From Gaiellales bacterium (GTDB lineage Bacteria; Actinomycetota; Thermoleophilia; Gaiellales; Gaiellaceae): DNA of 64,000 nt. The stretch spans positions 68,728 through 132,727 of the forward strand of contig JBBQXP010000001.1 of the NCBI GenBank assembly GCA_038209555.1, read 5' to 3'. Both the position numbers and the translations under genes were made by a program. Below, one piece after another: positions 1-64,000 of the stretch. Positions within the stretch are counted from its first letter, which is position 1. Each line of letters starts with the position of its first letter. Below the pieces are notes generated by a model. That model saw nothing but the letters and a program-made list of their open reading frames with translations, did not search any database and was not told where the DNA came from.

Positions 1-995
1 TCCCTCTGGAGGGAACGGCGCTCGCGGAGGTGTGCAGGACGGGCCAGACGGTCGTCCGCGAGGACATGGCAGAGCCACCACGCTTCAACGAGGACTCTGA
101 GCTCGTGGACTTCGGCTTGCGGTCGCGCGTCGCGGCCCCGCTCCCAGCCGGGAACCGAGTCCTCGGGATGCTGTCCGTGTCCCGCCGGACGCCGAGCTCG
201 TTCTCGGCGGACGACGTGAGTCTGATCACCTTGCTTGGCCGGCAGGTCGCGACGGCTGTGGAGAACATCCTGTCGTTCGAGGCCGAGCGAAATGCCGCCG
301 AGGAGCTCAGGCGCCTCTCCGCGCTTCGGGCCGACTTTGTCTCGCTCGTTTCGCACGAGCTTCGCGGGCCCATGGCGTCGGTAATCGGCTGCGCCGCGAC
401 GCTGCGAAGCCGGTGGCGCGTTCTCCGTCCTCAGCAACGCGAGTCGTTTCTCGCCCTGATCGAGGACGAGACGTCGCGCCTCGCCGCGCTGATCGGCGAT
501 GTCCTCGACACCTCACGCATGGACGCCGGGACCTTCAGCTACTCGTTCGCCCCGGTGGACGTCGAGCAGCTCGTCCGCGAGGCTGTGGCGATGATGCAGC
601 TCGGGCAGGAGGACGTCCAGGTGCGCGCAAAGGTCGTCTCTCCGCTGCCTGCCGTTCGGGGCGACCGCGAGCGGCTCCACCAGGTGCTGCTGAACCTGCT
701 CGGGAACGCCCTCAAGTACACGGTCGGGGGAGACGAGGTCGAAGTGCGTGCCGCCGCCTCGAAAGGCCGGATCGAGATCGCGGTCACCGACCACGGACCT
801 GGAATCGCACCGGCCGACCAGCGGATGATCTTCGAGAAGTTCGGTCGTGCGAAGCCCTCCGGCTCGACCCCCGGCGCGGGACTGGGGCTCTTCATCGCCC
901 GGTCCATCGTCGAGGCCCACGACGGCTCGCTCGAGGTCGAATCGACCCCAGGAGCCGGAGCGACGTTCACTGTGGCGCTGCCTCTCGGGACCTAG
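1..995 (+). CDS. sensor histidine kinase, 5'-truncated by window edge (GAF C-terminus + HisKA + HATPase_c)
   Basis: ORF 30..995 stays open in frame back to nt 3. H-box SHELRGP, N-box LLGNALKYT, G-boxes DHGPGI and GAGLGL. Confidence 0.9.
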   Translation, partial: PLEGTALAEVCRTGQTVVREDMAEPPRFNEDSELVDFGLRSRVAAPLPAGNRVLGMLSVSRRTPSSFSADDVSLITLLGRQVATAVENILSFEAERNAAEELRRLSALRADFVSLVSHELRGPMASVIGCAATLRSRWRVLRPQQRESFLALIEDETSRLAALIGDVLDTSRMDAGTFSYSFAPVDVEQLVREAVAMMQLGQEDVQVRAKVVSPLPAVRGDRERLHQVLLNLLGNALKYTVGGDEVEVRAAASKGRIEIAVTDHGPGIAPADQRMIFEKFGRAKPSGSTPGAGLGLFIARSIVEAHDGSLEVESTPGAGATFTVALPLGT

Positions 996-2998
996 CGGTG
1001 CTGCGGCGACTTCCCGAGTGCGACAGCGAGTGCTTTCGCCCTGCCGGCGACTTCTTGGCGCAGATCGGGTGGCTCGAGCACCACGGCCTCGCCGCCGTGC
1101 GACAGGATCTCGCCGACGAGCCAGTCGGCGCTCCCGACCTGGAGCGCCTCCAGCGCGCTGCCATCCGCAAGGGGGCTAGCACCCCGCTCGAGGCGCCACC
1201 GGGCGACCGTCGGTGAAAAGAGAACTCGAGCCGTCCTGGCCTCCTCGAGACCGCGAGGTGCGACGCCGGGGCGGGGTTTGAACCCCGCCCGCTGCTTCTT
1301 CGCGCTGCGCATGCGATCGAGCCGGAAGCTCCGGACTGCGTCTCGTGTCGTATCCCACGTATCCACGTACCAGTGGGGAAGCTCGCGGCGAAAGCGGTAA
1401 GGCTCTACGGTTCTCGGGCTCGCGGTCGTCTCGCCGACCTTCAGGTACTCGATCTCGACGAGCCGGTGCTCGGAGATCGCGTCTGAGAGCGTTCGGATCA
1501 GCTTCTCCTCGTCGGTCGCGGCAGCCGCCGGCTCGGCGGCCTCGTCCAGTTCGAACTGCCCGAAGGTCTCCTCGAGCTTCCGGCGGACGCGGTCGAGCCC
1601 GGTGTGAGCCTCCGCCGCGATCATGGGGCCAACGAACTCGAGAGCCAGCCGAATGGCGCGAGCCTCGAGCGGGGTCAGCCTGGGGGGCCGCCTGAAGGTG
1701 TCACCGAACAGCTCCTTCTCGACGTGAACCGAGTCACCCTCGATCGACGCATAGAGGGCGTAGCAGCCGCCTCCGAAGTTGACGAGGTTCAGGAGCTGGA
1801 GGTGCTCGTCGAGATGCTCGACCGGAATCCGGAACCGCTCCGCAAGCTCGGCGGCGGGGATGTCGGCGGACGCATCCTCGCCGCAGCTGGCAAGGAGATG
1901 CGCCAGGAGCGCCTGCAGGAGCCCGAAGCGCTCGGGCGCCACCGGGCCGGCAGTGCGCTCGATGACCTCCCCGGCTTCCCGGGTTGCCTCCACCCTGGCA
2001 GGCTCGGGAGGCGGACCCTCATGAGCGGCGACTACGCGCTCGACGGATCGCTCGACGAGCTCGACGAGCTCGGGTGGCTCCAGCGGACGCGCTCGCCCCT
2101 CCTGGTTCAGGACCCAGGAGGCGAGCCTGCCGAGGCCCGAGTACTGCGTCACGAACACGCCCTCGTCGACGTGTCCTCGGTCCGCGAAGGCGCGCTCGAC
2201 GAGCCAGGCCAGATCCTCGGCCAGCTCGATCCGCGCCTCGCCCGTGATCTCACCGACCTGCCAGGCCGGGCGGCCTCGGTAGATGGAGGCGTCGAACTCC
2301 TCCGGGACACGAAAATCACGCTCGCGGCGCGTTGCGAACCGGATGTCGCCGCGGACGCGGGAGACACGGAAGGTTCGCTCCTCCTCGCGGTCGTGATCCC
2401 ATCCGACCATGTACCAGGAGCCGGCGTCCGTGAAGAGTGCGTACGGGTTGATCGTCCGCTCCGACTCCTCGTCGCGCTGCATCGAGAGATAGCGGAACTT
2501 CACGGTCCGGCCCTTCGAGATCGCGCCCTCGAGCTTGGTGAGCCGTCCCGACATCTCCTCCGAGTAGTCCGGATCGTGGACCTGCACGGCCGACTCCCGG
2601 CTCGACTCGAGTGGCGCCGGCCGGCCGAGCGCTAGATTCTGGAGCGCGAGCCTAAGTGGCTCGGCGTAAGCGAAGCGGCCGTCGAGGAGATGGAACGCCG
2701 TCTGGAGCGCCGCAAGCTCGTCGTCCTCGAGATCGAGAGCGGGGAGGAAGTACTGCTCGGAGCGCAGCGTGTAGAGCTCCTCGCCGGTGAACTCGTCGCG
2801 CTGGGAATGAAGTGGGACGCCGAGTGCGATCAGCTCGCTTCGGTCGGAGTAGAAGCGCCGTGCAAAAGCCTCGTCGGACATCTCCGAGTATCCCTCGACA
2901 TTTGTCTTGACGTCCCGCGCGGTGATAGGCCGACGCTCCGCCATGAGGTAGGCGACGAGCGAAAGCTGCCGGATGAGCTTGTCGGTGTCGTGCGACAC
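992..2998 (-). CDS. pafBC: fused PafB/PafC-like HTH-WYL transcriptional regulator (two tandem HTH-WYL modules)
   Basis: ORF 992..3025 (677 aa). N-terminal HTH LIRQLSLVAYLMAERRPITARDV. WYL-type cores GSWYMVGWDHDREEERTFRVSRV and PHWYVDTWDTTRDAVRSFRLDRM. Start ambiguous: ATG 3025 would overlap dinB head-on, so in-frame GTG 2998 is preferred. Confidence 0.8.
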   Translation of the reverse strand: MSHDTDKLIRQLSLVAYLMAERRPITARDVKTNVEGYSEMSDEAFARRFYSDRSELIALGVPLHSQRDEFTGEELYTLRSEQYFLPALDLEDDELAALQTAFHLLDGRFAYAEPLRLALQNLALGRPAPLESSRESAVQVHDPDYSEEMSGRLTKLEGAISKGRTVKFRYLSMQRDEESERTINPYALFTDAGSWYMVGWDHDREEERTFRVSRVRGDIRFATRRERDFRVPEEFDASIYRGRPAWQVGEITGEARIELAEDLAWLVERAFADRGHVDEGVFVTQYSGLGRLASWVLNQEGRARPLEPPELVELVERSVERVVAAHEGPPPEPARVEATREAGEVIERTAGPVAPERFGLLQALLAHLLASCGEDASADIPAAELAERFRIPVEHLDEHLQLLNLVNFGGGCYALYASIEGDSVHVEKELFGDTFRRPPRLTPLEARAIRLALEFVGPMIAAEAHTGLDRVRRKLEETFGQFELDEAAEPAAAATDEEKLIRTLSDAISEHRLVEIEYLKVGETTASPRTVEPYRFRRELPHWYVDTWDTTRDAVRSFRLDRMRSAKKQRAGFKPRPGVAPRGLEEARTARVLFSPTVARWRLERGASPLADGSALEALQVGSADWLVGEILSHGGEAVVLEPPDLRQEVAGRAKALAVALGKSPQHR

Positions 2999-3017
2999 GG
3001 GTCCTAGTATTGAGGAC

Positions 3018-4091
3018 GTGCGCACCTCCCCGCAGCCGATCCTCGCCCATCTTGACCTGGACGCCTTCTTCGCCGCCGTGGAAGAGCTCGAGCACCCGGA
3101 GTTGGTCGGTAGACCTCTGATCGTGGGCGGCGACCCGCGCGGGCGTGGGGTCGTCGCGACCGCGAACTACGAGGCACGGCGGTACGGAATCGGATCCGCG
3201 ATGTCGAGCGCGGAAGCGCTTCGCCGTTGTCCGGAAGCCGTTTTCGTGCCTCCGAGCAAGGACCTCTACTCCCGCTACTCCCGCAGAGTCTGGGCGGCGG
3301 TACGGGAGGTCGTCCCGACCGTGGAGCGAACCGGCCTCGACGAGGGCTATCTCGATGTCGGAGAGGTGGCTCGCGGCTTCGGCGAGGCCCGCGCGGTGGC
3401 CGAGGCCGTGCAGGCAGCGGTCCGTGCCGCCGTTGGTCTCTCCTGCTCACTTGGCGTCGCGCCCTGCAAGGTGGTCGCGAAGGTCGCGAGCGACCGCCGG
3501 AAGCCTGGCGGAATCACGATCGTGCGGCCCGGCCGGGAAGCGGCGTTCCTGGCCCCCTTCGACCTGAGGCGCCTCCCCGGCGTCGGCCCGCGGGCCGACG
3601 AGCGCCTCCGTGCCGCGGGGCTCAGGATGATCGGCGACTTCGCGGCTCTCGACGACGAGCACCTCCGCCGGCTCCTACCCGGCAAGGTCGGTCAGGTCTT
3701 ACGGGATCGAGCGCGGGGCATCGACCTTCGCGGACTCGAGTTCGCGACCGAGAGCGTCTCGATCGGCCACGAGGAGACCTTCGCCCGGGACGTGTCCGAT
3801 CGGGAGCAGCTGCACGACGAGCTCCGGCGGATGTCCGCTCGCGTCGCCGAGCGGCTGCTCGAGACCGGGCACGCAGCCCGCACCGTCACGACGAAGGTCC
3901 GCTACCCGGACTTCTCGATCCGCAGCAGGTCGACGACGCTGGAAGCCGGGACGGACGACGGCACGAGGATCGGTGAGATTGCCTGCAACCTCCTGGACCG
4001 GGCGCTCAGTGACCGTCCCGGAGCCTTACGCCTCGTCGGCGTGAGCGTCGCGAACCTCGACGCGTACCGGCAGCTGGCTCTCGACCACTAA
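3018..4091 (+). CDS. dinB: DNA polymerase IV (Y-family)
   Basis: ILAHLDLDAFFAAVEELE, LDEGYLDV and SLGVAPCKVVAKVASDRRKPGG match DinB family motifs. ORF opens at ATG 2973, but GTG 3018 fits the family N-terminus and avoids 5' overlap with pafBC. Confidence 0.9.
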   Translation: MRTSPQPILAHLDLDAFFAAVEELEHPELVGRPLIVGGDPRGRGVVATANYEARRYGIGSAMSSAEALRRCPEAVFVPPSKDLYSRYSRRVWAAVREVVPTVERTGLDEGYLDVGEVARGFGEARAVAEAVQAAVRAAVGLSCSLGVAPCKVVAKVASDRRKPGGITIVRPGREAAFLAPFDLRRLPGVGPRADERLRAAGLRMIGDFAALDDEHLRRLLPGKVGQVLRDRARGIDLRGLEFATESVSIGHEETFARDVSDREQLHDELRRMSARVAERLLETGHAARTVTTKVRYPDFSIRSRSTTLEAGTDDGTRIGEIACNLLDRALSDRPGALRLVGVSVANLDAYRQLALDH

Positions 4092-4140
4092 CGTGAGAGG
4101 AGGGTCCCACGATGCACGTCAGGATTTCGAAGAGTGTGCC

Positions 4141-4200
4141 GAGACGGGCAAAGGCCGTCTCGTAACGGCTTGAGGAGCGTCTCAGCCGCGAAGGCGGCTG
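4141..4200. terminator. two GC-rich hairpins between convergent genes (possible bidirectional terminators)
   Basis: GAGACGG(4141-4147)/CCGTCTC(4155-4161). CAGCCGC(4183-4189)-GAAG-GCGGCTG(4194-4200). No clear U-tract. Confidence 0.35.
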
Positions 4201-4206
4201 GCGTGT

Positions 4207-4659
4207 TTACGCCGCCTTGCGCGTCTCTAAGTGCTGGTGCGAGGGGCAGTATTCGCGCTCGGGGAGCGGCGCCCGCTGGCACGGCTTCCCCTTTCGGGTG
4301 GTAGCGCGGCAGCGCGAGACGCCGCCGTCATAAGCGCCGGACTCGATCTGATCCTCGATGAAGTCGACTGCAGCGCCGATGCCTTCGCTGACCGCCCAGG
4401 CGACCTGCGCCTGCTGCGTGATCGGGAAATAGCGCCGGATGTCCTGGAAAAGAGTTCGCTCCGGCCGGGCGAAGTACCGGGGATCCTTGGCGAGACGCTC
4501 GACGGTCTCCTCGCACGCGGCCAGAACATCGCGACGGTATTCGGCCTGCACCTCGGCCGCCACATACGGGTCGATAAGGTCCTTGATCGAGCGATAAATA
4601 GCCCTCGAGTACTGATACATACGGAAGAGCATCCTCTCGTCAGCGGGTTCCGGTGCCAT
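4207..4659 (-). CDS. hypothetical protein with C-terminal Cys/His motif (C-x10-C-x13-C-x2-H)
   Basis: 150-aa ORF with high third-position GC and an AT-rich upstream region. C-terminal CRATTRKGKPCQRAPLPEREYCPSH. No family recognised. Confidence 0.6.
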   Translation of the reverse strand: MAPEPADERMLFRMYQYSRAIYRSIKDLIDPYVAAEVQAEYRRDVLAACEETVERLAKDPRYFARPERTLFQDIRRYFPITQQAQVAWAVSEGIGAAVDFIEDQIESGAYDGGVSRCRATTRKGKPCQRAPLPEREYCPSHQHLETRKAA

Positions 4660-4800
4660 TATCGTGCCCTCCAGTTAATTCCCTGCAAAAGAACGTTAAC
4701 TTGGCGTTAAGCGGGAGCCCGCACTCCGCGCCAACGCGAGTCTACATGCCGCAAAGCTGTGTTACAAAGTCCCCCGCCGGAGCGGTTCCAAACGTGCGCC

Positions 4801-5553
4801 CTACGGACTGACCTCGCGGACGTACGCAAGCGGGAATCCCCGGGAGCGCGCAGTGGCAAGACCGCTCTGGGCCGCGGCGACGGTGTCGTACACACCCGTG
4901 AACACGACGTAGTACCCGGGGTTCAATGTCAGGAAGTCGGATGAGTTCAGGATCCCGACGTTTGTAAGCCCGTTGGCGATCGCCTGGTTCGCCTTCCGCT
5001 CGGCGGCGGCGCGGCCCTTAGATGTCTCGACCGAGGCCAGTACGATTGTGTAGCCCTCCCTGCCCTGCGGCCAGGAGCGGATGTTCCCCGACTGGGTCGT
5101 CGTGACCGTCGTAGCCGTCGTCAGCGTGGAGGTGTCGAGCGTTGCGATCGTCTGCGTGGTCGGGCTCGTGATGGTCTCGATCGACGCGGTCGGGCCGTTG
5201 GTCTGGATTCCCGGGAGGGCTCCCACGGTGGCAGTCGTTCCGGGCCCGCGAGACACGAGTCGTCCCTTCTCATCGTCCTTGGTAGCGGCCACCGCCGCGA
5301 TCGCGCCGGCGACCAGCGCGACGAGAAAAAGCGCGAGGAGAGCCGCCCAGAGCCAGGCAGGGGAATCCCGCGACCACATCTCGGTCCGCATGAACGCGAC
5401 AGGGATCTGGGCGCCCGGCAGGCGCGCGCCGCACTCGAGACAATACTCTTGGTAGAGGTCGTGCGGCGCTCCGCAGCGCGGGCACGCAGGCGTTTCGGGC
5501 GGAGGCTCACTTGGAGCGCCGGGATCTGGTGGAAGGGGCGGCCGTGAGACCAC
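4801..5553 (-). CDS. zinc-ribbon / TM / SPOR-domain protein
   Basis: CPRCGAPHDLYQEYCLECG zinc ribbon, TM segment WLWAALLALFLVALVAGAIAAV, Thr-rich linker, SPOR-like C-terminus (YTIVLASV...GYYVVFTGVY). Start set at GTG 5553 (TAGTG overlap with upstream stop), not the ORF-track ATG 5784. Confidence 0.8.
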   Translation of the reverse strand: MVSRPPLPPDPGAPSEPPPETPACPRCGAPHDLYQEYCLECGARLPGAQIPVAFMRTEMWSRDSPAWLWAALLALFLVALVAGAIAAVAATKDDEKGRLVSRGPGTTATVGALPGIQTNGPTASIETITSPTTQTIATLDTSTLTTATTVTTTQSGNIRSWPQGREGYTIVLASVETSKGRAAAERKANQAIANGLTNVGILNSSDFLTLNPGYYVVFTGVYDTVAAAQSGLATARSRGFPLAYVREVSP

Positions 5554-6128
5554 TAGTCCTCGTTCGGCTCCTTGGCCCGCGGAGCTACGAGCGTCTGGTC
5601 CGCGCGCTCCTCCGTGTCGCCGAATTCGTCCGCCGCGACCGAGTTCCCGCAGGTGGAGCAGAAGTTCGCCTCGGCGGGGAGCGGATTTCCGCAGTGACCG
5701 CAGGCGACAACCGGCGCCGTCTCGGCTGCCGGTCGGCCGCAGTGGGCACAGAAGTGCGCTCCGCGGACGAGCGGGGCCCCGCACTTGCAGGGCGTCGCTA
5801 CTCGCATGCCCCGAGGAACGGCTTCGCTTGCCGCCAGGAACGCATCGAGCTCGTGGATGCGCCGCTCGAGCGCGAGCACCTCGGAGGCGCGGCTGACCAG
5901 CAATTCGGGCTTGAAGCGGTCGCGGCGCACCATCTCGACTGCCAACCCGCCGACGTCCCGCATCTCGATCTCGCGGCGGCGCGCCAGCGACCGGCGCTCG
6001 CGGAGCGCTGCCGCAGCCGTCAGCGGCGGCGCAGGATCGGGCGGTGGCATCTTCTCGCTCCCGTCGACCGCGAGTTCGGGCGGAGCAGGCGGCCTGCGAG
6101 CGAAGAGCGAGAAGCGACGGGCCGTCAT
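5553..6128 (-). CDS. double zinc-ribbon domain protein
   Basis: CKCGAPLVRGAHFCAHCG and CGHCGNPLPAEANFCSTCG repeats after a coiled-coil-like N-terminus. Translationally coupled to the SPOR gene. Confidence 0.75.
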   Translation of the reverse strand: MTARRFSLFARRPPAPPELAVDGSEKMPPPDPAPPLTAAAALRERRSLARRREIEMRDVGGLAVEMVRRDRFKPELLVSRASEVLALERRIHELDAFLAASEAVPRGMRVATPCKCGAPLVRGAHFCAHCGRPAAETAPVVACGHCGNPLPAEANFCSTCGNSVAADEFGDTEERADQTLVAPRAKEPNED

Positions 6129-6160
6129 CTCCGGCCCGAGTCTATCCCAGCCCCCGCGCC

Positions 6161-7588
6161 CTATTCGGCAATGACGACGAGGCGTTCCTCGGTCATCTCC
6201 CGCACCGTGTAGTGTGGGCCTTCCTTCGTGTTTCCAGACGCCTTGATGCCGCCGTACGGCATCTGGTCGGCCCGGAATGTCGGCGCCTCGTTGATCGTGA
6301 CCCCACCGAACTCGAGCTTCGCTGCGGCGCCGAGGGCCGAGCTGACATTGCTCGTGAAGATGCCGGCCTGGAGCCCATATTCCGTCCCGTTGGCGAGCGC
6401 GAAAGCATCCTCCAGCGAGTCGTACGGGGAGAGCGTGCAGACGGGGCCGAAGACCTCCTGGCAGGAGACCTTCATGTCGGGGCGGACATCGGCTAGAACG
6501 GTCGGCCTGATAACGGGGCCGTCGGCCTCACCGCCGGTCAAGACGGTCGCCCCCTCGGCCCGGGCTTCCTCGATCCACGCGAGGATGCGCTCGCGAGCGT
6601 CGTCGTCGATCACGGGCCCGACATCGGTGTCCTCTTCGGACGGATCGGCCGCTTTCAAGGCCTCGACCTTGGGCAGAAGCTTGGCGACGAAGTCGTCGTA
6701 GACCTGCCGACTCACATAGACACGCTGCACGGAGATGCAGCTCTGGCCCGCGAACGAGAAGGCGTGGGCGGCAACCTTCGAGGCGGCATCGTCGACGTCA
6801 GCATCCCCCTCGACGATGACCGGGGTCGAGTTTCCGAGCTCGAGCGACACCTTCTTACGTGCAGCTCGCTCGCGGATCTTCCAGCCGACCTCGGAGGAGC
6901 CGGTAAAGGTGATCATTCGCACCCGCTCGTCCTCGACCAGGACGTCGCCGATCTCGGCTGACGGCCCTACCAGGACGTTCAGCCAGCCCGGCGGCAGTCC
7001 CGCCTCCAGCTCGAGCTCTGCCAGGAGGAGCGCAGAGACCGGCGTCTGCCCCGCGGGCTTCAGGACGACGGCGCAGCCTGCGGCCAGCGCCGGCGCGATC
7101 TTGTGGGCCACGAGGTTCAGCGGGAAGTTGAACGGCGAGATGGCGCCGACGATCCCGACCGGCAGGCGCATCGTGTACGCAACCTTGCCGAGGCCTGCCT
7201 GCGACGCGCTCATCGGAACGACCTCGCCGCTCAGTGTTCGGGCCTCGACCGCAGACATCGTGAACGTCGAAACCGCGCGCTGCGCCTCGACGCGCGCGGC
7301 CTTCATCGGCTTTCCAGCCTCCATGCAGATCGTCCGTGCGAGCTCGTCTTCACGCTCGTGCAGAAGCTCGGCAACGCGGTCGAGGATCTCGGCCCTCCGA
7401 AAGGCCGGCAGTAGCTCGCGCATCGCGCGCTCGGCAGCATCGACGGAGCGGCGTGTCTCTTCCGCGCCGGCACGCGGCATTCTCGCGACCACCTCTCCGG
7501 AGAAGGGAGATCGGACCTCGTGCCACTCCCCGGTCTCGATCCACTCGCCCCCGATCAGGAGCTTCTTCTCGGTCAACGTCACTGCCAC
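6161..7588 (-). CDS. NAD(P)-dependent aldehyde dehydrogenase
   Basis: FTGSSEVGWKI, ELGNSTPVIV, catalytic-Cys region FAGQSCISVQR. Family N-terminus LLIGGEW follows GTG 7588 (or 7582). The ORF-track extension to 7750 is rejected. Confidence 0.9.
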   Translation of the reverse strand: MAVTLTEKKLLIGGEWIETGEWHEVRSPFSGEVVARMPRAGAEETRRSVDAAERAMRELLPAFRRAEILDRVAELLHEREDELARTICMEAGKPMKAARVEAQRAVSTFTMSAVEARTLSGEVVPMSASQAGLGKVAYTMRLPVGIVGAISPFNFPLNLVAHKIAPALAAGCAVVLKPAGQTPVSALLLAELELEAGLPPGWLNVLVGPSAEIGDVLVEDERVRMITFTGSSEVGWKIRERAARKKVSLELGNSTPVIVEGDADVDDAASKVAAHAFSFAGQSCISVQRVYVSRQVYDDFVAKLLPKVEALKAADPSEEDTDVGPVIDDDARERILAWIEEARAEGATVLTGGEADGPVIRPTVLADVRPDMKVSCQEVFGPVCTLSPYDSLEDAFALANGTEYGLQAGIFTSNVSSALGAAAKLEFGGVTINEAPTFRADQMPYGGIKASGNTKEGPHYTVREMTEERLVVIAE

Positions 7589-7610
7589 GGCCCTAGGATA
7601 CTGCGCTCGA

Positions 7611-8468
7611 GTGGGCCGCGAAATCAGCAGGGTTGGGGTGGTCGGGCTCGGCACGATGGGCGCCGGGATCGCCCAGGTCTGCGTGCAGGCCGGCTTCGAC
7701 ACGATCGGGGTCGAGGTGAGTGAAGACCTGTGCGAGCGGGCGCGCAGCACGATCGACCACTACCTCTCGCGGGGCGTCGAGAAGGGCCGGCTGAGTAACG
7801 AGGAGCGGGAGGCCGCGCTGGCTCGGCTGACGACGTCGACGCGCAGAGAGGATCTCGGCGACCGCGACCTGGTCATCGAGGCAATCGTCGAGGAGCTCGA
7901 GGCCAAGCAGGAGCTTTTCCGCGAGCTCGGCGGGATCGTGGGGACCGGTGTCGTCCTAGCCACGAACACGTCGGCGCTGTCGGTGACCGAGATCGCGTCG
8001 GCGGTCGAACGGCCCGAGCGGGTGGTGGGCCTGCACTTCTTCAATCCAGCACCGGTCCTCCAGCTGGTCGAGGTGGTGCGAACGGAGCTCACGTCGGACG
8101 AGGCGTACGTGCGCGTCTACCGGTTCGCCGAGGCTCTCGGGAAGGAGCCCGTCCGCTGCAACGACACGCCCGGCTTCGTCGTCAACCGGATCCTGATACC
8201 GCTTCTGAACGACTGCGTGCGCGTCCTTGACGAGGCGAGGGTGACGCCGGAGGACCTCGACCGGGCGATGCGGTTCGGAACGAACTGGCCGATCGGGCCT
8301 TGCGCGCTCCTCGACCTGATCGGACTCGACGTGCACGTGCACGCGAGCGAAGCGCTCCAGGAGAAGCTGGGCGAACCCAGGATGGCGCCCCCACCACGTC
8401 TCGTCAACATGGTGAAGACGGGCCATCTCGGCCGGAAGAGCGGGCGCGGTTTCTTCAACTACGAGTAG
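7611..8468 (+). CDS. 3-hydroxybutyryl/3-hydroxyacyl-CoA dehydrogenase
   Basis: Rossmann N-terminus VGVVGLGTMGAGIAQV, LHFFNPAPVLQLVEV, PGFVVNRIL. GTG 7611 gives a 285-aa protein of typical length. The upstream part of ORF 6735..8468 is antisense to the ALDH gene. Confidence 0.9.
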   Translation: MGREISRVGVVGLGTMGAGIAQVCVQAGFDTIGVEVSEDLCERARSTIDHYLSRGVEKGRLSNEEREAALARLTTSTRREDLGDRDLVIEAIVEELEAKQELFRELGGIVGTGVVLATNTSALSVTEIASAVERPERVVGLHFFNPAPVLQLVEVVRTELTSDEAYVRVYRFAEALGKEPVRCNDTPGFVVNRILIPLLNDCVRVLDEARVTPEDLDRAMRFGTNWPIGPCALLDLIGLDVHVHASEALQEKLGEPRMAPPPRLVNMVKTGHLGRKSGRGFFNYE

Positions 8469-8505
8469 CTCGCTCCGTCCGGTCGTCGCAGTACCGTCAC
8501 GAGGC

Positions 8506-8712
8506 GTGACGATGTGCACGCTCTGTCGGCGCAACCTCATGGCCGGAGAACGCTTCCGCCTCTGGCAGGCAGAAGCTTCCGCGGAGCGGCGCCGGGCCGT
8601 CTGCGGGCTCTGCGAGCGGAAGGCGGCTCGGGAGGGCTGGGTTCGAGTCGTTCAGCCGATGGCGCGTGAGAACGCAGTCGGCCTGCGAGGCACCGTGCGT
8701 CTGGTCGCCTAG
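8506..8712 (+). CDS. small CxxC...CxxC zinc-ribbon-like hypothetical protein
   Basis: 68-aa ORF with CTLCRR...CGLCERK, sitting in an otherwise empty gap. No family recognised. Confidence 0.4.
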   Translation: MTMCTLCRRNLMAGERFRLWQAEASAERRRAVCGLCERKAAREGWVRVVQPMARENAVGLRGTVRLVA

Positions 8713-8783
8713 AAGGACGCAGCCGGCCTGCGTCCGCGGTTTGGCCGAGCGGGTAGATTCTGGCACCCAAGCCCCCGAGGGCA

Positions 8784-10406
8784 GTGAGCCGGTCGCCCTC
8801 GTTCCCGAGTCACTGGATAGGAGGCGCCGTGGAACACCATGGTTCGGAGAGCTACTTCGTCGTCGGCGAGGGGTTGCTCACAGAGAGCGTCGGAGGGCGG
8901 GAACGCACGCTCTCGTCGGCTCTCGAGGCGCTGGCGCCGCCGTTTCGCTTCTCGCGGATGGGGCCGAACGGCATCAACCACCAGCTCGGCGAGCCCAGCC
9001 GGAAGAGGATCGCCAAAGCCATGACCGTAGGGGGTGGCGGTGCGTCCCAGATCCCTTCCGGCTTCACCTATCTCGGCCAGTTCGCGGACCACGATCTAAC
9101 GTTCGACAAGACGAGCGTCATGCTCGGTGAGAACGTCTCCCCGGCGCAGCTCCTGCAGGCGCGCTCGCCGAGCCTCGACCTCGATTCGCTCTACGGAGCC
9201 GGGCCTGCGGATCCAGGGTCGGCCAAGTTCTACGCCCCGGACGGTCTCCATCTGAAGGTCGGGAAGACACTCGCTGCCGAGGGGATCACGGCGAAGCAGG
9301 GCTTTGACCTTCCGCGCGGCGCCGGAACAACGGTGGCGAAGAAGCGCAAGGCGATCATTCCGGATCCGAGAAACGACGAGAACCTCGCGGTCGCTCAGAC
9401 CCATCTGGCGATGATGCGCTTTCACAACCGGGTTGTCGACACCCAGCTGGCCGCGGTGCCCCCCGCGCAGCGCTTCGACAAAGCTCGCGAGATCGTCACG
9501 AAGCATTACCAGTGGATGCTTCGAACCGATTATCTCCCCCGAATCTGCGCACCAGGCGTCGTGAACAACGTCTTCACGAACGGCAGGAAGGCGTTCGAGG
9601 TAGGAGTGTCACCGACCGACGTCCCGACGATGCCGATCGAGTTCTCGGTGGCCGCGTTCCGCCTAGGTCACTCGATGATCCGGAGCGCCTACAACTGGAA
9701 CAAGATCTTCGACGACGGCTTTGGCTCCCTCGACCTGCTGTTCGTGTTCTCCTCGACGGGCGGCGACCTCGGCGGCGGGCCCAGGCTCCCAAGCACCTGG
9801 ATCGCAGATTTCCGCCGGCTCTACGACTTCAAGGAGGCCGGCAAGGCCAACCTCGCCGTGCCGGAGAACAAGTTCAACCGGGCCAGGCGCATCGACACGA
9901 GGCTCGTCAATCCGCTGAAGAACCTTCCGGCCGGGTCATTCGGCGGCCCCGCGGTGCCGTTCAACGACCCGAGGGCCAACCTTGCCTTCCGCAACCTGGC
10001 TCGAGCGAAGATGGTACGGCTGGCGACCGGCCAGCAGATGGCGACGTTCCTGAAGAGCAAGGGAGTGACGCTGACCAAGCTCACGCAGGCGCAGATCCGG
10101 GACGGCAACAACGGCGCCGACCTCGACGCATTGACGCAGACGCAGCGTGCCGCGCTCCTCAAGGACACGCCGCTCTGGTTCTACATCCTCCGCGAGGCCG
10201 AGCTGAACGGAGGCAAGCTGAAGGGGGTCGGAGCGCGCATCGTCGCGGAGGCGTTTCACCGTGCCATGGAAGGCAGCCAAGCGTCGATCGTTCGTGACCC
10301 GACCTGGCATCCGACGCTCGGTCCGAACAGCTCGACCTTCCGGATGGTAGACCTGCTGCTGTTCGCATTCGAGGGAAAGAAGGCCCTGCTCGCTCCACTC
10401 GGGTAA
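8784..10406 (+). CDS. heme peroxidase, peroxidase-cyclooxygenase (animal heme peroxidase-like) superfamily
   Basis: FTYLGQFADHDLTFD (distal His region), AMMRFHNRVV (proximal His region), AAFRLGHSMIR. Alternative start GTG 8829 lies 4 nt after AGGAGG (8819-8824). Confidence 0.85.
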   Translation: MSRSPSFPSHWIGGAVEHHGSESYFVVGEGLLTESVGGRERTLSSALEALAPPFRFSRMGPNGINHQLGEPSRKRIAKAMTVGGGGASQIPSGFTYLGQFADHDLTFDKTSVMLGENVSPAQLLQARSPSLDLDSLYGAGPADPGSAKFYAPDGLHLKVGKTLAAEGITAKQGFDLPRGAGTTVAKKRKAIIPDPRNDENLAVAQTHLAMMRFHNRVVDTQLAAVPPAQRFDKAREIVTKHYQWMLRTDYLPRICAPGVVNNVFTNGRKAFEVGVSPTDVPTMPIEFSVAAFRLGHSMIRSAYNWNKIFDDGFGSLDLLFVFSSTGGDLGGGPRLPSTWIADFRRLYDFKEAGKANLAVPENKFNRARRIDTRLVNPLKNLPAGSFGGPAVPFNDPRANLAFRNLARAKMVRLATGQQMATFLKSKGVTLTKLTQAQIRDGNNGADLDALTQTQRAALLKDTPLWFYILREAELNGGKLKGVGARIVAEAFHRAMEGSQASIVRDPTWHPTLGPNSSTFRMVDLLLFAFEGKKALLAPLG

Positions 10407-10455
10407 CGAACCTGGGCGCCCAGGGCGCTACTGCAGCGATGTGCTCGAGCCGAAC

Positions 10456-10752
10456 CTAGGCCGCGAGGTCTGCGTCCAGCCGGGACCAGCCGGCCGACGG
10501 GTGTCGCGTCCTGACCTCGGCCCAGATCTCGCCCGCTTCCTCCGCTGAGAGGAGCTCGAGTGCGACGGCGTTGCGCGTCGCCGCGATGACGCAGAAGACG
10601 TGCTCGTCGAAACGCGCCTGCGGGTTCGTGGAGCGCTCGCAGGCTTGAGCGAGCGCCTCGAGCCGCGTCTCGAGGAGATGGGCCGTTCTACTGTGATGTG
10701 AGTGGTCTGCCATCGCTCCTAGTTCGTGGCCGACGTGCGGCCTCCCTGCCAC
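10456..10752 (-). CDS. hypothetical protein
   Basis: 98-aa ORF with coding-like third-position GC. Internal ATG 10713 is preceded by AGGAG. No family recognised. Confidence 0.5.
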   Translation of the reverse strand: MAGRPHVGHELGAMADHSHHSRTAHLLETRLEALAQACERSTNPQARFDEHVFCVIAATRNAVALELLSAEEAGEIWAEVRTRHPSAGWSRLDADLAA

Positions 10753-10781
10753 GTAGCTAACACCCAGGTTCGGACGGAACG

Positions 10782-11393
10782 TCAGGGTGAGAGGCGCGAG
10801 TGCGTCCAGCTGTCGCCGGAGCGCTCGTAGGCGAAGCGGTCATGGAGGCGATCCTCGCCGTGCTGCCAGAGCTCAATCCGGTCCGGAAGGAGACGATACC
10901 CGCCCCAGAATGGCGGCAGCGGAACCTCCCGGCCCTCGTACTCCCGCTCGAGCCCGCGCACTCGTTCCTCGAGGACGTCCCGACTCTCGATCTGCTCGCT
11001 CTGGCGCGAAGCCCAGGCGCCAAGCTGGCCGCCGCGAGGCCGTGTCCGGAAGTACTGCGCCGACTCCTCCGTGCTCACGCGCTCCACGCTGCCTTCGACG
11101 CGAACCTGCCGTCCCAGGGGGTGCCAGTAGAGCACGAGCGCAGCCTGCGGGTTCGCCTCGAGCTCGCGACTTTTTCGGCTCTCGTAGTTCGTGTGGAAGA
11201 CGAAGCCGCTCTCATCGATCCCGTGCAGGAGGACGATCCGGGCGGAGGGCCGTCCATCCGCATTCGAGGTCGCCAGAGTCATCGCCTCGGGCATCGGCAG
11301 GCCAAGAGCCCGAGCCTCGTCGAACCATGTTCGGAACTGCGCCATCGGATTGTCCGCGAGGTCTTCTTCGCAAAGGCGAACGACGTCGGCCAC
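10782..11393 (-). CDS. pdxH: pyridoxamine 5'-phosphate oxidase
   Basis: Full-length match to the PdxH pattern: RIVLLHGIDESGFVFHTNYESRK, YFRTRPRGGQLGAWAS, WGGYRLLPDRIELWQ. Confidence 0.9.
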   Translation of the reverse strand: MADVVRLCEEDLADNPMAQFRTWFDEARALGLPMPEAMTLATSNADGRPSARIVLLHGIDESGFVFHTNYESRKSRELEANPQAALVLYWHPLGRQVRVEGSVERVSTEESAQYFRTRPRGGQLGAWASRQSEQIESRDVLEERVRGLEREYEGREVPLPPFWGGYRLLPDRIELWQHGEDRLHDRFAYERSGDSWTHSRLSP

Positions 11394-11496
11394 GTGCGCT
11401 AGCCTAAATATGCAAACCGTATTGCCCGCGCATTACAGATTCTTTACCGTCGGATCACCGGCGCCAGACCCCGCACGGACACACTTCGGAGAGCGA

Positions 11497-11967
11497 ATGG
11501 GAACGCGGCCTCTCTTCATGATCTTCACGATCGGGCTTACGCTCGCTGCCGCGCCTGCCGCCGATGCCGGTCTGCGAACACTGTCCGCGGACAAGGACCT
11601 GGTCAACCTGAACGGGGGCAGAGGCGTGGCGAGATTCTCGGGCTATGGGGTTCTCTGGGGCGGCTTTACACGCGGGAGGATCCGTGTTACCGACCTTCCG
11701 GGCGGAGCGCAGACGGTGGTGAGGGTCTACGGAGCCGAGCGAGTGACCTATGTGAACGCGATTACGCGGGTCTACAGCGGGCGTTACATCAGATTCAGCA
11801 TCCACACAGGGCGCTGGAAGGCCGGCATCACCGCGCGTGGCGTCAACGCGAGCGCGGTGGTGAAAGGAGTCATGTGGCTCGGCGGCACCGCCGGGACCTA
11901 CACGATCGAGGATTCGGCCGATCGGCCGTGGCCGCTCGAGCTCAAGCAATTCACGCTCGGCGGATAG
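11497..11967 (+). CDS. secreted hypothetical protein
   Basis: ATG 11497 preceded by GGAGAG. Signal-peptide-like MGTRPLFMIFTIGLTLAAAPAADA. The upstream part of ORF 11191..11967 is antisense to pdxH. Confidence 0.65.
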   Translation: MGTRPLFMIFTIGLTLAAAPAADAGLRTLSADKDLVNLNGGRGVARFSGYGVLWGGFTRGRIRVTDLPGGAQTVVRVYGAERVTYVNAITRVYSGRYIRFSIHTGRWKAGITARGVNASAVVKGVMWLGGTAGTYTIEDSADRPWPLELKQFTLGG

Positions 11968-12004
11968 TTCGAGCGCGTTCTCTGACACCATAGGAGCGGA
12001 ACAC

Positions 12005-12721
12005 GTGTCTCAGCAGTCCCAAGCACATCCGCTCATCCTGATCGTCGAGGACGAGACCAGCATCGCCTCGTTCGTCGCGATGTACTTGAAGAAGGCCGGG
12101 TACGAGGTCAAGGTGGCAGGCTCGGGGACAGACGCGCTCGCACGGGCAAGCGCCGACAATCCGTCGCTCATCATCCTCGACCTCATGCTGCCCGACCTGG
12201 ACGGCATCGAGGTGTGCCGCCGGATCCGCCAGCGATCCGACATCCCGATCCTCATGCTGACCGCCCGCGATGACGACGTGGACAAGATCATCGGGCTGGA
12301 GGTGGGCGCCGACGACTACCTGACGAAGCCCTTCAATCCGCGGGAGCTGGTAGCGCGGGTGAAGTCGGTCCTCAGACGGTCGGCGCCGAAGGAGCGGGAG
12401 CTCGAGAACTTGTCTCTCGAGCACGGACTGCTTCGGATCGACTCGGGCAGGCGTGAGGTCATGGTGGGAGACGAGGAGGTCCAGCTCGCGCCGAAGGAGT
12501 TCGACCTGCTCTGGGAGCTGCTCGACCATCGGGGCCTGGTGCTCACCCGCGACCAGCTGCTCGAGCGCGTCTGGGGGTATACCTTCGCCGGCGACACCCG
12601 TACCGTCGATGTGCACGTTGGCCAGCTCCGCCGAAAGCTCGGCGACTCGTGCCCGATCGTCACGGTCTGGGGCGTCGGCTACAAGGTCTCGCCCGAGCCG
12701 AAGGCCGCTCGCGCGTCGTAG
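12005..12721 (+). CDS. OmpR-family response regulator (canonical receiver)
   Basis: ILIVEDE, ILDLMLPDLDG, GADDYLTKPF, winged-helix C-terminus VWGVGYK. Confidence 0.9.
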   Translation: MSQQSQAHPLILIVEDETSIASFVAMYLKKAGYEVKVAGSGTDALARASADNPSLIILDLMLPDLDGIEVCRRIRQRSDIPILMLTARDDDVDKIIGLEVGADDYLTKPFNPRELVARVKSVLRRSAPKERELENLSLEHGLLRIDSGRREVMVGDEEVQLAPKEFDLLWELLDHRGLVLTRDQLLERVWGYTFAGDTRTVDVHVGQLRRKLGDSCPIVTVWGVGYKVSPEPKAARAS

Positions 12722-12736
12722 CCGGTAGGAGGTCCG

Positions 12737-14119
12737 GTGTCCTCACTCCGGTTTCGCCTCCCAGCTCTCTTCCTCGCCGGCGTGGTCGTCGCGGCTGCGG
12801 TGACAGCGCTGCTGGCCGTCCGCCTGTTTCAGGACTATGCGCGCGATCGCACGCTCAGCGACTTGCACCGTCAGGCGGCCGGGCTGGCCCAGCTCTATGC
12901 GGAGCAGGCGCGCCAGGGAATCGAGGAGCGGCGGCGGGCCCCGAGGTTCGCCCGGCCCAAGCTCGAGCGTGCGACGGGCACGCGCCTCTACTACGCAGGC
13001 GTCTCGATCTTCCCGGGGCAGGACTCGGGGCTGCGCCCGCTTCCCCTCGGCGTGCTCGATCGCGACCTCCTGGCCGACGGCAAGGTGCAGGAGGTCGAGT
13101 TCAAGCCGCCCGGGACGGACAAGACGTATCTCGCTGTGGCGCAGCCGATTCGCCTCGGTGGTGAGACCTTCGGTGCTCTCGTCGTGGCGAAGCCCCAGGC
13201 TGAGCTCCGGGAGCGCTGGGTCGTCCTCCTCGGACGGCTCGGCCTGGCCTTCCTCGCGGGGCTCGCCATCGCGGCTCTCCTCGTGCTGTATCTCTCTCGC
13301 CGGCTCACGAAGCCGCTCCTAGCTCTCTCGGACGCGGCGGATCGGATCGCAGAGGGACGGTACGACGTGCGCCTCCCGGAGGGGAAGCGCAAGGACGAGA
13401 TCAGCCACCTGACCGACCGGTTTCAGGAGATGGCTGTCCGCCTCGCACAGGCCGAGGCACTGGAGCGCCATTTCCTGATGAGCGTCTCGCATGAGCTCCG
13501 CACACCGTTGACGGCGATCCGGGGGCACCTCGATGCGCTGCGAGAAGACGTTCTCGACGACCCCGAAGAGCGGGCTGCATCGCTCGAGGTGATCGGCACC
13601 GAGGCAGATCGCCTTTCGCGCCTTGTCAGCGACCTGCTCGACCTGGCGAAGCTCGATGCCCGCCGCTTCACGCTCACCGAGGACGAAGTCGAGGTGCGGC
13701 GCCTGCTCGATCAGGCCTACCGCGCCAAAACCGAGGAGGCCCGGCGGCGCGGAATCGGCTACGAGCAGCGATTCGTGGCGGAACCGGTCATCCACACGGA
13801 TGGCGACCGCGTGCTCCAGATCGTCACGAACCTTCTCGACAACGCGTTCGCGTGGACGCCGGACGGTGGGGCCATCTCCATCGGCCTCGATTCGAGGAAC
13901 GGCACGGTTGAGGTGACGGTGTCCGACTCGGGACCAGGGGTACCGTTGGAGGAGCGCGAGCGCATCTTCCGGCCGTTCTTTTCCCGCGACGAGTCGCGTG
14001 GGACCGGCCTGGGCCTCGCGATCGCACGCGAGCTCGCGCACGCACTCGGCGGCGAGCTCGGGCTCGACTCGTCCCCGGACGGTGGCGCCCGCTTCGAGCT
14101 GACGCTGCCCGCGCGTTAG
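12737..14119 (+). CDS. HAMP-domain sensor histidine kinase
   Basis: Two TM segments, HAMP, H-box SHELRTPLT, N-box NLLDNAFAW, DSGPGV, GTGLGLAI. Adjacent to the response regulator. Confidence 0.9.
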   Translation: MSSLRFRLPALFLAGVVVAAAVTALLAVRLFQDYARDRTLSDLHRQAAGLAQLYAEQARQGIEERRRAPRFARPKLERATGTRLYYAGVSIFPGQDSGLRPLPLGVLDRDLLADGKVQEVEFKPPGTDKTYLAVAQPIRLGGETFGALVVAKPQAELRERWVVLLGRLGLAFLAGLAIAALLVLYLSRRLTKPLLALSDAADRIAEGRYDVRLPEGKRKDEISHLTDRFQEMAVRLAQAEALERHFLMSVSHELRTPLTAIRGHLDALREDVLDDPEERAASLEVIGTEADRLSRLVSDLLDLAKLDARRFTLTEDEVEVRRLLDQAYRAKTEEARRRGIGYEQRFVAEPVIHTDGDRVLQIVTNLLDNAFAWTPDGGAISIGLDSRNGTVEVTVSDSGPGVPLEERERIFRPFFSRDESRGTGLGLAIARELAHALGGELGLDSSPDGGARFELTLPAR

Positions 14120-14136
14120 CTAGGAGGGCGAAGTAG

Positions 14137-14613
14137 TCAGCCGGAGCGGCGCTCGTGCGGCTCGTCGATCCGGTAGAGCGCCGCCCCAGGTCGCTCGTCG
14201 AGAGAGCGCTCCAGACGATCGATGATGCGCTCCATCCGGTCGAGCCGTCGCTCGACTCCGTGCCAGCCCGAGGCGATCAGGTCGACCAGAAGCGCCAGAT
14301 CCTCGACTCGGGCCCGCCGCTCGGCGTCTAGGTCGCGTTGAAGCCGCTCGAGGCGCCGGATCGTCTGGCCCGAGAGCCCGCGTACCTCGGCGATGTGGCG
14401 CCCGACGGGGAGCACCTCGGCACGGAGGCCTTGTTGGACGGCTTCGCCCACGCGGTCCGGCACGGTCGCCTCGAGCTCGGACGCGCGGGTTGCAAGGTCG
14501 TCGAGCGCTTCCCCAGCTCGTGCGAGCGCGGCCTCGAGAGCGGCCGGCTCGGGATGGCCCGCACTCGTTTCCGCGAGGCGGTTCCGGGCCCGGTCTAGCG
14601 ACTCCCGATCCAT
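14137..14613 (-). CDS. hypothetical coiled-coil protein
   Basis: 158-aa ORF rich in Leu/Arg/Glu heptad-like repeats with coding-like codon bias. No family recognised. Confidence 0.5.
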   Translation of the reverse strand: MDRESLDRARNRLAETSAGHPEPAALEAALARAGEALDDLATRASELEATVPDRVGEAVQQGLRAEVLPVGRHIAEVRGLSGQTIRRLERLQRDLDAERRARVEDLALLVDLIASGWHGVERRLDRMERIIDRLERSLDERPGAALYRIDEPHERRSG

Positions 14614-14658
14614 TCCGGTGACTGTAGCGTTGACGTCGGACTGAACGACGACGGAGGC

Positions 14659-15606
14659 TTGGCCGTGCGGACGGAGGAGCTCGACTACGACCTACCGCCC
14701 GAGCTGATCGCGCAACGGCCGCTCGAGCGGCGGGATGAGAGTCGCCTGCTCGTGTACGAGCGCTCGACCGGAACGGTACGCCACCGGGTCTTCCATGAGC
14801 TTCCCGCCGAGCTCGGGCGAGGCGAGCTCCTGGTCGTCAACGACACCCGCGTGGTTTCCGCCCGTATCCACACGCGCAGGCCGGGTGGGGGCAAGGCCGA
14901 GATCCTTCTGCTGGAGCCGCTCGGGGACGGTGTCTGGGAGGCGCTCGCACGCCCGTCCCGCAAATTGCGAGCAGGTATGCAGCTTCGACCCGTGGAGCTC
15001 TTGGAGGCTCTCGGCGAGGGTCGCTGGCTCGTGCGGCTCGAAGGCAAGGCAGGCGGGGAGACGCCGCTCCCGCCGTATATCACCGAGCCCCTTGCCGATC
15101 CCGAGCGGTACCAGACGGTTTACGGAGAAGAGCTCGGCTCGGCCGCCGCACCCACGGCTGGACTGCACTTCACAATCGACCTCCTGGCCCGCTTCGAGGT
15201 CGAGCGGGTCACGCTCCATGTGGGGCTGGACACGTTCCGCCCCATCGCAGCCGAGTCGCTCGCGGAGCATGCGATCCACAGCGAGCGCTATGAGGTGGAT
15301 GCGGTCGCCTGGGAACGCATCCAGGCTGCCGAGCGCGTCTGCGCCGTGGGAACGACGACCGTGCGCGTGCTGGAGTCTCTGGCCCGCGGCGCCGAACTCG
15401 TTGGTCGCACGAATCTGTTCGTGACTCCAGGCTTCGAGTTCAGTCGTGTGGATGCTCTCGTCACGAACTTCCACCTGCCGCGCTCGTCGCTACTCGCCCT
15501 CGTGATGGCGTTCGCCGGGGTGGAGCAGACCAGGCAGCTGTACGAGCTTGCGATCGCAGAGCGATATCGCTTTTACTCGTTCGGCGACGCGATGCTGATT
15601 CTCTAG
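14659..15606 (+). CDS. queA: S-adenosylmethionine:tRNA ribosyltransferase-isomerase
   Basis: LDYDLPPELIAQRPLERRDESRLLV and C-terminal YRFYSFGDAMLI. GTG 14665 (7 nt after GGAGG) is an alternative start. Confidence 0.9.
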   Translation: MAVRTEELDYDLPPELIAQRPLERRDESRLLVYERSTGTVRHRVFHELPAELGRGELLVVNDTRVVSARIHTRRPGGGKAEILLLEPLGDGVWEALARPSRKLRAGMQLRPVELLEALGEGRWLVRLEGKAGGETPLPPYITEPLADPERYQTVYGEELGSAAAPTAGLHFTIDLLARFEVERVTLHVGLDTFRPIAAESLAEHAIHSERYEVDAVAWERIQAAERVCAVGTTTVRVLESLARGAELVGRTNLFVTPGFEFSRVDALVTNFHLPRSSLLALVMAFAGVEQTRQLYELAIAERYRFYSFGDAMLIL

Positions 15607-15644
15607 CCGGTTGATCGGCAATCCGCGCATACCGGTCATGTCTA
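15604..15644 (+). repeat. possible degenerate mini-copy of the palindromic intercistronic repeat
   Basis: TAGCCGGTTGATCGGCAAT... begins with the queA TAG stop and shares an exact 10-mer GGTTGATCGG with the copy-B left end. The right side TACCGGTCATGTCTA weakly resembles the repeat right end. Confidence 0.3.
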
Positions 15645-15704
15645 GACGCGCGGGTCCACCCCCTCCGCCTCCCGGCATCGACCCTACTTCGTGAAGATGC
15701 GCGG

Positions 15705-16874
15705 ATGGCGAACGGGCCGGGTCGGAAGATTGACGAGACGGTTTCGACCTTCAGCGTTGCTGCCTCCGACGGAGCGGCGCGGGCGGGCGTCCTCCACACC
15801 GCGCACGGCGATGTCCTCACCCCTGCGTTCATGCCGGTTGGTACGAAAGGGACGGTCAAGGGCCTGCATCCAGATCGAGTGCGCGAGCTCGGCGCCTCGA
15901 TCGTGCTCGCGAACACCTACCACCTGTACTTCCGGCCCGGGGCGGATCTGATCGAGGCGCTCGGCGGCCTGCACCGGTTCACGGGCTGGAGCGGCCCGAT
16001 CCTGACCGACTCTGGCGGCTTCCAGGTTTTCTCCCTCCGCGACACGATCGTCGAAGCCGACGACGACGGCGTCACGTTCCGCTCCGTCTACGACGGGACA
16101 CTTGCCCGCTTCACGCCCGAGCTGGTGGCGGACGTGCAGCGAAAGCTCGGATCCGACGTCGCAATGTGCCTCGACGTGTGCCCACCGGCAGGCATCCCGC
16201 CCGAGGAGCTCGAGGTTGCGGTGGCACGAACGGCAACGTGGGCGCGCCGCCAGCTCGCGGCGCCGCGATCGCCGGGTCAGCTGCTCTTCGGCATCTCCCA
16301 GGGAGGCATCGACCCGGTGCTCAGGCGCCGGTCAACAGAGGAGATCGCCTCACTCGGCTTCGACGGCCACGCGCTCGGCGGGTTGAGCGTGGGGGAGGAG
16401 CGCGGGCGGATGCTCGACACCGTCGAGTGGGCAGCGCAGCTTCTTCCATCAGAGCGGCCGCGGTACTTCATGGGCATTGGCGACCCGGCGGGGATCCTGG
16501 ACGTCGTGCGACGCGGCATCGACATGTTCGACTGTGTTTTGCCCACCAGGCTCGGACGCACGGGTTCGGCGCTCACGTGGGACGGCCGCCTCAACCTGCG
16601 TAACGCCGCGTTTGCGCGTGACCCTCGCCCCCTCGATGAGGGATGCCCATGCGCCGCCTGTACACGCTTCTCGAGGGCCTATATCCGGCATCTCGTGACA
16701 CAGCACGAGCTTCTCGGCCTGATACTTTTGTCCGAGCACAACGTCAGGTTTCTGCTCGATTTGACCGCCGGAGCGCGGGCAGCGATCGAGGCGGGACGGC
16801 TCGGTGCCTTTACGGCCTCCGCGCTCGACCGGCTCGGGGCTGCGGCGCCTGGCCAGGAGGTTTCTCGTGAGTAG
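15705..16874 (+). CDS. tgt: queuine tRNA-ribosyltransferase
   Basis: TPAFMPVGTKGTVKG, LTDSGGFQVFSL, zinc motif CPCAAC...H. Confidence 0.92.
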   Translation: MANGPGRKIDETVSTFSVAASDGAARAGVLHTAHGDVLTPAFMPVGTKGTVKGLHPDRVRELGASIVLANTYHLYFRPGADLIEALGGLHRFTGWSGPILTDSGGFQVFSLRDTIVEADDDGVTFRSVYDGTLARFTPELVADVQRKLGSDVAMCLDVCPPAGIPPEELEVAVARTATWARRQLAAPRSPGQLLFGISQGGIDPVLRRRSTEEIASLGFDGHALGGLSVGEERGRMLDTVEWAAQLLPSERPRYFMGIGDPAGILDVVRRGIDMFDCVLPTRLGRTGSALTWDGRLNLRNAAFARDPRPLDEGCPCAACTRFSRAYIRHLVTQHELLGLILLSEHNVRFLLDLTAGARAAIEAGRLGAFTASALDRLGAAAPGQEVSRE

Positions 16875-17223
16875 TGGGTTCTTCATCGTCCTCATCGTGA
16901 TGTTCGGTTTCATGTACCTCATGCTGATCCGTCCGCAGCGCCAGCAGCAGCGCCGGCACGCCGAGATGCTCAAGGGGCTTGGGCCCGGCGACGAGGTCAT
17001 CACGGCCGGCGGCATCTACGGCGATGTGATCGAAGTCGAACCGGACCGGGTGGTCCTCGAGATTGCAGAGGACGTGCACATCGAGGTGGCGCGCCGCGCG
17101 ATCGCGAGCATCGTGCCTCAGGAGGACGCGGGATCGCTCGAGGACGAGCTCGAGGCCACGACGGTCGAAGAGCCCGAGCGGGTCGTCGAGGAGCGGACGG
17201 AGCAGGAGGAGGCCCGGCGCTAG
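16867..17223 (+). CDS. yajC: preprotein translocase subunit YajC
   Basis: FFIVLIVMFGFMYLMLIRPQRQQQRRH...GDEVITAGGIYG. GTG 16867 overlaps the tgt stop by 8 nt. The ORF-track start 16804 lies inside tgt. Confidence 0.85.
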   Translation: MSSGFFIVLIVMFGFMYLMLIRPQRQQQRRHAEMLKGLGPGDEVITAGGIYGDVIEVEPDRVVLEIAEDVHIEVARRAIASIVPQEDAGSLEDELEATTVEEPERVVEERTEQEEARR

Positions 17224-17255
17224 AGCCCTAGCCGGCTCGGCGCGCGGAACGACTG

Positions 17256-19979
17256 GTGCGCAGGTACTTCTGGACTCTCCTCGCCGTTCTCGTCGCCGTC
17301 ATCGGCGTGATCGTCCTCGCCTTCTTCCGGCAGCCCACGCTCGGCCTCGACCTGCAGGGAGGGCTGGAGCTCGTTCTTCAGGCCCAGGCGCCCCAGGGGC
17401 AGCAGGTAACGAAGGAGGACATGGAGCGCTCGGTCGAGATCATCCGGGCGCGCATCGACAAGCTCGGCGTCTCCGAGCCCGAGGTCCGCCAGCAGGGCGA
17501 CGACCAGATTGCCGTCGACCTCGCCGGAGTCACCAACCCGGCACGCGCGGCGGAGATCGTCGGAAAGACGGCCCAGCTCCAGTTCTACGACCTCGAAGCC
17601 GACCTGATTGCCCCCTCGAAGGACAGGAACGGCTTCCCGGTTGCGAGCCCGAGGCTGAAGCCGCTCCTGACGTCCGAGGACAAGCTGAAGCCGAAGGACG
17701 AGCCTCCGACGCAGTGGTACCTGTTCGAGGGGAACCGTCTCCTCGCCGGGCCGGCGGACAAGAAGGAGGATCTCGCGCAGCAACTCGAGGGCGCGCAGGT
17801 CCCGGAAGGAGCGGCGTACTACGCCGTGCCAAAGGGGAAGATCGTGATCACGTGCGGGCGGAATGCGACCGTCTGCCCAGGCGTCCAGACCGCACCGGTC
17901 TCACAAACCTTCTACTACGCCTTCAAGTACGAGCCTACGAATCCCGCCCACGCGATCCCGGAGATGACGGGCGAGGACCTGAAGCTCAAGGGAACGCGCG
18001 CGGACTTCCAGAACGGGCAGCCCATCGTCACGCTCGAGTTCACGAACGCGGGCGGCAAGAAGTTCCACGAGATCACGCGGACGCTCGCCCAGCGGGGGCG
18101 TTCACAGACACAGTTTGCGGGGGGCGGACAGGACCTCTTCCAGCACTTCGCGATCGTGCTCGACAACGAGATCCGCTCCTGGCCTCAGATCGACTTCAAC
18201 GACCTCCCTGACGGGATCTCCGGCAACAGCGCCCTTATCGAGGGGCTCGACTCGCCAGGCGAGGCGAAAGATCTCGCCCTGGTGCTTCAGACGGGCGCGC
18301 TGCCGCTGAAGTTCATCCAGGTCGAGCGCTCGGACATCTCGGCCACCCTAGGTGCCGACTCGCTGCATGAGGCGATCATCGCCGGCATCGGCGGACTCGC
18401 GGCCGTCGCCCTCTTCCTCCTCATCTTCTACCGCTTCCTGGGCCTTGTGGCGGTGATCGGGCTGGCCATCTACGGCGTGCTGCTCTACGGAGCCCTCCTC
18501 ATCTTCAACGTGACCCTCACCTTGCCGGGCTTCGCGGGCCTCATCCTCACGATCGGGGTCGCGGCCGACGCGAACATCGTCATCTTCGAGCGGATCAAGG
18601 AGGAAGTCCAGGCGGGCAAATCTGTGCGCGCCGCGATCGGAGCGGGATACAAGAAGGGCTTCAGTACGATCGTCGACGCGAACGTCGTCACGATGATCAC
18701 CGCGCTCGTGCTCTTCATCGCCTCAACGAGCGGGGTGAAGGGATTCGCGCTCATGCTCCTGATCGGCACGCTCGTCTCGATGGTGACGGCGGTCGGGGCG
18801 ACGCGTGCGCTCCTCGCCTCGCTGGCGGGCTTCAAATGGTTCGACAACCCGGCGTTCATGGGCGCGAGCGCCCAGCGGATCCCGAACTGGCAGAAGGTGG
18901 ATTTCCTCGGGAAGCGCCGGATCTGGTTCGCGCTCTCGGCGGTCATCGTCCTGGTCGGGCTCGGTTCGCTCGGCTTGAAGGGCCTGAACCTCGGGATCGA
19001 CTTCGAGGGCGGGAGCCAGGTCAGCTTCAAGACCCCGGAGCCCGTGTCGGTCGAGCGCGTGCGGGCTGAAGCGGCCAAGATCGGCAAGCAGAACGCGGTT
19101 ATCCAGGGCACCGGCAGCCAAGTCGCAGGTGGCTACCGCGAGTTCAAGATGAAGACGGAATCGCTGTCGGGGCCCGAGCAGACGGAGCTCCAGAACACCC
19201 TCCGGCGTGACCTCGGGGCGACCGGCCTCGGGGTCAAGAATGTCTCGGCCACCTTCAGCCGGCAGGTCCTCCAGAGCGCGATCATCGCGATCGTCGTGTC
19301 GCTGCTCCTGGTCGTCGGATACATCGCGATCCGGTTCCAGTTCACGTTTGCGGTGCCGGTTCTGATCGCGCTCGTCCACGACATCCTGATCACCCTGGGG
19401 GTCTACTCGCTGACCGGCCGGGAGGTTTCGGCGTCGACCGTCGCGGCGGTGCTCACCATCCTCGGGTACTCGATCTACGACACGATCATCATCTTCGACC
19501 GGGTGCGGGAGAACATCCCGCTCATGCGGAAGTCGAGCTTTGCGGCGATCGCGAACCAGTCGCTCTGGGAGACGGTGCGGCGCTCACTGGCCACGACGTT
19601 CATCACGCTCCTGCCCGTGTCGGCGCTCCTCATCTTCGGCGGGGCTACCCTCAAGGACTTCGCGTTCGCGCTCCTCGTCGGAATCGGCTCGGGCGCGTAT
19701 TCGACGATCTTCATCGCCACCCCGATTCTCAGCTATCTCATGGAGCGAGAGCCCGAGTACGCGAAGCGCAAGCGCGCGGGCCTGCAGGAGAAGCTGGGGC
19801 GGGACGAGCCCGCCCCAGGAAACGGCGTCCCGATCGACGAGGCCGAGCTGTCTCCCGCTCCGAGGCCGGTCGCGGCTCCTCCCGAGCCGGCCGCGCCCAT
19901 CGGTGACGGATCGGCCGCCGCTCGCCGCGAGGCACGCCGCAAGCGACGTCGGGCGAGGCCCCATGGCCGCTCCCGGTGA
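17256..19979 (+). CDS. secDF: fused protein translocase subunit SecDF
   Basis: SecD N-terminus LGLDLQGGLELVL and SecD TM bundle, followed by a SecF segment LGIDFEGGSQVSF and a second TM bundle. Pro/Arg-rich tail. Confidence 0.92.
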   Translation: MRRYFWTLLAVLVAVIGVIVLAFFRQPTLGLDLQGGLELVLQAQAPQGQQVTKEDMERSVEIIRARIDKLGVSEPEVRQQGDDQIAVDLAGVTNPARAAEIVGKTAQLQFYDLEADLIAPSKDRNGFPVASPRLKPLLTSEDKLKPKDEPPTQWYLFEGNRLLAGPADKKEDLAQQLEGAQVPEGAAYYAVPKGKIVITCGRNATVCPGVQTAPVSQTFYYAFKYEPTNPAHAIPEMTGEDLKLKGTRADFQNGQPIVTLEFTNAGGKKFHEITRTLAQRGRSQTQFAGGGQDLFQHFAIVLDNEIRSWPQIDFNDLPDGISGNSALIEGLDSPGEAKDLALVLQTGALPLKFIQVERSDISATLGADSLHEAIIAGIGGLAAVALFLLIFYRFLGLVAVIGLAIYGVLLYGALLIFNVTLTLPGFAGLILTIGVAADANIVIFERIKEEVQAGKSVRAAIGAGYKKGFSTIVDANVVTMITALVLFIASTSGVKGFALMLLIGTLVSMVTAVGATRALLASLAGFKWFDNPAFMGASAQRIPNWQKVDFLGKRRIWFALSAVIVLVGLGSLGLKGLNLGIDFEGGSQVSFKTPEPVSVERVRAEAAKIGKQNAVIQGTGSQVAGGYREFKMKTESLSGPEQTELQNTLRRDLGATGLGVKNVSATFSRQVLQSAIIAIVVSLLLVVGYIAIRFQFTFAVPVLIALVHDILITLGVYSLTGREVSASTVAAVLTILGYSIYDTIIIFDRVRENIPLMRKSSFAAIANQSLWETVRRSLATTFITLLPVSALLIFGGATLKDFAFALLVGIGSGAYSTIFIATPILSYLMEREPEYAKRKRAGLQEKLGRDEPAPGNGVPIDEAELSPAPRPVAAPPEPAAPIGDGSAAARREARRKRRRARPHGRSR

Positions 19980-20376
19980 GCCCGAGGAGGGGTCGGTAAA
20001 GGACCTCTTCGAAAAGACGCTCCTCGCAGCCCTCGGCGCCGTGGTGCTCACGAAGGAGCGAGCCGACGATCTCGCGGAGGAGCTGACGAAACGCGGCCGC
20101 ATGACCGGCGAGGAAGCGCGCGAGGTCGTCGACGAGCTCACGCATAGGTGGCGGGGAGACGCCATGCGCTTCAGCGAGCGCGCCGGCTCGACGATCTCCA
20201 GCCTTTCCCGTGAGCTCGGGCTTGTCACGCGGCGCGAGTGGGAGGAGCTCGAGCTGCGGCTGGCCCAGGTCGAGCACCGCCTCAGGCTCCTCGAGGGCCA
20301 GCCCGCGTCCGCTCGCGGGGCGAGGCCGGCGAAACCCGCACCCGGGCCGTCAAACCTCCCGCCAGAGCCCAGATGA
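19963..20376 (+). CDS. phasin-like protein (PHA synthesis regulator phasin family)
   Basis: ATG 19963 overlaps the secDF end. LFEKTLLAALGAVVLTKERADDLAEELTKRG and LGLVTRREWEELELRLAQVEHRL resemble COG3937-type phasins. Confidence 0.7.
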   Translation: MAAPGEPEEGSVKDLFEKTLLAALGAVVLTKERADDLAEELTKRGRMTGEEAREVVDELTHRWRGDAMRFSERAGSTISSLSRELGLVTRREWEELELRLAQVEHRLRLLEGQPASARGARPAKPAPGPSNLPPEPR

Positions 20377-20430
20377 TCTGCTTGGTCTGACCCGTCTCCG
20401 CGGGTACGCCAATTACCGAGCAATCATCTA
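20371..20430 (+). repeat. internally deleted 60-nt derivative of the palindromic intercistronic repeat (copy D)
   Basis: AGATGAT...CTTGGTCTGACCCGTC (exact 16-mer shared with copy B)...CGCCAATTACCGAGCAATCATCTA. The upstream TGA stop (20374-20376) lies inside its left terminus. Confidence 0.75.
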
Positions 20431-20449
20431 GGACCGTAAGATTCGAGCC

Positions 20450-22114
20450 ATGAGCTCGCGGCCTGCCGTTCGGCAGCTCGGCCGTCTCTCCGAGATCGCG
20501 CAGGTCGCGGCGAGGCACGGCTTCGGTTACTTCTTCGAGACCAATCGCCTGGTGGACGTCGTCACGCGGCGTCAGCGTGAGATCGAACCGAGCGGTGAGG
20601 GATCGCCGCGCGGCCAGCGACTGCGGGAGATGCTCGACGAGCTCGGGCCGACCTTCGTGAAGTTCGGCCAGCTCCTCTCGACTCGACCCGACGTGGTCCC
20701 GCCAGACATCGTCTTCGAGCTGAAGGCGCTCCAGGACGACGTTCATCCGTTTCCGTCGGAGCAGGCTGAGCAGGTGATCGAAGAGGACTTCGGCCTGTCC
20801 GTCGCTCAGCTCTTCCTCGAATTCGACCCGACGCCGATTGCCGCGGCCTCGATCGGACAGGTGCACCGGGCGACGTTGCCGAACGGGCGGCACGTGGTCG
20901 CGAAGGTCCAGCGACCGGACGCCCCGCGGCAGGTCGAGGCCGACCTCGAGCTCCTCTACCAGGTCGCGAGGCTCGGCCGCGACCGCGCACTCGACTTCAT
21001 CGACCCGATCGCACTCGTGGACGAGTTCGCGCGGTCGATCCGGCAGGAGCTCGACTACCGGAACGAGGCGCGGAACGCCGAGCAGTTCCACAGGAACTTC
21101 GCCGGACATCCACACGTGCGAGTCCCACGTGTCTACTGGACGTACTCGAGTGCCAGGGTGCTGACCCTGGACTTCCTCGAGGGCATTCAGCTCGCCGACC
21201 TCGACCACTCGACCTACTCGATGGACGAGCGCCGCCGCCTCGCGTATCTCATCACCGACGCCTGGATGGCCATGATCTTCAGGCACGGCTTCTTCCACGC
21301 CGACCCCCACCCGGCGAACATCCTCATCCTCGAGCAAACGGGCCACATCGGCCTCGTCGACTTCGGCGTGGCCGGAAAGCTGAGCGACGAGGACAACTCC
21401 CGTCTGACCCGCCTCTTCATCGATGCCGTGAACGAGAACATCGAGGCGCTCCCGCGGCGACTGGCAGAGCTCGGGGTCAGGTACCCGAAGGACCGCGAGG
21501 CGGAGTTCACCGCCGAGCTCAGGGACATCTATTACCGGTACTACGGCGCGCGGCTGAACGAGATCGACCCGCTGCAGCTGATCCGGGAGGCGTTCGCGCT
21601 GATCTATCGGATGCGCCTCCAGCTCCCGACCCGCTTCGTCCTCCTGGATCGTGCGATCGCGACCCTCGGGTCGGTGGGTCTCGAGCTCTATCCCGACTTC
21701 AACGTCTTCGAGGTCGCGAAGCCGTATGCACGCGAGCTCGTCCTCGAGCGCTTCACCCCTCGCCGCATCGCGCTGCGCACGCAGCAGGAGGCCCGGAACT
21801 ACACGCGGATGCTGCACGAGCTGCCGTATCAGATCCATGACACCTTCGAGCAGGTCCGGGACGGCCAGATCGAGGTTGGCTTCCGACACGAAGGGCTCGA
21901 CGACCTGATCCATCGACTCGACCTCGTCTTCAACCGAGTCGTGCTTGCGGTCATCGCGGGCGCGGGGATCATCGGCTCGAGCCTGATCGGTGCACTGGCG
22001 AGCGAGGGACCGAGCATTCTCGGGGTGAACGTGATCTCCGTGATCGGGTTCAGTCTCTCGACAGTGCTCGCGCTCTGGCTCGTGTGGGGAGTCGTCCGCT
22101 CGGGCCGTATTTAG
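20450..22114 (+). CDS. ABC1/UbiB-family atypical protein kinase
   Basis: FVKFGQLLSTRPD, AAASIGQVHRA, HADPHPANIL, VDFG, plus C-terminal TM segments. Confidence 0.9.
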   Translation: MSSRPAVRQLGRLSEIAQVAARHGFGYFFETNRLVDVVTRRQREIEPSGEGSPRGQRLREMLDELGPTFVKFGQLLSTRPDVVPPDIVFELKALQDDVHPFPSEQAEQVIEEDFGLSVAQLFLEFDPTPIAAASIGQVHRATLPNGRHVVAKVQRPDAPRQVEADLELLYQVARLGRDRALDFIDPIALVDEFARSIRQELDYRNEARNAEQFHRNFAGHPHVRVPRVYWTYSSARVLTLDFLEGIQLADLDHSTYSMDERRRLAYLITDAWMAMIFRHGFFHADPHPANILILEQTGHIGLVDFGVAGKLSDEDNSRLTRLFIDAVNENIEALPRRLAELGVRYPKDREAEFTAELRDIYYRYYGARLNEIDPLQLIREAFALIYRMRLQLPTRFVLLDRAIATLGSVGLELYPDFNVFEVAKPYARELVLERFTPRRIALRTQQEARNYTRMLHELPYQIHDTFEQVRDGQIEVGFRHEGLDDLIHRLDLVFNRVVLAVIAGAGIIGSSLIGALASEGPSILGVNVISVIGFSLSTVLALWLVWGVVRSGRI

Positions 22115-22118
22115 TGAT

Positions 22119-23018
22119 CTAAAGCGGCGTCAAGACCTGCTCGAGCTGGGAGCGAAGCGATTCGTAGTTGGGCGGGAGCGAAAGCCTCTCGCCCAAATGC
22201 TGCGGGTCCTCGTCGGCCGAGAAGCCGGGTCCCTTTGTGGCAATCTCGAAAAGGACCCCGCTCGGCTCCCGGAAGTAAATCGAGCGGAAGTAGAAGCGGT
22301 CGATGATCGGGGTCGGTCTCGCGCCGGCCTCGGCCACGCGCTTCTGCCACGCTTCGTGATCCTCGAGCTCCGAGGCCCAGGCGACGTGGTGAACGGTTCC
22401 GGCTCCGCCGATTCCGGGGTCGTCGGGCGGGCTGTCGTAGGCGTAGAACGAGCCTCTAGTCACTCCGCGCGCCTCCCAGGTTCCGCCACCCGTAGCGCGG
22501 AAGCCGAGGGTCTCGCCCAGAAGGGCTGCACTACGCGCGGGATCCCGGGAGTACGCCCGCACCCCGTCGAACCCCCGGAGCGCATGCTCGACTGGGATCT
22601 CGGCGTGCGTCGCGACGAGTGGCTCGTCCGCCGTGTCGACGACCGCCAGCTCGAGCCCCATTCCCTCCAGATCGGAGAAGCGGAGTCTCCCTGACTCGCG
22701 TTCCGAAGCGACTCCCCCGCCTTGCAACCGTTTCACCCAGAAGTCCAGGGCCTCCTCGGAGCCGACCCGCCAGACGATGCGGTGCACCATTCCCGCGCCC
22801 GGGCGGCCTCGGGTGGCTCCCGGGTACTCGAAGAACGTCAGGTCGCTTCCGGGGCTTCCACGGTCGTCGGCGTAGAACAGGTGATAGACGGTCGGGTCGT
22901 CTTGATTCACTGTTTTCTTGACGAGCCGGAGCCCGAGGACGCGGGAGTAGAAATCCAAGTTCTGGGGCGCGTCTCCCGTGATCGCGGTGATGTGGTGGAT
23001 GCCGTCGAGCTTCATCAA
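22119..23018 (-). CDS. VOC-family ring-cleaving dioxygenase (MhqO/glyoxalase-like, two-domain)
   Basis: GIHHITAITGDAPQNLDFYSRVLGLRLVKKTVNQDDPTVYHLFY and a second VOC repeat with HHVAW. Confidence 0.85.
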   Translation of the reverse strand: MMKLDGIHHITAITGDAPQNLDFYSRVLGLRLVKKTVNQDDPTVYHLFYADDRGSPGSDLTFFEYPGATRGRPGAGMVHRIVWRVGSEEALDFWVKRLQGGGVASERESGRLRFSDLEGMGLELAVVDTADEPLVATHAEIPVEHALRGFDGVRAYSRDPARSAALLGETLGFRATGGGTWEARGVTRGSFYAYDSPPDDPGIGGAGTVHHVAWASELEDHEAWQKRVAEAGARPTPIIDRFYFRSIYFREPSGVLFEIATKGPGFSADEDPQHLGERLSLPPNYESLRSQLEQVLTPL

Positions 23019-23193
23019 AGGTCGGAACTTGCCGGGGAGGGATGCATTCCCCGGTGGCGTATCTGGGCCAATGATCGCGAATTTTCTCCGGCGGTGGCGC
23101 TACCGAAGCATCCGTCGCGCATGGGCACGTGGCCGCATCGACTATTCCGAGGCCCGCGGCCGCGTCGAGCGCCTTGCCCGCGGACTCTGAGGC

Positions 23194-23568
23194 TTACCAG
23201 CGCCATACCCGCACCAGCGGCCGCTCCTCGGCGGGACGCAGCACGCCGTGAATCGCGAGATTCACCAACCAGACGATGAGCGCACCCCCCACAGCCGTCC
23301 AGAAGCCCCGGACCTCGAAGTCCGGGACGATCAGATCCGTGAGGTAGAGCATGAGCGCATTCACGAAGAGCAGCGCGATCCCGAGGGTGAGGATCACCGC
23401 TGGGAGCGCGAGCAGCACCACGATCGGCCGAACGACGAGGTTGACGATCCCGAAGACGAGCCCGGCGAGCAACAGGACCCAGAACCGGTCTCCGTATGTG
23501 ATTCCGTCGAAGGCGAGCGCCGCGACCCAGATTGCGACGACGTTCGAAAGCCAGCTGAACGCGAAGCG
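23194..23568 (-). CDS. DUF360 / phage-holin-superfamily-IV membrane protein
   Basis: Four TM segments and the pattern LLLAGLVFGIVNLVVRPIVVLLALPAVILTLG. GTG 23568 gives 124 aa, typical for the family. Confidence 0.75.
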   Translation of the reverse strand, partial: RFAFSWLSNVVAIWVAALAFDGITYGDRFWVLLLAGLVFGIVNLVVRPIVVLLALPAVILTLGIALLFVNALMLYLTDLIVPDFEVRGFWTAVGGALIVWLVNLAIHGVLRPAEERPLVRVWRW

Positions 23569-23698
23569 CACGGTAGAAGAATAGGTGCGGCGGCCGCGTC
23601 CGATCCGGGCGTATGTCGAAAAGGCTCTGGATCGCTTGTGACAGAGTCGCGTGAAAGGACATCTGGTCGAGGACTGCGGGCGGCTGTACGGTCGCTTC

Positions 23699-24403
23699 AT
23701 GGCAGGGGAGGCGGTGCTGGTGGTCGAGCGGGAGGCTCCGGTCAGGGCGTTCCTCGAGCAGCAGCTCACGGACGACGGGTACGAGGTGCTCTCCACCGAG
23801 CGGGCGCGCCAGGCGCTCGAGCTGGTCGAGGAGGCTCGGCCGGACCTTGTGCTTCTCGATGCGGTCCTCCCGGACGGTTCGGGCTTCGAGCTCTGCAGTC
23901 GGCTCCGTGAAGGTGAGCCCGGCCGCGTCTGGAACCGCGATGTTCCGGTCATCATGGTGAGCTCACGCAGCGAGCCCGTCGACCGGGTCCGCGGCTTCGC
24001 ACGTGGCTGCGACGACTACGTCCCGATGCCGTTCGTCTACGAGGAGCTCCTGGCCCGCATCCGTGCTGTGCTCAGGCGTGCGGCCGGACCCCGGCGGGCG
24101 CTGCTCGAGGTCAGGGGGTTGACCATCGATCTGGCGTCGCGCAGCGTGCGAGTCGAGGGCGAATCCGTGGCGCTCTCGGCGAAGGAGTACGACCTTCTCG
24201 TCGCGCTGGCCGAGGATCCGGAGCGTGTGTTCGGAAAGGAGGAGCTCCTCCGGGACGTCTGGGGCTTCCGGTCACTCGGGCGCACCAGGACCCTCGACTC
24301 GCACGCAAGCCGTCTCCGCCGCAAGTTGAACCGCGGTAACGAGGCCGCGTTCGTTCTGAACGTGTGGGGAGTCGGCTACCGACTCGTCGCTCCCGGTGCC
24401 TGA
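23699..24403 (+). CDS. OmpR-family response regulator, atypical receiver, no adjacent kinase
   Basis: Receiver plus winged helix (VWGVGYRL). VVEREAP replaces the acidic DD/DE pair and DDYVPMPF replaces DDYxTKPF. Confidence 0.85.
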   Translation: MAGEAVLVVEREAPVRAFLEQQLTDDGYEVLSTERARQALELVEEARPDLVLLDAVLPDGSGFELCSRLREGEPGRVWNRDVPVIMVSSRSEPVDRVRGFARGCDDYVPMPFVYEELLARIRAVLRRAAGPRRALLEVRGLTIDLASRSVRVEGESVALSAKEYDLLVALAEDPERVFGKEELLRDVWGFRSLGRTRTLDSHASRLRRKLNRGNEAAFVLNVWGVGYRLVAPGA

Positions 24404-24475
24404 AGCGCGCCCACGTTTATCGGATGTCCGGTTGGGAAGTGTCAGCGGGATACCGAGACGACAAAGGGGAGACAC

Positions 24476-24970
24476 ATGGCAGAGTTGACGATGCTGGAGA
24501 GCAAGCTCGGCGAGGTTCTAGGCCTCGCGATGGCGGCCCAGGGGGCGACCGAGAAGGTCATGAAGCTCCTGGATGACGACGACAAGCAGCTCGAGGTCGA
24601 GCTCGAGAAGGTCAATGAGGACGCAACCAGGATCGAGGAGCGGTGCACCGAGGTCGCCGACTCCTTCGACGGCAAAAAGACCGCGATCCTCGAGAAGGCC
24701 CGAGAGACCAAGCAGGAAGTGACTGAGATGATGCGGACGTACCTCGGCGAGGATGCGGACGCGCTCGACGGCTTCGAATTCCTGACGATGGCGAAGGCCG
24801 GAGAGATGGGCCATTGGTCCGTTGTCGGCAAGCTCAATGAGAAGGCGTGCCACAGGCAACTACAAGAGGTGATCGACTGGGCGCTTCCGCTTCAGCAGGA
24901 GCACCTCGAGAAGGCGCTGATGGGATCCCTGAAGCTAGCCGCGGAAGAAGATCCACAGGCACCGGCGTAA
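24476..24970 (+). CDS. hypothetical helical protein (possibly ferritin-like four-helix bundle)
   Basis: 164-aa ORF with a strong SD (AAAGGGGAG) 5 nt upstream. Glu/Lys-rich helical sequence. Family not recognised with confidence. Confidence 0.75.
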   Translation: MAELTMLESKLGEVLGLAMAAQGATEKVMKLLDDDDKQLEVELEKVNEDATRIEERCTEVADSFDGKKTAILEKARETKQEVTEMMRTYLGEDADALDGFEFLTMAKAGEMGHWSVVGKLNEKACHRQLQEVIDWALPLQQEHLEKALMGSLKLAAEEDPQAPA

Positions 24971-25200
24971 GCTGAACGTACCCTGAGCAGCGGCCTCGCC
25001 GAGGGGTGCGACCGGCGGCTCAGCGCGTGTCAGACGAATGTTGACCCGTCCGCCCTCTAAGCTGGGCGCGTGGCGACGGCACCTGCTGAGCGATGTCCGC
25101 GCTGTAGGAGTGCGGCAATGGAGTGGCGCCATCAGACGTGGCAGTGCCCGGCATGTCGCTTCAAGCTCGGATGTTGCGAGGGAGATTCCGGGGAAGAGGT

Positions 25201-26148
25201 CTACGCTGGGAGCGGCGGGGCGACCTCGTCCTCTTCCACCCAGTCGCGCGTCAGCATGAGCCAGAACGCCAAGCCCGCGTAGGAGCCGTATCGGCGGAAG
25301 CGCCGGACGATCGTCGCGTCTTTCTTCGCCCGCCCGCCGGTTACGGCCGCGTACTTCGGCCGAGTCCAGGAGTCGAGGATCAACCTCGAATAGCGCCCGA
25401 GCATCATCATGATGTGGGCAGCGGCGTAAGGGCCGACGCCGGGGAGCGCCAGGAGCCTGGCTTCGACCTCGTCGTCGGAAAGCTCTTCCTGGGTTGCATG
25501 TCCGAGCTCTTCTAGATCGACCGAGCCGTCTGCGACCGACGATGCGAGCGTTCGCAAGTAGGCGCCCCGGTACCCGGCTCGGACAATGTCTCGATAGAAG
25601 GACTCGTCAGCCTCGGCCATCGCCTCGGGTGTCGGAAACGCACGGCCGTACGGTCCGGTGGCCGGCGCGCCGGGCGCCGCGGCGCCGAGGTGCTCGACGA
25701 GGGCCCCGACCATGCGCTCAGTCGCAGACCATGTGCAGTTCGTCGTGCACACCGTTTTCACGACCTCCTCGAAGACCGTCTGGCTTCGAACCATGCGGCC
25801 CGCGCCGCGTGCGGCCCAGGCGAGATCCGGGTCAGAGCGCGCCTGCTCGTAGAAGGGCGCGAGATCTTCGTCGAGGCGCAGGATGTGGGCCACCGCCGAC
25901 AGGAGCCGGGAACTTGCGGCGGCGGAGAGCTTTCCGGCTCCAATCATCTCGACGCGTGCAACGTCCTTCCGCCCACGGGTCACACGCACCCTGCGCGGGC
26001 CGAGTCCCTCGATGCGAAGCGTGATATCGAGACGGCGTGTCTCCGGGTCGATCTGCATCGGCGGCAGCTCGACGAGGCCATGCGACTGGAGGGTCCTCCA
26101 GAGGTCGACCGGCTCTCCACCAGCCCCGACGAGTGGAAGCTCTGCCAT
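25201..26148 (-). CDS. DNA-3-methyladenine glycosylase II family (AlkA-like, HhH-GPD)
   Basis: HhH-GPD hallmark LLALPGVGPYAAAHIMMM followed by LILDSW. ATG 26148 lies 2 nt after the cupin stop. Confidence 0.85.
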   Translation of the reverse strand: MAELPLVGAGGEPVDLWRTLQSHGLVELPPMQIDPETRRLDITLRIEGLGPRRVRVTRGRKDVARVEMIGAGKLSAAASSRLLSAVAHILRLDEDLAPFYEQARSDPDLAWAARGAGRMVRSQTVFEEVVKTVCTTNCTWSATERMVGALVEHLGAAAPGAPATGPYGRAFPTPEAMAEADESFYRDIVRAGYRGAYLRTLASSVADGSVDLEELGHATQEELSDDEVEARLLALPGVGPYAAAHIMMMLGRYSRLILDSWTRPKYAAVTGGRAKKDATIVRRFRRYGSYAGLAFWLMLTRDWVEEDEVAPPLPA

Positions 26149-26150
26149 CG

Positions 26151-26561
26151 TCACTGAACGTGCTTGAGCTCCCACTCGGAGGGAGTGAACGCTTCGCCCC
26201 GAGCGGCGCCCAGAGCGAGCACTGTGGTTCCCTTCGAGCGACCGATGGCCTCTCTGACGACATCCGGGTCGCGCACGCACACGAACGTTCCCGCCGGGGC
26301 TTCGATCGTCTCGTCGCCGACCTGGAACGTGGCATGACCGCGGGTGACGAGGTAGAGCTCCTCATGCTGCGTGCCGCTCTCCTCCGTTTCACTATGGCGC
26401 TCGATGATCGGCTCTCCGTCAACTCGAGCCACCCACGCGTTCACCCCGAAGCTCTCGATGCCGAAGTGGATCCGGACCGGCTTCCACTCCGGGTCGTTGC
26501 CCGCTGCCTCCTCGAGCGGCGGAATGTCGTCGATATGGGCGCTCCTAGCGTTGTCGGACAT
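26151..26561 (-). CDS. cupin-domain protein
   Basis: ERHSETEESGTQHEELYLVTRGHATFQVGDETIEAPAGTFVCV fits the two cupin motifs. Confidence 0.8.
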   Translation of the reverse strand: MSDNARSAHIDDIPPLEEAAGNDPEWKPVRIHFGIESFGVNAWVARVDGEPIIERHSETEESGTQHEELYLVTRGHATFQVGDETIEAPAGTFVCVRDPDVVREAIGRSKGTTVLALGAARGEAFTPSEWELKHVQ

Positions 26562-26638
26562 CCGTCCCTCCCAGTCGAAAGATCGACCTAGACAATTGAT
26601 GAGTAGTCAAGGCTAGAACCTTTACCGTCCAGCGCGCT

Positions 26639-27085
26639 CTAGCCGTCGCCGGAGATCTCGATGTGGTCCCCCTCCTGGACGCCGAACCGGCGAAACGCGC
26701 CCTGCGGCACCTCGAGCGCTCCGGCGTAGGCACTTCGCGAGAAGTAGAGCCGGCAGGGCTCGGCCCGGCAAGGCTCCATGTCAAGGATCTGACTGATTGT
26801 CCCCCGACGGTCGTAGAAGGCGATCGAAAGTGAGATCGTCGTACCTCGCATGACGAACGCGGTCGCCGTCGGGCGATCGAAGAGAAAGATCATGCCGGCG
26901 TCCGGTGCGAGGCTCGCCCGGCCCATGAGTCCTCGCTCCCGTTCGGCGGAACTGTCCGCCACGTCAACGGCCAGCGTGACGATCTGGTTGCCGTGGAGAA
27001 CGACCGTTGCGGTCCTGTGCTCACTCTCCGCGAAGCAGCCCGCGACAGGGAGTGCCAGCACGCAGACGAGGAGCATCCTCCACAC
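26639..27085 (-). CDS. DUF192-domain protein, lipoprotein-type signal
   Basis: LALPVAGC lipobox. RERGLMGR...GMIFLF...MRGTTISLSIAFYD matches DUF192 (COG1430). Confidence 0.85.
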   Translation of the reverse strand: MWRMLLVCVLALPVAGCFAESEHRTATVVLHGNQIVTLAVDVADSSAERERGLMGRASLAPDAGMIFLFDRPTATAFVMRGTTISLSIAFYDRRGTISQILDMEPCRAEPCRLYFSRSAYAGALEVPQGAFRRFGVQEGDHIEISGDG

Positions 27086-27268
27086 GAAACCATCCTCGCA
27101 GCGGCCCAGGTTCTGGGCGGGCTTGTCGGCCGCCGAAACCGATCATTTCGCCGGAAGAACTACCACACCCTCGGCCGCTTTTCGTTGCATCCGTGACACT
27201 CCCGCGCGGTTTCCAGGGCTAGGATCGAAAACAGGGAGGAGGCTACGGGCACCTGAGCGCCCGCAGAG

Positions 27269-27838
27269 CTAGGAGACTCCCACGTCTTCCAGGTCAAGAA
27301 GGGCACGCTTCCGGTCGAGCCCGCCTGCGTATCCGACCAGGCTTCCTGATGCACCCACGATGCGGTGACAGGGGAGAACGATTGGCACCGGGTTGCGGTT
27401 CAATGCACCCCCGACAGCGCGGGCCGCCCTCGGCCGCCCGATCCGCTGCGCAAGCCCACCGTACGTGGCTGTCTCCGCATAGGGGACTAGAGCCAACTCG
27501 CGCAACACTTCCTGCTGAAACGCAGGTACGCCCGTGAGGTCTACCTCGAGCTCGAAGGCTCGCCTACGGCCCTCGAAGTAGTCGTCGAGTTGGCGCCGTA
27601 CCGCATCGAGTTGCGTCGGCACCCGAAGCACTCTCGCCCCGCACTGATCAGCGAGCCGCTCGAGCTCGGCATCCGGATCACGATCGGCGTCGAAGCTGAT
27701 CCGGCAGAGCCCTCGCGAAGTAGCGCCCACGAGCAGAAGGCCAATCGGGGAGTCAACCAGATCGTAGGCCGCGTCGACGAGTCCCTCGGCGGCGGCCGCA
27801 TCCCGGAATCGCCGGTCGACCTCGGCTGGAATCGTCAT
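27269..27838 (-). CDS. ogt: methylated-DNA--protein-cysteine methyltransferase
   Basis: Active-site PCHRIV, NRNPVPIVLPCHRIVGASGSLVGYAGGL. ATGA overlap with the upstream sigma-factor gene. Confidence 0.92.
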   Translation of the reverse strand: MTIPAEVDRRFRDAAAAEGLVDAAYDLVDSPIGLLLVGATSRGLCRISFDADRDPDAELERLADQCGARVLRVPTQLDAVRRQLDDYFEGRRRAFELEVDLTGVPAFQQEVLRELALVPYAETATYGGLAQRIGRPRAARAVGGALNRNPVPIVLPCHRIVGASGSLVGYAGGLDRKRALLDLEDVGVS

Positions 27839-28302
27839 CCTGTTTCCTCCTTCCGTCGCAGGCGCCGGACGCCGCTCGAGGCCGCCTGGCGGGCCGCCTG
27901 TTCGCTCGATCCAAGTGCGCCCGCGATGTCTGCATATGGCAGGTCATAGCCGTACCGGAGGACGACGGCGGCCCGCTCTGCGGGCGGCAAGCTTCCGGCA
28001 AGGTCCGCGAGTTCCGCGTAGGCCGGACGCCTGTCGTTCGTGGTGAGCTCGGGCAGCTCGCCGCGCGGCCGCTCCCGCCGACGCTCGTCGATCGCGATTC
28101 GTGTCGCGATCGTGAAGACCCATGCCCGAAGGTGTCGACCGTGCTCGAGCCCGGCATAGGCTCGAAGCGCCCGGAGAAACGTCTCCTGGAAGGCGTCTTC
28201 GGCCGGCTGCCGACCAAGCAGACGCACGAGGTAACCGAAGACTTCCTCGCGGTGGTCGTCGTAGAACCTCTCGAAGGGTGGTATTGACACGACCTGCATC
28301 AT
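27835..28302 (-). CDS. ECF-type sigma-70 family RNA polymerase sigma factor
   Basis: Region 2 (EDAFQETFLRALRAY, LRAWVFTIATRIAID) and region 4 (RAAVVLRYGYDLPYADIAGALG). ATG 28302 gives 155 aa. Confidence 0.85.
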   Translation of the reverse strand: MMQVVSIPPFERFYDDHREEVFGYLVRLLGRQPAEDAFQETFLRALRAYAGLEHGRHLRAWVFTIATRIAIDERRRERPRGELPELTTNDRRPAYAELADLAGSLPPAERAAVVLRYGYDLPYADIAGALGSSEQAARQAASSGVRRLRRKEETG

Positions 28303-28344
28303 CCGTTGAAACGGTCGGGACCGGTGAGCTGTGAGACTGGCGGG

Positions 28345-29157
28345 ATGCGTATCGGCGTCGTCGGTCACGTCGAGTGGGTGCAGTTCGTGCGCGTCGCGCA
28401 CGTGCCCGCACGTGGAGAGATCTTGCAGGCGTCGAGCGGATGGGAGGAAGCCGGGGGCGGAGGAAGTGTCGCGGCCGCGGAGATCGCCCGACTGGCCGGC
28501 GCCGCAACCCTCTTCACTGCACTCGGTGACGACGATTGGGGTCATCGTGCCAAGGCGGAGCTCGAGGGCCTCGGGGTCCGAGTCGAAGCGGCGTTTCGGC
28601 CCGAGCCGCAGCGCCGCGCAGTCACGTTCACCGACGACGACGGGGAGCGGACGATCACCCTGATCGGCAACAAGCTTCGGCTCCGCATCGAGGAGCCTCT
28701 GCCTTGGGAGGAGCTCGCCGCCTATGACGGCATCTACTTTACGGCCGGGGAGCCGGACGTTCTTCGCGCGGCGCGGCGAGCTCAGGTCCTCGTGGCGACC
28801 GCACGTGAGCTTCCGACCTTGCTGGCTGCCCCTGAGCTCGAGCTGGACGCCGTTGTCTCGAGTGCGAACGATCCTTCGGAGAAGTATTCCGGCGAGCTGC
28901 CACGGGCACCCCGACTGGTGGTCAGGACAGAGGGTGCCTCGGGCGGGAGCTACGAGCCCGGCGACGGCCGGTGGGCCGCGGCACCTCTGCCCGGAGTACT
29001 CGTTGACTCCTACGGCGCCGGCGACTGCCTTGCTGCCGGTCTCACGGTGGGGCTGGCCGAAGGCCGAGCGGTTCCCGAAGCTCTGACCCTCGCCGCCGGC
29101 TCAGCGGCGCGAGCTCTGACCCGCCAAGGGGCGCATGGCGGCCTGAACCAAGGCTGA
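28345..29157 (+). CDS. PfkB-family carbohydrate kinase
   Basis: MRIGVVGHVEW, GGGGSVAAA, C-terminal DSYGAGDCLAAGL (GAGD motif). Confidence 0.85.
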   Translation: MRIGVVGHVEWVQFVRVAHVPARGEILQASSGWEEAGGGGSVAAAEIARLAGAATLFTALGDDDWGHRAKAELEGLGVRVEAAFRPEPQRRAVTFTDDDGERTITLIGNKLRLRIEEPLPWEELAAYDGIYFTAGEPDVLRAARRAQVLVATARELPTLLAAPELELDAVVSSANDPSEKYSGELPRAPRLVVRTEGASGGSYEPGDGRWAAAPLPGVLVDSYGAGDCLAAGLTVGLAEGRAVPEALTLAAGSAARALTRQGAHGGLNQG

Positions 29158-29203
29158 ACGCGATCCGCGTAAGTGGAGGTGCGGGGGTTGGCGGGGTTGC
29201 GTA

Positions 29204-29240
29204 GTGGGGTTCTGTGGTTTAGAGTGGGGGAAAGTGGTGG
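29204..29240 (+). promoter_or_regulatory. four GTGG boxes at exact 10-bp phasing upstream of mraZ (candidate MraZ operator)
   Basis: GTGG at 29204, 29214, 29224 and 29234 (GTGGGGTTCT GTGGTTTAGA GTGGGGGAAA GTGGTGG), ending about 20 nt before the mraZ ATG at 29260. Confidence 0.6.
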
Positions 29241-29259
29241 ATAACAGAGAGGCCCCTGG

Positions 29260-29694
29260 ATGCTGCTTGGTGAACACGAGCACGCTCTCGATGACAAGAA
29301 CCGTCTTATTCTTCCCGCCAGGTTCCGTCAGTCCTTCGCTGCCGGGGTCGTCTTGGCGCGAGGGATGGACGGGTGTCTCGTCGTCTACACGCGCGACGAG
29401 TGGGAGCGGTTCGTCGAGCAGCGACTCGCGGGTCTCGACCCGTTCAGCCTGGAGGCGCGTCAGATGAGCCGCTTCGTCTTTGCGGGAGCATCCGAGGCAG
29501 AGCTCGACAAGCAGGGCCGCGTGATGGTGCCGCAGCCGCTCGTCGAGCACGCAAAACTCGACCGCGAGGTCGTGGTCGCCGGCGTTCGCGATCACCTGGA
29601 GATCTGGGACCGCGCCGCTTGGCGCAAACAACTCGAAGAGGTCGAAGGGAGTGCTGAGCTTGTTGCAGAACGCCTCGCAGCACAGCAAGACTGA
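29260..29694 (+). CDS. mraZ: transcriptional regulator MraZ
   Basis: MLLGEHEHALDDKNRLILPARFR and a second DxxxR-type repeat LDKQGRVMVPQPL. First gene of the dcw cluster. Confidence 0.93.
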   Translation: MLLGEHEHALDDKNRLILPARFRQSFAAGVVLARGMDGCLVVYTRDEWERFVEQRLAGLDPFSLEARQMSRFVFAGASEAELDKQGRVMVPQPLVEHAKLDREVVVAGVRDHLEIWDRAAWRKQLEEVEGSAELVAERLAAQQD

Positions 29695-30625
29695 TCACGT
29701 CCCCGTCCTCGCCGACGAGGTGCGCGAGCTCCTCGACGTGAGCCCTGAGGAAACCGTCGTCGACGCGACGTTCGGTGCGGGCGGGCATGCGGCCGTGCTC
29801 GCGGCCGACCTCGAAGGAAAGGGCCGGTTCATCGCGATAGATCGTGACCCGACGGTTCGGCAGTACTTCGAACGCTTCCAGCGACGTTCGCGGGGTGTCC
29901 AGACACGGTTTCTGCGTGGCGATTTCGATGTGGTGATGGCACAACTGGCCCAGAACGACGTCCAAGCCGACGCAGTGCTCCTCGATCTCGGAGTCTCGAG
30001 CATGCAGATCGACCGGCCGGAGCGCGGCTTCTCGTACGCCGTTGACGCGCCGCTCGACATGCGAATGGATCCGTCCGCAGAGCGCTCCGCGAAGGAAGTC
30101 GTGAACGAGACCGGCGAGCGCGAGCTCGCAAACGTGTTCCGTCGCTACGGCGAAGAGCGCTTCTCTCGTCAGATCGCCTCTGCGATCGGCCGTCGGCGCC
30201 GCGAGCAGCCCTACGAGCGGACGTCGGAGTTGGTCGAGACGATCCGTGAGGCGATCCCCGCTCCCAGACGCTTTGGCGACGGGCACCCAGCCAGGCGCGT
30301 CTTCCAGGCCCTTCGAATCGAGGTCAACGACGAGCTCGGCTCTCTGGAGCGGGCTCTACCTTCCATTCTGAGCATGCTCCGGCCGGGTGGCCGGGTCGCT
30401 GTCATCAGCTTCCACTCGCTCGAAGATCGCATCGTGAAGCGGTTCTTTGCAACAGAGGCGCGCGGTTGCACGTGCCCGCCCGACTTCCCGGTGTGTGTAT
30501 GCGGAAAGGAGCCGCGCGTACGTCTCGTGACGAAGAAGGCCGTCCGACCGTCACCCGCCGAGGTAGCGGTCAACGTTCGTTCCGCGTCCGCCCGGCTCCG
30601 CGTTGCGATGAGGACGGAGGCGTAG
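29651..30625 (+). CDS. rsmH: 16S rRNA (cytosine1402-N4)-methyltransferase
   Basis: HVPVLADEV, DATFGAGGH, DLGVSSMQIDRPERGFS, ISFHSLEDRIVK. Exact start within 29651-29700 is uncertain. Confidence 0.92.
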   Translation: MLSLLQNASQHSKTDHVPVLADEVRELLDVSPEETVVDATFGAGGHAAVLAADLEGKGRFIAIDRDPTVRQYFERFQRRSRGVQTRFLRGDFDVVMAQLAQNDVQADAVLLDLGVSSMQIDRPERGFSYAVDAPLDMRMDPSAERSAKEVVNETGERELANVFRRYGEERFSRQIASAIGRRRREQPYERTSELVETIREAIPAPRRFGDGHPARRVFQALRIEVNDELGSLERALPSILSMLRPGGRVAVISFHSLEDRIVKRFFATEARGCTCPPDFPVCVCGKEPRVRLVTKKAVRPSPAEVAVNVRSASARLRVAMRTEA

Positions 30626-30626
30626 C

Positions 30627-31004
30627 ATGTCCTCGGCAGCCGCACGAGCCGAACCGCGGATCAAACGCGCACCCAGGCGCACGGCGCAGCCGGCGGCACG
30701 GCCACGCTCCCGTCCGCGTCCGGCGGCACGGCCTCGAGTCGCCGGGGGAGTGCTCTGGATCGTGATCGTGGCGGTGCTGCTCGCCGGCATCGTCGCGCTG
30801 AACGTCGCGGTGCTCGGGCTCAACATGGAAGTTGAGCGTCTGGACACCCAGAAAGAACGGATCCAGTCACAGACGGCCGAGATCGCTACCGAGCTGTCGA
30901 GCGCAGCAGCGTCGGGGCGTGTCGAGGCCGCTGCGCGAGGGCGTCTCGGGCTCGTCGACGCGAGTCAGACTACGTATGTCCAGGTGAGCCGCCACGGCCG
31001 GTGA
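30627..31004 (+). CDS. ftsL: FtsL-like cell division protein
   Basis: Arg-rich N-terminus, single TM segment VLWIVIVAVLLAGIVALNVAVL, then a coiled coil. Located between rsmH and ftsI. Confidence 0.75.
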   Translation: MSSAAARAEPRIKRAPRRTAQPAARPRSRPRPAARPRVAGGVLWIVIVAVLLAGIVALNVAVLGLNMEVERLDTQKERIQSQTAEIATELSSAAASGRVEAAARGRLGLVDASQTTYVQVSRHGR

Positions 31005-32701
31005 CCGCGCGCCTCGTCAACCGGAGGATTCGCCTACTCGTCGGGGTGTTCGCCTGCATCTTCGCCGCCACCTTTGCGAGGGCAGCCTGGTTGCAGGCGG
31101 TGGAAGCTCGGGGTCTGAACGCGCTCGCGACCAGTCAGCACCGCGAGACGCTCGCGGTGCCGGCACGTCGCGGCACGATCTACGATCGCACGGGCAGCGA
31201 GCTTGCAATCGGCGCGCGGGCGATCACCGTCTATGCGAACCCGAAGCAGGTGCGAGACCCGCGAAGCCTGGCTGAGCAGGTGGGCGCTGCACTAGAAATC
31301 GATCCTGCGGAGCTCTATCGACTCGTGGCCGACCGGAGCCGAGGGTTCGTCTACCTTGCGCGCAAAGCTGATCCGAAGCTGGCCGAAGCGCTCGAAGCCA
31401 AGCACCTGGTCGGGCTCGGGTTCATCCCCGAAGAGCGCCGCACGTATCCCCAGAAGTCAGTCGCTTCGGAGGCGGTCGGGTTTGCGGGGACGGACAACAA
31501 AGGGCTCGCAGGGATCGAGTTTCGGCTCGACCGCATACTTGCCGGTTCATCCGGAAGCGAGTCGGTCGTGCGTGATCCTTTCGGGCGAGTCGTCAGGGTG
31601 CTCGAGACGAAGCCCGTCAAAGAGGGTCGGGACGTCTACCTGACGCTCGATCACACGCTCCAGGGCCAGGTGGAGCGCATTCTTGGGAACGCGCGAGCGC
31701 AATGGGCGGCCAAAGCGGCGACGGCGATCGTCATGGATCCCCGCACGGGGGCCATGCTCGCGATGGCGGTCGAGCCGGGGTTCGACGCGAACAAGTTCGG
31801 GGAGCTCAAGGAGGGTCGAGAGCGAAATCGCGCCGTTACGGACACGTACGAGCCGGGATCGACGTTCAAGGTCGTGACCCTTGCCGGGGCCCTTGAAAGC
31901 GGCATGGTAACGCCGTCGACCCAATACACCCTCCGGCCGGAGATCCGGGTCGCGGACCGCGTCATCCACGACGCGGAGCCTCGGGGAACCGAGACGATGA
32001 CGGTTTCCCAGATCCTGTTCCAATCGTCGAACGTCGGCGTGATCACGCTCGCCCTCGGTCTGGGGAAAGAACGGTTGGCGAGCTGGATCGACCGGTTCGG
32101 ATTCGGCCACCGCACGGGCATCGACTTCCCCGGTGAAAGCCGCGGGATCGTTCTTCCGCCCGAGCGCTGGTCCGGCTCGACGATCGGGAACGTGCCGATC
32201 GGGCAGGGGATCGCGGTCACCCCCATGCAGATGGCGGCCGCCTACGCCACGATCGCGAACGGCGGTCTCGAGGTGCAACCGCATCTCGTCGACCGAGTCG
32301 AGGGCGGGGGCGCGTGGAAGGCCAAGCGCCGCCGGGTCTTGTCCGCCGAGACCGCGGAGGCGCTGACGACCATGCTGCGCCAAGTGGTGGGGAATAACCA
32401 GGGCACCGGACAGGAGGCCCAGATACCGGGCTACTCGATTGCGGGCAAGACCGGAACCGCGGCAAAGCCCGACCCCGTGTTGGGTGGCTACTCGACTTCG
32501 AAGTATGTGGCTTCGTTCGTCGGGTTCCTGCCGGCATCGAACCCACGGCTTGTGATCCTCGTCGCGGTCGACGAACCAAAGGGCGCAATCTGGGGCGGCT
32601 CCGTTGCAGCTCCGGTGTTCTCCCAGATCGGGCGCTTCGCACTGCAGTACCTGGAAGTTCCGCCGGACGCTCCTCAGACCGCGGAGCAGGCGACTCCCTA
32701 A
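31001..32701 (+). CDS. ftsI: penicillin-binding protein (FtsI-type class B transpeptidase)
   Basis: SxxK GSTFKV, SxN QSSNVG, KTGT. GTGA overlap with ftsL. Confidence 0.92.
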   Translation: MTARLVNRRIRLLVGVFACIFAATFARAAWLQAVEARGLNALATSQHRETLAVPARRGTIYDRTGSELAIGARAITVYANPKQVRDPRSLAEQVGAALEIDPAELYRLVADRSRGFVYLARKADPKLAEALEAKHLVGLGFIPEERRTYPQKSVASEAVGFAGTDNKGLAGIEFRLDRILAGSSGSESVVRDPFGRVVRVLETKPVKEGRDVYLTLDHTLQGQVERILGNARAQWAAKAATAIVMDPRTGAMLAMAVEPGFDANKFGELKEGRERNRAVTDTYEPGSTFKVVTLAGALESGMVTPSTQYTLRPEIRVADRVIHDAEPRGTETMTVSQILFQSSNVGVITLALGLGKERLASWIDRFGFGHRTGIDFPGESRGIVLPPERWSGSTIGNVPIGQGIAVTPMQMAAAYATIANGGLEVQPHLVDRVEGGGAWKAKRRRVLSAETAEALTTMLRQVVGNNQGTGQEAQIPGYSIAGKTGTAAKPDPVLGGYSTSKYVASFVGFLPASNPRLVILVAVDEPKGAIWGGSVAAPVFSQIGRFALQYLEVPPDAPQTAEQATP

Positions 32702-32819
32702 ACGCCGCGGGGGGACCCTTCTGGACCCGGTGGCCTCCTCCCCGAGTCGATCGTATGAGCGAGGAGCGCGCGGGTGTGTTGCGAAATGAGAAAAAGCGCG
32801 AGGAAATGCGCGGCTTTCT

Positions 32820-34334
32820 GTGTCACAAAGTCCACGGAAGGGGCAGGCGACGTTGGTAGAATCCGCCGCCATCGAGCTGGAGAGCCTGAGCCAGGCCGTG
32901 GGCCCGACGCGCACGGTTAATCCCGGGCCCGCCGACATCACGGATCTCGCGTACGACGCGCGCCGCGTGACGGCTGGGGCTCTGTTTGCGTGCGTGCCGG
33001 GCCAACGAGCAGATGGCCACGACTTCGCAGGAGACGCTGTCGACCGGGGAGCGGTTGCACTGATCGTCGAACGCCAGCTCGAGTTGCCCGTTCCACAGCT
33101 AGTCGTCGCTGACGTCCGGGAGGCGATGGCGTTGGCTGCCGACGCGTTCTTCGGCACTCCGACACGCGAGCTTCTCGTCGCGGGTGTGACTGGAACCAAC
33201 GGCAAGACAACGACCGCGTTCCTGCTCTTCTCCATTCTTGCCGCAGCCGGCATGCGTCCGGGATTGCTCGGCACCGTGGAAGGGCGGGTGGGCGGGGAGC
33301 GCCGCGCCGTCATCCGGACGACCCCGGAGGCGATCGACCTCCAGCGGACATTTCGCGAGATGCTCGACGCGGGCGATCGCAGCGTCGCCATGGAGGCTTC
33401 TTCGCACGCTTCCGAGCTGCGGCGCCTGCTCGGCGTTCGCTTTGCCGTACTTGTCTTTACGAATCTGTCTCAGGATCACCTCGACTTTCACGGGACGATG
33501 GAGAAGTATTTCGAGGCCAAGCGCAGGCTCTTTGTCGAGCCTGACCCGGATGGACGGCACCCGCCAGCGGCGCTGAACGTCGGCGACGCGCACGGGCCTG
33601 GCCTGGCCGAGGAGCTTCGCGAACTCAGGGTGCCACTCCTCACGTTCGGCATCGCGGGCGACGCAGACGTCAGACCGGAGTCGCTCGAGATCGGCCCTGG
33701 TGGCTCCTCATTCACCGCTGCGGGCATCCCGATCTCGAGCCGGTTGCGCGGGCGCTTCAATGTCGAGAATGTCCTGGGTGCGGTCGCCGCGGCCCGGCTT
33801 CTCGGTGTCGAGGATGCCGCGATCCGCCGAGGCGTCGAGCATGTCGCTGGGGTTCCGGGCCGGTTCGAGGCGGTGGACGAAGGGCAGCCTTTTGCCGTGC
33901 TGGTCGACTACGCGCATACGCCCGAAGCGCTGGAAAACGTCCTCATGGAAGCGCGGGCGATTACCGCGGGACGTCTGCACTGTGTCTTCGGATGCGGCGG
34001 CGACCGCGACCGCGGTAAGCGTCCGCTCATGGGTGAGGTCGCCACGCGCCTTGCCGACAATGTGGTCATCACATCCGACAACCCACGAAGCGAGAAGCCG
34101 GAGGCGATCATCGAAGAGATTCTCGAGGGGGCCGGCCGGGGAGCGGAGGTCGAGCCAGACCGGGCGCTCGCTATCGCACGCGCGCTCGAGGCGGCGCAGG
34201 ACGGCGACGTGGTGGTGATCGCGGGCAAGGGGCATGAGCCCGGGCAGGAATTTCACGATCGGACGATCCCGTTCGACGATCGAGTAGTCGCACGGGACGC
34301 GCTACGCCGGCTTTGCGCCGGAGCGTCAGCATGA
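32820..34334 (+). CDS. murE: UDP-N-acetylmuramoyl-L-alanyl-D-glutamate--2,6-diaminopimelate ligase
   Basis: GVTGTNGKTTT and the DNPR motif (TSDNPRSE) typical of meso-DAP-adding MurE. Confidence 0.92.
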   Translation: MSQSPRKGQATLVESAAIELESLSQAVGPTRTVNPGPADITDLAYDARRVTAGALFACVPGQRADGHDFAGDAVDRGAVALIVERQLELPVPQLVVADVREAMALAADAFFGTPTRELLVAGVTGTNGKTTTAFLLFSILAAAGMRPGLLGTVEGRVGGERRAVIRTTPEAIDLQRTFREMLDAGDRSVAMEASSHASELRRLLGVRFAVLVFTNLSQDHLDFHGTMEKYFEAKRRLFVEPDPDGRHPPAALNVGDAHGPGLAEELRELRVPLLTFGIAGDADVRPESLEIGPGGSSFTAAGIPISSRLRGRFNVENVLGAVAAARLLGVEDAAIRRGVEHVAGVPGRFEAVDEGQPFAVLVDYAHTPEALENVLMEARAITAGRLHCVFGCGGDRDRGKRPLMGEVATRLADNVVITSDNPRSEKPEAIIEEILEGAGRGAEVEPDRALAIARALEAAQDGDVVVIAGKGHEPGQEFHDRTIPFDDRVVARDALRRLCAGASA

Positions 34335-35638
34335 TTCCACTAGCCATCGACGAGATCAGCTCGCTCGCGCGAGGCCGACTCGAAGTCGTTCCGGGAGCCG
34401 AGTTCGTGACCGGTATTCAGATCGATTCGAGACGTGTCGCAGCGGGCGACCTGTTCGTTGCGGTCGGGTCAGGTGTGGACTACGTGCCGGAGGCTCTCCA
34501 GCGAGGGGCGGCCGCAACGCTGATCCCCGAGGACGCCTTCGTTGCGCTAGCGGCGCTCGGTGGCGCAGTACGCGAGCGCTCTTCCGCCCGTGTTGTCGCG
34601 GTCACCGGCTCGGTCGGGAAGACGACGACGAAAGACATTCTCGGCGCGCTCTGCGGCCCGCACGCTTCGACCGTGGTGGCGGAAGGGAGTCAGAACAACG
34701 AGATCGGCCTGCCGCTGACGCTGTGCCGGATCGAAGCCGACACACAGGTGGTCGTCCTGGAGATGGGCATGCGCGGGCTCGGGCAGATCGCTGAGCTCTG
34801 CGCGGTCGCCCGGCCCGACGTCGGAGTGGTCACGAGCATCGGGCCTGTCCACCTCGAGCTCCTTGGAACGGTCGAGAACGTCGCCCGCGCCAAAGCGGAG
34901 CTGATCGAGGCGCTCCCCCGGGGCGGTGCAGCAGTCGTGCCGAGCGACGAGCCGCTGCTCGAGCCCTTCCTTGGACGAGCCGATCTTCGAGTGCTTCGGT
35001 TCGGAGCGGGCGGGGACGTGCGCCTGGAGGCCTTTCGCCCCGGGCCGATCGGTTCTGAGGTTGAGGTCGAGGTTCTCGGGGAGCGGCTCACCCTCGAGTT
35101 GCCCATCGGCGCCCGGCATAACGCTACGAACTTCCTCGCAGGCCTCGCTGCCTACGTGGCGCTCGGCTTCTCGATCGCCGAGGCTGGCAGGGGCGGAGCG
35201 GAGATCAAGCTCTCGCGTTGGCGCGGTGAGGAGTTTCCGCTTCCGGGCGGCGGAGTGCTCGTGAACGACGCCTACAACGCGAACCCGGTGTCAATGGCGG
35301 CCGCGCTCGACCACCTCGGCCAGCGTGCGGGGTCCAGTCGCAAGGTGGCGATCCTCGGCGAGATGGCGGAGCTCGGCCCGGCAGGCGCGGACTACCACAG
35401 GCAGGTGGGTGAGGCCGCTACGCAGGCAGGGGTGTCCGTTCTCGTGGCGGTCGGCTCACTTGCTACGGAGTATCTGGAGGGGGCGCACGTTCCGACGATG
35501 CGCTGGGCGGAGAACGCTCAGGCGGCGCTCGCAGAGGCCTCCGCGCTCCTGGAGCCGGGCGACTGGGTCCTCGTCAAGGGATCCCGGTCGGTCGGTCTCG
35601 AAGTCGTTGCCGAGGGACTCGCGGGCATTCCCGCCTGA
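34331..35638 (+). CDS. murF: UDP-N-acetylmuramoyl-tripeptide--D-alanyl-D-alanine ligase
   Basis: VTGSVGKTTTKD, EMGMRGLGQI. ATGA overlap with the murE stop at 34331-34334. Confidence 0.92.
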   Translation: MIPLAIDEISSLARGRLEVVPGAEFVTGIQIDSRRVAAGDLFVAVGSGVDYVPEALQRGAAATLIPEDAFVALAALGGAVRERSSARVVAVTGSVGKTTTKDILGALCGPHASTVVAEGSQNNEIGLPLTLCRIEADTQVVVLEMGMRGLGQIAELCAVARPDVGVVTSIGPVHLELLGTVENVARAKAELIEALPRGGAAVVPSDEPLLEPFLGRADLRVLRFGAGGDVRLEAFRPGPIGSEVEVEVLGERLTLELPIGARHNATNFLAGLAAYVALGFSIAEAGRGGAEIKLSRWRGEEFPLPGGGVLVNDAYNANPVSMAAALDHLGQRAGSSRKVAILGEMAELGPAGADYHRQVGEAATQAGVSVLVAVGSLATEYLEGAHVPTMRWAENAQAALAEASALLEPGDWVLVKGSRSVGLEVVAEGLAGIPA

Positions 35639-35641
35639 GCC

Positions 35642-36652
35642 GTGACGGAAGTCCTCCTCTCCGGGATCATCGCAATGGTCATCTCCATCGGGGCGGGCCC
35701 GAAGTTCATCGACTTTCTGCGGCGAAACGAACTCGGCCAGCACATTCGCGAAGAGGGTCCGAAGGGGCATGTGACGAAGCAGGGCACGCCGACCATGGGC
35801 GGCCTTCTGATCATGCTCGCCATGGCGATCCCGTTCCTCCTCTTCTCGGAGCACACGCTGCCTGCGCTCACGGCCTTCTTCGTGACTTTGGGCTGTGCGG
35901 CGATCGGCTTCGTCGACGACTGGACGAAGTTGACGCATCGGCGTTCGCTCGGCCTCGCAGGGCGCTGGAAGCTGCTCGGGCTCGGTGCGATCACACTCGT
36001 GGTCGCACTGGTCGTCTACAACCGCGACTTCAAGACGACCGTGTATCTGCCCCTTCTCGACGTCGACCTGCCTCTGTCGTGGGCGTGGTACGGGCTTCTC
36101 TTCATCATCATCGCCGGGGCGGCGAACGGGGTGAACCTCACCGACGGCCTCGACGGTCTTGCGGCGGGTACGGCGACGATCGCCCTCCTCACCTACACGT
36201 CGATGACCATCGTCGCGTACATCGTTTCGCTGCGGACCGGCACGGGCGACAAGGCGGACCTCGACCTGGCCATACTGGGCGCGAGTCTGATCGGAGCGTC
36301 GATCGGTTTCCTCTGGTACAACGCCTTCCCCGCCCAGGTATTCATGGGGGACACCGGGTCAATGGGACTCGGAGGCGCCCTGGCGGCGTTCGCGATCATG
36401 ACCAAGACCGAAGTGCTGCTGACGCTGATCGGCGGCATCTTTTTGATTGAGGCGCTGTCGGTCATGCTCCAGGTGTTCACGTTCAAGTGGCTGGGCCGTC
36501 GCGTTCTGCTCATGGCGCCGCTCCACCATCATTTCGAGATGAAGGCGTGGTCGGAGTCGCGAATCATGGTGCGCTTCTGGATCGCGGCCGCAATCTTCTG
36601 CGCGTGTGCATTCGTTCTCTACTACCAGTCGTTCTCGAAGTTCGCGTCCTGA
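35642..36652 (+). CDS. mraY: phospho-N-acetylmuramoyl-pentapeptide-transferase
   Basis: PTMGGLLI, NGVNLTDGLDGLAAG, FMGDTGSMGLGG, HHHFE. Confidence 0.93.
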   Translation: MTEVLLSGIIAMVISIGAGPKFIDFLRRNELGQHIREEGPKGHVTKQGTPTMGGLLIMLAMAIPFLLFSEHTLPALTAFFVTLGCAAIGFVDDWTKLTHRRSLGLAGRWKLLGLGAITLVVALVVYNRDFKTTVYLPLLDVDLPLSWAWYGLLFIIIAGAANGVNLTDGLDGLAAGTATIALLTYTSMTIVAYIVSLRTGTGDKADLDLAILGASLIGASIGFLWYNAFPAQVFMGDTGSMGLGGALAAFAIMTKTEVLLTLIGGIFLIEALSVMLQVFTFKWLGRRVLLMAPLHHHFEMKAWSESRIMVRFWIAAAIFCACAFVLYYQSFSKFAS

Positions 36653-37338
36653 GCCTGCGACTCGAAGAACGCGGCCGCCTCTTCGCCGCTCGGAACATTG
36701 ACGAGGTTCTCGAGATGGTTCTCGTCCGAATAGCCGGCCTCGCGCATCCGCCGGATGGCCATCTCGATGTCGTAGTCGGTTCGACGCAGATCGACGTTCG
36801 GGCCAAGGAGCGCCCAGTACGCGCCCGCGCGGTTCTCGTAGGGCATCCCGATACTTCCTGCATTCACCAGCCGAACGCCGGCGACCTCTCGGTCGAACTG
36901 GGTATGCGTGTGACCGCAGACGACGACTCGTTCCGAAACACCGGCAAGCGCGGCGGCGACCCGCTGCTCGGGGGAGACCGAGGTCAGGATCTCCTCGTCG
37001 CTTCGCGGCGATCCGTGGCAGAAAAGGATTTGCCCGAGCCCGTCAACGTCGAGGGTCACGCTCGTAGGGAGCTCGCGGAGGAACCGGTGCTCCTTCGCAT
37101 TCAACTGGTCGGCGACCCAGGGGCCGGGCTCGCGATCACCGTTACCCCGCACCCAGACGGTGTCGTCGCCGAGACTGCGAATCAGCGAGAGAACCTCGCG
37201 GGGCATCGGGCCTGCCACGACATCTCCGCCCACCACGATGCGATCGACGGAGCTCGCAGTGGCCTCCGCGAGCACTGCCTCGAGAGCAGGGAGGTTCCCG
37301 TGGACGTCGTACAGAGCGGCAATCCGCACTGACGCCAT
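36622..37338 (-). CDS. metallophosphoesterase family protein (YfcE/MJ0936-like), antisense within the dcw cluster
   Basis: Calcineurin-like motifs DVHGN, GGDVV, GNGD, CHGSP and GHTH are all present. The stop overlaps the mraY 3' end by 31 nt and the start codon overlaps the murD start codon. Confidence 0.85.
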   Translation of the reverse strand: MASVRIAALYDVHGNLPALEAVLAEATASSVDRIVVGGDVVAGPMPREVLSLIRSLGDDTVWVRGNGDREPGPWVADQLNAKEHRFLRELPTSVTLDVDGLGQILFCHGSPRSDEEILTSVSPEQRVAAALAGVSERVVVCGHTHTQFDREVAGVRLVNAGSIGMPYENRAGAYWALLGPNVDLRRTDYDIEMAIRRMREAGYSDENHLENLVNVPSGEEAAAFFESQAQDANFENDW

Positions 37339-38584
37339 GATGCCGCGCCGCGCGCTCGTCCTGGGGCTTGCCCGCTCAGGTGAGGCAGCCTCGCTTGCTC
37401 TTGCGCGGCACGGTGTGGATGTCGTCGCCGTCGATCGCGCCGAAACCGGCGCTCTCAGCAGGCTTCGCGAAGCCGGCGTAGAAGTCGTCGTGGGTGCGGA
37501 AGATCCCGCGCTCCTCGACGGCATGGACCTGATGGTGAAAAGCCCCGGAGTGCCCCGCGATGCCCCGCTCGTGGAGGCTGCGCGGCGCCGCAACATGACC
37601 GTCTGGAGTGAGATCGAGCTCGGGTCGAGACTCATCTCGAACCCGATCCTCGGCGTCACCGGCACGAACGGGAAGACGACCACGAGCGAGCTCCTCGGCG
37701 CGATTTTCCACTCGGCCGGGAAACCCGTTTCCGTGGCCGGGAATGTCGGGCATCCCCTGACCGCACTTGACGGCGTCGTGCCGGCGGACGCGTGGGTGGT
37801 CTGCGAGCTGTCGAGTTTCCAACTCGAGGACATCGAGAGCTTTCGGCCGCCGGTGGCAGTGCTACTGAACCTGACGCCGGACCACCTGGACCGGCACGGG
37901 ACCTTCGAGGACTACACGATGGCGAAGCTTCGGATCTTCGAGAACCAGACTGCCGACGATGTGGCGCTCGTGCCCAGAGGCTTTCCCACGATCCCGGGCG
38001 CGGCTCGCCGGGTCGAGTTCGCCGCCGTCGACGAGCTTCCCGCCGAGCCGCGTATCCCCGGGATACACAACCGCGAGAACGCAGCTGCGGCAACGGCCGC
38101 GGCGCGAGCGGCCGGGATCGACGATATGGCGATCGCTGACGGGCTCCGTAGCTTCCAGGGCGTGCCGCATCGCCTTGAGCTCGTCGGGGAGGTCGGCGGA
38201 GTTCGCTTCGTCAACGATTCGAAGGCAACCAATCCGGAAGCGGCCGAGCAGGCGCTCACCGCCTATCCGCCGGGCCTCCGTCTCATCCTCGGCGGGAGTC
38301 TCAAAGGGTCATCGTTCGATGGCCTCGCCCGTGCCGCGAGGGAGCGCGGGGTAGCTCGCGCCTATCTGATCGGCGAATCGGCCGACGACATCGCGGAGGC
38401 ATTGATCCGTGCGGGCGTGGCTTTCACGCACGCCGGCGACCTCGAGCGGGCCGTCGAGCAGGCTCTCTCGGATGCCGAGCCCGGTGACGTCGTCCTGCTC
38501 TCGCCTGCGTCCGCGAGCTACGACCAGTTCGAGAACTTCGAGGAGCGTGGAGCCCGATTCCGGGCGATCGTGGAGGCGCTTTGA
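37337..38584 (+). CDS. murD: UDP-N-acetylmuramoylalanine--D-glutamate ligase
   Basis: ALVLGLARSGEAA N-terminus, GVTGTNGKTTTSELL, DSKATNPEAA. ATG 37337 chosen because the upstream part of ORF 37160 is antisense to the phosphoesterase gene. Confidence 0.92.
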   Translation: MMPRRALVLGLARSGEAASLALARHGVDVVAVDRAETGALSRLREAGVEVVVGAEDPALLDGMDLMVKSPGVPRDAPLVEAARRRNMTVWSEIELGSRLISNPILGVTGTNGKTTTSELLGAIFHSAGKPVSVAGNVGHPLTALDGVVPADAWVVCELSSFQLEDIESFRPPVAVLLNLTPDHLDRHGTFEDYTMAKLRIFENQTADDVALVPRGFPTIPGAARRVEFAAVDELPAEPRIPGIHNRENAAAATAAARAAGIDDMAIADGLRSFQGVPHRLELVGEVGGVRFVNDSKATNPEAAEQALTAYPPGLRLILGGSLKGSSFDGLARAARERGVARAYLIGESADDIAEALIRAGVAFTHAGDLERAVEQALSDAEPGDVVLLSPASASYDQFENFEERGARFRAIVEAL

Positions 38585-38678
38585 TCTGCCGACGGGGAGA
38601 TCTCTTAGGCGCGCGTGTACGTCGGGTCCCGACCCGCCCCCCTGCACACGCGCGAGCGTACCGCGGTAATGCGCACAG

Positions 38679-39971
38679 GTGGCACATGGATCGCTCCGGA
38701 TTTCGTACCAGTCGCGCACCTCTTTGCCACCGGAGGGTCGAGCGACCGTGAGACGCCCCGCGCGGTCACAGCTCGAGTTCCACCTGCTCGTTCTCGTCAC
38801 GCTCGGGCTCGTTGCGTTCGGACTGGTGATGGTTTACAGCGCCAGCTCCGCCCGCGGGCTCATCGCGTCGGACGATCCGGCCTACTACCTGAAGCGCCAG
38901 GCGCTCTACGCACTCGTCGGCCTCGTCGCGCTCGTCCTCCTGTCGCGCACCGACTTCCGGAAGCTCCGTCACGTCGGTGGGCCGATGCTCGCCTTGGCGT
39001 TCGTCCTCCTCGTAGCGGTGCTGGTCGTCGGGGCGAGTGTAAACGGCGCCAAGCGTTGGATTCCGCTCGGCTCGTTTTCGTTCCAGCCCTCTGAGCTCGC
39101 CAAGTTAGGGCTCGCCCTTTGGCTCGGCGCACGCCTCGCCCGCAAGCCCGCCCCTCGCTCGCTCGGGGAACTGGCCAAGCCCGTTGGACTCGCCGTCTGC
39201 TTCGTGTGCGGACTCATCGTCGTCGAGCCGGACCTCGGTACCGCGATTGCGATCGTGATCATGGTCGCCGCCATGCTCGTCGTCTCCGGCACGCCTCTGC
39301 GCGTGCTTGCAGCATCCGGCGGCCTCGGGCTCTCCGTCCTCATGCTCGCGATCTGGTTCGAGCCCTACCGACGCGCCCGTCTCTTCAGCTTCATCGACCC
39401 GTGGAGCGACCCGCAGAATGCCGGATTCCAGACCGTGCAAGCGATGATTGCGCTTGGCTCCGGCGGCCTCTTCGGCGTCGGCCTCGGAGAGAGCGTGCAG
39501 AAGATCTACTACTTGCCAGAGGCGTCGACGGACATGATCTTCGCGATCATCGGGGAGGAGCTGGGGCTCGTGGGGGCCATGGGAGTCATGGGCGCGTTCG
39601 TCCTCCTCGGATACGCCGGATTCAACGTCGCGCTCAGGTGCCGCGACCCATTCGGAAAGAGGCTCGCTACGGGACTGACCGCCCTCCTCTGCGGACAAGC
39701 GGCAGTCAACCTGTGTGCCGTCATGGGCATCGCGCCGTTGACCGGGATACCCCTGCCGTTCGTGAGCTACGGGGGCTCAAGCCTCATCGTCGCGCTCGCG
39801 GCCGTCGGGATCCTCCTTAACATCGCGCAGAACCATGCAGTCGAAGCAGTCGCTCAAGTGCCTGATCGCCGCCGGAGGAACAGCCGGGCACGTCCTGCCG
39901 GCGATCGCCGTCGCGGAAGCGCTGGTCGCGCGCGGCGTCAGCGTGACGTTCGCAGGCGCACAGCGAATTGA
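38679..39971 (+). CDS. ftsW: peptidoglycan glycosyltransferase FtsW (SEDS family)
   Basis: VMVYSASS, FQPSELAKL, PEASTDMIFAIIGEELG, PLPFVSYGGSS. Alternative start GTG 38748. The Arg-rich 3' tail overlaps murG by 137 nt. Confidence 0.9.
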   Translation: MAHGSLRISYQSRTSLPPEGRATVRRPARSQLEFHLLVLVTLGLVAFGLVMVYSASSARGLIASDDPAYYLKRQALYALVGLVALVLLSRTDFRKLRHVGGPMLALAFVLLVAVLVVGASVNGAKRWIPLGSFSFQPSELAKLGLALWLGARLARKPAPRSLGELAKPVGLAVCFVCGLIVVEPDLGTAIAIVIMVAAMLVVSGTPLRVLAASGGLGLSVLMLAIWFEPYRRARLFSFIDPWSDPQNAGFQTVQAMIALGSGGLFGVGLGESVQKIYYLPEASTDMIFAIIGEELGLVGAMGVMGAFVLLGYAGFNVALRCRDPFGKRLATGLTALLCGQAAVNLCAVMGIAPLTGIPLPFVSYGGSSLIVALAAVGILLNIAQNHAVEAVAQVPDRRRRNSRARPAGDRRRGSAGRARRQRDVRRRTAN

Positions 39972-40896
39972 GCGCCGACTGGTCCCCGAGGCGGGCTTCG
40001 AGCTCGACGAGTTCCATGTCGAAGGCTTCCCGCGGAGACCCAGTCTTCGCCTGATTCGAGCCCTCGGGCTCGCGGTACAGGCTCCGGTTGCCTGCGCGCG
40101 GATACTGCGACGGCGAAAACCGGATGTCGTTCTCGGAGGCGGCGGGTATGTCGCAGGCCCAATGGTGCTCGCGGCCGGCTTCCTCCGCATCCCCGCGGCG
40201 CTCACCGAGGCCGATGCGCACCTGGGCCTAGCGAATCGACTCGCTGCCCCTGTTGCGCAGAAGGTCTTCCTGGCCTTTCCGATCGAGGGGGTCGAGGGAC
40301 CGAAGTACCGAGTTGTGGGTCGGCCTATCCCTAGCCGCTCGCAGCCAGCGGATCGGGATGAAGCTCGCAAGGCCTTTGGGCTCCCCGAGGACGGACGGGC
40401 GGTGCTGGTCTTCGGAGGAAGCCTCGGCGCGCGCCGTCTGAACCAGGCGGCGCTCGAGGCCTGGGCAGACGCGGGTCCACCCGTTCTGCACATCGCGGGC
40501 GAGCGGGATTTTGCGGCACTCGACAGACCAACGCGCTCGGACTACGTCCTCCTCCCGTTCACGGACGAGTTCGGCGCCGCGCTCTCGGCTGTCGATCTCG
40601 TCGTCGCGCGCGCGGGAGGCTCGGTGTGGGAAGTCGCTGCGGCCGGAAAGCCCGCCCTGCTCGTGCCGTATCCGGAAGCGTCGGCGGATCACCAGACTGC
40701 GAATGCCCGCTACTTCGAGCGAGGAGGAGGTGCAGTCGTCCTGACCGAAGCTGAGCTCGACCTGAAGCGGCAAGCAGAGGAGCTGCTCGGGGACGATGAC
40801 CGTCTCGAGCGGATGGCGACGGCAATGCGCTCGCTTGCGCAACCGGACGCAGCGGCGGCCGTCGCCGAGGAGTTGATCGCCCTTGCTACCGCTTGA
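39835..40896 (+). CDS. murG: UDP-N-acetylglucosamine--N-acetylmuramyl-(pentapeptide) pyrophosphoryl-undecaprenol N-acetylglucosamine transferase
   Basis: LIAAGGTAGHVLPAIAVAEAL, VFGGSLGA, ARAGGSVWEVAAAGKPALLVP. Confidence 0.92.
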   Translation: MQSKQSLKCLIAAGGTAGHVLPAIAVAEALVARGVSVTFAGAQRIERRLVPEAGFELDEFHVEGFPRRPSLRLIRALGLAVQAPVACARILRRRKPDVVLGGGGYVAGPMVLAAGFLRIPAALTEADAHLGLANRLAAPVAQKVFLAFPIEGVEGPKYRVVGRPIPSRSQPADRDEARKAFGLPEDGRAVLVFGGSLGARRLNQAALEAWADAGPPVLHIAGERDFAALDRPTRSDYVLLPFTDEFGAALSAVDLVVARAGGSVWEVAAAGKPALLVPYPEASADHQTANARYFERGGGAVVLTEAELDLKRQAEELLGDDDRLERMATAMRSLAQPDAAAAVAEELIALATA

Positions 40897-42085
40897 CGGG
40901 CGGCGCCTCTGGCTCGTCGGCATCGGCGGCGCCGGGCTCAGCGCCTACGGGATCCTGGCGCGAGCATGGGGTGCCGAGGTGGCGGGTTGGGACCGGGTCG
41001 AGACGACCTACCTGACCCGTGTCCGTGCCGAGGGGATCCCCGTCACGATCGGACCGGAGCCGGTCGCCGGTCCATCCGGATTCGAGACGATCGTCTCGAC
41101 CGCCTTCGCGGGGCGGGTTGACGGAAAGAGCCGTTCCGACTTTCTGGCCGAGCTCGTCTCGCTCCGGCGCTCGATCGTCGTCACAGGTGCACACGGGAAG
41201 ACGACGACCGCGGCCATGATCGCCTTCTGCCTCCAAGAGCTCGGCCATGAGCCTGCCTATCTGATCGGAGCCGAGGTACCTCAGCTCGGAGGGAACGCAG
41301 GCACGGGAGAGGGATGGCTCGTCGTCGAGGGGGACGAGTCCGATCGGACGGCCTTCGCGCTCGAGCCCGAGATCGCCGTCGTTACGAACGTCGAGCTCGA
41401 CCACCACACGACGTTCTCCTCTCTGGCCGAGCTCGAGGAGTGCTTTCGCCGCTGGATCGCAGACCGTGTCGAATCTTCGGTCGTGTGGGGCCCCGACCTC
41501 GAGCCGGCTGACGTTCGGCTAGCTGTCCCCGGCGAGCACAATCGCTGGAATGCGGCGTGCGCGCTTGCAGCCCTGCAACTTGCGGGGATCCCGGAGGTGG
41601 ACGCTGTCCGCGCCCTCCGGGACTTCACTGGGGCGGGCCGTCGGTTCGATCTTCGTGGGGAGTCGCGTGGCGTGCGGCTCTACGACGACTACGCCCATCA
41701 TCCCACGGAGGTCGCTGCCACGCTCGCAACGGCGCGGGCACTGGCAGGGACGGGCAGGGTGATCGCGGTCTTCCAACCACATCTCTACTCGCGGACGGCG
41801 TATCTGGCGAACGAGTTCGCGACCGCGCTCTCCCACGCCGATACCGCAGTCGTGACCGAGATCTACCCGGCGCGCGAGGAGCCCTGGCCCGGGGTAACCG
41901 GCAAAGCCATCGCCGACCGCCTCACCGAAGTCCGGCCTGGGATGCCGGTCGGGTGGGCACCGACGCTTGACGGCGCCGCGGTTCTCGCAGCCGAAAGGGC
42001 ACGGGCCGGCGATCTCGTGCTCACTCTCGGAGCCGGAGACATCGAGACGATCGGGCCCCTGATTCTGGAACGGCTGGGTCAATGA
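40883..42085 (+). CDS. murC: UDP-N-acetylmuramate--L-alanine ligase (compact, 400 aa)
   Basis: VGIGGAGLSA, VTGAHGKTTTAAMI, DDYAHHPTEV. Confidence 0.9.
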   Translation: MLPLDGRRLWLVGIGGAGLSAYGILARAWGAEVAGWDRVETTYLTRVRAEGIPVTIGPEPVAGPSGFETIVSTAFAGRVDGKSRSDFLAELVSLRRSIVVTGAHGKTTTAAMIAFCLQELGHEPAYLIGAEVPQLGGNAGTGEGWLVVEGDESDRTAFALEPEIAVVTNVELDHHTTFSSLAELEECFRRWIADRVESSVVWGPDLEPADVRLAVPGEHNRWNAACALAALQLAGIPEVDAVRALRDFTGAGRRFDLRGESRGVRLYDDYAHHPTEVAATLATARALAGTGRVIAVFQPHLYSRTAYLANEFATALSHADTAVVTEIYPAREEPWPGVTGKAIADRLTEVRPGMPVGWAPTLDGAAVLAAERARAGDLVLTLGAGDIETIGPLILERLGQ

Positions 42086-42975
42086 AGGAGAACGTGCGCC
42101 TCTCCCGGTACACGACGATCGGGACTGGCGGCCCGGCACGGTGGCTCGCCGAGCCAGAGACCACTGAGGAACTCGTCGAGGTTCTCGCCTGGGCGCACGA
42201 CCGGGAGCTTCCGATCGCAGCTGTCGGCCTCGGTTCGAACCTCCTCGTCGCGGATGAAGGGTTCGCCGGCGTCGCACTCAAGCTCGCGGGCGCGCTGACG
42301 GTCGCGAAGACCGGAGACGGGGTTCTCATGGCGGGAGGGGGAGCCGCGAACGCGGTCTGCCTCCACCGTGCGCGGGCGGCAAACCTGGGAGGGCTCGAGT
42401 TTCTCTGCGCGATCCCGGGGAGCGTGGGTGGCGGTGTCTGGATGAACGCCGGCGCGTACGGGAGCGACATTGCGGCCGTGCTAAGCCGCGCGCTCGTCGC
42501 GGACGCGCTCGGGTCCCGGTGGCAGACCCCCCAGGAGCTCGGCCTCACATACCGGCGTTCCAACCTCCGTCACGGCCAGGTCGTCGCGGGCGCGGAGTTC
42601 CGTCTCGACTCGAGACCGGAGCAGGAGATCAAGGACATCGTTGCGGGCATGCAGGAGAAGCGGAAAGCCGCACAGCCCACGAACAAGCGGACATTCGGGA
42701 GCGTGTTCAAGAATCCGGATCACGAGCTCTCTGCCGGGCGGATGCTCGAGGCCTGCGGCCTGCGCGGTTACTCGATCCGCGGGGCTCGAGTCTCGCCGAA
42801 GCACGCGAACTTCATCGAGAACGACGGGCGAGCGCGATCCGTCGACGCGATCGCCTTGATCGTAGAGGCGCGGCGCCGGGCGTTCGCGGAGTACGGAGTC
42901 ACTCTCGAGCCGGAGGTGCAGCTCGTCGGATCCCTGGAGATCCCCGCCATCGAGGGGGTCGGCACGCCCGGGTAG
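42082..42975 (+). CDS. murB: UDP-N-acetylenolpyruvoylglucosamine reductase
   Basis: YTTIGTGGPA, GLGSNLLV, PGSVGGGVWMNAGAYG, GSVFKNP. Confidence 0.92.
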   Translation: MKENVRLSRYTTIGTGGPARWLAEPETTEELVEVLAWAHDRELPIAAVGLGSNLLVADEGFAGVALKLAGALTVAKTGDGVLMAGGGAANAVCLHRARAANLGGLEFLCAIPGSVGGGVWMNAGAYGSDIAAVLSRALVADALGSRWQTPQELGLTYRRSNLRHGQVVAGAEFRLDSRPEQEIKDIVAGMQEKRKAAQPTNKRTFGSVFKNPDHELSAGRMLEACGLRGYSIRGARVSPKHANFIENDGRARSVDAIALIVEARRRAFAEYGVTLEPEVQLVGSLEIPAIEGVGTPG

Positions 42976-42997
42976 GAGCGCGGGAGCGCGCGGCGAA

Positions 42998-43810
42998 GTG
43001 GCGATGGTGGCTCGCTGGCTCGCACTCGCCGCCGCTCGGGCGCAGCCGATTCGGCCTGCGCTTGCACTGCCACGACTTCGCTTCCCACTCGGGCGCAGCC
43101 TCGTGGGGGTCGCGGTCGTCATCGGAGTTCTTTCGCTCGGGTACCTGGCGGCACGCTCAACGTCGCTTTTCGCCCTGCAATCGGTTGCTGTGAGCGGTGC
43201 GCGAGGCGCTGCGGAGGCGGATGTCCGCGCCGCCCTTCGGCCCCTCGACGGAGAGAGTCTCGTCACTGTCGATACAGGCAGCATCGAGCGTCAGCTCTCG
43301 GCTCTCCCTTCAGTACGGGTCGCCCGTGTCGACAGGGCGTTCCCACACGGACTCCGAGTTGTAGTGGTCCCGGAACGTCCCGTGGCCGTTCTCCGCTCTG
43401 GACGAGCAGCTTGGCTTCTCTCGAGGAGCGGCCGGATCATCAGGGACGTCGAGTCGAACTCGAACAGGCGGCTGCCGCGGATCTGGCTCGCGGCCGGGGC
43501 GGTCTTCGAGCCCGGGGTCAGGCCCGCGATTCCAACGGCCTCGAAGGCCCTCAGGGCCATTGACTCGATGCCTGCGCGGTTCCCCGTGCAGGTGCGGACA
43601 GCGCGAGCAACAGGAGACGGTGTCGTCCTCGTGCTGTCGATCGGGATGGAGGTTCGCCTGGGCTTAGCGGACGATCTCGACGCCAAGCTCGCCGCCGCTG
43701 CCGCCGTCCTGCGAGGTCTCTCTGTCTCCGAACGGGCGGAGTTCGACTACCTGGATGTCAGCCTGCCCGAGCGGCCTGTCGCTGGTGTCAACTCTCAAGT
43801 CGATGGTTGA
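42998..43810 (+). CDS. ftsQ: cell division protein FtsQ (POTRA domain)
   Basis: Single TM segment VAVVIGVLSLGYLAA followed by a POTRA-like region. Located between murB and ftsZ. Confidence 0.8.
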   Translation: MAMVARWLALAAARAQPIRPALALPRLRFPLGRSLVGVAVVIGVLSLGYLAARSTSLFALQSVAVSGARGAAEADVRAALRPLDGESLVTVDTGSIERQLSALPSVRVARVDRAFPHGLRVVVVPERPVAVLRSGRAAWLLSRSGRIIRDVESNSNRRLPRIWLAAGAVFEPGVRPAIPTASKALRAIDSMPARFPVQVRTARATGDGVVLVLSIGMEVRLGLADDLDAKLAAAAAVLRGLSVSERAEFDYLDVSLPERPVAGVNSQVDG

Positions 43811-43849
43811 GGGTTAGACTTTATCGACAAAATCCCTGCAAACGAGGGT

Positions 43850-43878
43850 TTGACACCAGAGGATAAGCTGCGTAAGGT
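43850..43878 (+). promoter_or_regulatory. candidate sigma-70-type promoter for ftsZ
   Basis: TTGACA (43850-43855), 17-nt spacer, TAAGGT (43873-43878) in a locally AT-richer gap 42 nt upstream of the ftsZ ATG. Confidence 0.35.
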
Positions 43879-43920
43879 CAGCCGTACGCTCAGGTCGAGC
43901 TTCAGCTATCTTCGTTTCGG

Positions 43921-44994
43921 ATGAGAGATACATCGGGCAGCTATATAGCGGTGATCAAGGTCGTCGGCGTGGGCGGCGGCGGCTCGAACGCCGTCACCCG
44001 GATGGTCGACGCGGGAGTCACCGGCGTCGACTTCATCGCGGTGAACACGGACGCGCAGGCCCTGCTCGGCTGCGATGCCGATGTGAAACTCCACATCGGG
44101 GCTCAGGCGACGCGCGGGCTGGGCGCCGGGGCGAACCCGGAGGTCGGACAGGCGGCTGCCCTCGAGAGCCGGGACGAGATCAAGGAGGCACTCAAGGGTG
44201 CCGACATGGTCTTCGTCACCGCCGGCGAAGGTGGGGGCACCGGCACCGGCGGCGCGCCGATCATCGCGGAGACTGCGCGCGAGCTAGGCGCCTTGACCGT
44301 GGGCGTGGTCACGCGCCCATTCGAATTCGAAGGGCGGAAGCGCGCCGAGCAAGCGCAGCAGGGAATCACCGAGCTCAGGGACAAGGTCGACACGTTGATC
44401 ATCATCCCGAACGATCGCCTCCTGCAGGTTGTCGGGAAGCAAACACCGGTCATGGAAGCCTTTCGGATCGCGGACGACGTGCTGCGGCAAGGCGTCCAGG
44501 GGATCACCGACCTGATCACAATCCCCGGCCTCGTCAACCTCGACTTTGCGGACGTTCGGACGGTCATGAGCGATGCGGGCTCCGCCCTCATGGGCATCGG
44601 AGAGGCCGAGGGCGAGAACCGGGCCGCCGAGGCAGCGCGTACAGCCGTCTCGTCCCCGCTCCTCGAGGCGTCGGTCGAGGGCGCGACCGGAATCCTGCTG
44701 AACATCACCGGAGGCTCCGACGTGGGGCTGTTCGAGGTGAACGAGGCGGCGGAGGTCGTGACCGGCGCCGCCGACCAGAACGCGAACGTGATCTTCGGCG
44801 CCGTGATCGATGAGAACCTGGCCGGCAAGATCCGCGTGACCGTGATTGCAACCGGCTTCGATGCGAAGCTCCGGCGGGAGCGCCGTGAGCGGGAGCCGAA
44901 GACTGCGGAGCCGAACGGTGGCCGGGAGCGGGAGCCGAGTGAGGGCTTCCAGGTTCCCGCCGACACGCTCGACGTCCCGCCCTTCCTGCGCTAG
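43921..44994 (+). CDS. ftsZ: cell division GTPase FtsZ
   Basis: [14 protein letters not shown], tubulin signature [17 protein letters not shown]. Confidence 0.95.
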
Positions 44995-45187
44995 TAGAAG
45001 AGTTCGGCGAAACGAGCGCCCGCCGTCGGGCCGCGCTGCCCGGGCGATTGCGCTGCTATCGGACTCCCTCCGTCCTGACTCCGGGACGACCATCGCACCC
45101 CGATGACGAGCGACGTTCCACCAATCCCTCCTACCGGTGTGGGATCGTCGCCCCGCACGGCAGACGCAGGACGGATAGAACGCCGGG

Positions 45188-46561
45188 GTGCGCCCGCCGC
45201 GCGAACCCTTCCGGATCAAGATGGTCGAGCCCGTCCGTGCAACGACGCGGCCCGAGCGCCAGGACGCGCTCGAGGCGGCCGGATGGAACCCGTTCCAGCT
45301 TGCGGCTTCTGACGTCGAACTCGATCTCCTGACCGACTCCGGCACGGGTGCCATGAGCCAGGATCAGTGGTCGGCGCTCATGCGAGGCGATGAGTCCTAC
45401 GCCGGCTCGCGCAGCTTCGCGCGTTTCCGCGACGCCGTCCGGGAGGTGCTCGGATTTCCCTACGTCGTGCCGACCCATCAGGGACGGGGAGCCGAGAGCG
45501 TCTTCTTTGGCGCCGTCATCGACCCAGGTGAGATCGTGCCGTCGAACGCGCACTTCGACACGACGCGCGCCCACATCGAGTTGCGTGAGGGTATCGCGCT
45601 GGATCTTCCCATTCCGGCCGCCCTGGATTCCGGTGGGGATTACCCGTTCAAGGGAAACCTCGACGTCGACGCCCTCGGCCACTTGCTCGAGAGTGAGGAC
45701 GGGGACCGAGTCTCGATCGTCATGTTGACGCTCACGAACAACGCGGGCGGCGGCCAGCCCGTCTCGATGGAGAACATCGCGGCCACCGCAGGGCTGGCCC
45801 GGAAGCATGGCAAGAAGCTCGTCCTGGACATCGCTCGCTTTGCGGAGAACGCGTGGTTCATCCGGGAGCGCGAGGCCGGGTTTGCAGATGTTCCGCTGCC
45901 TGAGATCGTCCTGCGGAGCTTGGCGGAGGCGGACGCCGTGCTCATGAGCGCAAAGAAGGACGCGATCGCGAACATCGGCGGCTTCGTGGCGATCCGTGAC
46001 GATGAGGAGTTCTTCCATCGCCTCCAGGCTCGGGGGATCGTGTTCGAGGGATTCCCGACGTACGGCGGCCTCGCCGGCCGCGACCTCGAGGTGATCGCTG
46101 TCGGCCTCCGGGAAGTGCTCGACGAGGAGTACCTCCGTCACCGGATCGGCCAGGTGGCATATCTCGGCCACGTGCTCCTCGAGGCCGGCGCGAGCGTCCT
46201 CCAGCCGTTCGGCGGACACGCGGTCTACCTCGACGCCACTCCGATGCTCCCGGCTATTCCAGTCGAACAGTTCCCGGCGCAGGCCCTCTCGTGCGCTCTC
46301 TATCTCGAGGGTGGAGTCCGCGGCGTCGAGATCGGCTCCGTCATGGCCGGGCGGGATCCCGTGACCGGTGAGAACCGTCGGCCGCCGCTCGAGCTTGTTC
46401 GCCTCGCTGTGCCTCGGCGCGTCTACACCTCGCGCCAGCTCGAGCAGGCTGCGGATGCCGCCGCGGCGGTGGTCGCGAACGCCGGGTCGATACGGGGGCT
46501 CGAGATCGTCGCGGAGGCACCCGTCCTCAGACACTTCACCGCCCGCTTCCAGCCGATCTGA
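45188..46561 (+). CDS. tryptophanase / tyrosine phenol-lyase family beta-eliminating lyase
   Basis: EPFRIKMVEPVRATT, LLTDSGTGAMS, THQGRGAE, PLP-lysine region SAKKDAIANIGG. Aligns from the N-terminus with TnaA-type enzymes. Confidence 0.88.
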   Translation: MRPPREPFRIKMVEPVRATTRPERQDALEAAGWNPFQLAASDVELDLLTDSGTGAMSQDQWSALMRGDESYAGSRSFARFRDAVREVLGFPYVVPTHQGRGAESVFFGAVIDPGEIVPSNAHFDTTRAHIELREGIALDLPIPAALDSGGDYPFKGNLDVDALGHLLESEDGDRVSIVMLTLTNNAGGGQPVSMENIAATAGLARKHGKKLVLDIARFAENAWFIREREAGFADVPLPEIVLRSLAEADAVLMSAKKDAIANIGGFVAIRDDEEFFHRLQARGIVFEGFPTYGGLAGRDLEVIAVGLREVLDEEYLRHRIGQVAYLGHVLLEAGASVLQPFGGHAVYLDATPMLPAIPVEQFPAQALSCALYLEGGVRGVEIGSVMAGRDPVTGENRRPPLELVRLAVPRRVYTSRQLEQAADAAAAVVANAGSIRGLEIVAEAPVLRHFTARFQPI

Positions 46562-46579
46562 CGCGCGCTTCACTCGCCG

Positions 46580-46605
46580 CGCACCAAGTACCAATCAACC
46601 ATCTA
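46580..46605 (+). repeat. solo right-end fragment of the palindromic intercistronic repeat (copy E)
   Basis: CGCACCAAGTACCAATCAACCATCTA versus copy B CACGCCAATTACCGATCAACCATCTA, with an exact 12-mer ATCAACCATCTA. Lies 12 nt upstream of the gcvT GTG. Confidence 0.55.
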
Positions 46606-46617
46606 GGATCCGCCGCG

Positions 46618-47649
46618 GTGCAGACGGCACGCCGAACGCCCCTCTACGAGCGCCACACGGCGCTCGGCGCGCGCATCGTGGACTTCGCAGGCTGGGAGAT
46701 GCCGGTGCAGTACACGGGCATCCAGGAGGAGCACCGCGCGGTTCGGACGTCCGCGGGCGTCTTCGACGTCTCGCACATGGGCCAGCTCGAGCTGTCCGGC
46801 GCCGGAGCCCACGACTACCTCCAAGCACGGCTCTCCAACGATCTCGACCGGATCGGCGACGGGCGGGCCCAGTACACGCTCCTGACCAATGACCGGGGCG
46901 GGATCACGGACGACCTCATCGCGTATAGGCGCGGCGACGACGACTACCTGCTCGTCGTGAACGCATCGAATGTCGAGCCGGATCACGCGGCACTCCCTGA
47001 CACGACCGACGTCTCCGATCGTTATGCCCTTCTGGCCGTCCAGGGGCCCGAGGCGCTCGAGCGGCTCGGGCTCCAGCTGGAGCCGTTCACCTTCCGGGAG
47101 GACGACGTGCTTGGCGTCCGGTGCCTGGTCGCAGGGACCGGCTACACGGGTGAACGCGGCTGCGAGCTGGGCTGTGATCCCGACGACGCCGTCCGGCTCT
47201 GGGACGCGATCCTTGCGTGCGGAGTCGTCCCTTGCGGTCTCGGCGCCCGCGACACGCTACGCCTCGAGGCCTGTTACCCGCTTCACGGAAACGACATCTC
47301 ACCGGAGCGAACGCCGATCGAGGCGGGACTCGGCTGGGCGTGCGCGCTCGAGAAGGAGTTCACCGGTGTCGACGTGCTCAGGCGTCAGAAAGAAGAGGGC
47401 ACGGCCGAGCGCCTGGCCGCCTTCGTGCTGGAGGACAAGGGCATCCCCCGGCAGGGGATGAAGGTCATCGAGCCACCCGGTGAGGTCACCTCCGGCTCCC
47501 TCTCCCCGATGCTCGGCATCGGGATCGGGCTTGCCTACGTGCCGACCGGGTTCGCCGAGCCCGGAACGACGATCAGCGTCGACCTCCGCGGACGACTGCG
47601 AAAGGGGCATATCGTGAAGAAGCCGATCTACAAGCGAGAGGGGACGTAA
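46618..47649 (+). CDS. gcvT: glycine cleavage system aminomethyltransferase T
   Basis: [42 protein letters not shown]. Confidence 0.93.
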
Positions 47650-47651
47650 GG

Positions 47652-48044
47652 GTGGCAGCCGCAGAGAGCTATCCCGAAGGGCTGAAGTACCACCCCGAGC
47701 ACGACTGGGCGAAGGTGGACGGCGACACGGCGACCATCGGGATCACCTGGTACGCCCAGGACGCGCTCGGCGAGATCGTGCACTTCGAGCCCCCGGAACA
47801 GGGAAGCTCCGTCGCCAAGGACGAGAGCTACGGAGAGGTCGAGTCGGTGAAGGCCGTATCCGACCTCGTCTCGCCGCTCTCCGGCGAGGTGACCGAGGTA
47901 AACCAGGCAGTCGTAGACGAGCCCGAGACGATCAACGAGGAGCCCTACGGGGATGGCTGGCTCATCAAGGTGCGGCTCTCGGATCCCTCGGAGGTCGATG
48001 GGCTTCTCGACGTCGCTGCCTACAAGGAACTGCTCACAGAGTAG
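47652..48044 (+). CDS. gcvH: glycine cleavage system protein H
   Basis: HDWAKVDGDTATIGIT and lipoyl-lysine motif ESVKAVSD. Confidence 0.93.
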   Translation: MAAAESYPEGLKYHPEHDWAKVDGDTATIGITWYAQDALGEIVHFEPPEQGSSVAKDESYGEVESVKAVSDLVSPLSGEVTEVNQAVVDEPETINEEPYGDGWLIKVRLSDPSEVDGLLDVAAYKELLTE

Positions 48045-48208
48045 ATGGCCGATCGACAATTACCGCACCCACGGATGGCGGCCCAGACACGGCGCCAGGC
48101 CGCACCCTCGCCCTTGGCAAGGCTTCTAGCCTTGCCCGCGGACGATGGCACCCCCTGGCTTGGTCTGGCCCGTCCCCGCGGGCACGCCAATAACCGATCG
48201 TCCATCTA
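48042..48208 (+). repeat. palindromic intercistronic repeat, full copy A (167 nt)
   Basis: Aligns end to end with 51040-51206 and with the reverse complement of 55825-55985. Begins with the gcvH stop TAG and ends 1 nt before the gcvPA GTG. Confidence 0.9.
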
Positions 48209-49543
48209 GTGAGCTACCTCTCCCTCACGGACGCCGACCGCGAGGCGATGCTCGAAGCGATCGGCGTCTCGTCCGTGGACGAGCTCTTCCGAGACATCCC
48301 GAAGAGCCTGCGCCTCGACCGTCCCCTCGCCCTGGAGCCGGCCCTTTCGGAGCAGGAGCTCGTCGAGCACCTCTCCGAGCTAGCGGCGAAGAACGTGTCC
48401 GTCTCGGAGGAGCTCTCGTTCCTCGGGGCTGGGATGTACGACCACTACGTTCCCGCGGTGGTCGACGCGATGCTCGCGCGCGGCGAGTTCCTGACAGCCT
48501 ACACGCCCTACCAGCCGGAGATGAGTCAGGGCGTCCTGCAGGCCATCTTCGAGTACCAGACAGTGATCTGCGAGCTGACCGGCATGGACGTCTCGAACGC
48601 ATCCGGCTACGACGGAACGACCGTTGCCGCCGACGCCTGCTACGTCGCCAAGTACGTCACCGGGCGGACCAAGGTCGTCCTCGCCGAGACGTTGAATCCG
48701 CAGACCCGGCAGGTCGTGAAGACGTATGCACCGGGGTTCGGGCTCGACGTCGTGGAGGTGCCGCATCGCGACGGCGTCGTTGACCCGGACGAGCTCCGGC
48801 GCGCCGCGGAGAATGCCGCGTGCGTCATCTTCCAGCAACCCAACTTCTTCGGCTGCCTCGAGCCGGCTCCCGATCTGGCTGCGGCGGCCAACGACGCCGA
48901 GGCGCTCGCGGTCGCCCATGTCGATCCGCTCTCCTTGGGTGTTCTGGAGGCACCGGGTGCCTATGGGTGCGCGATCGCGATCGGCGAGGGCCAGGGTGCC
49001 GGGAACTACCTCTCCTACGGCGGCCCGCATTACGGCTTCTTCGCAGCCCGGAAGGACTTCATCCGCCGGATGCCAGGCCGGATCATCGGTGAGACGACCG
49101 ACCTGGACGGCGAGCGTGGATTCGTCCTGACGCTACAAACGCGCGAGCAACACATCCGTCGCGAGAAGGCGACCCACAACATGACCACGAACCAGACGCT
49201 TCTCGCCCTGGCCGGCCTGATCTATCTGAGCTGGCTGGGTCCGCAGGGGCTCAGGGAGGTGGGCGAGACCTGCATGGGTCTCGGGGCCTACGCGAAGGAG
49301 CAACTCGGGCTCCAACCGGTGTTTCCAGATCAGACAACGTTCAAGGAGTTTGCCGTCCGCGTCGGACGGAGCGGCCAGGACGCGATCCGCGCCGCCCGCG
49401 AGCGCGGCGTCCATCCGGGATATGCGCTTGGCCGCGACTACCAGGGCTTGGACGATGCCCTGCTCGTCTGCGTGACAGAGAAGCGGACGCCGGCGGACAT
49501 CGACCGTTTGGCCGCCGTCTTGCAGGAGGTCGCGGCGGCGTGA
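48209..49543 (+). CDS. gcvPA: glycine dehydrogenase (decarboxylating) subunit 1
   Basis: N-terminus SYLSLTDADREAMLEAIGVSSVDELFRDIP matches the GcvPA start. Split P-protein arrangement. Confidence 0.92.
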   Translation: MSYLSLTDADREAMLEAIGVSSVDELFRDIPKSLRLDRPLALEPALSEQELVEHLSELAAKNVSVSEELSFLGAGMYDHYVPAVVDAMLARGEFLTAYTPYQPEMSQGVLQAIFEYQTVICELTGMDVSNASGYDGTTVAADACYVAKYVTGRTKVVLAETLNPQTRQVVKTYAPGFGLDVVEVPHRDGVVDPDELRRAAENAACVIFQQPNFFGCLEPAPDLAAAANDAEALAVAHVDPLSLGVLEAPGAYGCAIAIGEGQGAGNYLSYGGPHYGFFAARKDFIRRMPGRIIGETTDLDGERGFVLTLQTREQHIRREKATHNMTTNQTLLALAGLIYLSWLGPQGLREVGETCMGLGAYAKEQLGLQPVFPDQTTFKEFAVRVGRSGQDAIRAARERGVHPGYALGRDYQGLDDALLVCVTEKRTPADIDRLAAVLQEVAAA

Positions 49544-51039
49544 AGCTGATCTTCGAGAAGTCGCAATCTGGGCGCCGCGCCTCGCGCGTGCCGCGTTCCG
49601 ACCTGCCCAAGGTCGACATCCCGGAAGGGCTCCGGCGCGAGCGGCTTCCGCGGCTGCCCGAACTCGCCGAGCCCGAGGTCGTCAGGCACTTCACGGCGCT
49701 CGCCGATCGGACCTTCGGCGTTGACACGGGGTTCTACCCGCTCGGCTCGTGCACGATGAAGCACAACCCGCGGGTGAACGAGCGCCTCGTCATGCTGCCG
49801 GGCTTCCGCGATCTGCACCCACACCAGGAGGAGGAGGGATCGCAGGGCGCGCTCGAGCTGATGTGGCGGCTGCAGCAGATCCTCGCAGAGGTGGCGGGGC
49901 TCGACGCGGTCTCGCTCCAGCCTGCAGCCGGTTCACAGGGAGAGCTCACCGGGCTCATGCTCATGCGGGCCTACTTCGCCGACCGAGGCCAGGGCGAGCA
50001 GCGGACGACCGTGATCACCGCGGACACGGCCCACGGCACGAACCCTGCGAGCGTGACGATGTCGGGCTACCAGCTCAAGAAGGTCGAGACGGACGAGCGT
50101 GGGAACCTCGACCTCGATGACCTCCGCGCCAAGGTCGATGAAAGCACGGCCGGACTCATGCTCACGAATCCCTCGACGCTCGGCCTCTTCGACGAGCACA
50201 TCGAGGAGGTCGCGGAGATCTTCCACGATGCTGGAGCGCTCCTGTATTACGACGGCGCGAACCTGAACGCGGTCTGCGGCATCTCGCGCCCCGGTGATAT
50301 GGGCTTCGACATCATCCACTACAACCTCCACAAGACCTTCTCGCAACCGCATGGCGGGGGCGGGCCCGGCGGTGGGCCGGTGGCCGTGCGGGAGATTCTC
50401 GAGCCCTTCCTGCCCGCGCCGACGATCGTCCAGGAGGGCGATGCGTTCCGGCTCGACTACGACCGACCGAAGTCGATCGGCAAGGTCCGCGGCTTCTGCG
50501 GGCCGTTCGGCGTCTTCGTACGCTCCTACGCGTTTATCCGCGCGTACGGGCCGGGGCTCCGAGCCATGTCCGAGGCTGCCGTCCTGAACGCGAACTACAT
50601 GCTGGCAGGCCTCAGGGAGGTCTACGAGCTTCCGTTCGACCGGCTCTGCATGCACGAGTTCGTGCTCTCGGCACGCGGCCTGAAGCGGGAGCACGGCGTT
50701 AGCGCCCTCGATGTGGCCAAGCGGCTCATGGACTACGGATTCCACCCGCCGACGGTCTACTTTCCGCTGATCGTGCCCGAGGCACTCATGATCGAGCCGA
50801 CGGAGACGGAGGCGAAGGAGACGCTGGACGACTTCGTCGAGGCCATGCGGTCGATCGCCCGGGAGGCCGCCGAGGACCCCGGCTTGGTGAAGGACGCGCC
50901 CCATAGCCGGCCCGTTCGCCGGCTCGATGAGGTCAAGGCCGCGAAGCGCGCGATCGTCAAGTATGGGTTCGAGGAGCACCCAGACCTGTCCGGTCGGCCC
51001 GCCGCGGGTGAGGCGCTCGAGGCACAGAAGGGCGCTTAG
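49540..51039 (+). CDS. gcvPB: glycine dehydrogenase (decarboxylating) subunit 2
   Basis: LGSCTMKHNP and PLP-lysine region NLHKTFSQPHGGGGPG. GTGA overlap with gcvPA. Confidence 0.92.
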   Translation: MKLIFEKSQSGRRASRVPRSDLPKVDIPEGLRRERLPRLPELAEPEVVRHFTALADRTFGVDTGFYPLGSCTMKHNPRVNERLVMLPGFRDLHPHQEEEGSQGALELMWRLQQILAEVAGLDAVSLQPAAGSQGELTGLMLMRAYFADRGQGEQRTTVITADTAHGTNPASVTMSGYQLKKVETDERGNLDLDDLRAKVDESTAGLMLTNPSTLGLFDEHIEEVAEIFHDAGALLYYDGANLNAVCGISRPGDMGFDIIHYNLHKTFSQPHGGGGPGGGPVAVREILEPFLPAPTIVQEGDAFRLDYDRPKSIGKVRGFCGPFGVFVRSYAFIRAYGPGLRAMSEAAVLNANYMLAGLREVYELPFDRLCMHEFVLSARGLKREHGVSALDVAKRLMDYGFHPPTVYFPLIVPEALMIEPTETEAKETLDDFVEAMRSIAREAAEDPGLVKDAPHSRPVRRLDEVKAAKRAIVKYGFEEHPDLSGRPAAGEALEAQKGA

Positions 51040-51206
51040 TAGATGGTTGATCGGTAATTGCCGCACCCCCGGATGGCGGCCCAGACACGGCGCCAGGCCG
51101 CACCCTCGCCCTTGTCAAGGCTTCTAGCCTTGCCTGCGGACGATGGCGCACCCTGGCTTGGTCTGACCCGTCCCCGAGGTCACGCCAATTACCGATCAAC
51201 CATCTA
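51040..51206 (+). repeat. palindromic intercistronic repeat, full copy B (167 nt, perfect 21-nt termini)
   Basis: TAGATGGTTGATCGGTAATTG...CAATTACCGATCAACCATCTA. Central hairpin CAAGGCT-TCT-AGCCTTG. Starts right after the gcvPB TAG and ends 2 nt before the next GTG. Confidence 0.92.
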
Positions 51207-51208
51207 AC

Positions 51209-51811
51209 GTGCGCCGGCTCGGGATTATCCACCGTTGGGACGGCGCGCCGGGCGCGGACTGGTATCCGTGGCTCCGGGACGAGCTTCGCGCGCTCGATCC
51301 GGCTCCCTTCGACGCGATCGGGATTCCGGAGCTGCCCGACCCGGGTACCCCTCGGCCAGAGGCATGGGTGCCCGCGCTCCTGGAATGGCTCGGAGACGAC
51401 GCACGGGATCGAGCCGCAACGGTGCTCGCCGGTCACAGCGTCGGGTGCCAGACGATCGCCAGGGCGCTCGCCGAGGGCGGTCCTCCCGTCGAAGGCTGTC
51501 TCCTGGTTGCACCCTGGTTCTGGCTCGACGAGGAGGAGCGGGACGAGACGAGCGAGCTCTGGGCGACGCCTTTCGACGACGCAGCCGCGCGTGCCGCAGC
51601 CGGCAAGGTCGTTGCCCTGCTCTCGACGGACGACCCCTACACCTCGGACTGGGAAGCCAACGGCCGGGCATGGGAAGAGCGAATCGGGGCGGAGGTGGTC
51701 GTCGAGCCCGGCGGGGAGCACTTCACCGGGGAGCGCGAGCCGAAGGTGCTCGAGCTCCTGCTGGAGCGCTTCGGGCGCGCTGCTCGCAAGCCTCAAGTCC
51801 GGGCATCGTGA
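51209..51811 (+). CDS. YdeN/RBBP9-like serine hydrolase (alpha/beta fold)
   Basis: GIIHRWDGAPGADWYPWL and nucleophile elbow GHSVG. About 200 aa, as in the family. Confidence 0.8.
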   Translation: MRRLGIIHRWDGAPGADWYPWLRDELRALDPAPFDAIGIPELPDPGTPRPEAWVPALLEWLGDDARDRAATVLAGHSVGCQTIARALAEGGPPVEGCLLVAPWFWLDEEERDETSELWATPFDDAAARAAAGKVVALLSTDDPYTSDWEANGRAWEERIGAEVVVEPGGEHFTGEREPKVLELLLERFGRAARKPQVRAS

Positions 51812-52428
51812 TGCGCCTTTACCGGATCCCGTTCTCCACGAACGTCGAGCGCGTAACGCTGGCCCTCGCCCACAAGGGTCTCGAGGCCGAGCCGGTCGAC
51901 GTGGAGCCGACCGACCGGAGCCCGGTCGTCGCTGTGAGCGGCCAGAGCCTCGTGCCGGTGCTCGAGGACGAAGGCCGGGTGGTCTCGGACTCGACGCACA
52001 TCCTCGAGTACCTGGAGGAGCGGTATCCCGATCCGCACCTGTACCCGAGAGACCCGGCCCGCCGCGCCGAGTGCGTCGTCTTCGTGGACTGGTTCAACCG
52101 GGTCTGGAAAGCGCCGCCGAACACGATTGCAGACGCCCTCGCCGGGCTCAATCCCGACCGGACGCGGATTGCGGAGCTCGGAGCCGAGATGGCCGCATCG
52201 CTGGAGGTCTTCGAGGGCATGCTGACCGGCCGTGAGTACCTCCTCGGCGAGTTCTCGGCCGCCGATTGCGCCGCATTCCCGTTCCTGAAGTACGCACTTC
52301 TCCACGATCCCGAGGACGAAGAGCCCTTCCACCGCGTTCTGATCGAGAATCTGCACCTCGGCGTCACCCACCCGCAGATCGGCGCCTGGATCCGCAGGAT
52401 GGACGAGCGCCCTCGCGTGCCCGCCTAG
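51811..52428 (+). CDS. glutathione S-transferase family protein
   Basis: MRLYRIPFSTNVERVTLAL, LVPVLEDEG, C-terminal helical GST domain. TGATG overlap with the upstream gene. The upstream part of ORF 51235..52428 is an alternative frame of the hydrolase gene. Confidence 0.85.
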   Translation: MRLYRIPFSTNVERVTLALAHKGLEAEPVDVEPTDRSPVVAVSGQSLVPVLEDEGRVVSDSTHILEYLEERYPDPHLYPRDPARRAECVVFVDWFNRVWKAPPNTIADALAGLNPDRTRIAELGAEMAASLEVFEGMLTGREYLLGEFSAADCAAFPFLKYALLHDPEDEEPFHRVLIENLHLGVTHPQIGAWIRRMDERPRVPA

Positions 52429-53663
52429 GCGAGCGCCTTTCGCCACTCCCGCGGGACCGGGCCGGCAACGTCGATCGACCGGGCCCCGAGGAAGGTCGCG
52501 AGCTCCTCGAGCGCGGTGGACACCGCCCGGCCTGTCTCCGGCGCCTGGCCGGCCTCAGCATGGACTGCGTTCACGACCAGCCGTTGCTCTTTGCGGTCAT
52601 AGGCCGGGTCGACGCGACCGACCAGCGTGTCGCCGTCGAGGATCGGGAGCACGTAGTAGCCGTACTCCCGACGCTCCTTGGGGACGTAGATCTCGATGCG
52701 GAAGCGAAACGCGAAGAGCTGTTCGGTCCGAGCTCGGTCGGCGATCAGGTTGTCGAAGGGGGAGAGAAGAGTCGTGCGAGGCTCCCAGGCACCGGCTCTG
52801 AGAGCTTCGACGAGCTGGATGTCGTCTGCGTGCACGTACCACTTGCCGGGCCAGGGCTCTCCCTCGTCCCCGGCTATCTCCGCTTCGACCACGCGGCCGT
52901 CGCGTGCCAGTGCTCGAAGGGCCGTCTCGAGGCCGGGATACCGGCCCCGGACGAAGTGAGCGCCAATGTCGCGAGCGGTGCCCACGCCCAGGCCACGAAG
53001 CGAGCGCTCGACGGCCAGGGAAACGGCCTCGCGAACCGAGAGGCGGGGCCGTGCGGCCCGCTGCGCCGGGAGCCAGCGCTCGAAGAGATCCCAGACACGC
53101 GACTGGCCCTCCCGTCCGACGACGGCGATGGAGCCGCGCATCCAGAGGTAGTCGAGCATGCGCGTGACCTCCATTCCCTCCGTCCACCCGCTCGAGCTCC
53201 AGGGAACGGCTGCGCGGCCCGAGAAGTCGCGAGCCCGGAGTGGGCCGTGCTTCCTCAACTCCGCGAATATCTGACGGCGGAGAGTGTCGTTCGCCACCAC
53301 CCAGTCCCGCATCTTCTGATGCCATATTCCGTTCCCCTTCGGGTAGCCGCGCATCAGGGTCGCCTCGTGAATCGGGTAGTCCGAGGTGGGGACGATCGAG
53401 GCGGCGTGCGCCCAGAACTCGAAGAGCTCCCGCCGGCCCCAGAGCAGCGAGTCGAGGACGGCCGGATCGTAGTTCCCGAGACGGCTTCGGAGGACGAGTT
53501 GATGCGTTCGTGCAACGACGTTCACCGGGTCCAGCTGCAGGCACCCGATATCGCGGACGAGGTCGAGGACGCCAGCCCCGTCGGCCCTCGGCCGGGCGCC
53601 TGCAAGGTGCTGACAGGTGACGGCCAGGCGTCGCGCCTCGGTCTGCGTGAGGCGGAGGGTCAG
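52425..53663 (-). CDS. YcaQ/AlkZ-family winged-helix DNA glycosylase (interstrand-crosslink repair family)
   Basis: LTQTEARRLAVTCQHL N-terminus, Q-phi-D motif in GCLQLDPVNVVARTH, about 412 aa. Start unresolved: CTG 53663 (overlaps the upstream TGA) or GTG 53744. Confidence 0.8.
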   Translation of the reverse strand: MTLRLTQTEARRLAVTCQHLAGARPRADGAGVLDLVRDIGCLQLDPVNVVARTHQLVLRSRLGNYDPAVLDSLLWGRRELFEFWAHAASIVPTSDYPIHEATLMRGYPKGNGIWHQKMRDWVVANDTLRRQIFAELRKHGPLRARDFSGRAAVPWSSSGWTEGMEVTRMLDYLWMRGSIAVVGREGQSRVWDLFERWLPAQRAARPRLSVREAVSLAVERSLRGLGVGTARDIGAHFVRGRYPGLETALRALARDGRVVEAEIAGDEGEPWPGKWYVHADDIQLVEALRAGAWEPRTTLLSPFDNLIADRARTEQLFAFRFRIEIYVPKERREYGYYVLPILDGDTLVGRVDPAYDRKEQRLVVNAVHAEAGQAPETGRAVSTALEELATFLGARSIDVAGPVPREWRKALA

Positions 53664-54613
53664 GCGCCGACGATGAAGACGGGGGTGCCAGTATCCACGC
53701 TCGTGAAGAGCGACTCTGCGTCCGGGATCCTCATCCGGATGCACCCGTGCGAGGCCGAGTAGCCGATCGAGGCGGCGTCGGGGGTCCCGTGGATCCCGAC
53801 CCCGGGCGCGGTGAGGCCCATCCAGCGCGTGCCGAGCGGATTGCCGGGTCCGGGTGGGATCGGCTTCGCGTCCTTCGCCCACTCGCTGTCCGGAGGCAGC
53901 CACCACGGGTTCCGCTGCATGGTGACGATCTCGAAGGTGCCGAGTGGCGTCGGGTACTTCGACTGTCCGGTCGCGACGCCGAAGGTGCGCACGAGTGAGT
54001 GGCCGTCGTAGAGCGAGAGCCGGTTGGAGCCCCGGCGGATCACGATGATCGGCCCGTAGTTCGTGCTGGTCAGCTTGGGCTGGATCGGCTCGAGCGGCAG
54101 GGCGATCTGCGCGCCTCTCCACGTCGATCGCAGGGCCTGCACGATGTGGCGAACGAGCGTCTTCTTGGCCACCTCCTGGCCTGGCTTCGCCTCGGTGAAG
54201 GACGGAGCCAGCTTGGAGAGACCGACGAGTTTCGCGTCGACCGCCGGCCGGTGGTACTTCCGGTCGAGCCGGGCGGCGAAGCGGCGGACGGCAGCGCGGT
54301 CGACCTCGACTCGAAGCTGGATCTTCTGTCCGCGCTTCGCGTGGACGGCGCGCACGATCGCGTCCTGGATCGTCGTGCTCGCGCCGAGCGTGGCCGGTGA
54401 CGCGTGCCAGATCTTGTCGTTGTGGAAGACGCGGATCGGCTCGTCGAAGCGAGCTTCCACCTTGGCGCGGGCGGGCTCGAAGGTCAGCCCTCCGACCGTT
54501 ACGCCTCCGACTGTGACGCCGTGCGGGATCTGCGGCAGCGGGACGCCTGCGGCGGGCACGGCGGCGCCGAACGCACTGGCAACGAGGATCGTGGCGAGAA
54601 TCCGGTGGACCAC
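53660..54613 (-). CDS. L,D-transpeptidase (YkuD domain), secreted
   Basis: Signal-like N-terminus. Catalytic motif HGTPDAASIGYSASHGCIRM. Confidence 0.9.
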   Translation of the reverse strand: MVHRILATILVASAFGAAVPAAGVPLPQIPHGVTVGGVTVGGLTFEPARAKVEARFDEPIRVFHNDKIWHASPATLGASTTIQDAIVRAVHAKRGQKIQLRVEVDRAAVRRFAARLDRKYHRPAVDAKLVGLSKLAPSFTEAKPGQEVAKKTLVRHIVQALRSTWRGAQIALPLEPIQPKLTSTNYGPIIVIRRGSNRLSLYDGHSLVRTFGVATGQSKYPTPLGTFEIVTMQRNPWWLPPDSEWAKDAKPIPPGPGNPLGTRWMGLTAPGVGIHGTPDAASIGYSASHGCIRMRIPDAESLFTSVDTGTPVFIVGA

Positions 54614-54681
54614 ACTGGCATGGTAGGCAGAAACTTTGCCGCCCCGAAGTGGCGCAATCCGTAGAGCTCCAAAGCCGGTCG

Positions 54682-55523
54682 TCAGACCTCGCGGTAGCGA
54701 GCGCGCGCGAGGCAGAAGACGCCATAGGCGAGGAGCCCCGCTGCGACGAGCCCGAGCAGGGCATCGCCGTACGAGTGCGATGCAAGCTTCTGCAGGGCGC
54801 CGTCGATCCCGATCGCCTCGTCCGGGTCGTAGTCGAGCGCCGCCTTGACGAGGAAGACACCGACGAGGCCGAAGACGATTCCCCGCGCCACGTGTCCGAC
54901 CAGACCCGTCCGCCGAATCCAGCGGCGGCCGGCCTCGTTCATCTCCTCCGTCTTCATGTCCTTGAGGAAGCGGTACGACAGGCCCTTGTAGACGTTCCAG
55001 AGCCCGTAGCCCAGGACTCCGAGGCCGACGGCAGTCACGAGCGCGACGCCGCCGGGCCAGTCGAGCACCACTGCAGCTGCCTTGCCCTGCTTGTTGCCGC
55101 CGCCCGAGCTGCCCGCATCGAGGACGATCGAGACGGCAGTCCAGCAGAGGCTTGCGTAGACCAGTCCGCGCGCTGCGTAGACAAGGCGCTTGCCGGCCCT
55201 ACGTCCTCGCCGTGCTCGACCTTCTCGCCGAGCGCCGCAATGACGAAACGCCAGAGAGCGTAGCCGCCGAGGCCGATCGCGAGCAGCACGAGCAACCACT
55301 TCCCCCAACTTTCGCTCGCGAGCGTCCGGAGGGCGCCGTGCTGGTCGGTTGTCTTGCCGCCCTGATCGAGGGCGACGCCGATCGCGAGCACGGCGACGAT
55401 GCCGTAGAGGAGGCCCTGGGCGACCATCCCGAAGCGGGCGAGCCACTCCACCCACGGACTGCGGGCGGCTTGCCTGGCCTTTCGTCCGGGGGCCGAGGCG
55501 TCGAGAGTCGTGTCCCAGGCCAT
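54682..55523 (-). pseudogene. DUF1206-domain membrane protein interrupted by a frameshift near 55190-55215
   Basis: The N-terminal part (MAWDTT...GEKVEHGEDV) is in the frame of ORF 55035..55523. The remaining DUF1206-like repeats (KRLVYAARGLVYASLCW...ARARYREV) are in the frame of ORF 54682..55743. Span is 842 nt, not a multiple of 3. Confidence 0.6.
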
Positions 55524-55568
55524 GCCCCGGTCTAGCCAGGAGCAGCCGCGCCCAACCCAGGCGCGCGG

Positions 55569-55823
55569 CTACTCGCGGATCTCGAGCGTCCGAACCCCTC
55601 CAAGGTCGATCCATGTGCGACCGGGTGCGCGCACGATGCGAAAAAGGACGCTCGAGCACGTCCGGCAGCGGACAACTGTTCCAGGCGCACGCAGGTAGAC
55701 CACTACTTCGGCGATGGGACCGATCGCCCCGCACGCTCTGCATACCACCGTCGAGACGGTCATCTCGATGCCAAAGATCTCGAGAAGCTCGCCTCCGATC
55801 GCGTTTCCGTCCAGGTCAATCAT
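55569..55823 (-). CDS. small CxxC...CxxC protein resembling the DUF6510 family
   Basis: MIDLDGNAIGGELLEIFG...CRACGA...YLRAPGTVVRCRTC. Last gene of the Moco/FAD oxidoreductase operon. Confidence 0.75.
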   Translation of the reverse strand: MIDLDGNAIGGELLEIFGIEMTVSTVVCRACGAIGPIAEVVVYLRAPGTVVRCRTCSSVLFRIVRAPGRTWIDLGGVRTLEIRE

Positions 55824-55824
55824 C

Positions 55825-55985
55825 TAGATGGTTGGTCGGTAATTGGCGTGCCCGCGGGGGCGGGCCAGACCAAGCCAGGGTGTGCCATCGCCCGTAGGCA
55901 AGGCTAGAAGCCTTGACAAGGGTGAGGGTGGGCGCCGTGTCTGGGCCGCCATCCGAGGGTGTGGTAATTGTCGATCAAACATCTA
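55825..55985 (-). repeat. palindromic intercistronic repeat, full copy C (161 nt, minus-strand orientation)
   Basis: The reverse complement aligns with copies A and B with one 6-nt deletion. Its first 3 nt are the stop TAG (55985-55983) of the upstream minus-strand gene. It ends 1 nt before the ATG at 55823. Confidence 0.9.
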
Positions 55986-56729
55986 ACCACCGGTCGCTCC
56001 GAAGCGCTCTGTCCTGATGCTCGCCGGCGCGTACCCGACCTCGACGAGCGCATCGGCCGCCGTCTCGACGAACGACGTCGGCCCGCACACGAACGCCCGG
56101 GCCGCCCTCTCGGGCGGCCAGGCAACCTCGCCTAGCATTTCGACGTCCAGGCGACGGGCGTACCCGGCCCAGCCGGGCGGCTGCGAGCGAGTCAGCGTGT
56201 GGACGACCTCGACCCTCGTATCCTCGGCCAAGCGCTCGAGCTCATCCTGGTAGATCACGTCCTCCCAGGCACGCGACGAGTAGAGAAGCCGTGCCGGCAC
56301 ATCGCTCCCGGACGCCGCGCGGTGGCGGAGCATCGCCATGAGCGGGACGACGCCCGAGCCGCCGGCGACCAGCAGCAGGGGGCAGTCCGTCGAGGCCTCC
56401 CAGACGAAGTACCCGCCGATCGGACCGCGGATCTCCAGTCCGTCGCCGGCCCGAAGCTCGTCGGCAAGGTAAGGCGACACCTCGCCGTCGTCGAGGCGCT
56501 CGACCGTGATTGCGAGAGGCTCCCCCGGCGCCGAGGCGATCGAGTAGCTTCGCTGCGCCTGATAGCCGTCCTCGGCGGTCAGGCGCACGTCGAGGTGCTG
56601 GCCGGCCCGGTGTCCCGGCCAGGCCGGCGCGTCGAGGACGATCGTGACCACGCGTGCGGTCTCCCGAACGGAGTCCGTGACCTCGGCGACCTGCCACGTC
56701 AGTCGCCCCAGTACCGCTGTTCCTGCCAC
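55983..56729 (-). CDS. ferredoxin-reductase-type FAD/NAD(P)-binding oxidoreductase
   Basis: GQHLDVRLTAEDGYQAQRSYSIAS (RxYS FAD motif), LLVAGGSGVVP, FVCGP. Start uncertain (GTG 56729, CTG 56702 or ATG 56810). Confidence 0.85.
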   Translation of the reverse strand: MAGTAVLGRLTWQVAEVTDSVRETARVVTIVLDAPAWPGHRAGQHLDVRLTAEDGYQAQRSYSIASAPGEPLAITVERLDDGEVSPYLADELRAGDGLEIRGPIGGYFVWEASTDCPLLLVAGGSGVVPLMAMLRHRAASGSDVPARLLYSSRAWEDVIYQDELERLAEDTRVEVVHTLTRSQPPGWAGYARRLDVEMLGEVAWPPERAARAFVCGPTSFVETAADALVEVGYAPASIRTERFGATGG

Positions 56730-57301
56730 GGATCGCCACGAAGATGGTAGCCGTTCGACTCCCAGAAGCCAGGTTCGTCCTCGTCCCGAAGCGCGAGGCC
56801 GCGCACCCATTTAGCGCTCTTCCAGAAGTAGAGATGCGGGACGAGGAGTCGTGCCGGTCCTCCGTGCTCAGGCTCGAGAGGCTCCCCGTTGAACGTGTAG
56901 GCGACCCACGCCTTGCCGTCGGTCACGTCCTCAAGCGGCAGGTTCGTCGTGTAGTCGCCGTCGCAGAACGCCACCACGTACGAGGCGTCGTGGTCCCCTC
57001 GGGCGAGCAGCGTGTCGACCGAGACTCCCTCCCAGGTCGTGTCGAGTTTCGACCACTTCGTGACGCAGTGGATGTCCTTCGTGATCGGCTCGCTCGGAAG
57101 ATCCTGAAACTCTTCCCAGGTCCAGGTGACAGGCTCGGCGCCGCCCTGGATCGAGAACGTCCAGTCGTCGAGCGGCGTCCGGGGCGTCGGGCCGGCCGAG
57201 AGGACTGGGAAGTCGTCGACGAGGTACTGACCGGGGGGAATCCGGTCGCCCTGACCGTCGTCCCGTCGCCGGCCGCGGAAGCCGCGTGAGACGAAGCTCA
57301 T
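56699..57301 (-). CDS. sulfite-oxidase-like molybdopterin-dependent oxidoreductase
   Basis: DIHCVTKWSKLDTTWEGV, EHGGPARLLVPHLYFWKSAKWV. Confidence 0.88.
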   Translation of the reverse strand: MSFVSRGFRGRRRDDGQGDRIPPGQYLVDDFPVLSAGPTPRTPLDDWTFSIQGGAEPVTWTWEEFQDLPSEPITKDIHCVTKWSKLDTTWEGVSVDTLLARGDHDASYVVAFCDGDYTTNLPLEDVTDGKAWVAYTFNGEPLEPEHGGPARLLVPHLYFWKSAKWVRGLALRDEDEPGFWESNGYHLRGDPWQEQRYWGD

Positions 57302-58302
57302 GGTGCTGTCCCTCCTTCCAGCGAAGAAGTAGCGGCCAGCTGTCCGCAGGCTGCAGCGATGTCGCGCCCGCGCGTGAGCCGGACCGTTGCAGGGAGGCGC
57401 GCGCGGTCGAGAACGTGCTTGAACGCCGCGATTGTGTCACGGCTCGATCCCTCGTACATCCCGGTCGGGTTGTAGGGAATCAGATTCACCTTGTAGACCT
57501 TCGGATCGAGGAGGTCGACGAGTGCGGCCGCCTGCCCGACGCTGTCGTTGACGCCCGCGAGCATGACGTATTCGACGAACACCTTTCGGTTCGCCCGCCG
57601 GTGGTGCTCGTGGCAGAGCGCGAGGATCTCGGAGAGCGGGTAGCGGTCGTTGACCGGCATGATGCGGCTTCGGAGCTCGTCGTCGGGCGCGTGCAGCGAG
57701 AGCGCCAGGCGAATCGGCTCCTCCACCTCCTCGACGAAGCGCCGGAGCCCCGGGATCCAGCCGACCGTCGAGATCGTCGTCCGGCGGGGGGTGATCCCGA
57801 GGTCCGGGAGCCGTCGCGCGGCGGCGAGCACGTGATCGACGTTCAGCATCGGCTCGCCCATGCCCATGAAAACCGCATGGTCGACGCGCTCGAACCGGCG
57901 GAAGTGAAGGGCCTGATCGAGTATCTCCGAAGCCGTGAGGTTCCGGCCGAAGCGCATCTGGCCGGTGGCGCAGAACGTGCATGTGAGAGGGCAGCCGGAC
58001 TGGCTCGAGAGACAGAGCGAGCGGCGTCCGTCGCGGTAGCGCATGAGCACGGCCTCGACCGCGTGTCCCTCGCGAGTCCGGAAGAGCGCCTTCACCGTGC
58101 CGTCGCTGCTCCTCGCCTCGGACTCGAGCGCGAGCGTAGAGAAGGGCACGGCCTCGGCGAGCTCCGCCCGGAGACCCGTCGGAAGATTCGTCATCTCTTC
58201 GTAGCCGGCGGCCCCCCGCGCGGCCCACGCCCATACCTGACCGGTGCGGTACGCCGGTTGCTCGCGCTCGGCGAGCGTCTCCTCGAGGAGTGGGAGATCC
58301 AC
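57298..58302 (-). CDS. rlmN: 23S rRNA/tRNA (adenine-C2)-methyltransferase, radical SAM
   Basis: CLSSQSGCPLTCTFCATG radical-SAM cluster, GMGEPMLN, IPYNP, C-terminal AACGQL. GTG 58302. ATGA overlap with the downstream Moco gene. Confidence 0.9.
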   Translation of the reverse strand: MDLPLLEETLAEREQPAYRTGQVWAWAARGAAGYEEMTNLPTGLRAELAEAVPFSTLALESEARSSDGTVKALFRTREGHAVEAVLMRYRDGRRSLCLSSQSGCPLTCTFCATGQMRFGRNLTASEILDQALHFRRFERVDHAVFMGMGEPMLNVDHVLAAARRLPDLGITPRRTTISTVGWIPGLRRFVEEVEEPIRLALSLHAPDDELRSRIMPVNDRYPLSEILALCHEHHRRANRKVFVEYVMLAGVNDSVGQAAALVDLLDPKVYKVNLIPYNPTGMYEGSSRDTIAAFKHVLDRARLPATVRLTRGRDIAAACGQLAATSSLEGGTAP

Positions 58303-58323
58303 GGTTTTGACAAGGTAGCGGCC

Positions 58324-58813
58324 GTGGGGCCGGATATCGTCATCCGACACCTCTCGGAAGCGGATTGGCCCGCTGTCGCGAGCATTTACCGGCAAGGCAT
58401 CGACTCGCGGCTGGCCACGTTCGAGACCGCGGTGCCGGAGTGGGAAGCCTGGAACGGCTCGCAGCTGCCGGACCACCGTCTCGTGGCCGTCGAGGGCGGC
58501 AAGGTCGTCGGTTGGGCGGTCCTCAGGCGCGTCTCGCCACGGCCGGCGTACGCCGGCGTCGTCGCGAACGCGGTCTACGTCGCGGAAGCGGCTCGTGGGA
58601 GAGGCGTGGGTTCTGCTCGCACTTCTGGCGGGTGCGGATGCCGCGGGCTTCTGGACCGTGGAGGCCGGGATCTTCCCCGAGAACCACGCGAGCCTCAGGC
58701 TCCACGAGGGCTGCGGCTTTCGGCGTGTGGGAGTCCGCGAGCGGATCGGACGACTGGACGGCCGGTGGCGAGATGTCATTCTCCTCGAGCGCCGAAGCCC
58801 GATCGTCGAATGA
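58324..58813 (+). pseudogene. GNAT N-acetyltransferase (phosphinothricin-acetyltransferase-like) with a frameshift near 58600-58612
   Basis: IVIRHLSEADWPAVASIYRQGI...VYVAEAARGRGVG is in one frame. LLALLAGADAAGFWTVEAGIFPENHASLRLHEGCGFRRVG is in the frame of ORF 58595..58813. Span is 490 nt, not a multiple of 3. Confidence 0.65.
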
Positions 58814-58877
58814 TCCAAGGGGTAGCCGCACCGCCGTAGGCGGGCGTACCGCTCGCCGCACTTCTTGCTTGCTCCTA

Positions 58878-59480
58878 CTAGGGAGTTCCAATCCGGCGCG
58901 GCGGCCAGTAGGTGACGACGACCGGGCCGATGAGCGCGTCGTCTGACACGGGCCCCCACGTGCGCGAGTCGCAGGAGAGATCGCGGTTGTCGCCCATCAT
59001 GAAGTAGCTCCCGTTCGGAACCCGCCATTGGCGCGTCGTTCGATCTTCGTGTGAGCTTCGAACATACGGCTCGGCAAGTCTCGTTCCGTTCACGGAGACG
59101 ACGCCATTGCGCGTCGAGACGAGGTCGCCGGGCAGCCCGATCAGGCGCTTCACGAAGACGCCGCCTTGGCCACAGAGCTCTTCGGCCCGGGCCGGCGTCT
59201 CGAAGACGACGATCTCCCCGCGCCGCGGATCCCGGAAGTGGTAGATGAAACGGTTCGCGACCACGCGGTCCGAGTGTGCGCCCATGCAGCCGAGCGCCGG
59301 GCGCGCGCAGTGGAGCGTCGGCTCCATCGAAGGCGAGGGGATTCGGTACGGGTTCGCGACCTCCACTTTGACCGCGAGGACGGCGCCGACCGCGAGGACG
59401 ATCGTCGCGAGCCATTCGACCGTGGAGCGCCAGCCCTCTGGCAGGCGCCGCAGGAGGGGCTCGAGGGGAGGAAAGGCCAC
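58878..59480 (-). CDS. lepB: signal peptidase I
   Basis: SPSMEPTL (Ser box), VKRLIGLPGD (Lys box), GDNRDLSCDSR. GTG 59480 gives 200 aa. Confidence 0.9.
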   Translation of the reverse strand: MAFPPLEPLLRRLPEGWRSTVEWLATIVLAVGAVLAVKVEVANPYRIPSPSMEPTLHCARPALGCMGAHSDRVVANRFIYHFRDPRRGEIVVFETPARAEELCGQGGVFVKRLIGLPGDLVSTRNGVVSVNGTRLAEPYVRSSHEDRTTRQWRVPNGSYFMMGDNRDLSCDSRTWGPVSDDALIGPVVVTYWPPRRIGTP

Positions 59481-59527
59481 GTGCGCCAGGGTAGATGCTG
59501 GCGGAGCGCCGGAGGTAGGCTGACCCG

Positions 59528-60604
59528 ATGGTCGACCTCCGGTCCGACACCCTGACCCAGCCGACTCCCGGCATGCGAAAGGCCATGGCCGAGGCCGTCG
59601 TCGGTGACGAGCAAAAGCGCGAGGACCCGACCGTGATCGCGCTCGAGGAGCGGGGCGCCGCACTTCTGGGCCAGCAGGCGGCGATCTATCTCCCGACCGC
59701 GACGATGGCCAACCAGATCGCCCTTCGGCTCCACTCCGAGCCGGGGGACGAGGTGATCGCCGAGGCGAGCGCGCACGTCTTCCGATACGAGCTCGGAGGG
59801 CCCGCCGTCCACTCCGGGCTTTCGATGCGTGCGATCACGACGACCGACGGGCGCTTCGCGGCCGCCGACGTGCGGGAGCTGATCAGCCACCCGGACGACC
59901 TGCACTCGCCGGCGAGCCGGATCCTCTGCGTCGAGAACACCCATAACGGGGGTGGGGGACGTGTGTGGCCGCTCGCGCAGCTTCGGGAGGTGTGCGCCGA
60001 GGCCAGAGCTTACGGGCTCCGGGCACATCTGGACGGCGCCCGGCTCCTGAACGCGGTCGTGGCGAGCGGGGTGCAGGCGGCCGAGATCGGCAAGGAGTTC
60101 GACTCTGTGACTCTGTGCCTGTCGAAGGGTCTTGGCTGTCCGCTCGGGGCGCTCCTCGCGACCTCGGACGACCTCGCGCCGAAGGCACGACGCCTGAAGC
60201 ACCTGTTCGGCGGGGCCATGCGCCAAGCCGGCGTGGTCGCCGCGACGGGCCTCTACGCATTCGATCACCATGTGGAGCGCCTCGCCGAGGATCACGCGAA
60301 CGCCCGCAAGCTCGCCGTCGGGCTCGCGGAGGCCGGGCTTCCGGTCGACCTCGCCCAGGTCGAGACGAACTTCGTGCTCCTGGACGCAAAGCCGCTGGGA
60401 CTTACGGGGGAGGAGGTGCTGGGGCGCCTCAGAGGGGAGGGGGTTCTCCTTTCCTTCGCCGCCGGAAAGGACGTGCTCCGCGCCGTCACCCACCTGGACG
60501 TCTCCGCCGAGGACGTCGAGCGCGCGATCGAGGGTGCCGGCCGAGCTCTTTCCGGGGAGCGCCGCCCGGTTGAGCTCGCGGCGGACGCGCCAACTCCCTT
60601 CTGA
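59528..60604 (+). CDS. ltaE: low-specificity L-threonine aldolase
   Basis: VDLRSDTLTQPTPGMRKAM, GDEQKREDPTV, PLP-lysine region LCLSKGLGCPLG. Confidence 0.88.
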   Translation: MVDLRSDTLTQPTPGMRKAMAEAVVGDEQKREDPTVIALEERGAALLGQQAAIYLPTATMANQIALRLHSEPGDEVIAEASAHVFRYELGGPAVHSGLSMRAITTTDGRFAAADVRELISHPDDLHSPASRILCVENTHNGGGGRVWPLAQLREVCAEARAYGLRAHLDGARLLNAVVASGVQAAEIGKEFDSVTLCLSKGLGCPLGALLATSDDLAPKARRLKHLFGGAMRQAGVVAATGLYAFDHHVERLAEDHANARKLAVGLAEAGLPVDLAQVETNFVLLDAKPLGLTGEEVLGRLRGEGVLLSFAAGKDVLRAVTHLDVSAEDVERAIEGAGRALSGERRPVELAADAPTPF

Positions 60605-61935
60605 TGCCCGCGTCAGCTGCGCCGGAGTCTCTCGTCAGCGACCTACGGCAGCGCGTTCGCCAAGTCCAGAAAAAGCAGCGGCTCCCGAGCGTCAGCGCCG
60701 CCGTCGCCCGGAACGGTGAGCTCTTCTGGAGCGAGGCCGTCGGCCTCGCGGACAACGACGCCGGCGCCGCGGCGACTCCGGACACGCAGTACCGCGTCGG
60801 GTCGATCACGAAGACCTTCACGGCCGTCGCGATCATGCAGCTCAGAGACGCAGGTGACCTCGGGCTGGACGACCGGCTCGGAGACCACCTCCCCGACGCC
60901 GCGCACCCGGGGCCGACGATCAGGCGGATGCTTTCCCACCACTCGGGACTCCAGCGGGAGCCGGCGGGCGATCTCTGGGAGACCATGGAGGCTCCGACCG
61001 TCAACGACCTGCTCGGCCGGCTCGCCGAGGCCGAGCAGGTGCTGGAGCCGGGGCGGCACTTCCACTACTCGAACCTCGCCTTCGCGCTGCTCGGCGAGGT
61101 TGTCGCCCGCCGGAGCGGGCAGCCGTACGTCGATCACGTCCAGGAGTGGATCCTCGACCCACTCGGCCTCTCGCGGACGACGTGGGCGCCGAGCGGCGCC
61201 AGGGCCAAGGGGTACTTCGTGGAGCCGTACTCGGACACACTCAAGCCCGAGCGCGACGACATCGACCTGCTGGGGGCCGCGGCGGCCGGCCAGCTCTGGA
61301 GCACTACAGCCGACCTGTGCCGCTGGGGCGCCTTCCTGGCGGATCCTGTTCCCGACGTGTTGGCGCCCGCGACCGCCGAGGAGATGCACTCGGTCCAGGT
61401 GATGCTGGACGACCGCTGGCAAGAGGCCTGGGGGCTCGGCCTCGGGCTGATGCGGGACGGCGAGCGGATCCTGGCGGGGCACTCGGGCGGGATGCCGGGC
61501 CATCTCTCCGGGTTCACGTACTCGAAGAAAGACGGCATCTCCGCCGCCGCTCTGACGAACGCCGGTGCCGACATGCAAGCGCTCGCCGTCCGCCTCGCCG
61601 TCGCGGCGATCGAGGCGCTGCCGGCGGAGCCGGAGCCCTGGCGTCCTGCCGGGCCGCCGCCACCCGCGGTAGCCGGGATCCTCGGCCGCTGGTGGTCGGA
61701 GGGAGAGGAATCCATCTTCAGCTTCCGGGACGGGCGCCTGCAGGCGTGCCCGGCCTACGGCCGCCCGGACGAGGAGCCTTCTGTCTTCGAGCCGGACGGG
61801 CCGGACCGCTACCGCGTCGTCTCGGGCCGCGAGCGGGGCGAGCTCCTGCGCGCCGTCCGTGACGGCGCCGGCGAGGTCGTCAAGCTCTACTGGGCGACCT
61901 ACCCGTTCCACCGCGAGCCCTTCACCTTCGGGTGA
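60604..61935 (+). CDS. serine hydrolase, beta-lactamase/DD-peptidase (class C-like) family
   Basis: SxxK motif GSITKTFTA, YSNLAF (YxN), HSGGMPG. TGATG overlap with ltaE. Confidence 0.85.
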   Translation: MPASAAPESLVSDLRQRVRQVQKKQRLPSVSAAVARNGELFWSEAVGLADNDAGAAATPDTQYRVGSITKTFTAVAIMQLRDAGDLGLDDRLGDHLPDAAHPGPTIRRMLSHHSGLQREPAGDLWETMEAPTVNDLLGRLAEAEQVLEPGRHFHYSNLAFALLGEVVARRSGQPYVDHVQEWILDPLGLSRTTWAPSGARAKGYFVEPYSDTLKPERDDIDLLGAAAAGQLWSTTADLCRWGAFLADPVPDVLAPATAEEMHSVQVMLDDRWQEAWGLGLGLMRDGERILAGHSGGMPGHLSGFTYSKKDGISAAALTNAGADMQALAVRLAVAAIEALPAEPEPWRPAGPPPPAVAGILGRWWSEGEESIFSFRDGRLQACPAYGRPDEEPSVFEPDGPDRYRVVSGRERGELLRAVRDGAGEVVKLYWATYPFHREPFTFG

Positions 61936-62741
61936 TGCCCCTCTTCCTCTGCACGACCTGTGGGACGCTGTTCCCCCAGAGCGAGACCCCGCCCGCGGCG
62001 TGCCCGATCTGCGAGGACGAGCGCCAGTACGTCCCGCCGGAAGGGCAGCGCTGGACGACCCTCGAGGAGCTCCGTGCCTCCCACCGGGCCGAGATTCGCG
62101 AAGAGGAGCCCGGGCTCACCGGCATCGGCGCGGAGCCCTCCTTCGCGATCGGCCAGCGCGCCCTCCTCGTCCAGGCGTCCGGGGGCAACATTCTTTGGGA
62201 CTGCATCTCGCTCCTCGACGACGAGATCGCGGCTGCGGTCGAGGAGCTCGGAGGGATCGCCGCGATCTCGATCTCGCACCCGCACTACTACTCCTCGATG
62301 GTCGAGTGGGCGGAGGCCTTCGACGCACCCATCTACCTGCACGCCGCCGACCGGGAGTGGGTCATGCGCCGGAGCGATCGAATTGTCTTCTGGGAGGAGG
62401 AGAGACGGGAGCTCGGGCCGGGGCTCACGCTCGTCCGCTGCGGCGGTCACTACGAGGGCGGCACCGTTCTTCATTGGGCGGCCGGGGCAGAGGGAAGAGG
62501 AGCCTTGCTTTCAGGCGACATCGTGCAGGTGATCCCGGACCGCGGCTACGTCAGCTTCATGTACAGCTATCCGAACCTGATCCCGCTGGACGAGCAGGCG
62601 ATTCGGGGGATCGTGGCAGCGCTCGAGCCGCTCGAGTTCGACCGGATCCATGGTGCGTGGTGGGGTCGGGTCGTGCCCACTGATGGGAAGGGTGCGGTCG
62701 TTCGCTCGGCGGAGCGCTACCTGAAGGCAATCGGCGGGTAG
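61932..62741 (+). CDS. MBL-fold metallo-hydrolase with N-terminal CxxC...CxxC
   Basis: CTTCG...CPICEDE followed by an MBL-like core (LLVQASGGNILWDC, ISISHPHYYSS). Confidence 0.8.
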   Translation: MMPLFLCTTCGTLFPQSETPPAACPICEDERQYVPPEGQRWTTLEELRASHRAEIREEEPGLTGIGAEPSFAIGQRALLVQASGGNILWDCISLLDDEIAAAVEELGGIAAISISHPHYYSSMVEWAEAFDAPIYLHAADREWVMRRSDRIVFWEEERRELGPGLTLVRCGGHYEGGTVLHWAAGAEGRGALLSGDIVQVIPDRGYVSFMYSYPNLIPLDEQAIRGIVAALEPLEFDRIHGAWWGRVVPTDGKGAVVRSAERYLKAIGG

Positions 62742-62749
62742 GCAAGGGG

Positions 62750-64000
62750 GTGGAGCCCGAGGGCCGGCTCGCCGGTATCCGTCTCATCCTGGCCGAAAGG
62801 GCGGTGCGCGCGATCATCGCGCTCGCCTTCCTGGTCATGGTCGGCTTCGGGGTCGTCCTGCCGATTCTGGCGCTCTACGCCCGGTCGTTCGGCGTCGGGT
62901 ATGGCTCCGCGGGGCTTTTCGTCTCCGCCTTCGCGCTGGTTCGCCTCGGAGCCGATCTCGTCGCCGGCCCGCTGGTCGACCGCTTCGGAGAACGGCGTGC
63001 GGCTGCGTCCGGGATGGTGATCACGGCGATCGCCTCCTTCGCGGCAGGCCTTGCGCCCACCTTCGGGCTCGCGCTCGTCTTCTGGAGCGCAGGCGGCGCG
63101 GGCTCGGCGCTCTTGTTCGCGGCCTTCTACAGCTACCTTCTGAAGGTCGTCCCATCCGACCGGATGGCGCGGACGCTCGGAATCTTCTACGGCTCCTTCA
63201 ACGGCGGCATGGTCGCCGGCGGGCTCGCGGGCGGCATCGTCGCCCACTACCTGGGCCTGGCCGCTCCGCTCCTCCTCTACGCGGGCATCCTCGCGGTCGC
63301 TGCCCTCGCGTACCTGCGCTTCGTTCCTGATCCCACTGGGCGCGCGCAGGAGCTGCCGATGTCCACACAGCAGGCCGAGCTCGAGCGCGACATGCCGATC
63401 CTGCGCCGGAGCCGGACGACGCTGGCCCGACTCTTCCGGACCCGCGGCTTTGCCACGGTGTTGGTCGTCAACCTCGCGTACCTCTGGATGATTGCCGCGG
63501 TGTTCGACACGCTCGTCCCGCTTCTTGGGCGCGAGGAGCTCGGGATGTCGACCGTGGCGATCGGGGTCGTCTTCGCCGCCGCGCTCGCGACCGAGTTCGT
63601 CATCCTCTATCCCGCAGGCACAGCTGCAGATAGGCACGGGCGAAAGCCGGTGCTCCTGCCGGCGCTGGCCGGGCTGGCGCTCATGACCGTGCTCATCGGC
63701 TGGTCGCCGACCCCGTTCCTGCTCGGGCTCGGGATGGCGTTCCTGGGAATCGCGACCGGCTTCGCCGGAGTTCCGCCCGCGGCCATGCTCTCCGACCTGA
63801 CGCCCAGCCATGGCTCCGGGACGGCGGTAGGCGCTTTCCGCTTCTGCGGCGACCTCGGGCTCCTGCTGGGTCCGGTGGTCGCCGGCCTCTCGATCGACGC
63901 GTTCGGCTTCCGCGAGGCATTCGCGATCGCTGCCCTCCCAACGATCATTGCTCTTGTGCTCGTCGCCCGAACACCGGAGACGATGCCGGCCCAGGCTCAC
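62750..64000 (+). CDS. MFS transporter, 3' end beyond window
   Basis: My translation from GTG 62750 is open to the window edge: AIIALAFLVMVGFGVVLPILALYARSFGV...GPLVDRFGERR (MFS motif A-like). The long minus-strand ORF 62717..64000 is its antisense shadow. Confidence 0.8.
   Translation, partial: MEPEGRLAGIRLILAERAVRAIIALAFLVMVGFGVVLPILALYARSFGVGYGSAGLFVSAFALVRLGADLVAGPLVDRFGERRAAASGMVITAIASFAAGLAPTFGLALVFWSAGGAGSALLFAAFYSYLLKVVPSDRMARTLGIFYGSFNGGMVAGGLAGGIVAHYLGLAAPLLLYAGILAVAALAYLRFVPDPTGRAQELPMSTQQAELERDMPILRRSRTTLARLFRTRGFATVLVVNLAYLWMIAAVFDTLVPLLGREELGMSTVAIGVVFAAALATEFVILYPAGTAADRHGRKPVLLPALAGLALMTVLIGWSPTPFLLGLGMAFLGIATGFAGVPPAAMLSDLTPSHGSGTAVGAFRFCGDLGLLLGPVVAGLSIDAFGFREAFAIAALPTIIALVLVARTPETMPAQAH

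Follow-up and report, generated by a model that had tools for sequence, protein, structure and literature searches.

At a junction of an operon read from the minus strand, the 64,000-nt stretch of Gaiellales DNA analysed here ("the window", in whose numbering all coordinates without a contig label are given) carries a repeat, copy C, between the gene of a FAD/NAD reductase and a DUF6510 gene. Further upstream in the same operon, an Oxidored_molyb gene (56699..57301) shares a 4-nt overlap with a radical-SAM/RlmN gene, by the coordinates of their ORFs. The features of the junction, in the direction of transcription, are as follows.

55983..56810, minus strand: upstream gene, FAD/NAD(P)-binding oxidoreductase with FAD_binding_6 and NAD_binding_1 domains; stop codon TAG at 55985-55983
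55825..55985, minus strand: copy C of the repeat (a MITE, as argued below), 161 nt including the flanking TA at both ends; nhmmer 176 bits, model positions 1-167
55962..55985, minus strand: left terminal inverted repeat (TIR) of copy C, TA/GATGTTTGATCGACAATTACCA
55824..55982, minus strand: element-spanning ORF of copy C, 52 codons (52 aa) from ATG to TAG; the family consensus has 54
55899..55915, minus strand: central hairpin of copy C, CAAGGC-TTCTA-GCCTTG, the center of a ~50-nt core that is common to a second MITE family
55825..55848, minus strand: right terminal inverted repeat of copy C, CGCCAATTACCGACCAACCATC/TA
55569..55823, minus strand: downstream gene, DUF6510 protein (Pfam E=8e-31); ATG at 55823

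The minus strand at copy C reads ...ggtggtTAG/ATGTTTGATCGACAATTACC...CCAACCATCTA/G/ATGATT. Each end of the element is woven into its neighbor: on the left, TA and the G that follows it are the stop codon of the oxidoreductase gene (whose real start is likely near 56729), that is, the stop codon consists of the element's first 3 nt, and the ATG at 55982-55980 starts the element's own ORF; on the right, the terminal TA and the G at 55824 form the in-frame TAG that closes this ORF. The ATG of the DUF6510 gene follows 1 nt past copy C, and no Shine-Dalgarno-like sequence remains 5' of it. The preliminary description of this DNA had placed the start of copy C on the upstream stop codon and its end 1 nt before the next ATG, and had called the downstream gene DUF6510-like: the ORF coordinates bear out the former and the Pfam match the latter. 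It had also reported 6 nt missing relative to the two other copies, A and B, in the window. Alignment confirms this loss: the hexamer AGGCCG, at the 55931/55930 junction, is the sole gap with respect to A and B, and the consensus drawn from all 46 sites of the genome scan described below contains it too. The loss costs the ORF two codons and, as had been asserted, preserves the phase of the element-spanning frame, which stays open. We take it to be a mere in-frame deletion that would leave the passage of ribosomes from gene to gene intact. What the earlier description did not contain is the nature of the element, a TA-duplicating MITE with TAG/ATG and ATC/TAG built into its terminal inverted repeats, and two remnants, D and E, of the same family elsewhere in the window.

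48042..48208, plus strand: MITE copy A, between gcvH (stop TAG 48042-48044) and gcvPA (GTG 48209)
51040..51206, plus strand: MITE copy B, with gcvPB upstream (stop 51037-51039) and a Ser_hydrolase gene downstream (GTG 51209)
20380..20431, plus strand: remnant D, 52 nt from the 3' end of the element, in sense orientation between two co-directional genes
46582..46606, plus strand: remnant E, the right-end repeat on its own (22/25 match); the start of gcvT is 12 nt downstream

Copy C is 87% identical to A and B over 167-168 nt (BLAST E 1e-55 to 1e-56), far beyond chance. The ORF of copy A (48045..48209) is intact at 54 codons, and four relatives lack the element at this site; the ORF of copy B is broken by a TAA at codon 5 (CAA>TAA). 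Remnant E is common to contigs L109 and L110, and its place is taken by other sequence of equal length in L111 and L112. The gcv operon of the window thus holds three pieces of the family, all of them sense. Strand-specific insertion coupled to replication is an unlikely source of such order, because A and B (plus strand) and C (minus strand), 5-8 kb apart, point in opposite absolute directions, each with its own operon.

How widely is the element distributed? A 21-base pattern, run against one genome per species, yielded 47 loci, all but one of them from Gaiellaceae or uncultured actinomycete metagenome-assembled genomes (MAGs; 25 of the contigs represent a single MAG). The exception, L046 from Bryobacterales, was rejected as a chance match to the search pattern. 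A scan of metagenomes with the central 24 bases added 51 loci. Profile searching recovered 49 full-length copies in the window and the Gaiellaceae MAGs and 39 in soil metagenomes, nearly all exactly 167 nt long, and clustering of the flanks resolved the collection into 60 independent insertion sites. The element is an imperfect palindrome over its full length, with terminal inverted repeats of ~21 nt (TAGATGGTTGATCGGTAATTG / CAATTACCGATCAACCATCTA); in copy B the inverted arms extend over 42 nt with 79% complementarity, and the entire element folds as a single hairpin. It is small (161-167 nt), has no transposase gene, its sole ORF (52-54 aa) has no Pfam match, and its 60 independent sites are at unrelated loci. 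The dinucleotide TA flanks it at 44 of 60 left and 35 of 60 right ends, and the target at these TA-flanked ends is C-TA-G (C at position -1 in 29/44, G at +1 in 26/35); in a host genome of 67% GC, the TA sites at which insertion is tolerated are mostly stop codons at gene junctions. We therefore regard the repeat, with considerable confidence, as a TA-duplicating MITE of the Gaiellaceae.

Deletion derivatives accompany the full-length copies. One, of ~86 nt, lacks its interior and retains an ORF that runs from ATG to a TGA overlapping the next gene's ATG (L016:984-1069); three stubs of ~48 nt consist of the two terminal repeats joined to each other (L002:3658-3706, L026:4499-4549 and L082:2223-2268). 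A fuzzy search for pairs of these termini 0.7-3 kb apart in ~650 kb of related DNA found only the MITEs and their deletion derivatives: no autonomous IS with these termini and no IS630-type transposase with matching termini turned up there. CTAG with duplication of the TA is the classical target of IS630, and because the target here is TA/CTAG, mobilization by a transposase of the IS630/Tc1-mariner type is suggested. Searches for other functional features were negative: the Rfam 15 covariance models match nothing anywhere in the window, scans for tRNA, tmRNA and promoters detect nothing in the element, and no intrinsic terminator is found in it, the only terminator-like site in 55400-56400 lying within the DUF6510 gene. 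At one site (L035:1218-1384), the flanking ORFs come into frame with each other once the element and one TA are removed; this copy may have split one membrane-protein gene rather than landed between two.

Comparison of filled with empty sites bears on the mode of insertion. At site B, contig L110, which reads GCC TA[GATGG...CCATC TA]ACTTGCG, gives GCCTAACTTGCG upon removal of the element, matching the empty site of L112 (GCTTAACTTGCG): this is an exact TA duplication, and it lies within a TAA stop codon. Around site C, relatives encoding DUF6510 proteins of 86-89% identity keep the order of the genes and have no element. That copy C splits a tight junction and leaves both genes undamaged, as the preliminary description had it, is upheld by what these relatives have in its stead: TAG/ATG, TGATG or TAAcgATG (in full, ATC TAG/ATG GAG in L051-L053, GGGTGATGG in L048-L050 and TAAcgATG in L054). 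The empty TAG/ATG is consistent with TA duplication. Site A fits less well: at the gcvH/gcvPA junction (window 48042-48209 against L109-L112:4885-4900), four relatives read GAGTGAGC, a GTGA overlap with no TA, and the net insertion is 168 nt in place of the 165 expected from TA duplication, an excess of 3 nt that is a misfit to the model. TA duplication would predict an empty gcvH/gcvPA junction of GAGTAGTGAGC in closer relatives. A 3-bp target duplication was considered and rejected in a comparison by eye: AGT fits site A and fails at site C.

Several smaller observations belong to these sites. The left junction of copy B (window 51037-51045) is TAGTAGATGG where L110:7718-7726 has TAGATGG, a 3-nt duplication of TAG. 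The ORF at site B has been broken separately in two lineages, by CAA>TAA in the window and by a frameshift in L110. The element's last six bases, CATCTA, also occur at nominally "empty" sites: L111:7722-7733 reads ACATACATCTAC at site B, and L051-L053 (L051:2992-3000) read GGCATCTAG at site C. Such sites may be scars of deleted elements (L051 possibly so), and if the scars are real, then some of the empty sites are secondary.

The element's termini spell out the signals that start and stop translation. In TA/GATGG...CCATC/TA, the left TA with its G is TAG, and the ATG that comes next (bases 4-6) opens a 54-codon frame across the whole element, to close on the trinucleotide composed of the right TA and the first flanking base; this stop abuts or overlaps the start codon of the downstream gene. 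That trinucleotide is an in-frame stop at 47/60 sites (TAG at 26, TGA at 14, TAA at 7), and when the right end reads TG in place of TA, the next base is A without exception (14/14), giving TGA. A left-end variant, CTGATGG, is present at three or four independent sites; the simplest reading is that 1 nt has been lost (TAGATG>TGATG), with both the upstream stop and the ATG retained. Read in the reverse orientation, the element offers ATG GTT GGT CGG TAA, a frame that in 54/60 copies is shut at codon 5. In one copy, L063:1295-1509, at a site orthologous to that of L023/L097, 48 nt (16 codons) of the central core are duplicated in tandem; the ORF remains open, and the closing TGA overlaps the downstream ATG. 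It is tempting to see in this duplication, and in the 6-nt deletion of copy C, a general rule that indels respect the frame, and the preliminary description proposed just such a bias to multiples of three. The census does not sustain it: among copies in sense contexts these two indels (-6 and +48) are in frame and five or six are frameshifting (L040, L018/L104, L078, L098 and L083), which is no enrichment over the chance expectation of 1/3.

The preliminary description had also remarked that copy C is oriented with transcription, and in this regard copy C turns out to exemplify the family: where the element is inserted between co-directional genes it is sense at 37 of 41 independent sites and antisense at four (binomial p=1e-7). 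With only the upstream gene considered, 48 sites are sense and 10 antisense. The ORF was scored as intact if its start is present and a stop follows at +1 to +7; by this measure 41/48 copies preceded by a sense gene and 4/10 preceded by an antisense gene retain it, a difference that is significant (Fisher p=0.005) with the proviso that it rests on 10 antisense sites only. In most sense copies the upstream gene stops at the element's own TAG or at a TGA at element positions 9-11. (A technical note: the flanking genes were called by codon usage, with a log-likelihood model that had been trained on 65 long ORFs and that reproduces the Pfam-supported genes of the window; it replaced scoring of frames by the GC difference between codon positions, which chose spurious frames. 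Calls of gene orientation were checked against Pfam in the window only; the antisense cases were checked by eye, and their flanks are recognizable enzymes: AhcY, a GT2 glycosyltransferase, TsaE and others.)

At 24/60 sites the downstream gene starts 0-3 nt beyond the element. The sequences before starts at most 3 nt from the element have a mean complementarity to the anti-Shine-Dalgarno sequence of +0.1 kcal/mol, and none is at or below -6, as against -4.5 for other genes. These abutting genes have no Shine-Dalgarno sequence, and a ribosome arriving from upstream would therefore be their sole initiation signal. (Called Gaiellaceae starts as a whole are hardly different from random 20-mers in this measure, at -4.5 vs -4.2 kcal/mol; the near-random signal reflects either weak use of Shine-Dalgarno sequences in this lineage or imprecise start calls.)

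The metagenome scan also brought to light a second family, at nine loci (L070, L074, L075, L077, L085, L088, L102, L105 and L107), of which L088 has no right end, leaving eight usable copies. Its members are 166 nt long (e.g., L107:117-282) and have only the central ~50 nt (GGCGCC..CACCCTCGCCCTTGNCAAGGCTTCTAGCCTTGCCTGCGG) in common with the family of the window; the arms and termini, TA/GTGCCCC...GGGGCAC/TA, are unrelated. The frame is nevertheless laid out in the same way: it is 162 nt long (54 codons), its GTG stands right behind the TA, and its stop, TAG or TGA, comes immediately beyond the right end; it is intact in 7/8 copies, and the upstream gene is sense in 6/6. The recurrence of this end-to-end design with different termini is the strongest sign that the frame is a selected property of the elements. 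(A conserved interior between differing termini is the opposite of the usual pattern for MITEs.)

A mechanism can be proposed that would make a virtue of this construction. The element inserts into a TA, by preference within C-TA-G, and duplicates it; the left TA and the G of the element rebuild the upstream TAG stop. In the sense orientation, ribosomes that finish the upstream gene would re-initiate at the element's ATG, read through the element, melting its hairpin as they go, and come to the end of its frame at the start of the downstream gene, where they would begin anew: one coupled stop-start junction would have become two, and expression of the operon would survive. An antisense insertion instead presents a frame that is shut at codon 5 and a stronger hairpin, and would be removed by selection; the 37:4 bias would be the consequence of that removal. 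A Gaiellaceae MITE at operon junctions, whose relay ORF preserves translational coupling, appears to us the best overall explanation, and one that we hold to be somewhat better than even. A narrower proposition, whose chances we would put at about even, is that the element owes its orientation, and the tolerance that it enjoys, to the relay ORF. We infer that the encoded peptide itself has no function.

Why should translation be invoked at all, if the RNA folds so differently on the two strands? The mean MFE is -82 kcal/mol for the sense strand and -113 for the antisense, and sense is the weaker in 49/49 copies, by about 30 kcal/mol, because mismatches that are A.C on the sense strand are G.U on the other. 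For copy C, the sense fold is -68.5 kcal/mol (z=-1.65; 12/200 shuffles fold as well), the antisense fold -94.8 kcal/mol (z=-4.9), and the second family is asymmetric in the same sense. RNA structure, and not translation, might on these grounds cause the orientation bias: a near-perfect antisense hairpin of ~80 bp would block ribosomes or attract RNase III, only sense insertions would survive in operons, and the ORF would be a by-product of GC-rich sequence, as the absence of constraint on the peptide would also allow. Such an account does not say why, in both families, a start should occupy the first bases and an in-frame stop the last, why right ends in TG should always yield TGA, why frameshifts and lost stops should cluster in copies with no sense gene before them, or how downstream genes with no Shine-Dalgarno sequence, at the foot of a hairpin of -63 kcal/mol in copy C and of -82 on average in the family, could dispense with a passing ribosome. 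We judge it rather unlikely on the whole. The two explanations are not mutually exclusive: the sense bias could equally stem from the weaker sense-strand hairpin, an effect that sequence alone cannot separate from that of the relay, and probably the two act together.

If the ORF is translated, might its product be what matters? The frame is open in most copies, it has equal length in the two families, and both encode a central motif, PSPL(S/P)RLLALPA, so that a functional small protein of 52-54 aa, spreading as a selfish mini-gene, deserves a hearing. The motif adds no evidence at the level of protein, because the core that encodes it is identical in nucleotide sequence. Synonymous and non-synonymous changes are found in the proportions that chance would give, and the peptide is not conserved; orthologous copies show no codon-phase pattern; the peptide matches nothing in Pfam even at E<=10; and only three predicted proteins among 5.8 billion in a protein database match it. 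(The last figure has a practical side: MITE copies create 54-codon ORFs that annotation pipelines miss and leave unannotated.) A functional protein is thus a most improbable explanation. A depletion of nonsense codons, which might have been cited as evidence, had to be dropped: when every occurrence is counted, one nonsense substitution is observed and 8.3 are expected (P=0.002), a result that depends on counting shared polymorphisms as independent events, and with singletons or rare variants, two are observed and 3.2-4.5 expected, which is not significant.

A different kind of usefulness, domestication by the host as cis-acting intercistronic RNA or DNA elements (for instance, sites of mRNA processing or stability, or of protein binding), is brought to mind by the copies' persistence. 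Orthologous copies, recognized by shared derived changes, are retained across lineages whose flanks are only 84-93% identical, and they have diverged 2-5 times less than the flanking third codon positions (identity 0.87-0.98 vs 0.67-0.84), again with no codon-phase pattern; two families whose termini are unrelated have an almost identical core of ~50 nt. The slow divergence implies either constraint at the level of nucleotides or gene conversion among copies, and conversion among ~100 copies, or repeated insertion at a few sites, could mimic constraint. Nor does the palindrome behave as a structure under maintenance: of the singleton substitutions, 36 turn a Watson-Crick pair into a mismatch, 15 lead to A.C and 14 to G.T, so that base pairs are not preferentially kept, and the RNAalifold covariation term is negligible (+0.32), providing no sign that structure has been preserved in evolution after insertion. 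(An excess of A.C over G.T, 165 vs 34, was discarded as a signal of structure: it comes from a few high-frequency subfamily polymorphisms, and the corresponding counts for singletons are 15 vs 14.) No Rfam family matches, and many sites decay to stubs and scars. We consider domestication improbable. A composite of these ideas is more speculative than our preferred explanation, the relay, and less improbable than domestication pure and simple: one can think of "operon-compatible" transposons, in which selection at the level of the element has shaped terminal repeats that contain stop and start at one end and stop at the other, with a translated cistron between them, so that junctions are colonized without polarity, and whose core, perhaps as a translated hairpin, has been co-opted by the host to tune the ratio or the stability of cistrons. 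Co-option of the core would follow from the ~50 nt shared between families, the 54 codons common to both, and the 2-5-fold slower evolution of orthologues; we offer it as a possibility, and a somewhat doubtful one.

To what known elements can the relay be compared? The MIRUs (mycobacterial interspersed repetitive units) that Supply et al. described in 1997 are reportedly 46-101-bp direct repeats, often in tandem, with no terminal inverted repeats and no TA duplication. Set against that description, by which the comparison is made, our element, a palindromic MITE of 167 nt, occurs singly, has terminal inverted repeats and TA duplication, and does not form tandem arrays. The likeness is one of placement and of manner. 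MIRUs are proposed, in PMC12548453 (citing Supply et al. 1997), to have a short intercistronic ORF that is coupled to its neighbors, and their insertion to affect expression barely at all; as in that account, the element here has an Actinomycetota host, occupies intercistronic positions in operons, is oriented with the genes, and carries a short ORF that at its two ends abuts or overlaps the stop and the start of its neighbors, with coupling and a nearly neutral insertion proposed in both cases. The two seem to have converged on one trick rather than to belong to the same group.

In anatomy the closer parallels are ERIC/IRU and the Correia (NEMIS) elements of Neisseria, TA-duplicating bacterial MITEs of 100-170 nt with terminal inverted repeats and TA termini (PMC2229807, PMC2759123), which share with the element a long RNA stem-loop and frequent overlap with the 3' ends of genes. 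They are co-transcribed with their neighbors, some carry ORFs that fuse to genes, and ERIC has orientation-dependent effects in Yersinia (PMC2229807, PMC2759123). They insert in both orientations, however, and their ORFs are not reported to be a cistron that fills the element exactly from start to stop, whereas here the start and stop codons are in the terminal repeats and 90% of the operon insertions are sense; they are also unrelated in sequence, and their hosts belong to another phylum. With MITEs derived from IS630/Tc1-mariner elements, the element shares TA duplication and a preference for the palindromic target C-TA-G. The RPEs of Rickettsia and QMITEs of Coxiella are palindromic, MITE-like repeats whose open frames permit life in, or at the ends of, coding regions (PMC5896051); RPEs insert in frame inside genes and join the protein, whereas our element keeps to the space between genes as a cistron of its own. 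REP/REPIN sequences are not a match: they are palindromes of 20-40 nt (an inverted pair in the case of REPIN) with no target duplication and with a RAYT transposase associated, and the element differs from them in size, in its terminal repeats and in duplicating TA. As far as these comparisons reach, TA termini and their duplication, a long RNA stem-loop, overlap with the 3' ends of genes and the carriage of ORFs are standard for bacterial MITEs such as ERIC, Correia and QMITE, the idea of a relay ORF has been proposed for MIRUs, and their combination in an element with terminal inverted repeats is new.

A relay ORF of this kind, so far tied to the MIRUs of mycobacteria, would thereby be extended to a TA-duplicating MITE in a deep, uncultured lineage of actinobacteria, and it is suggested that mobile DNA has repeatedly solved the problem of life within operons by being translatable. 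The ~40 sense operon junctions constitute a natural test bed for termination and re-initiation across a very stable hairpin, with antisense and decayed copies as built-in controls.

Finally, the family makes itself felt in the assembly of genomes. Contigs that are 100% identical to the window are present in NCBI assembly GCA_965609255.1. Two short-read contigs with the same 100% identity, L055 (end 3019) and L056 (end 1328), break inside copy A; this family of MITEs thus fragments short-read assemblies of Gaiellaceae.
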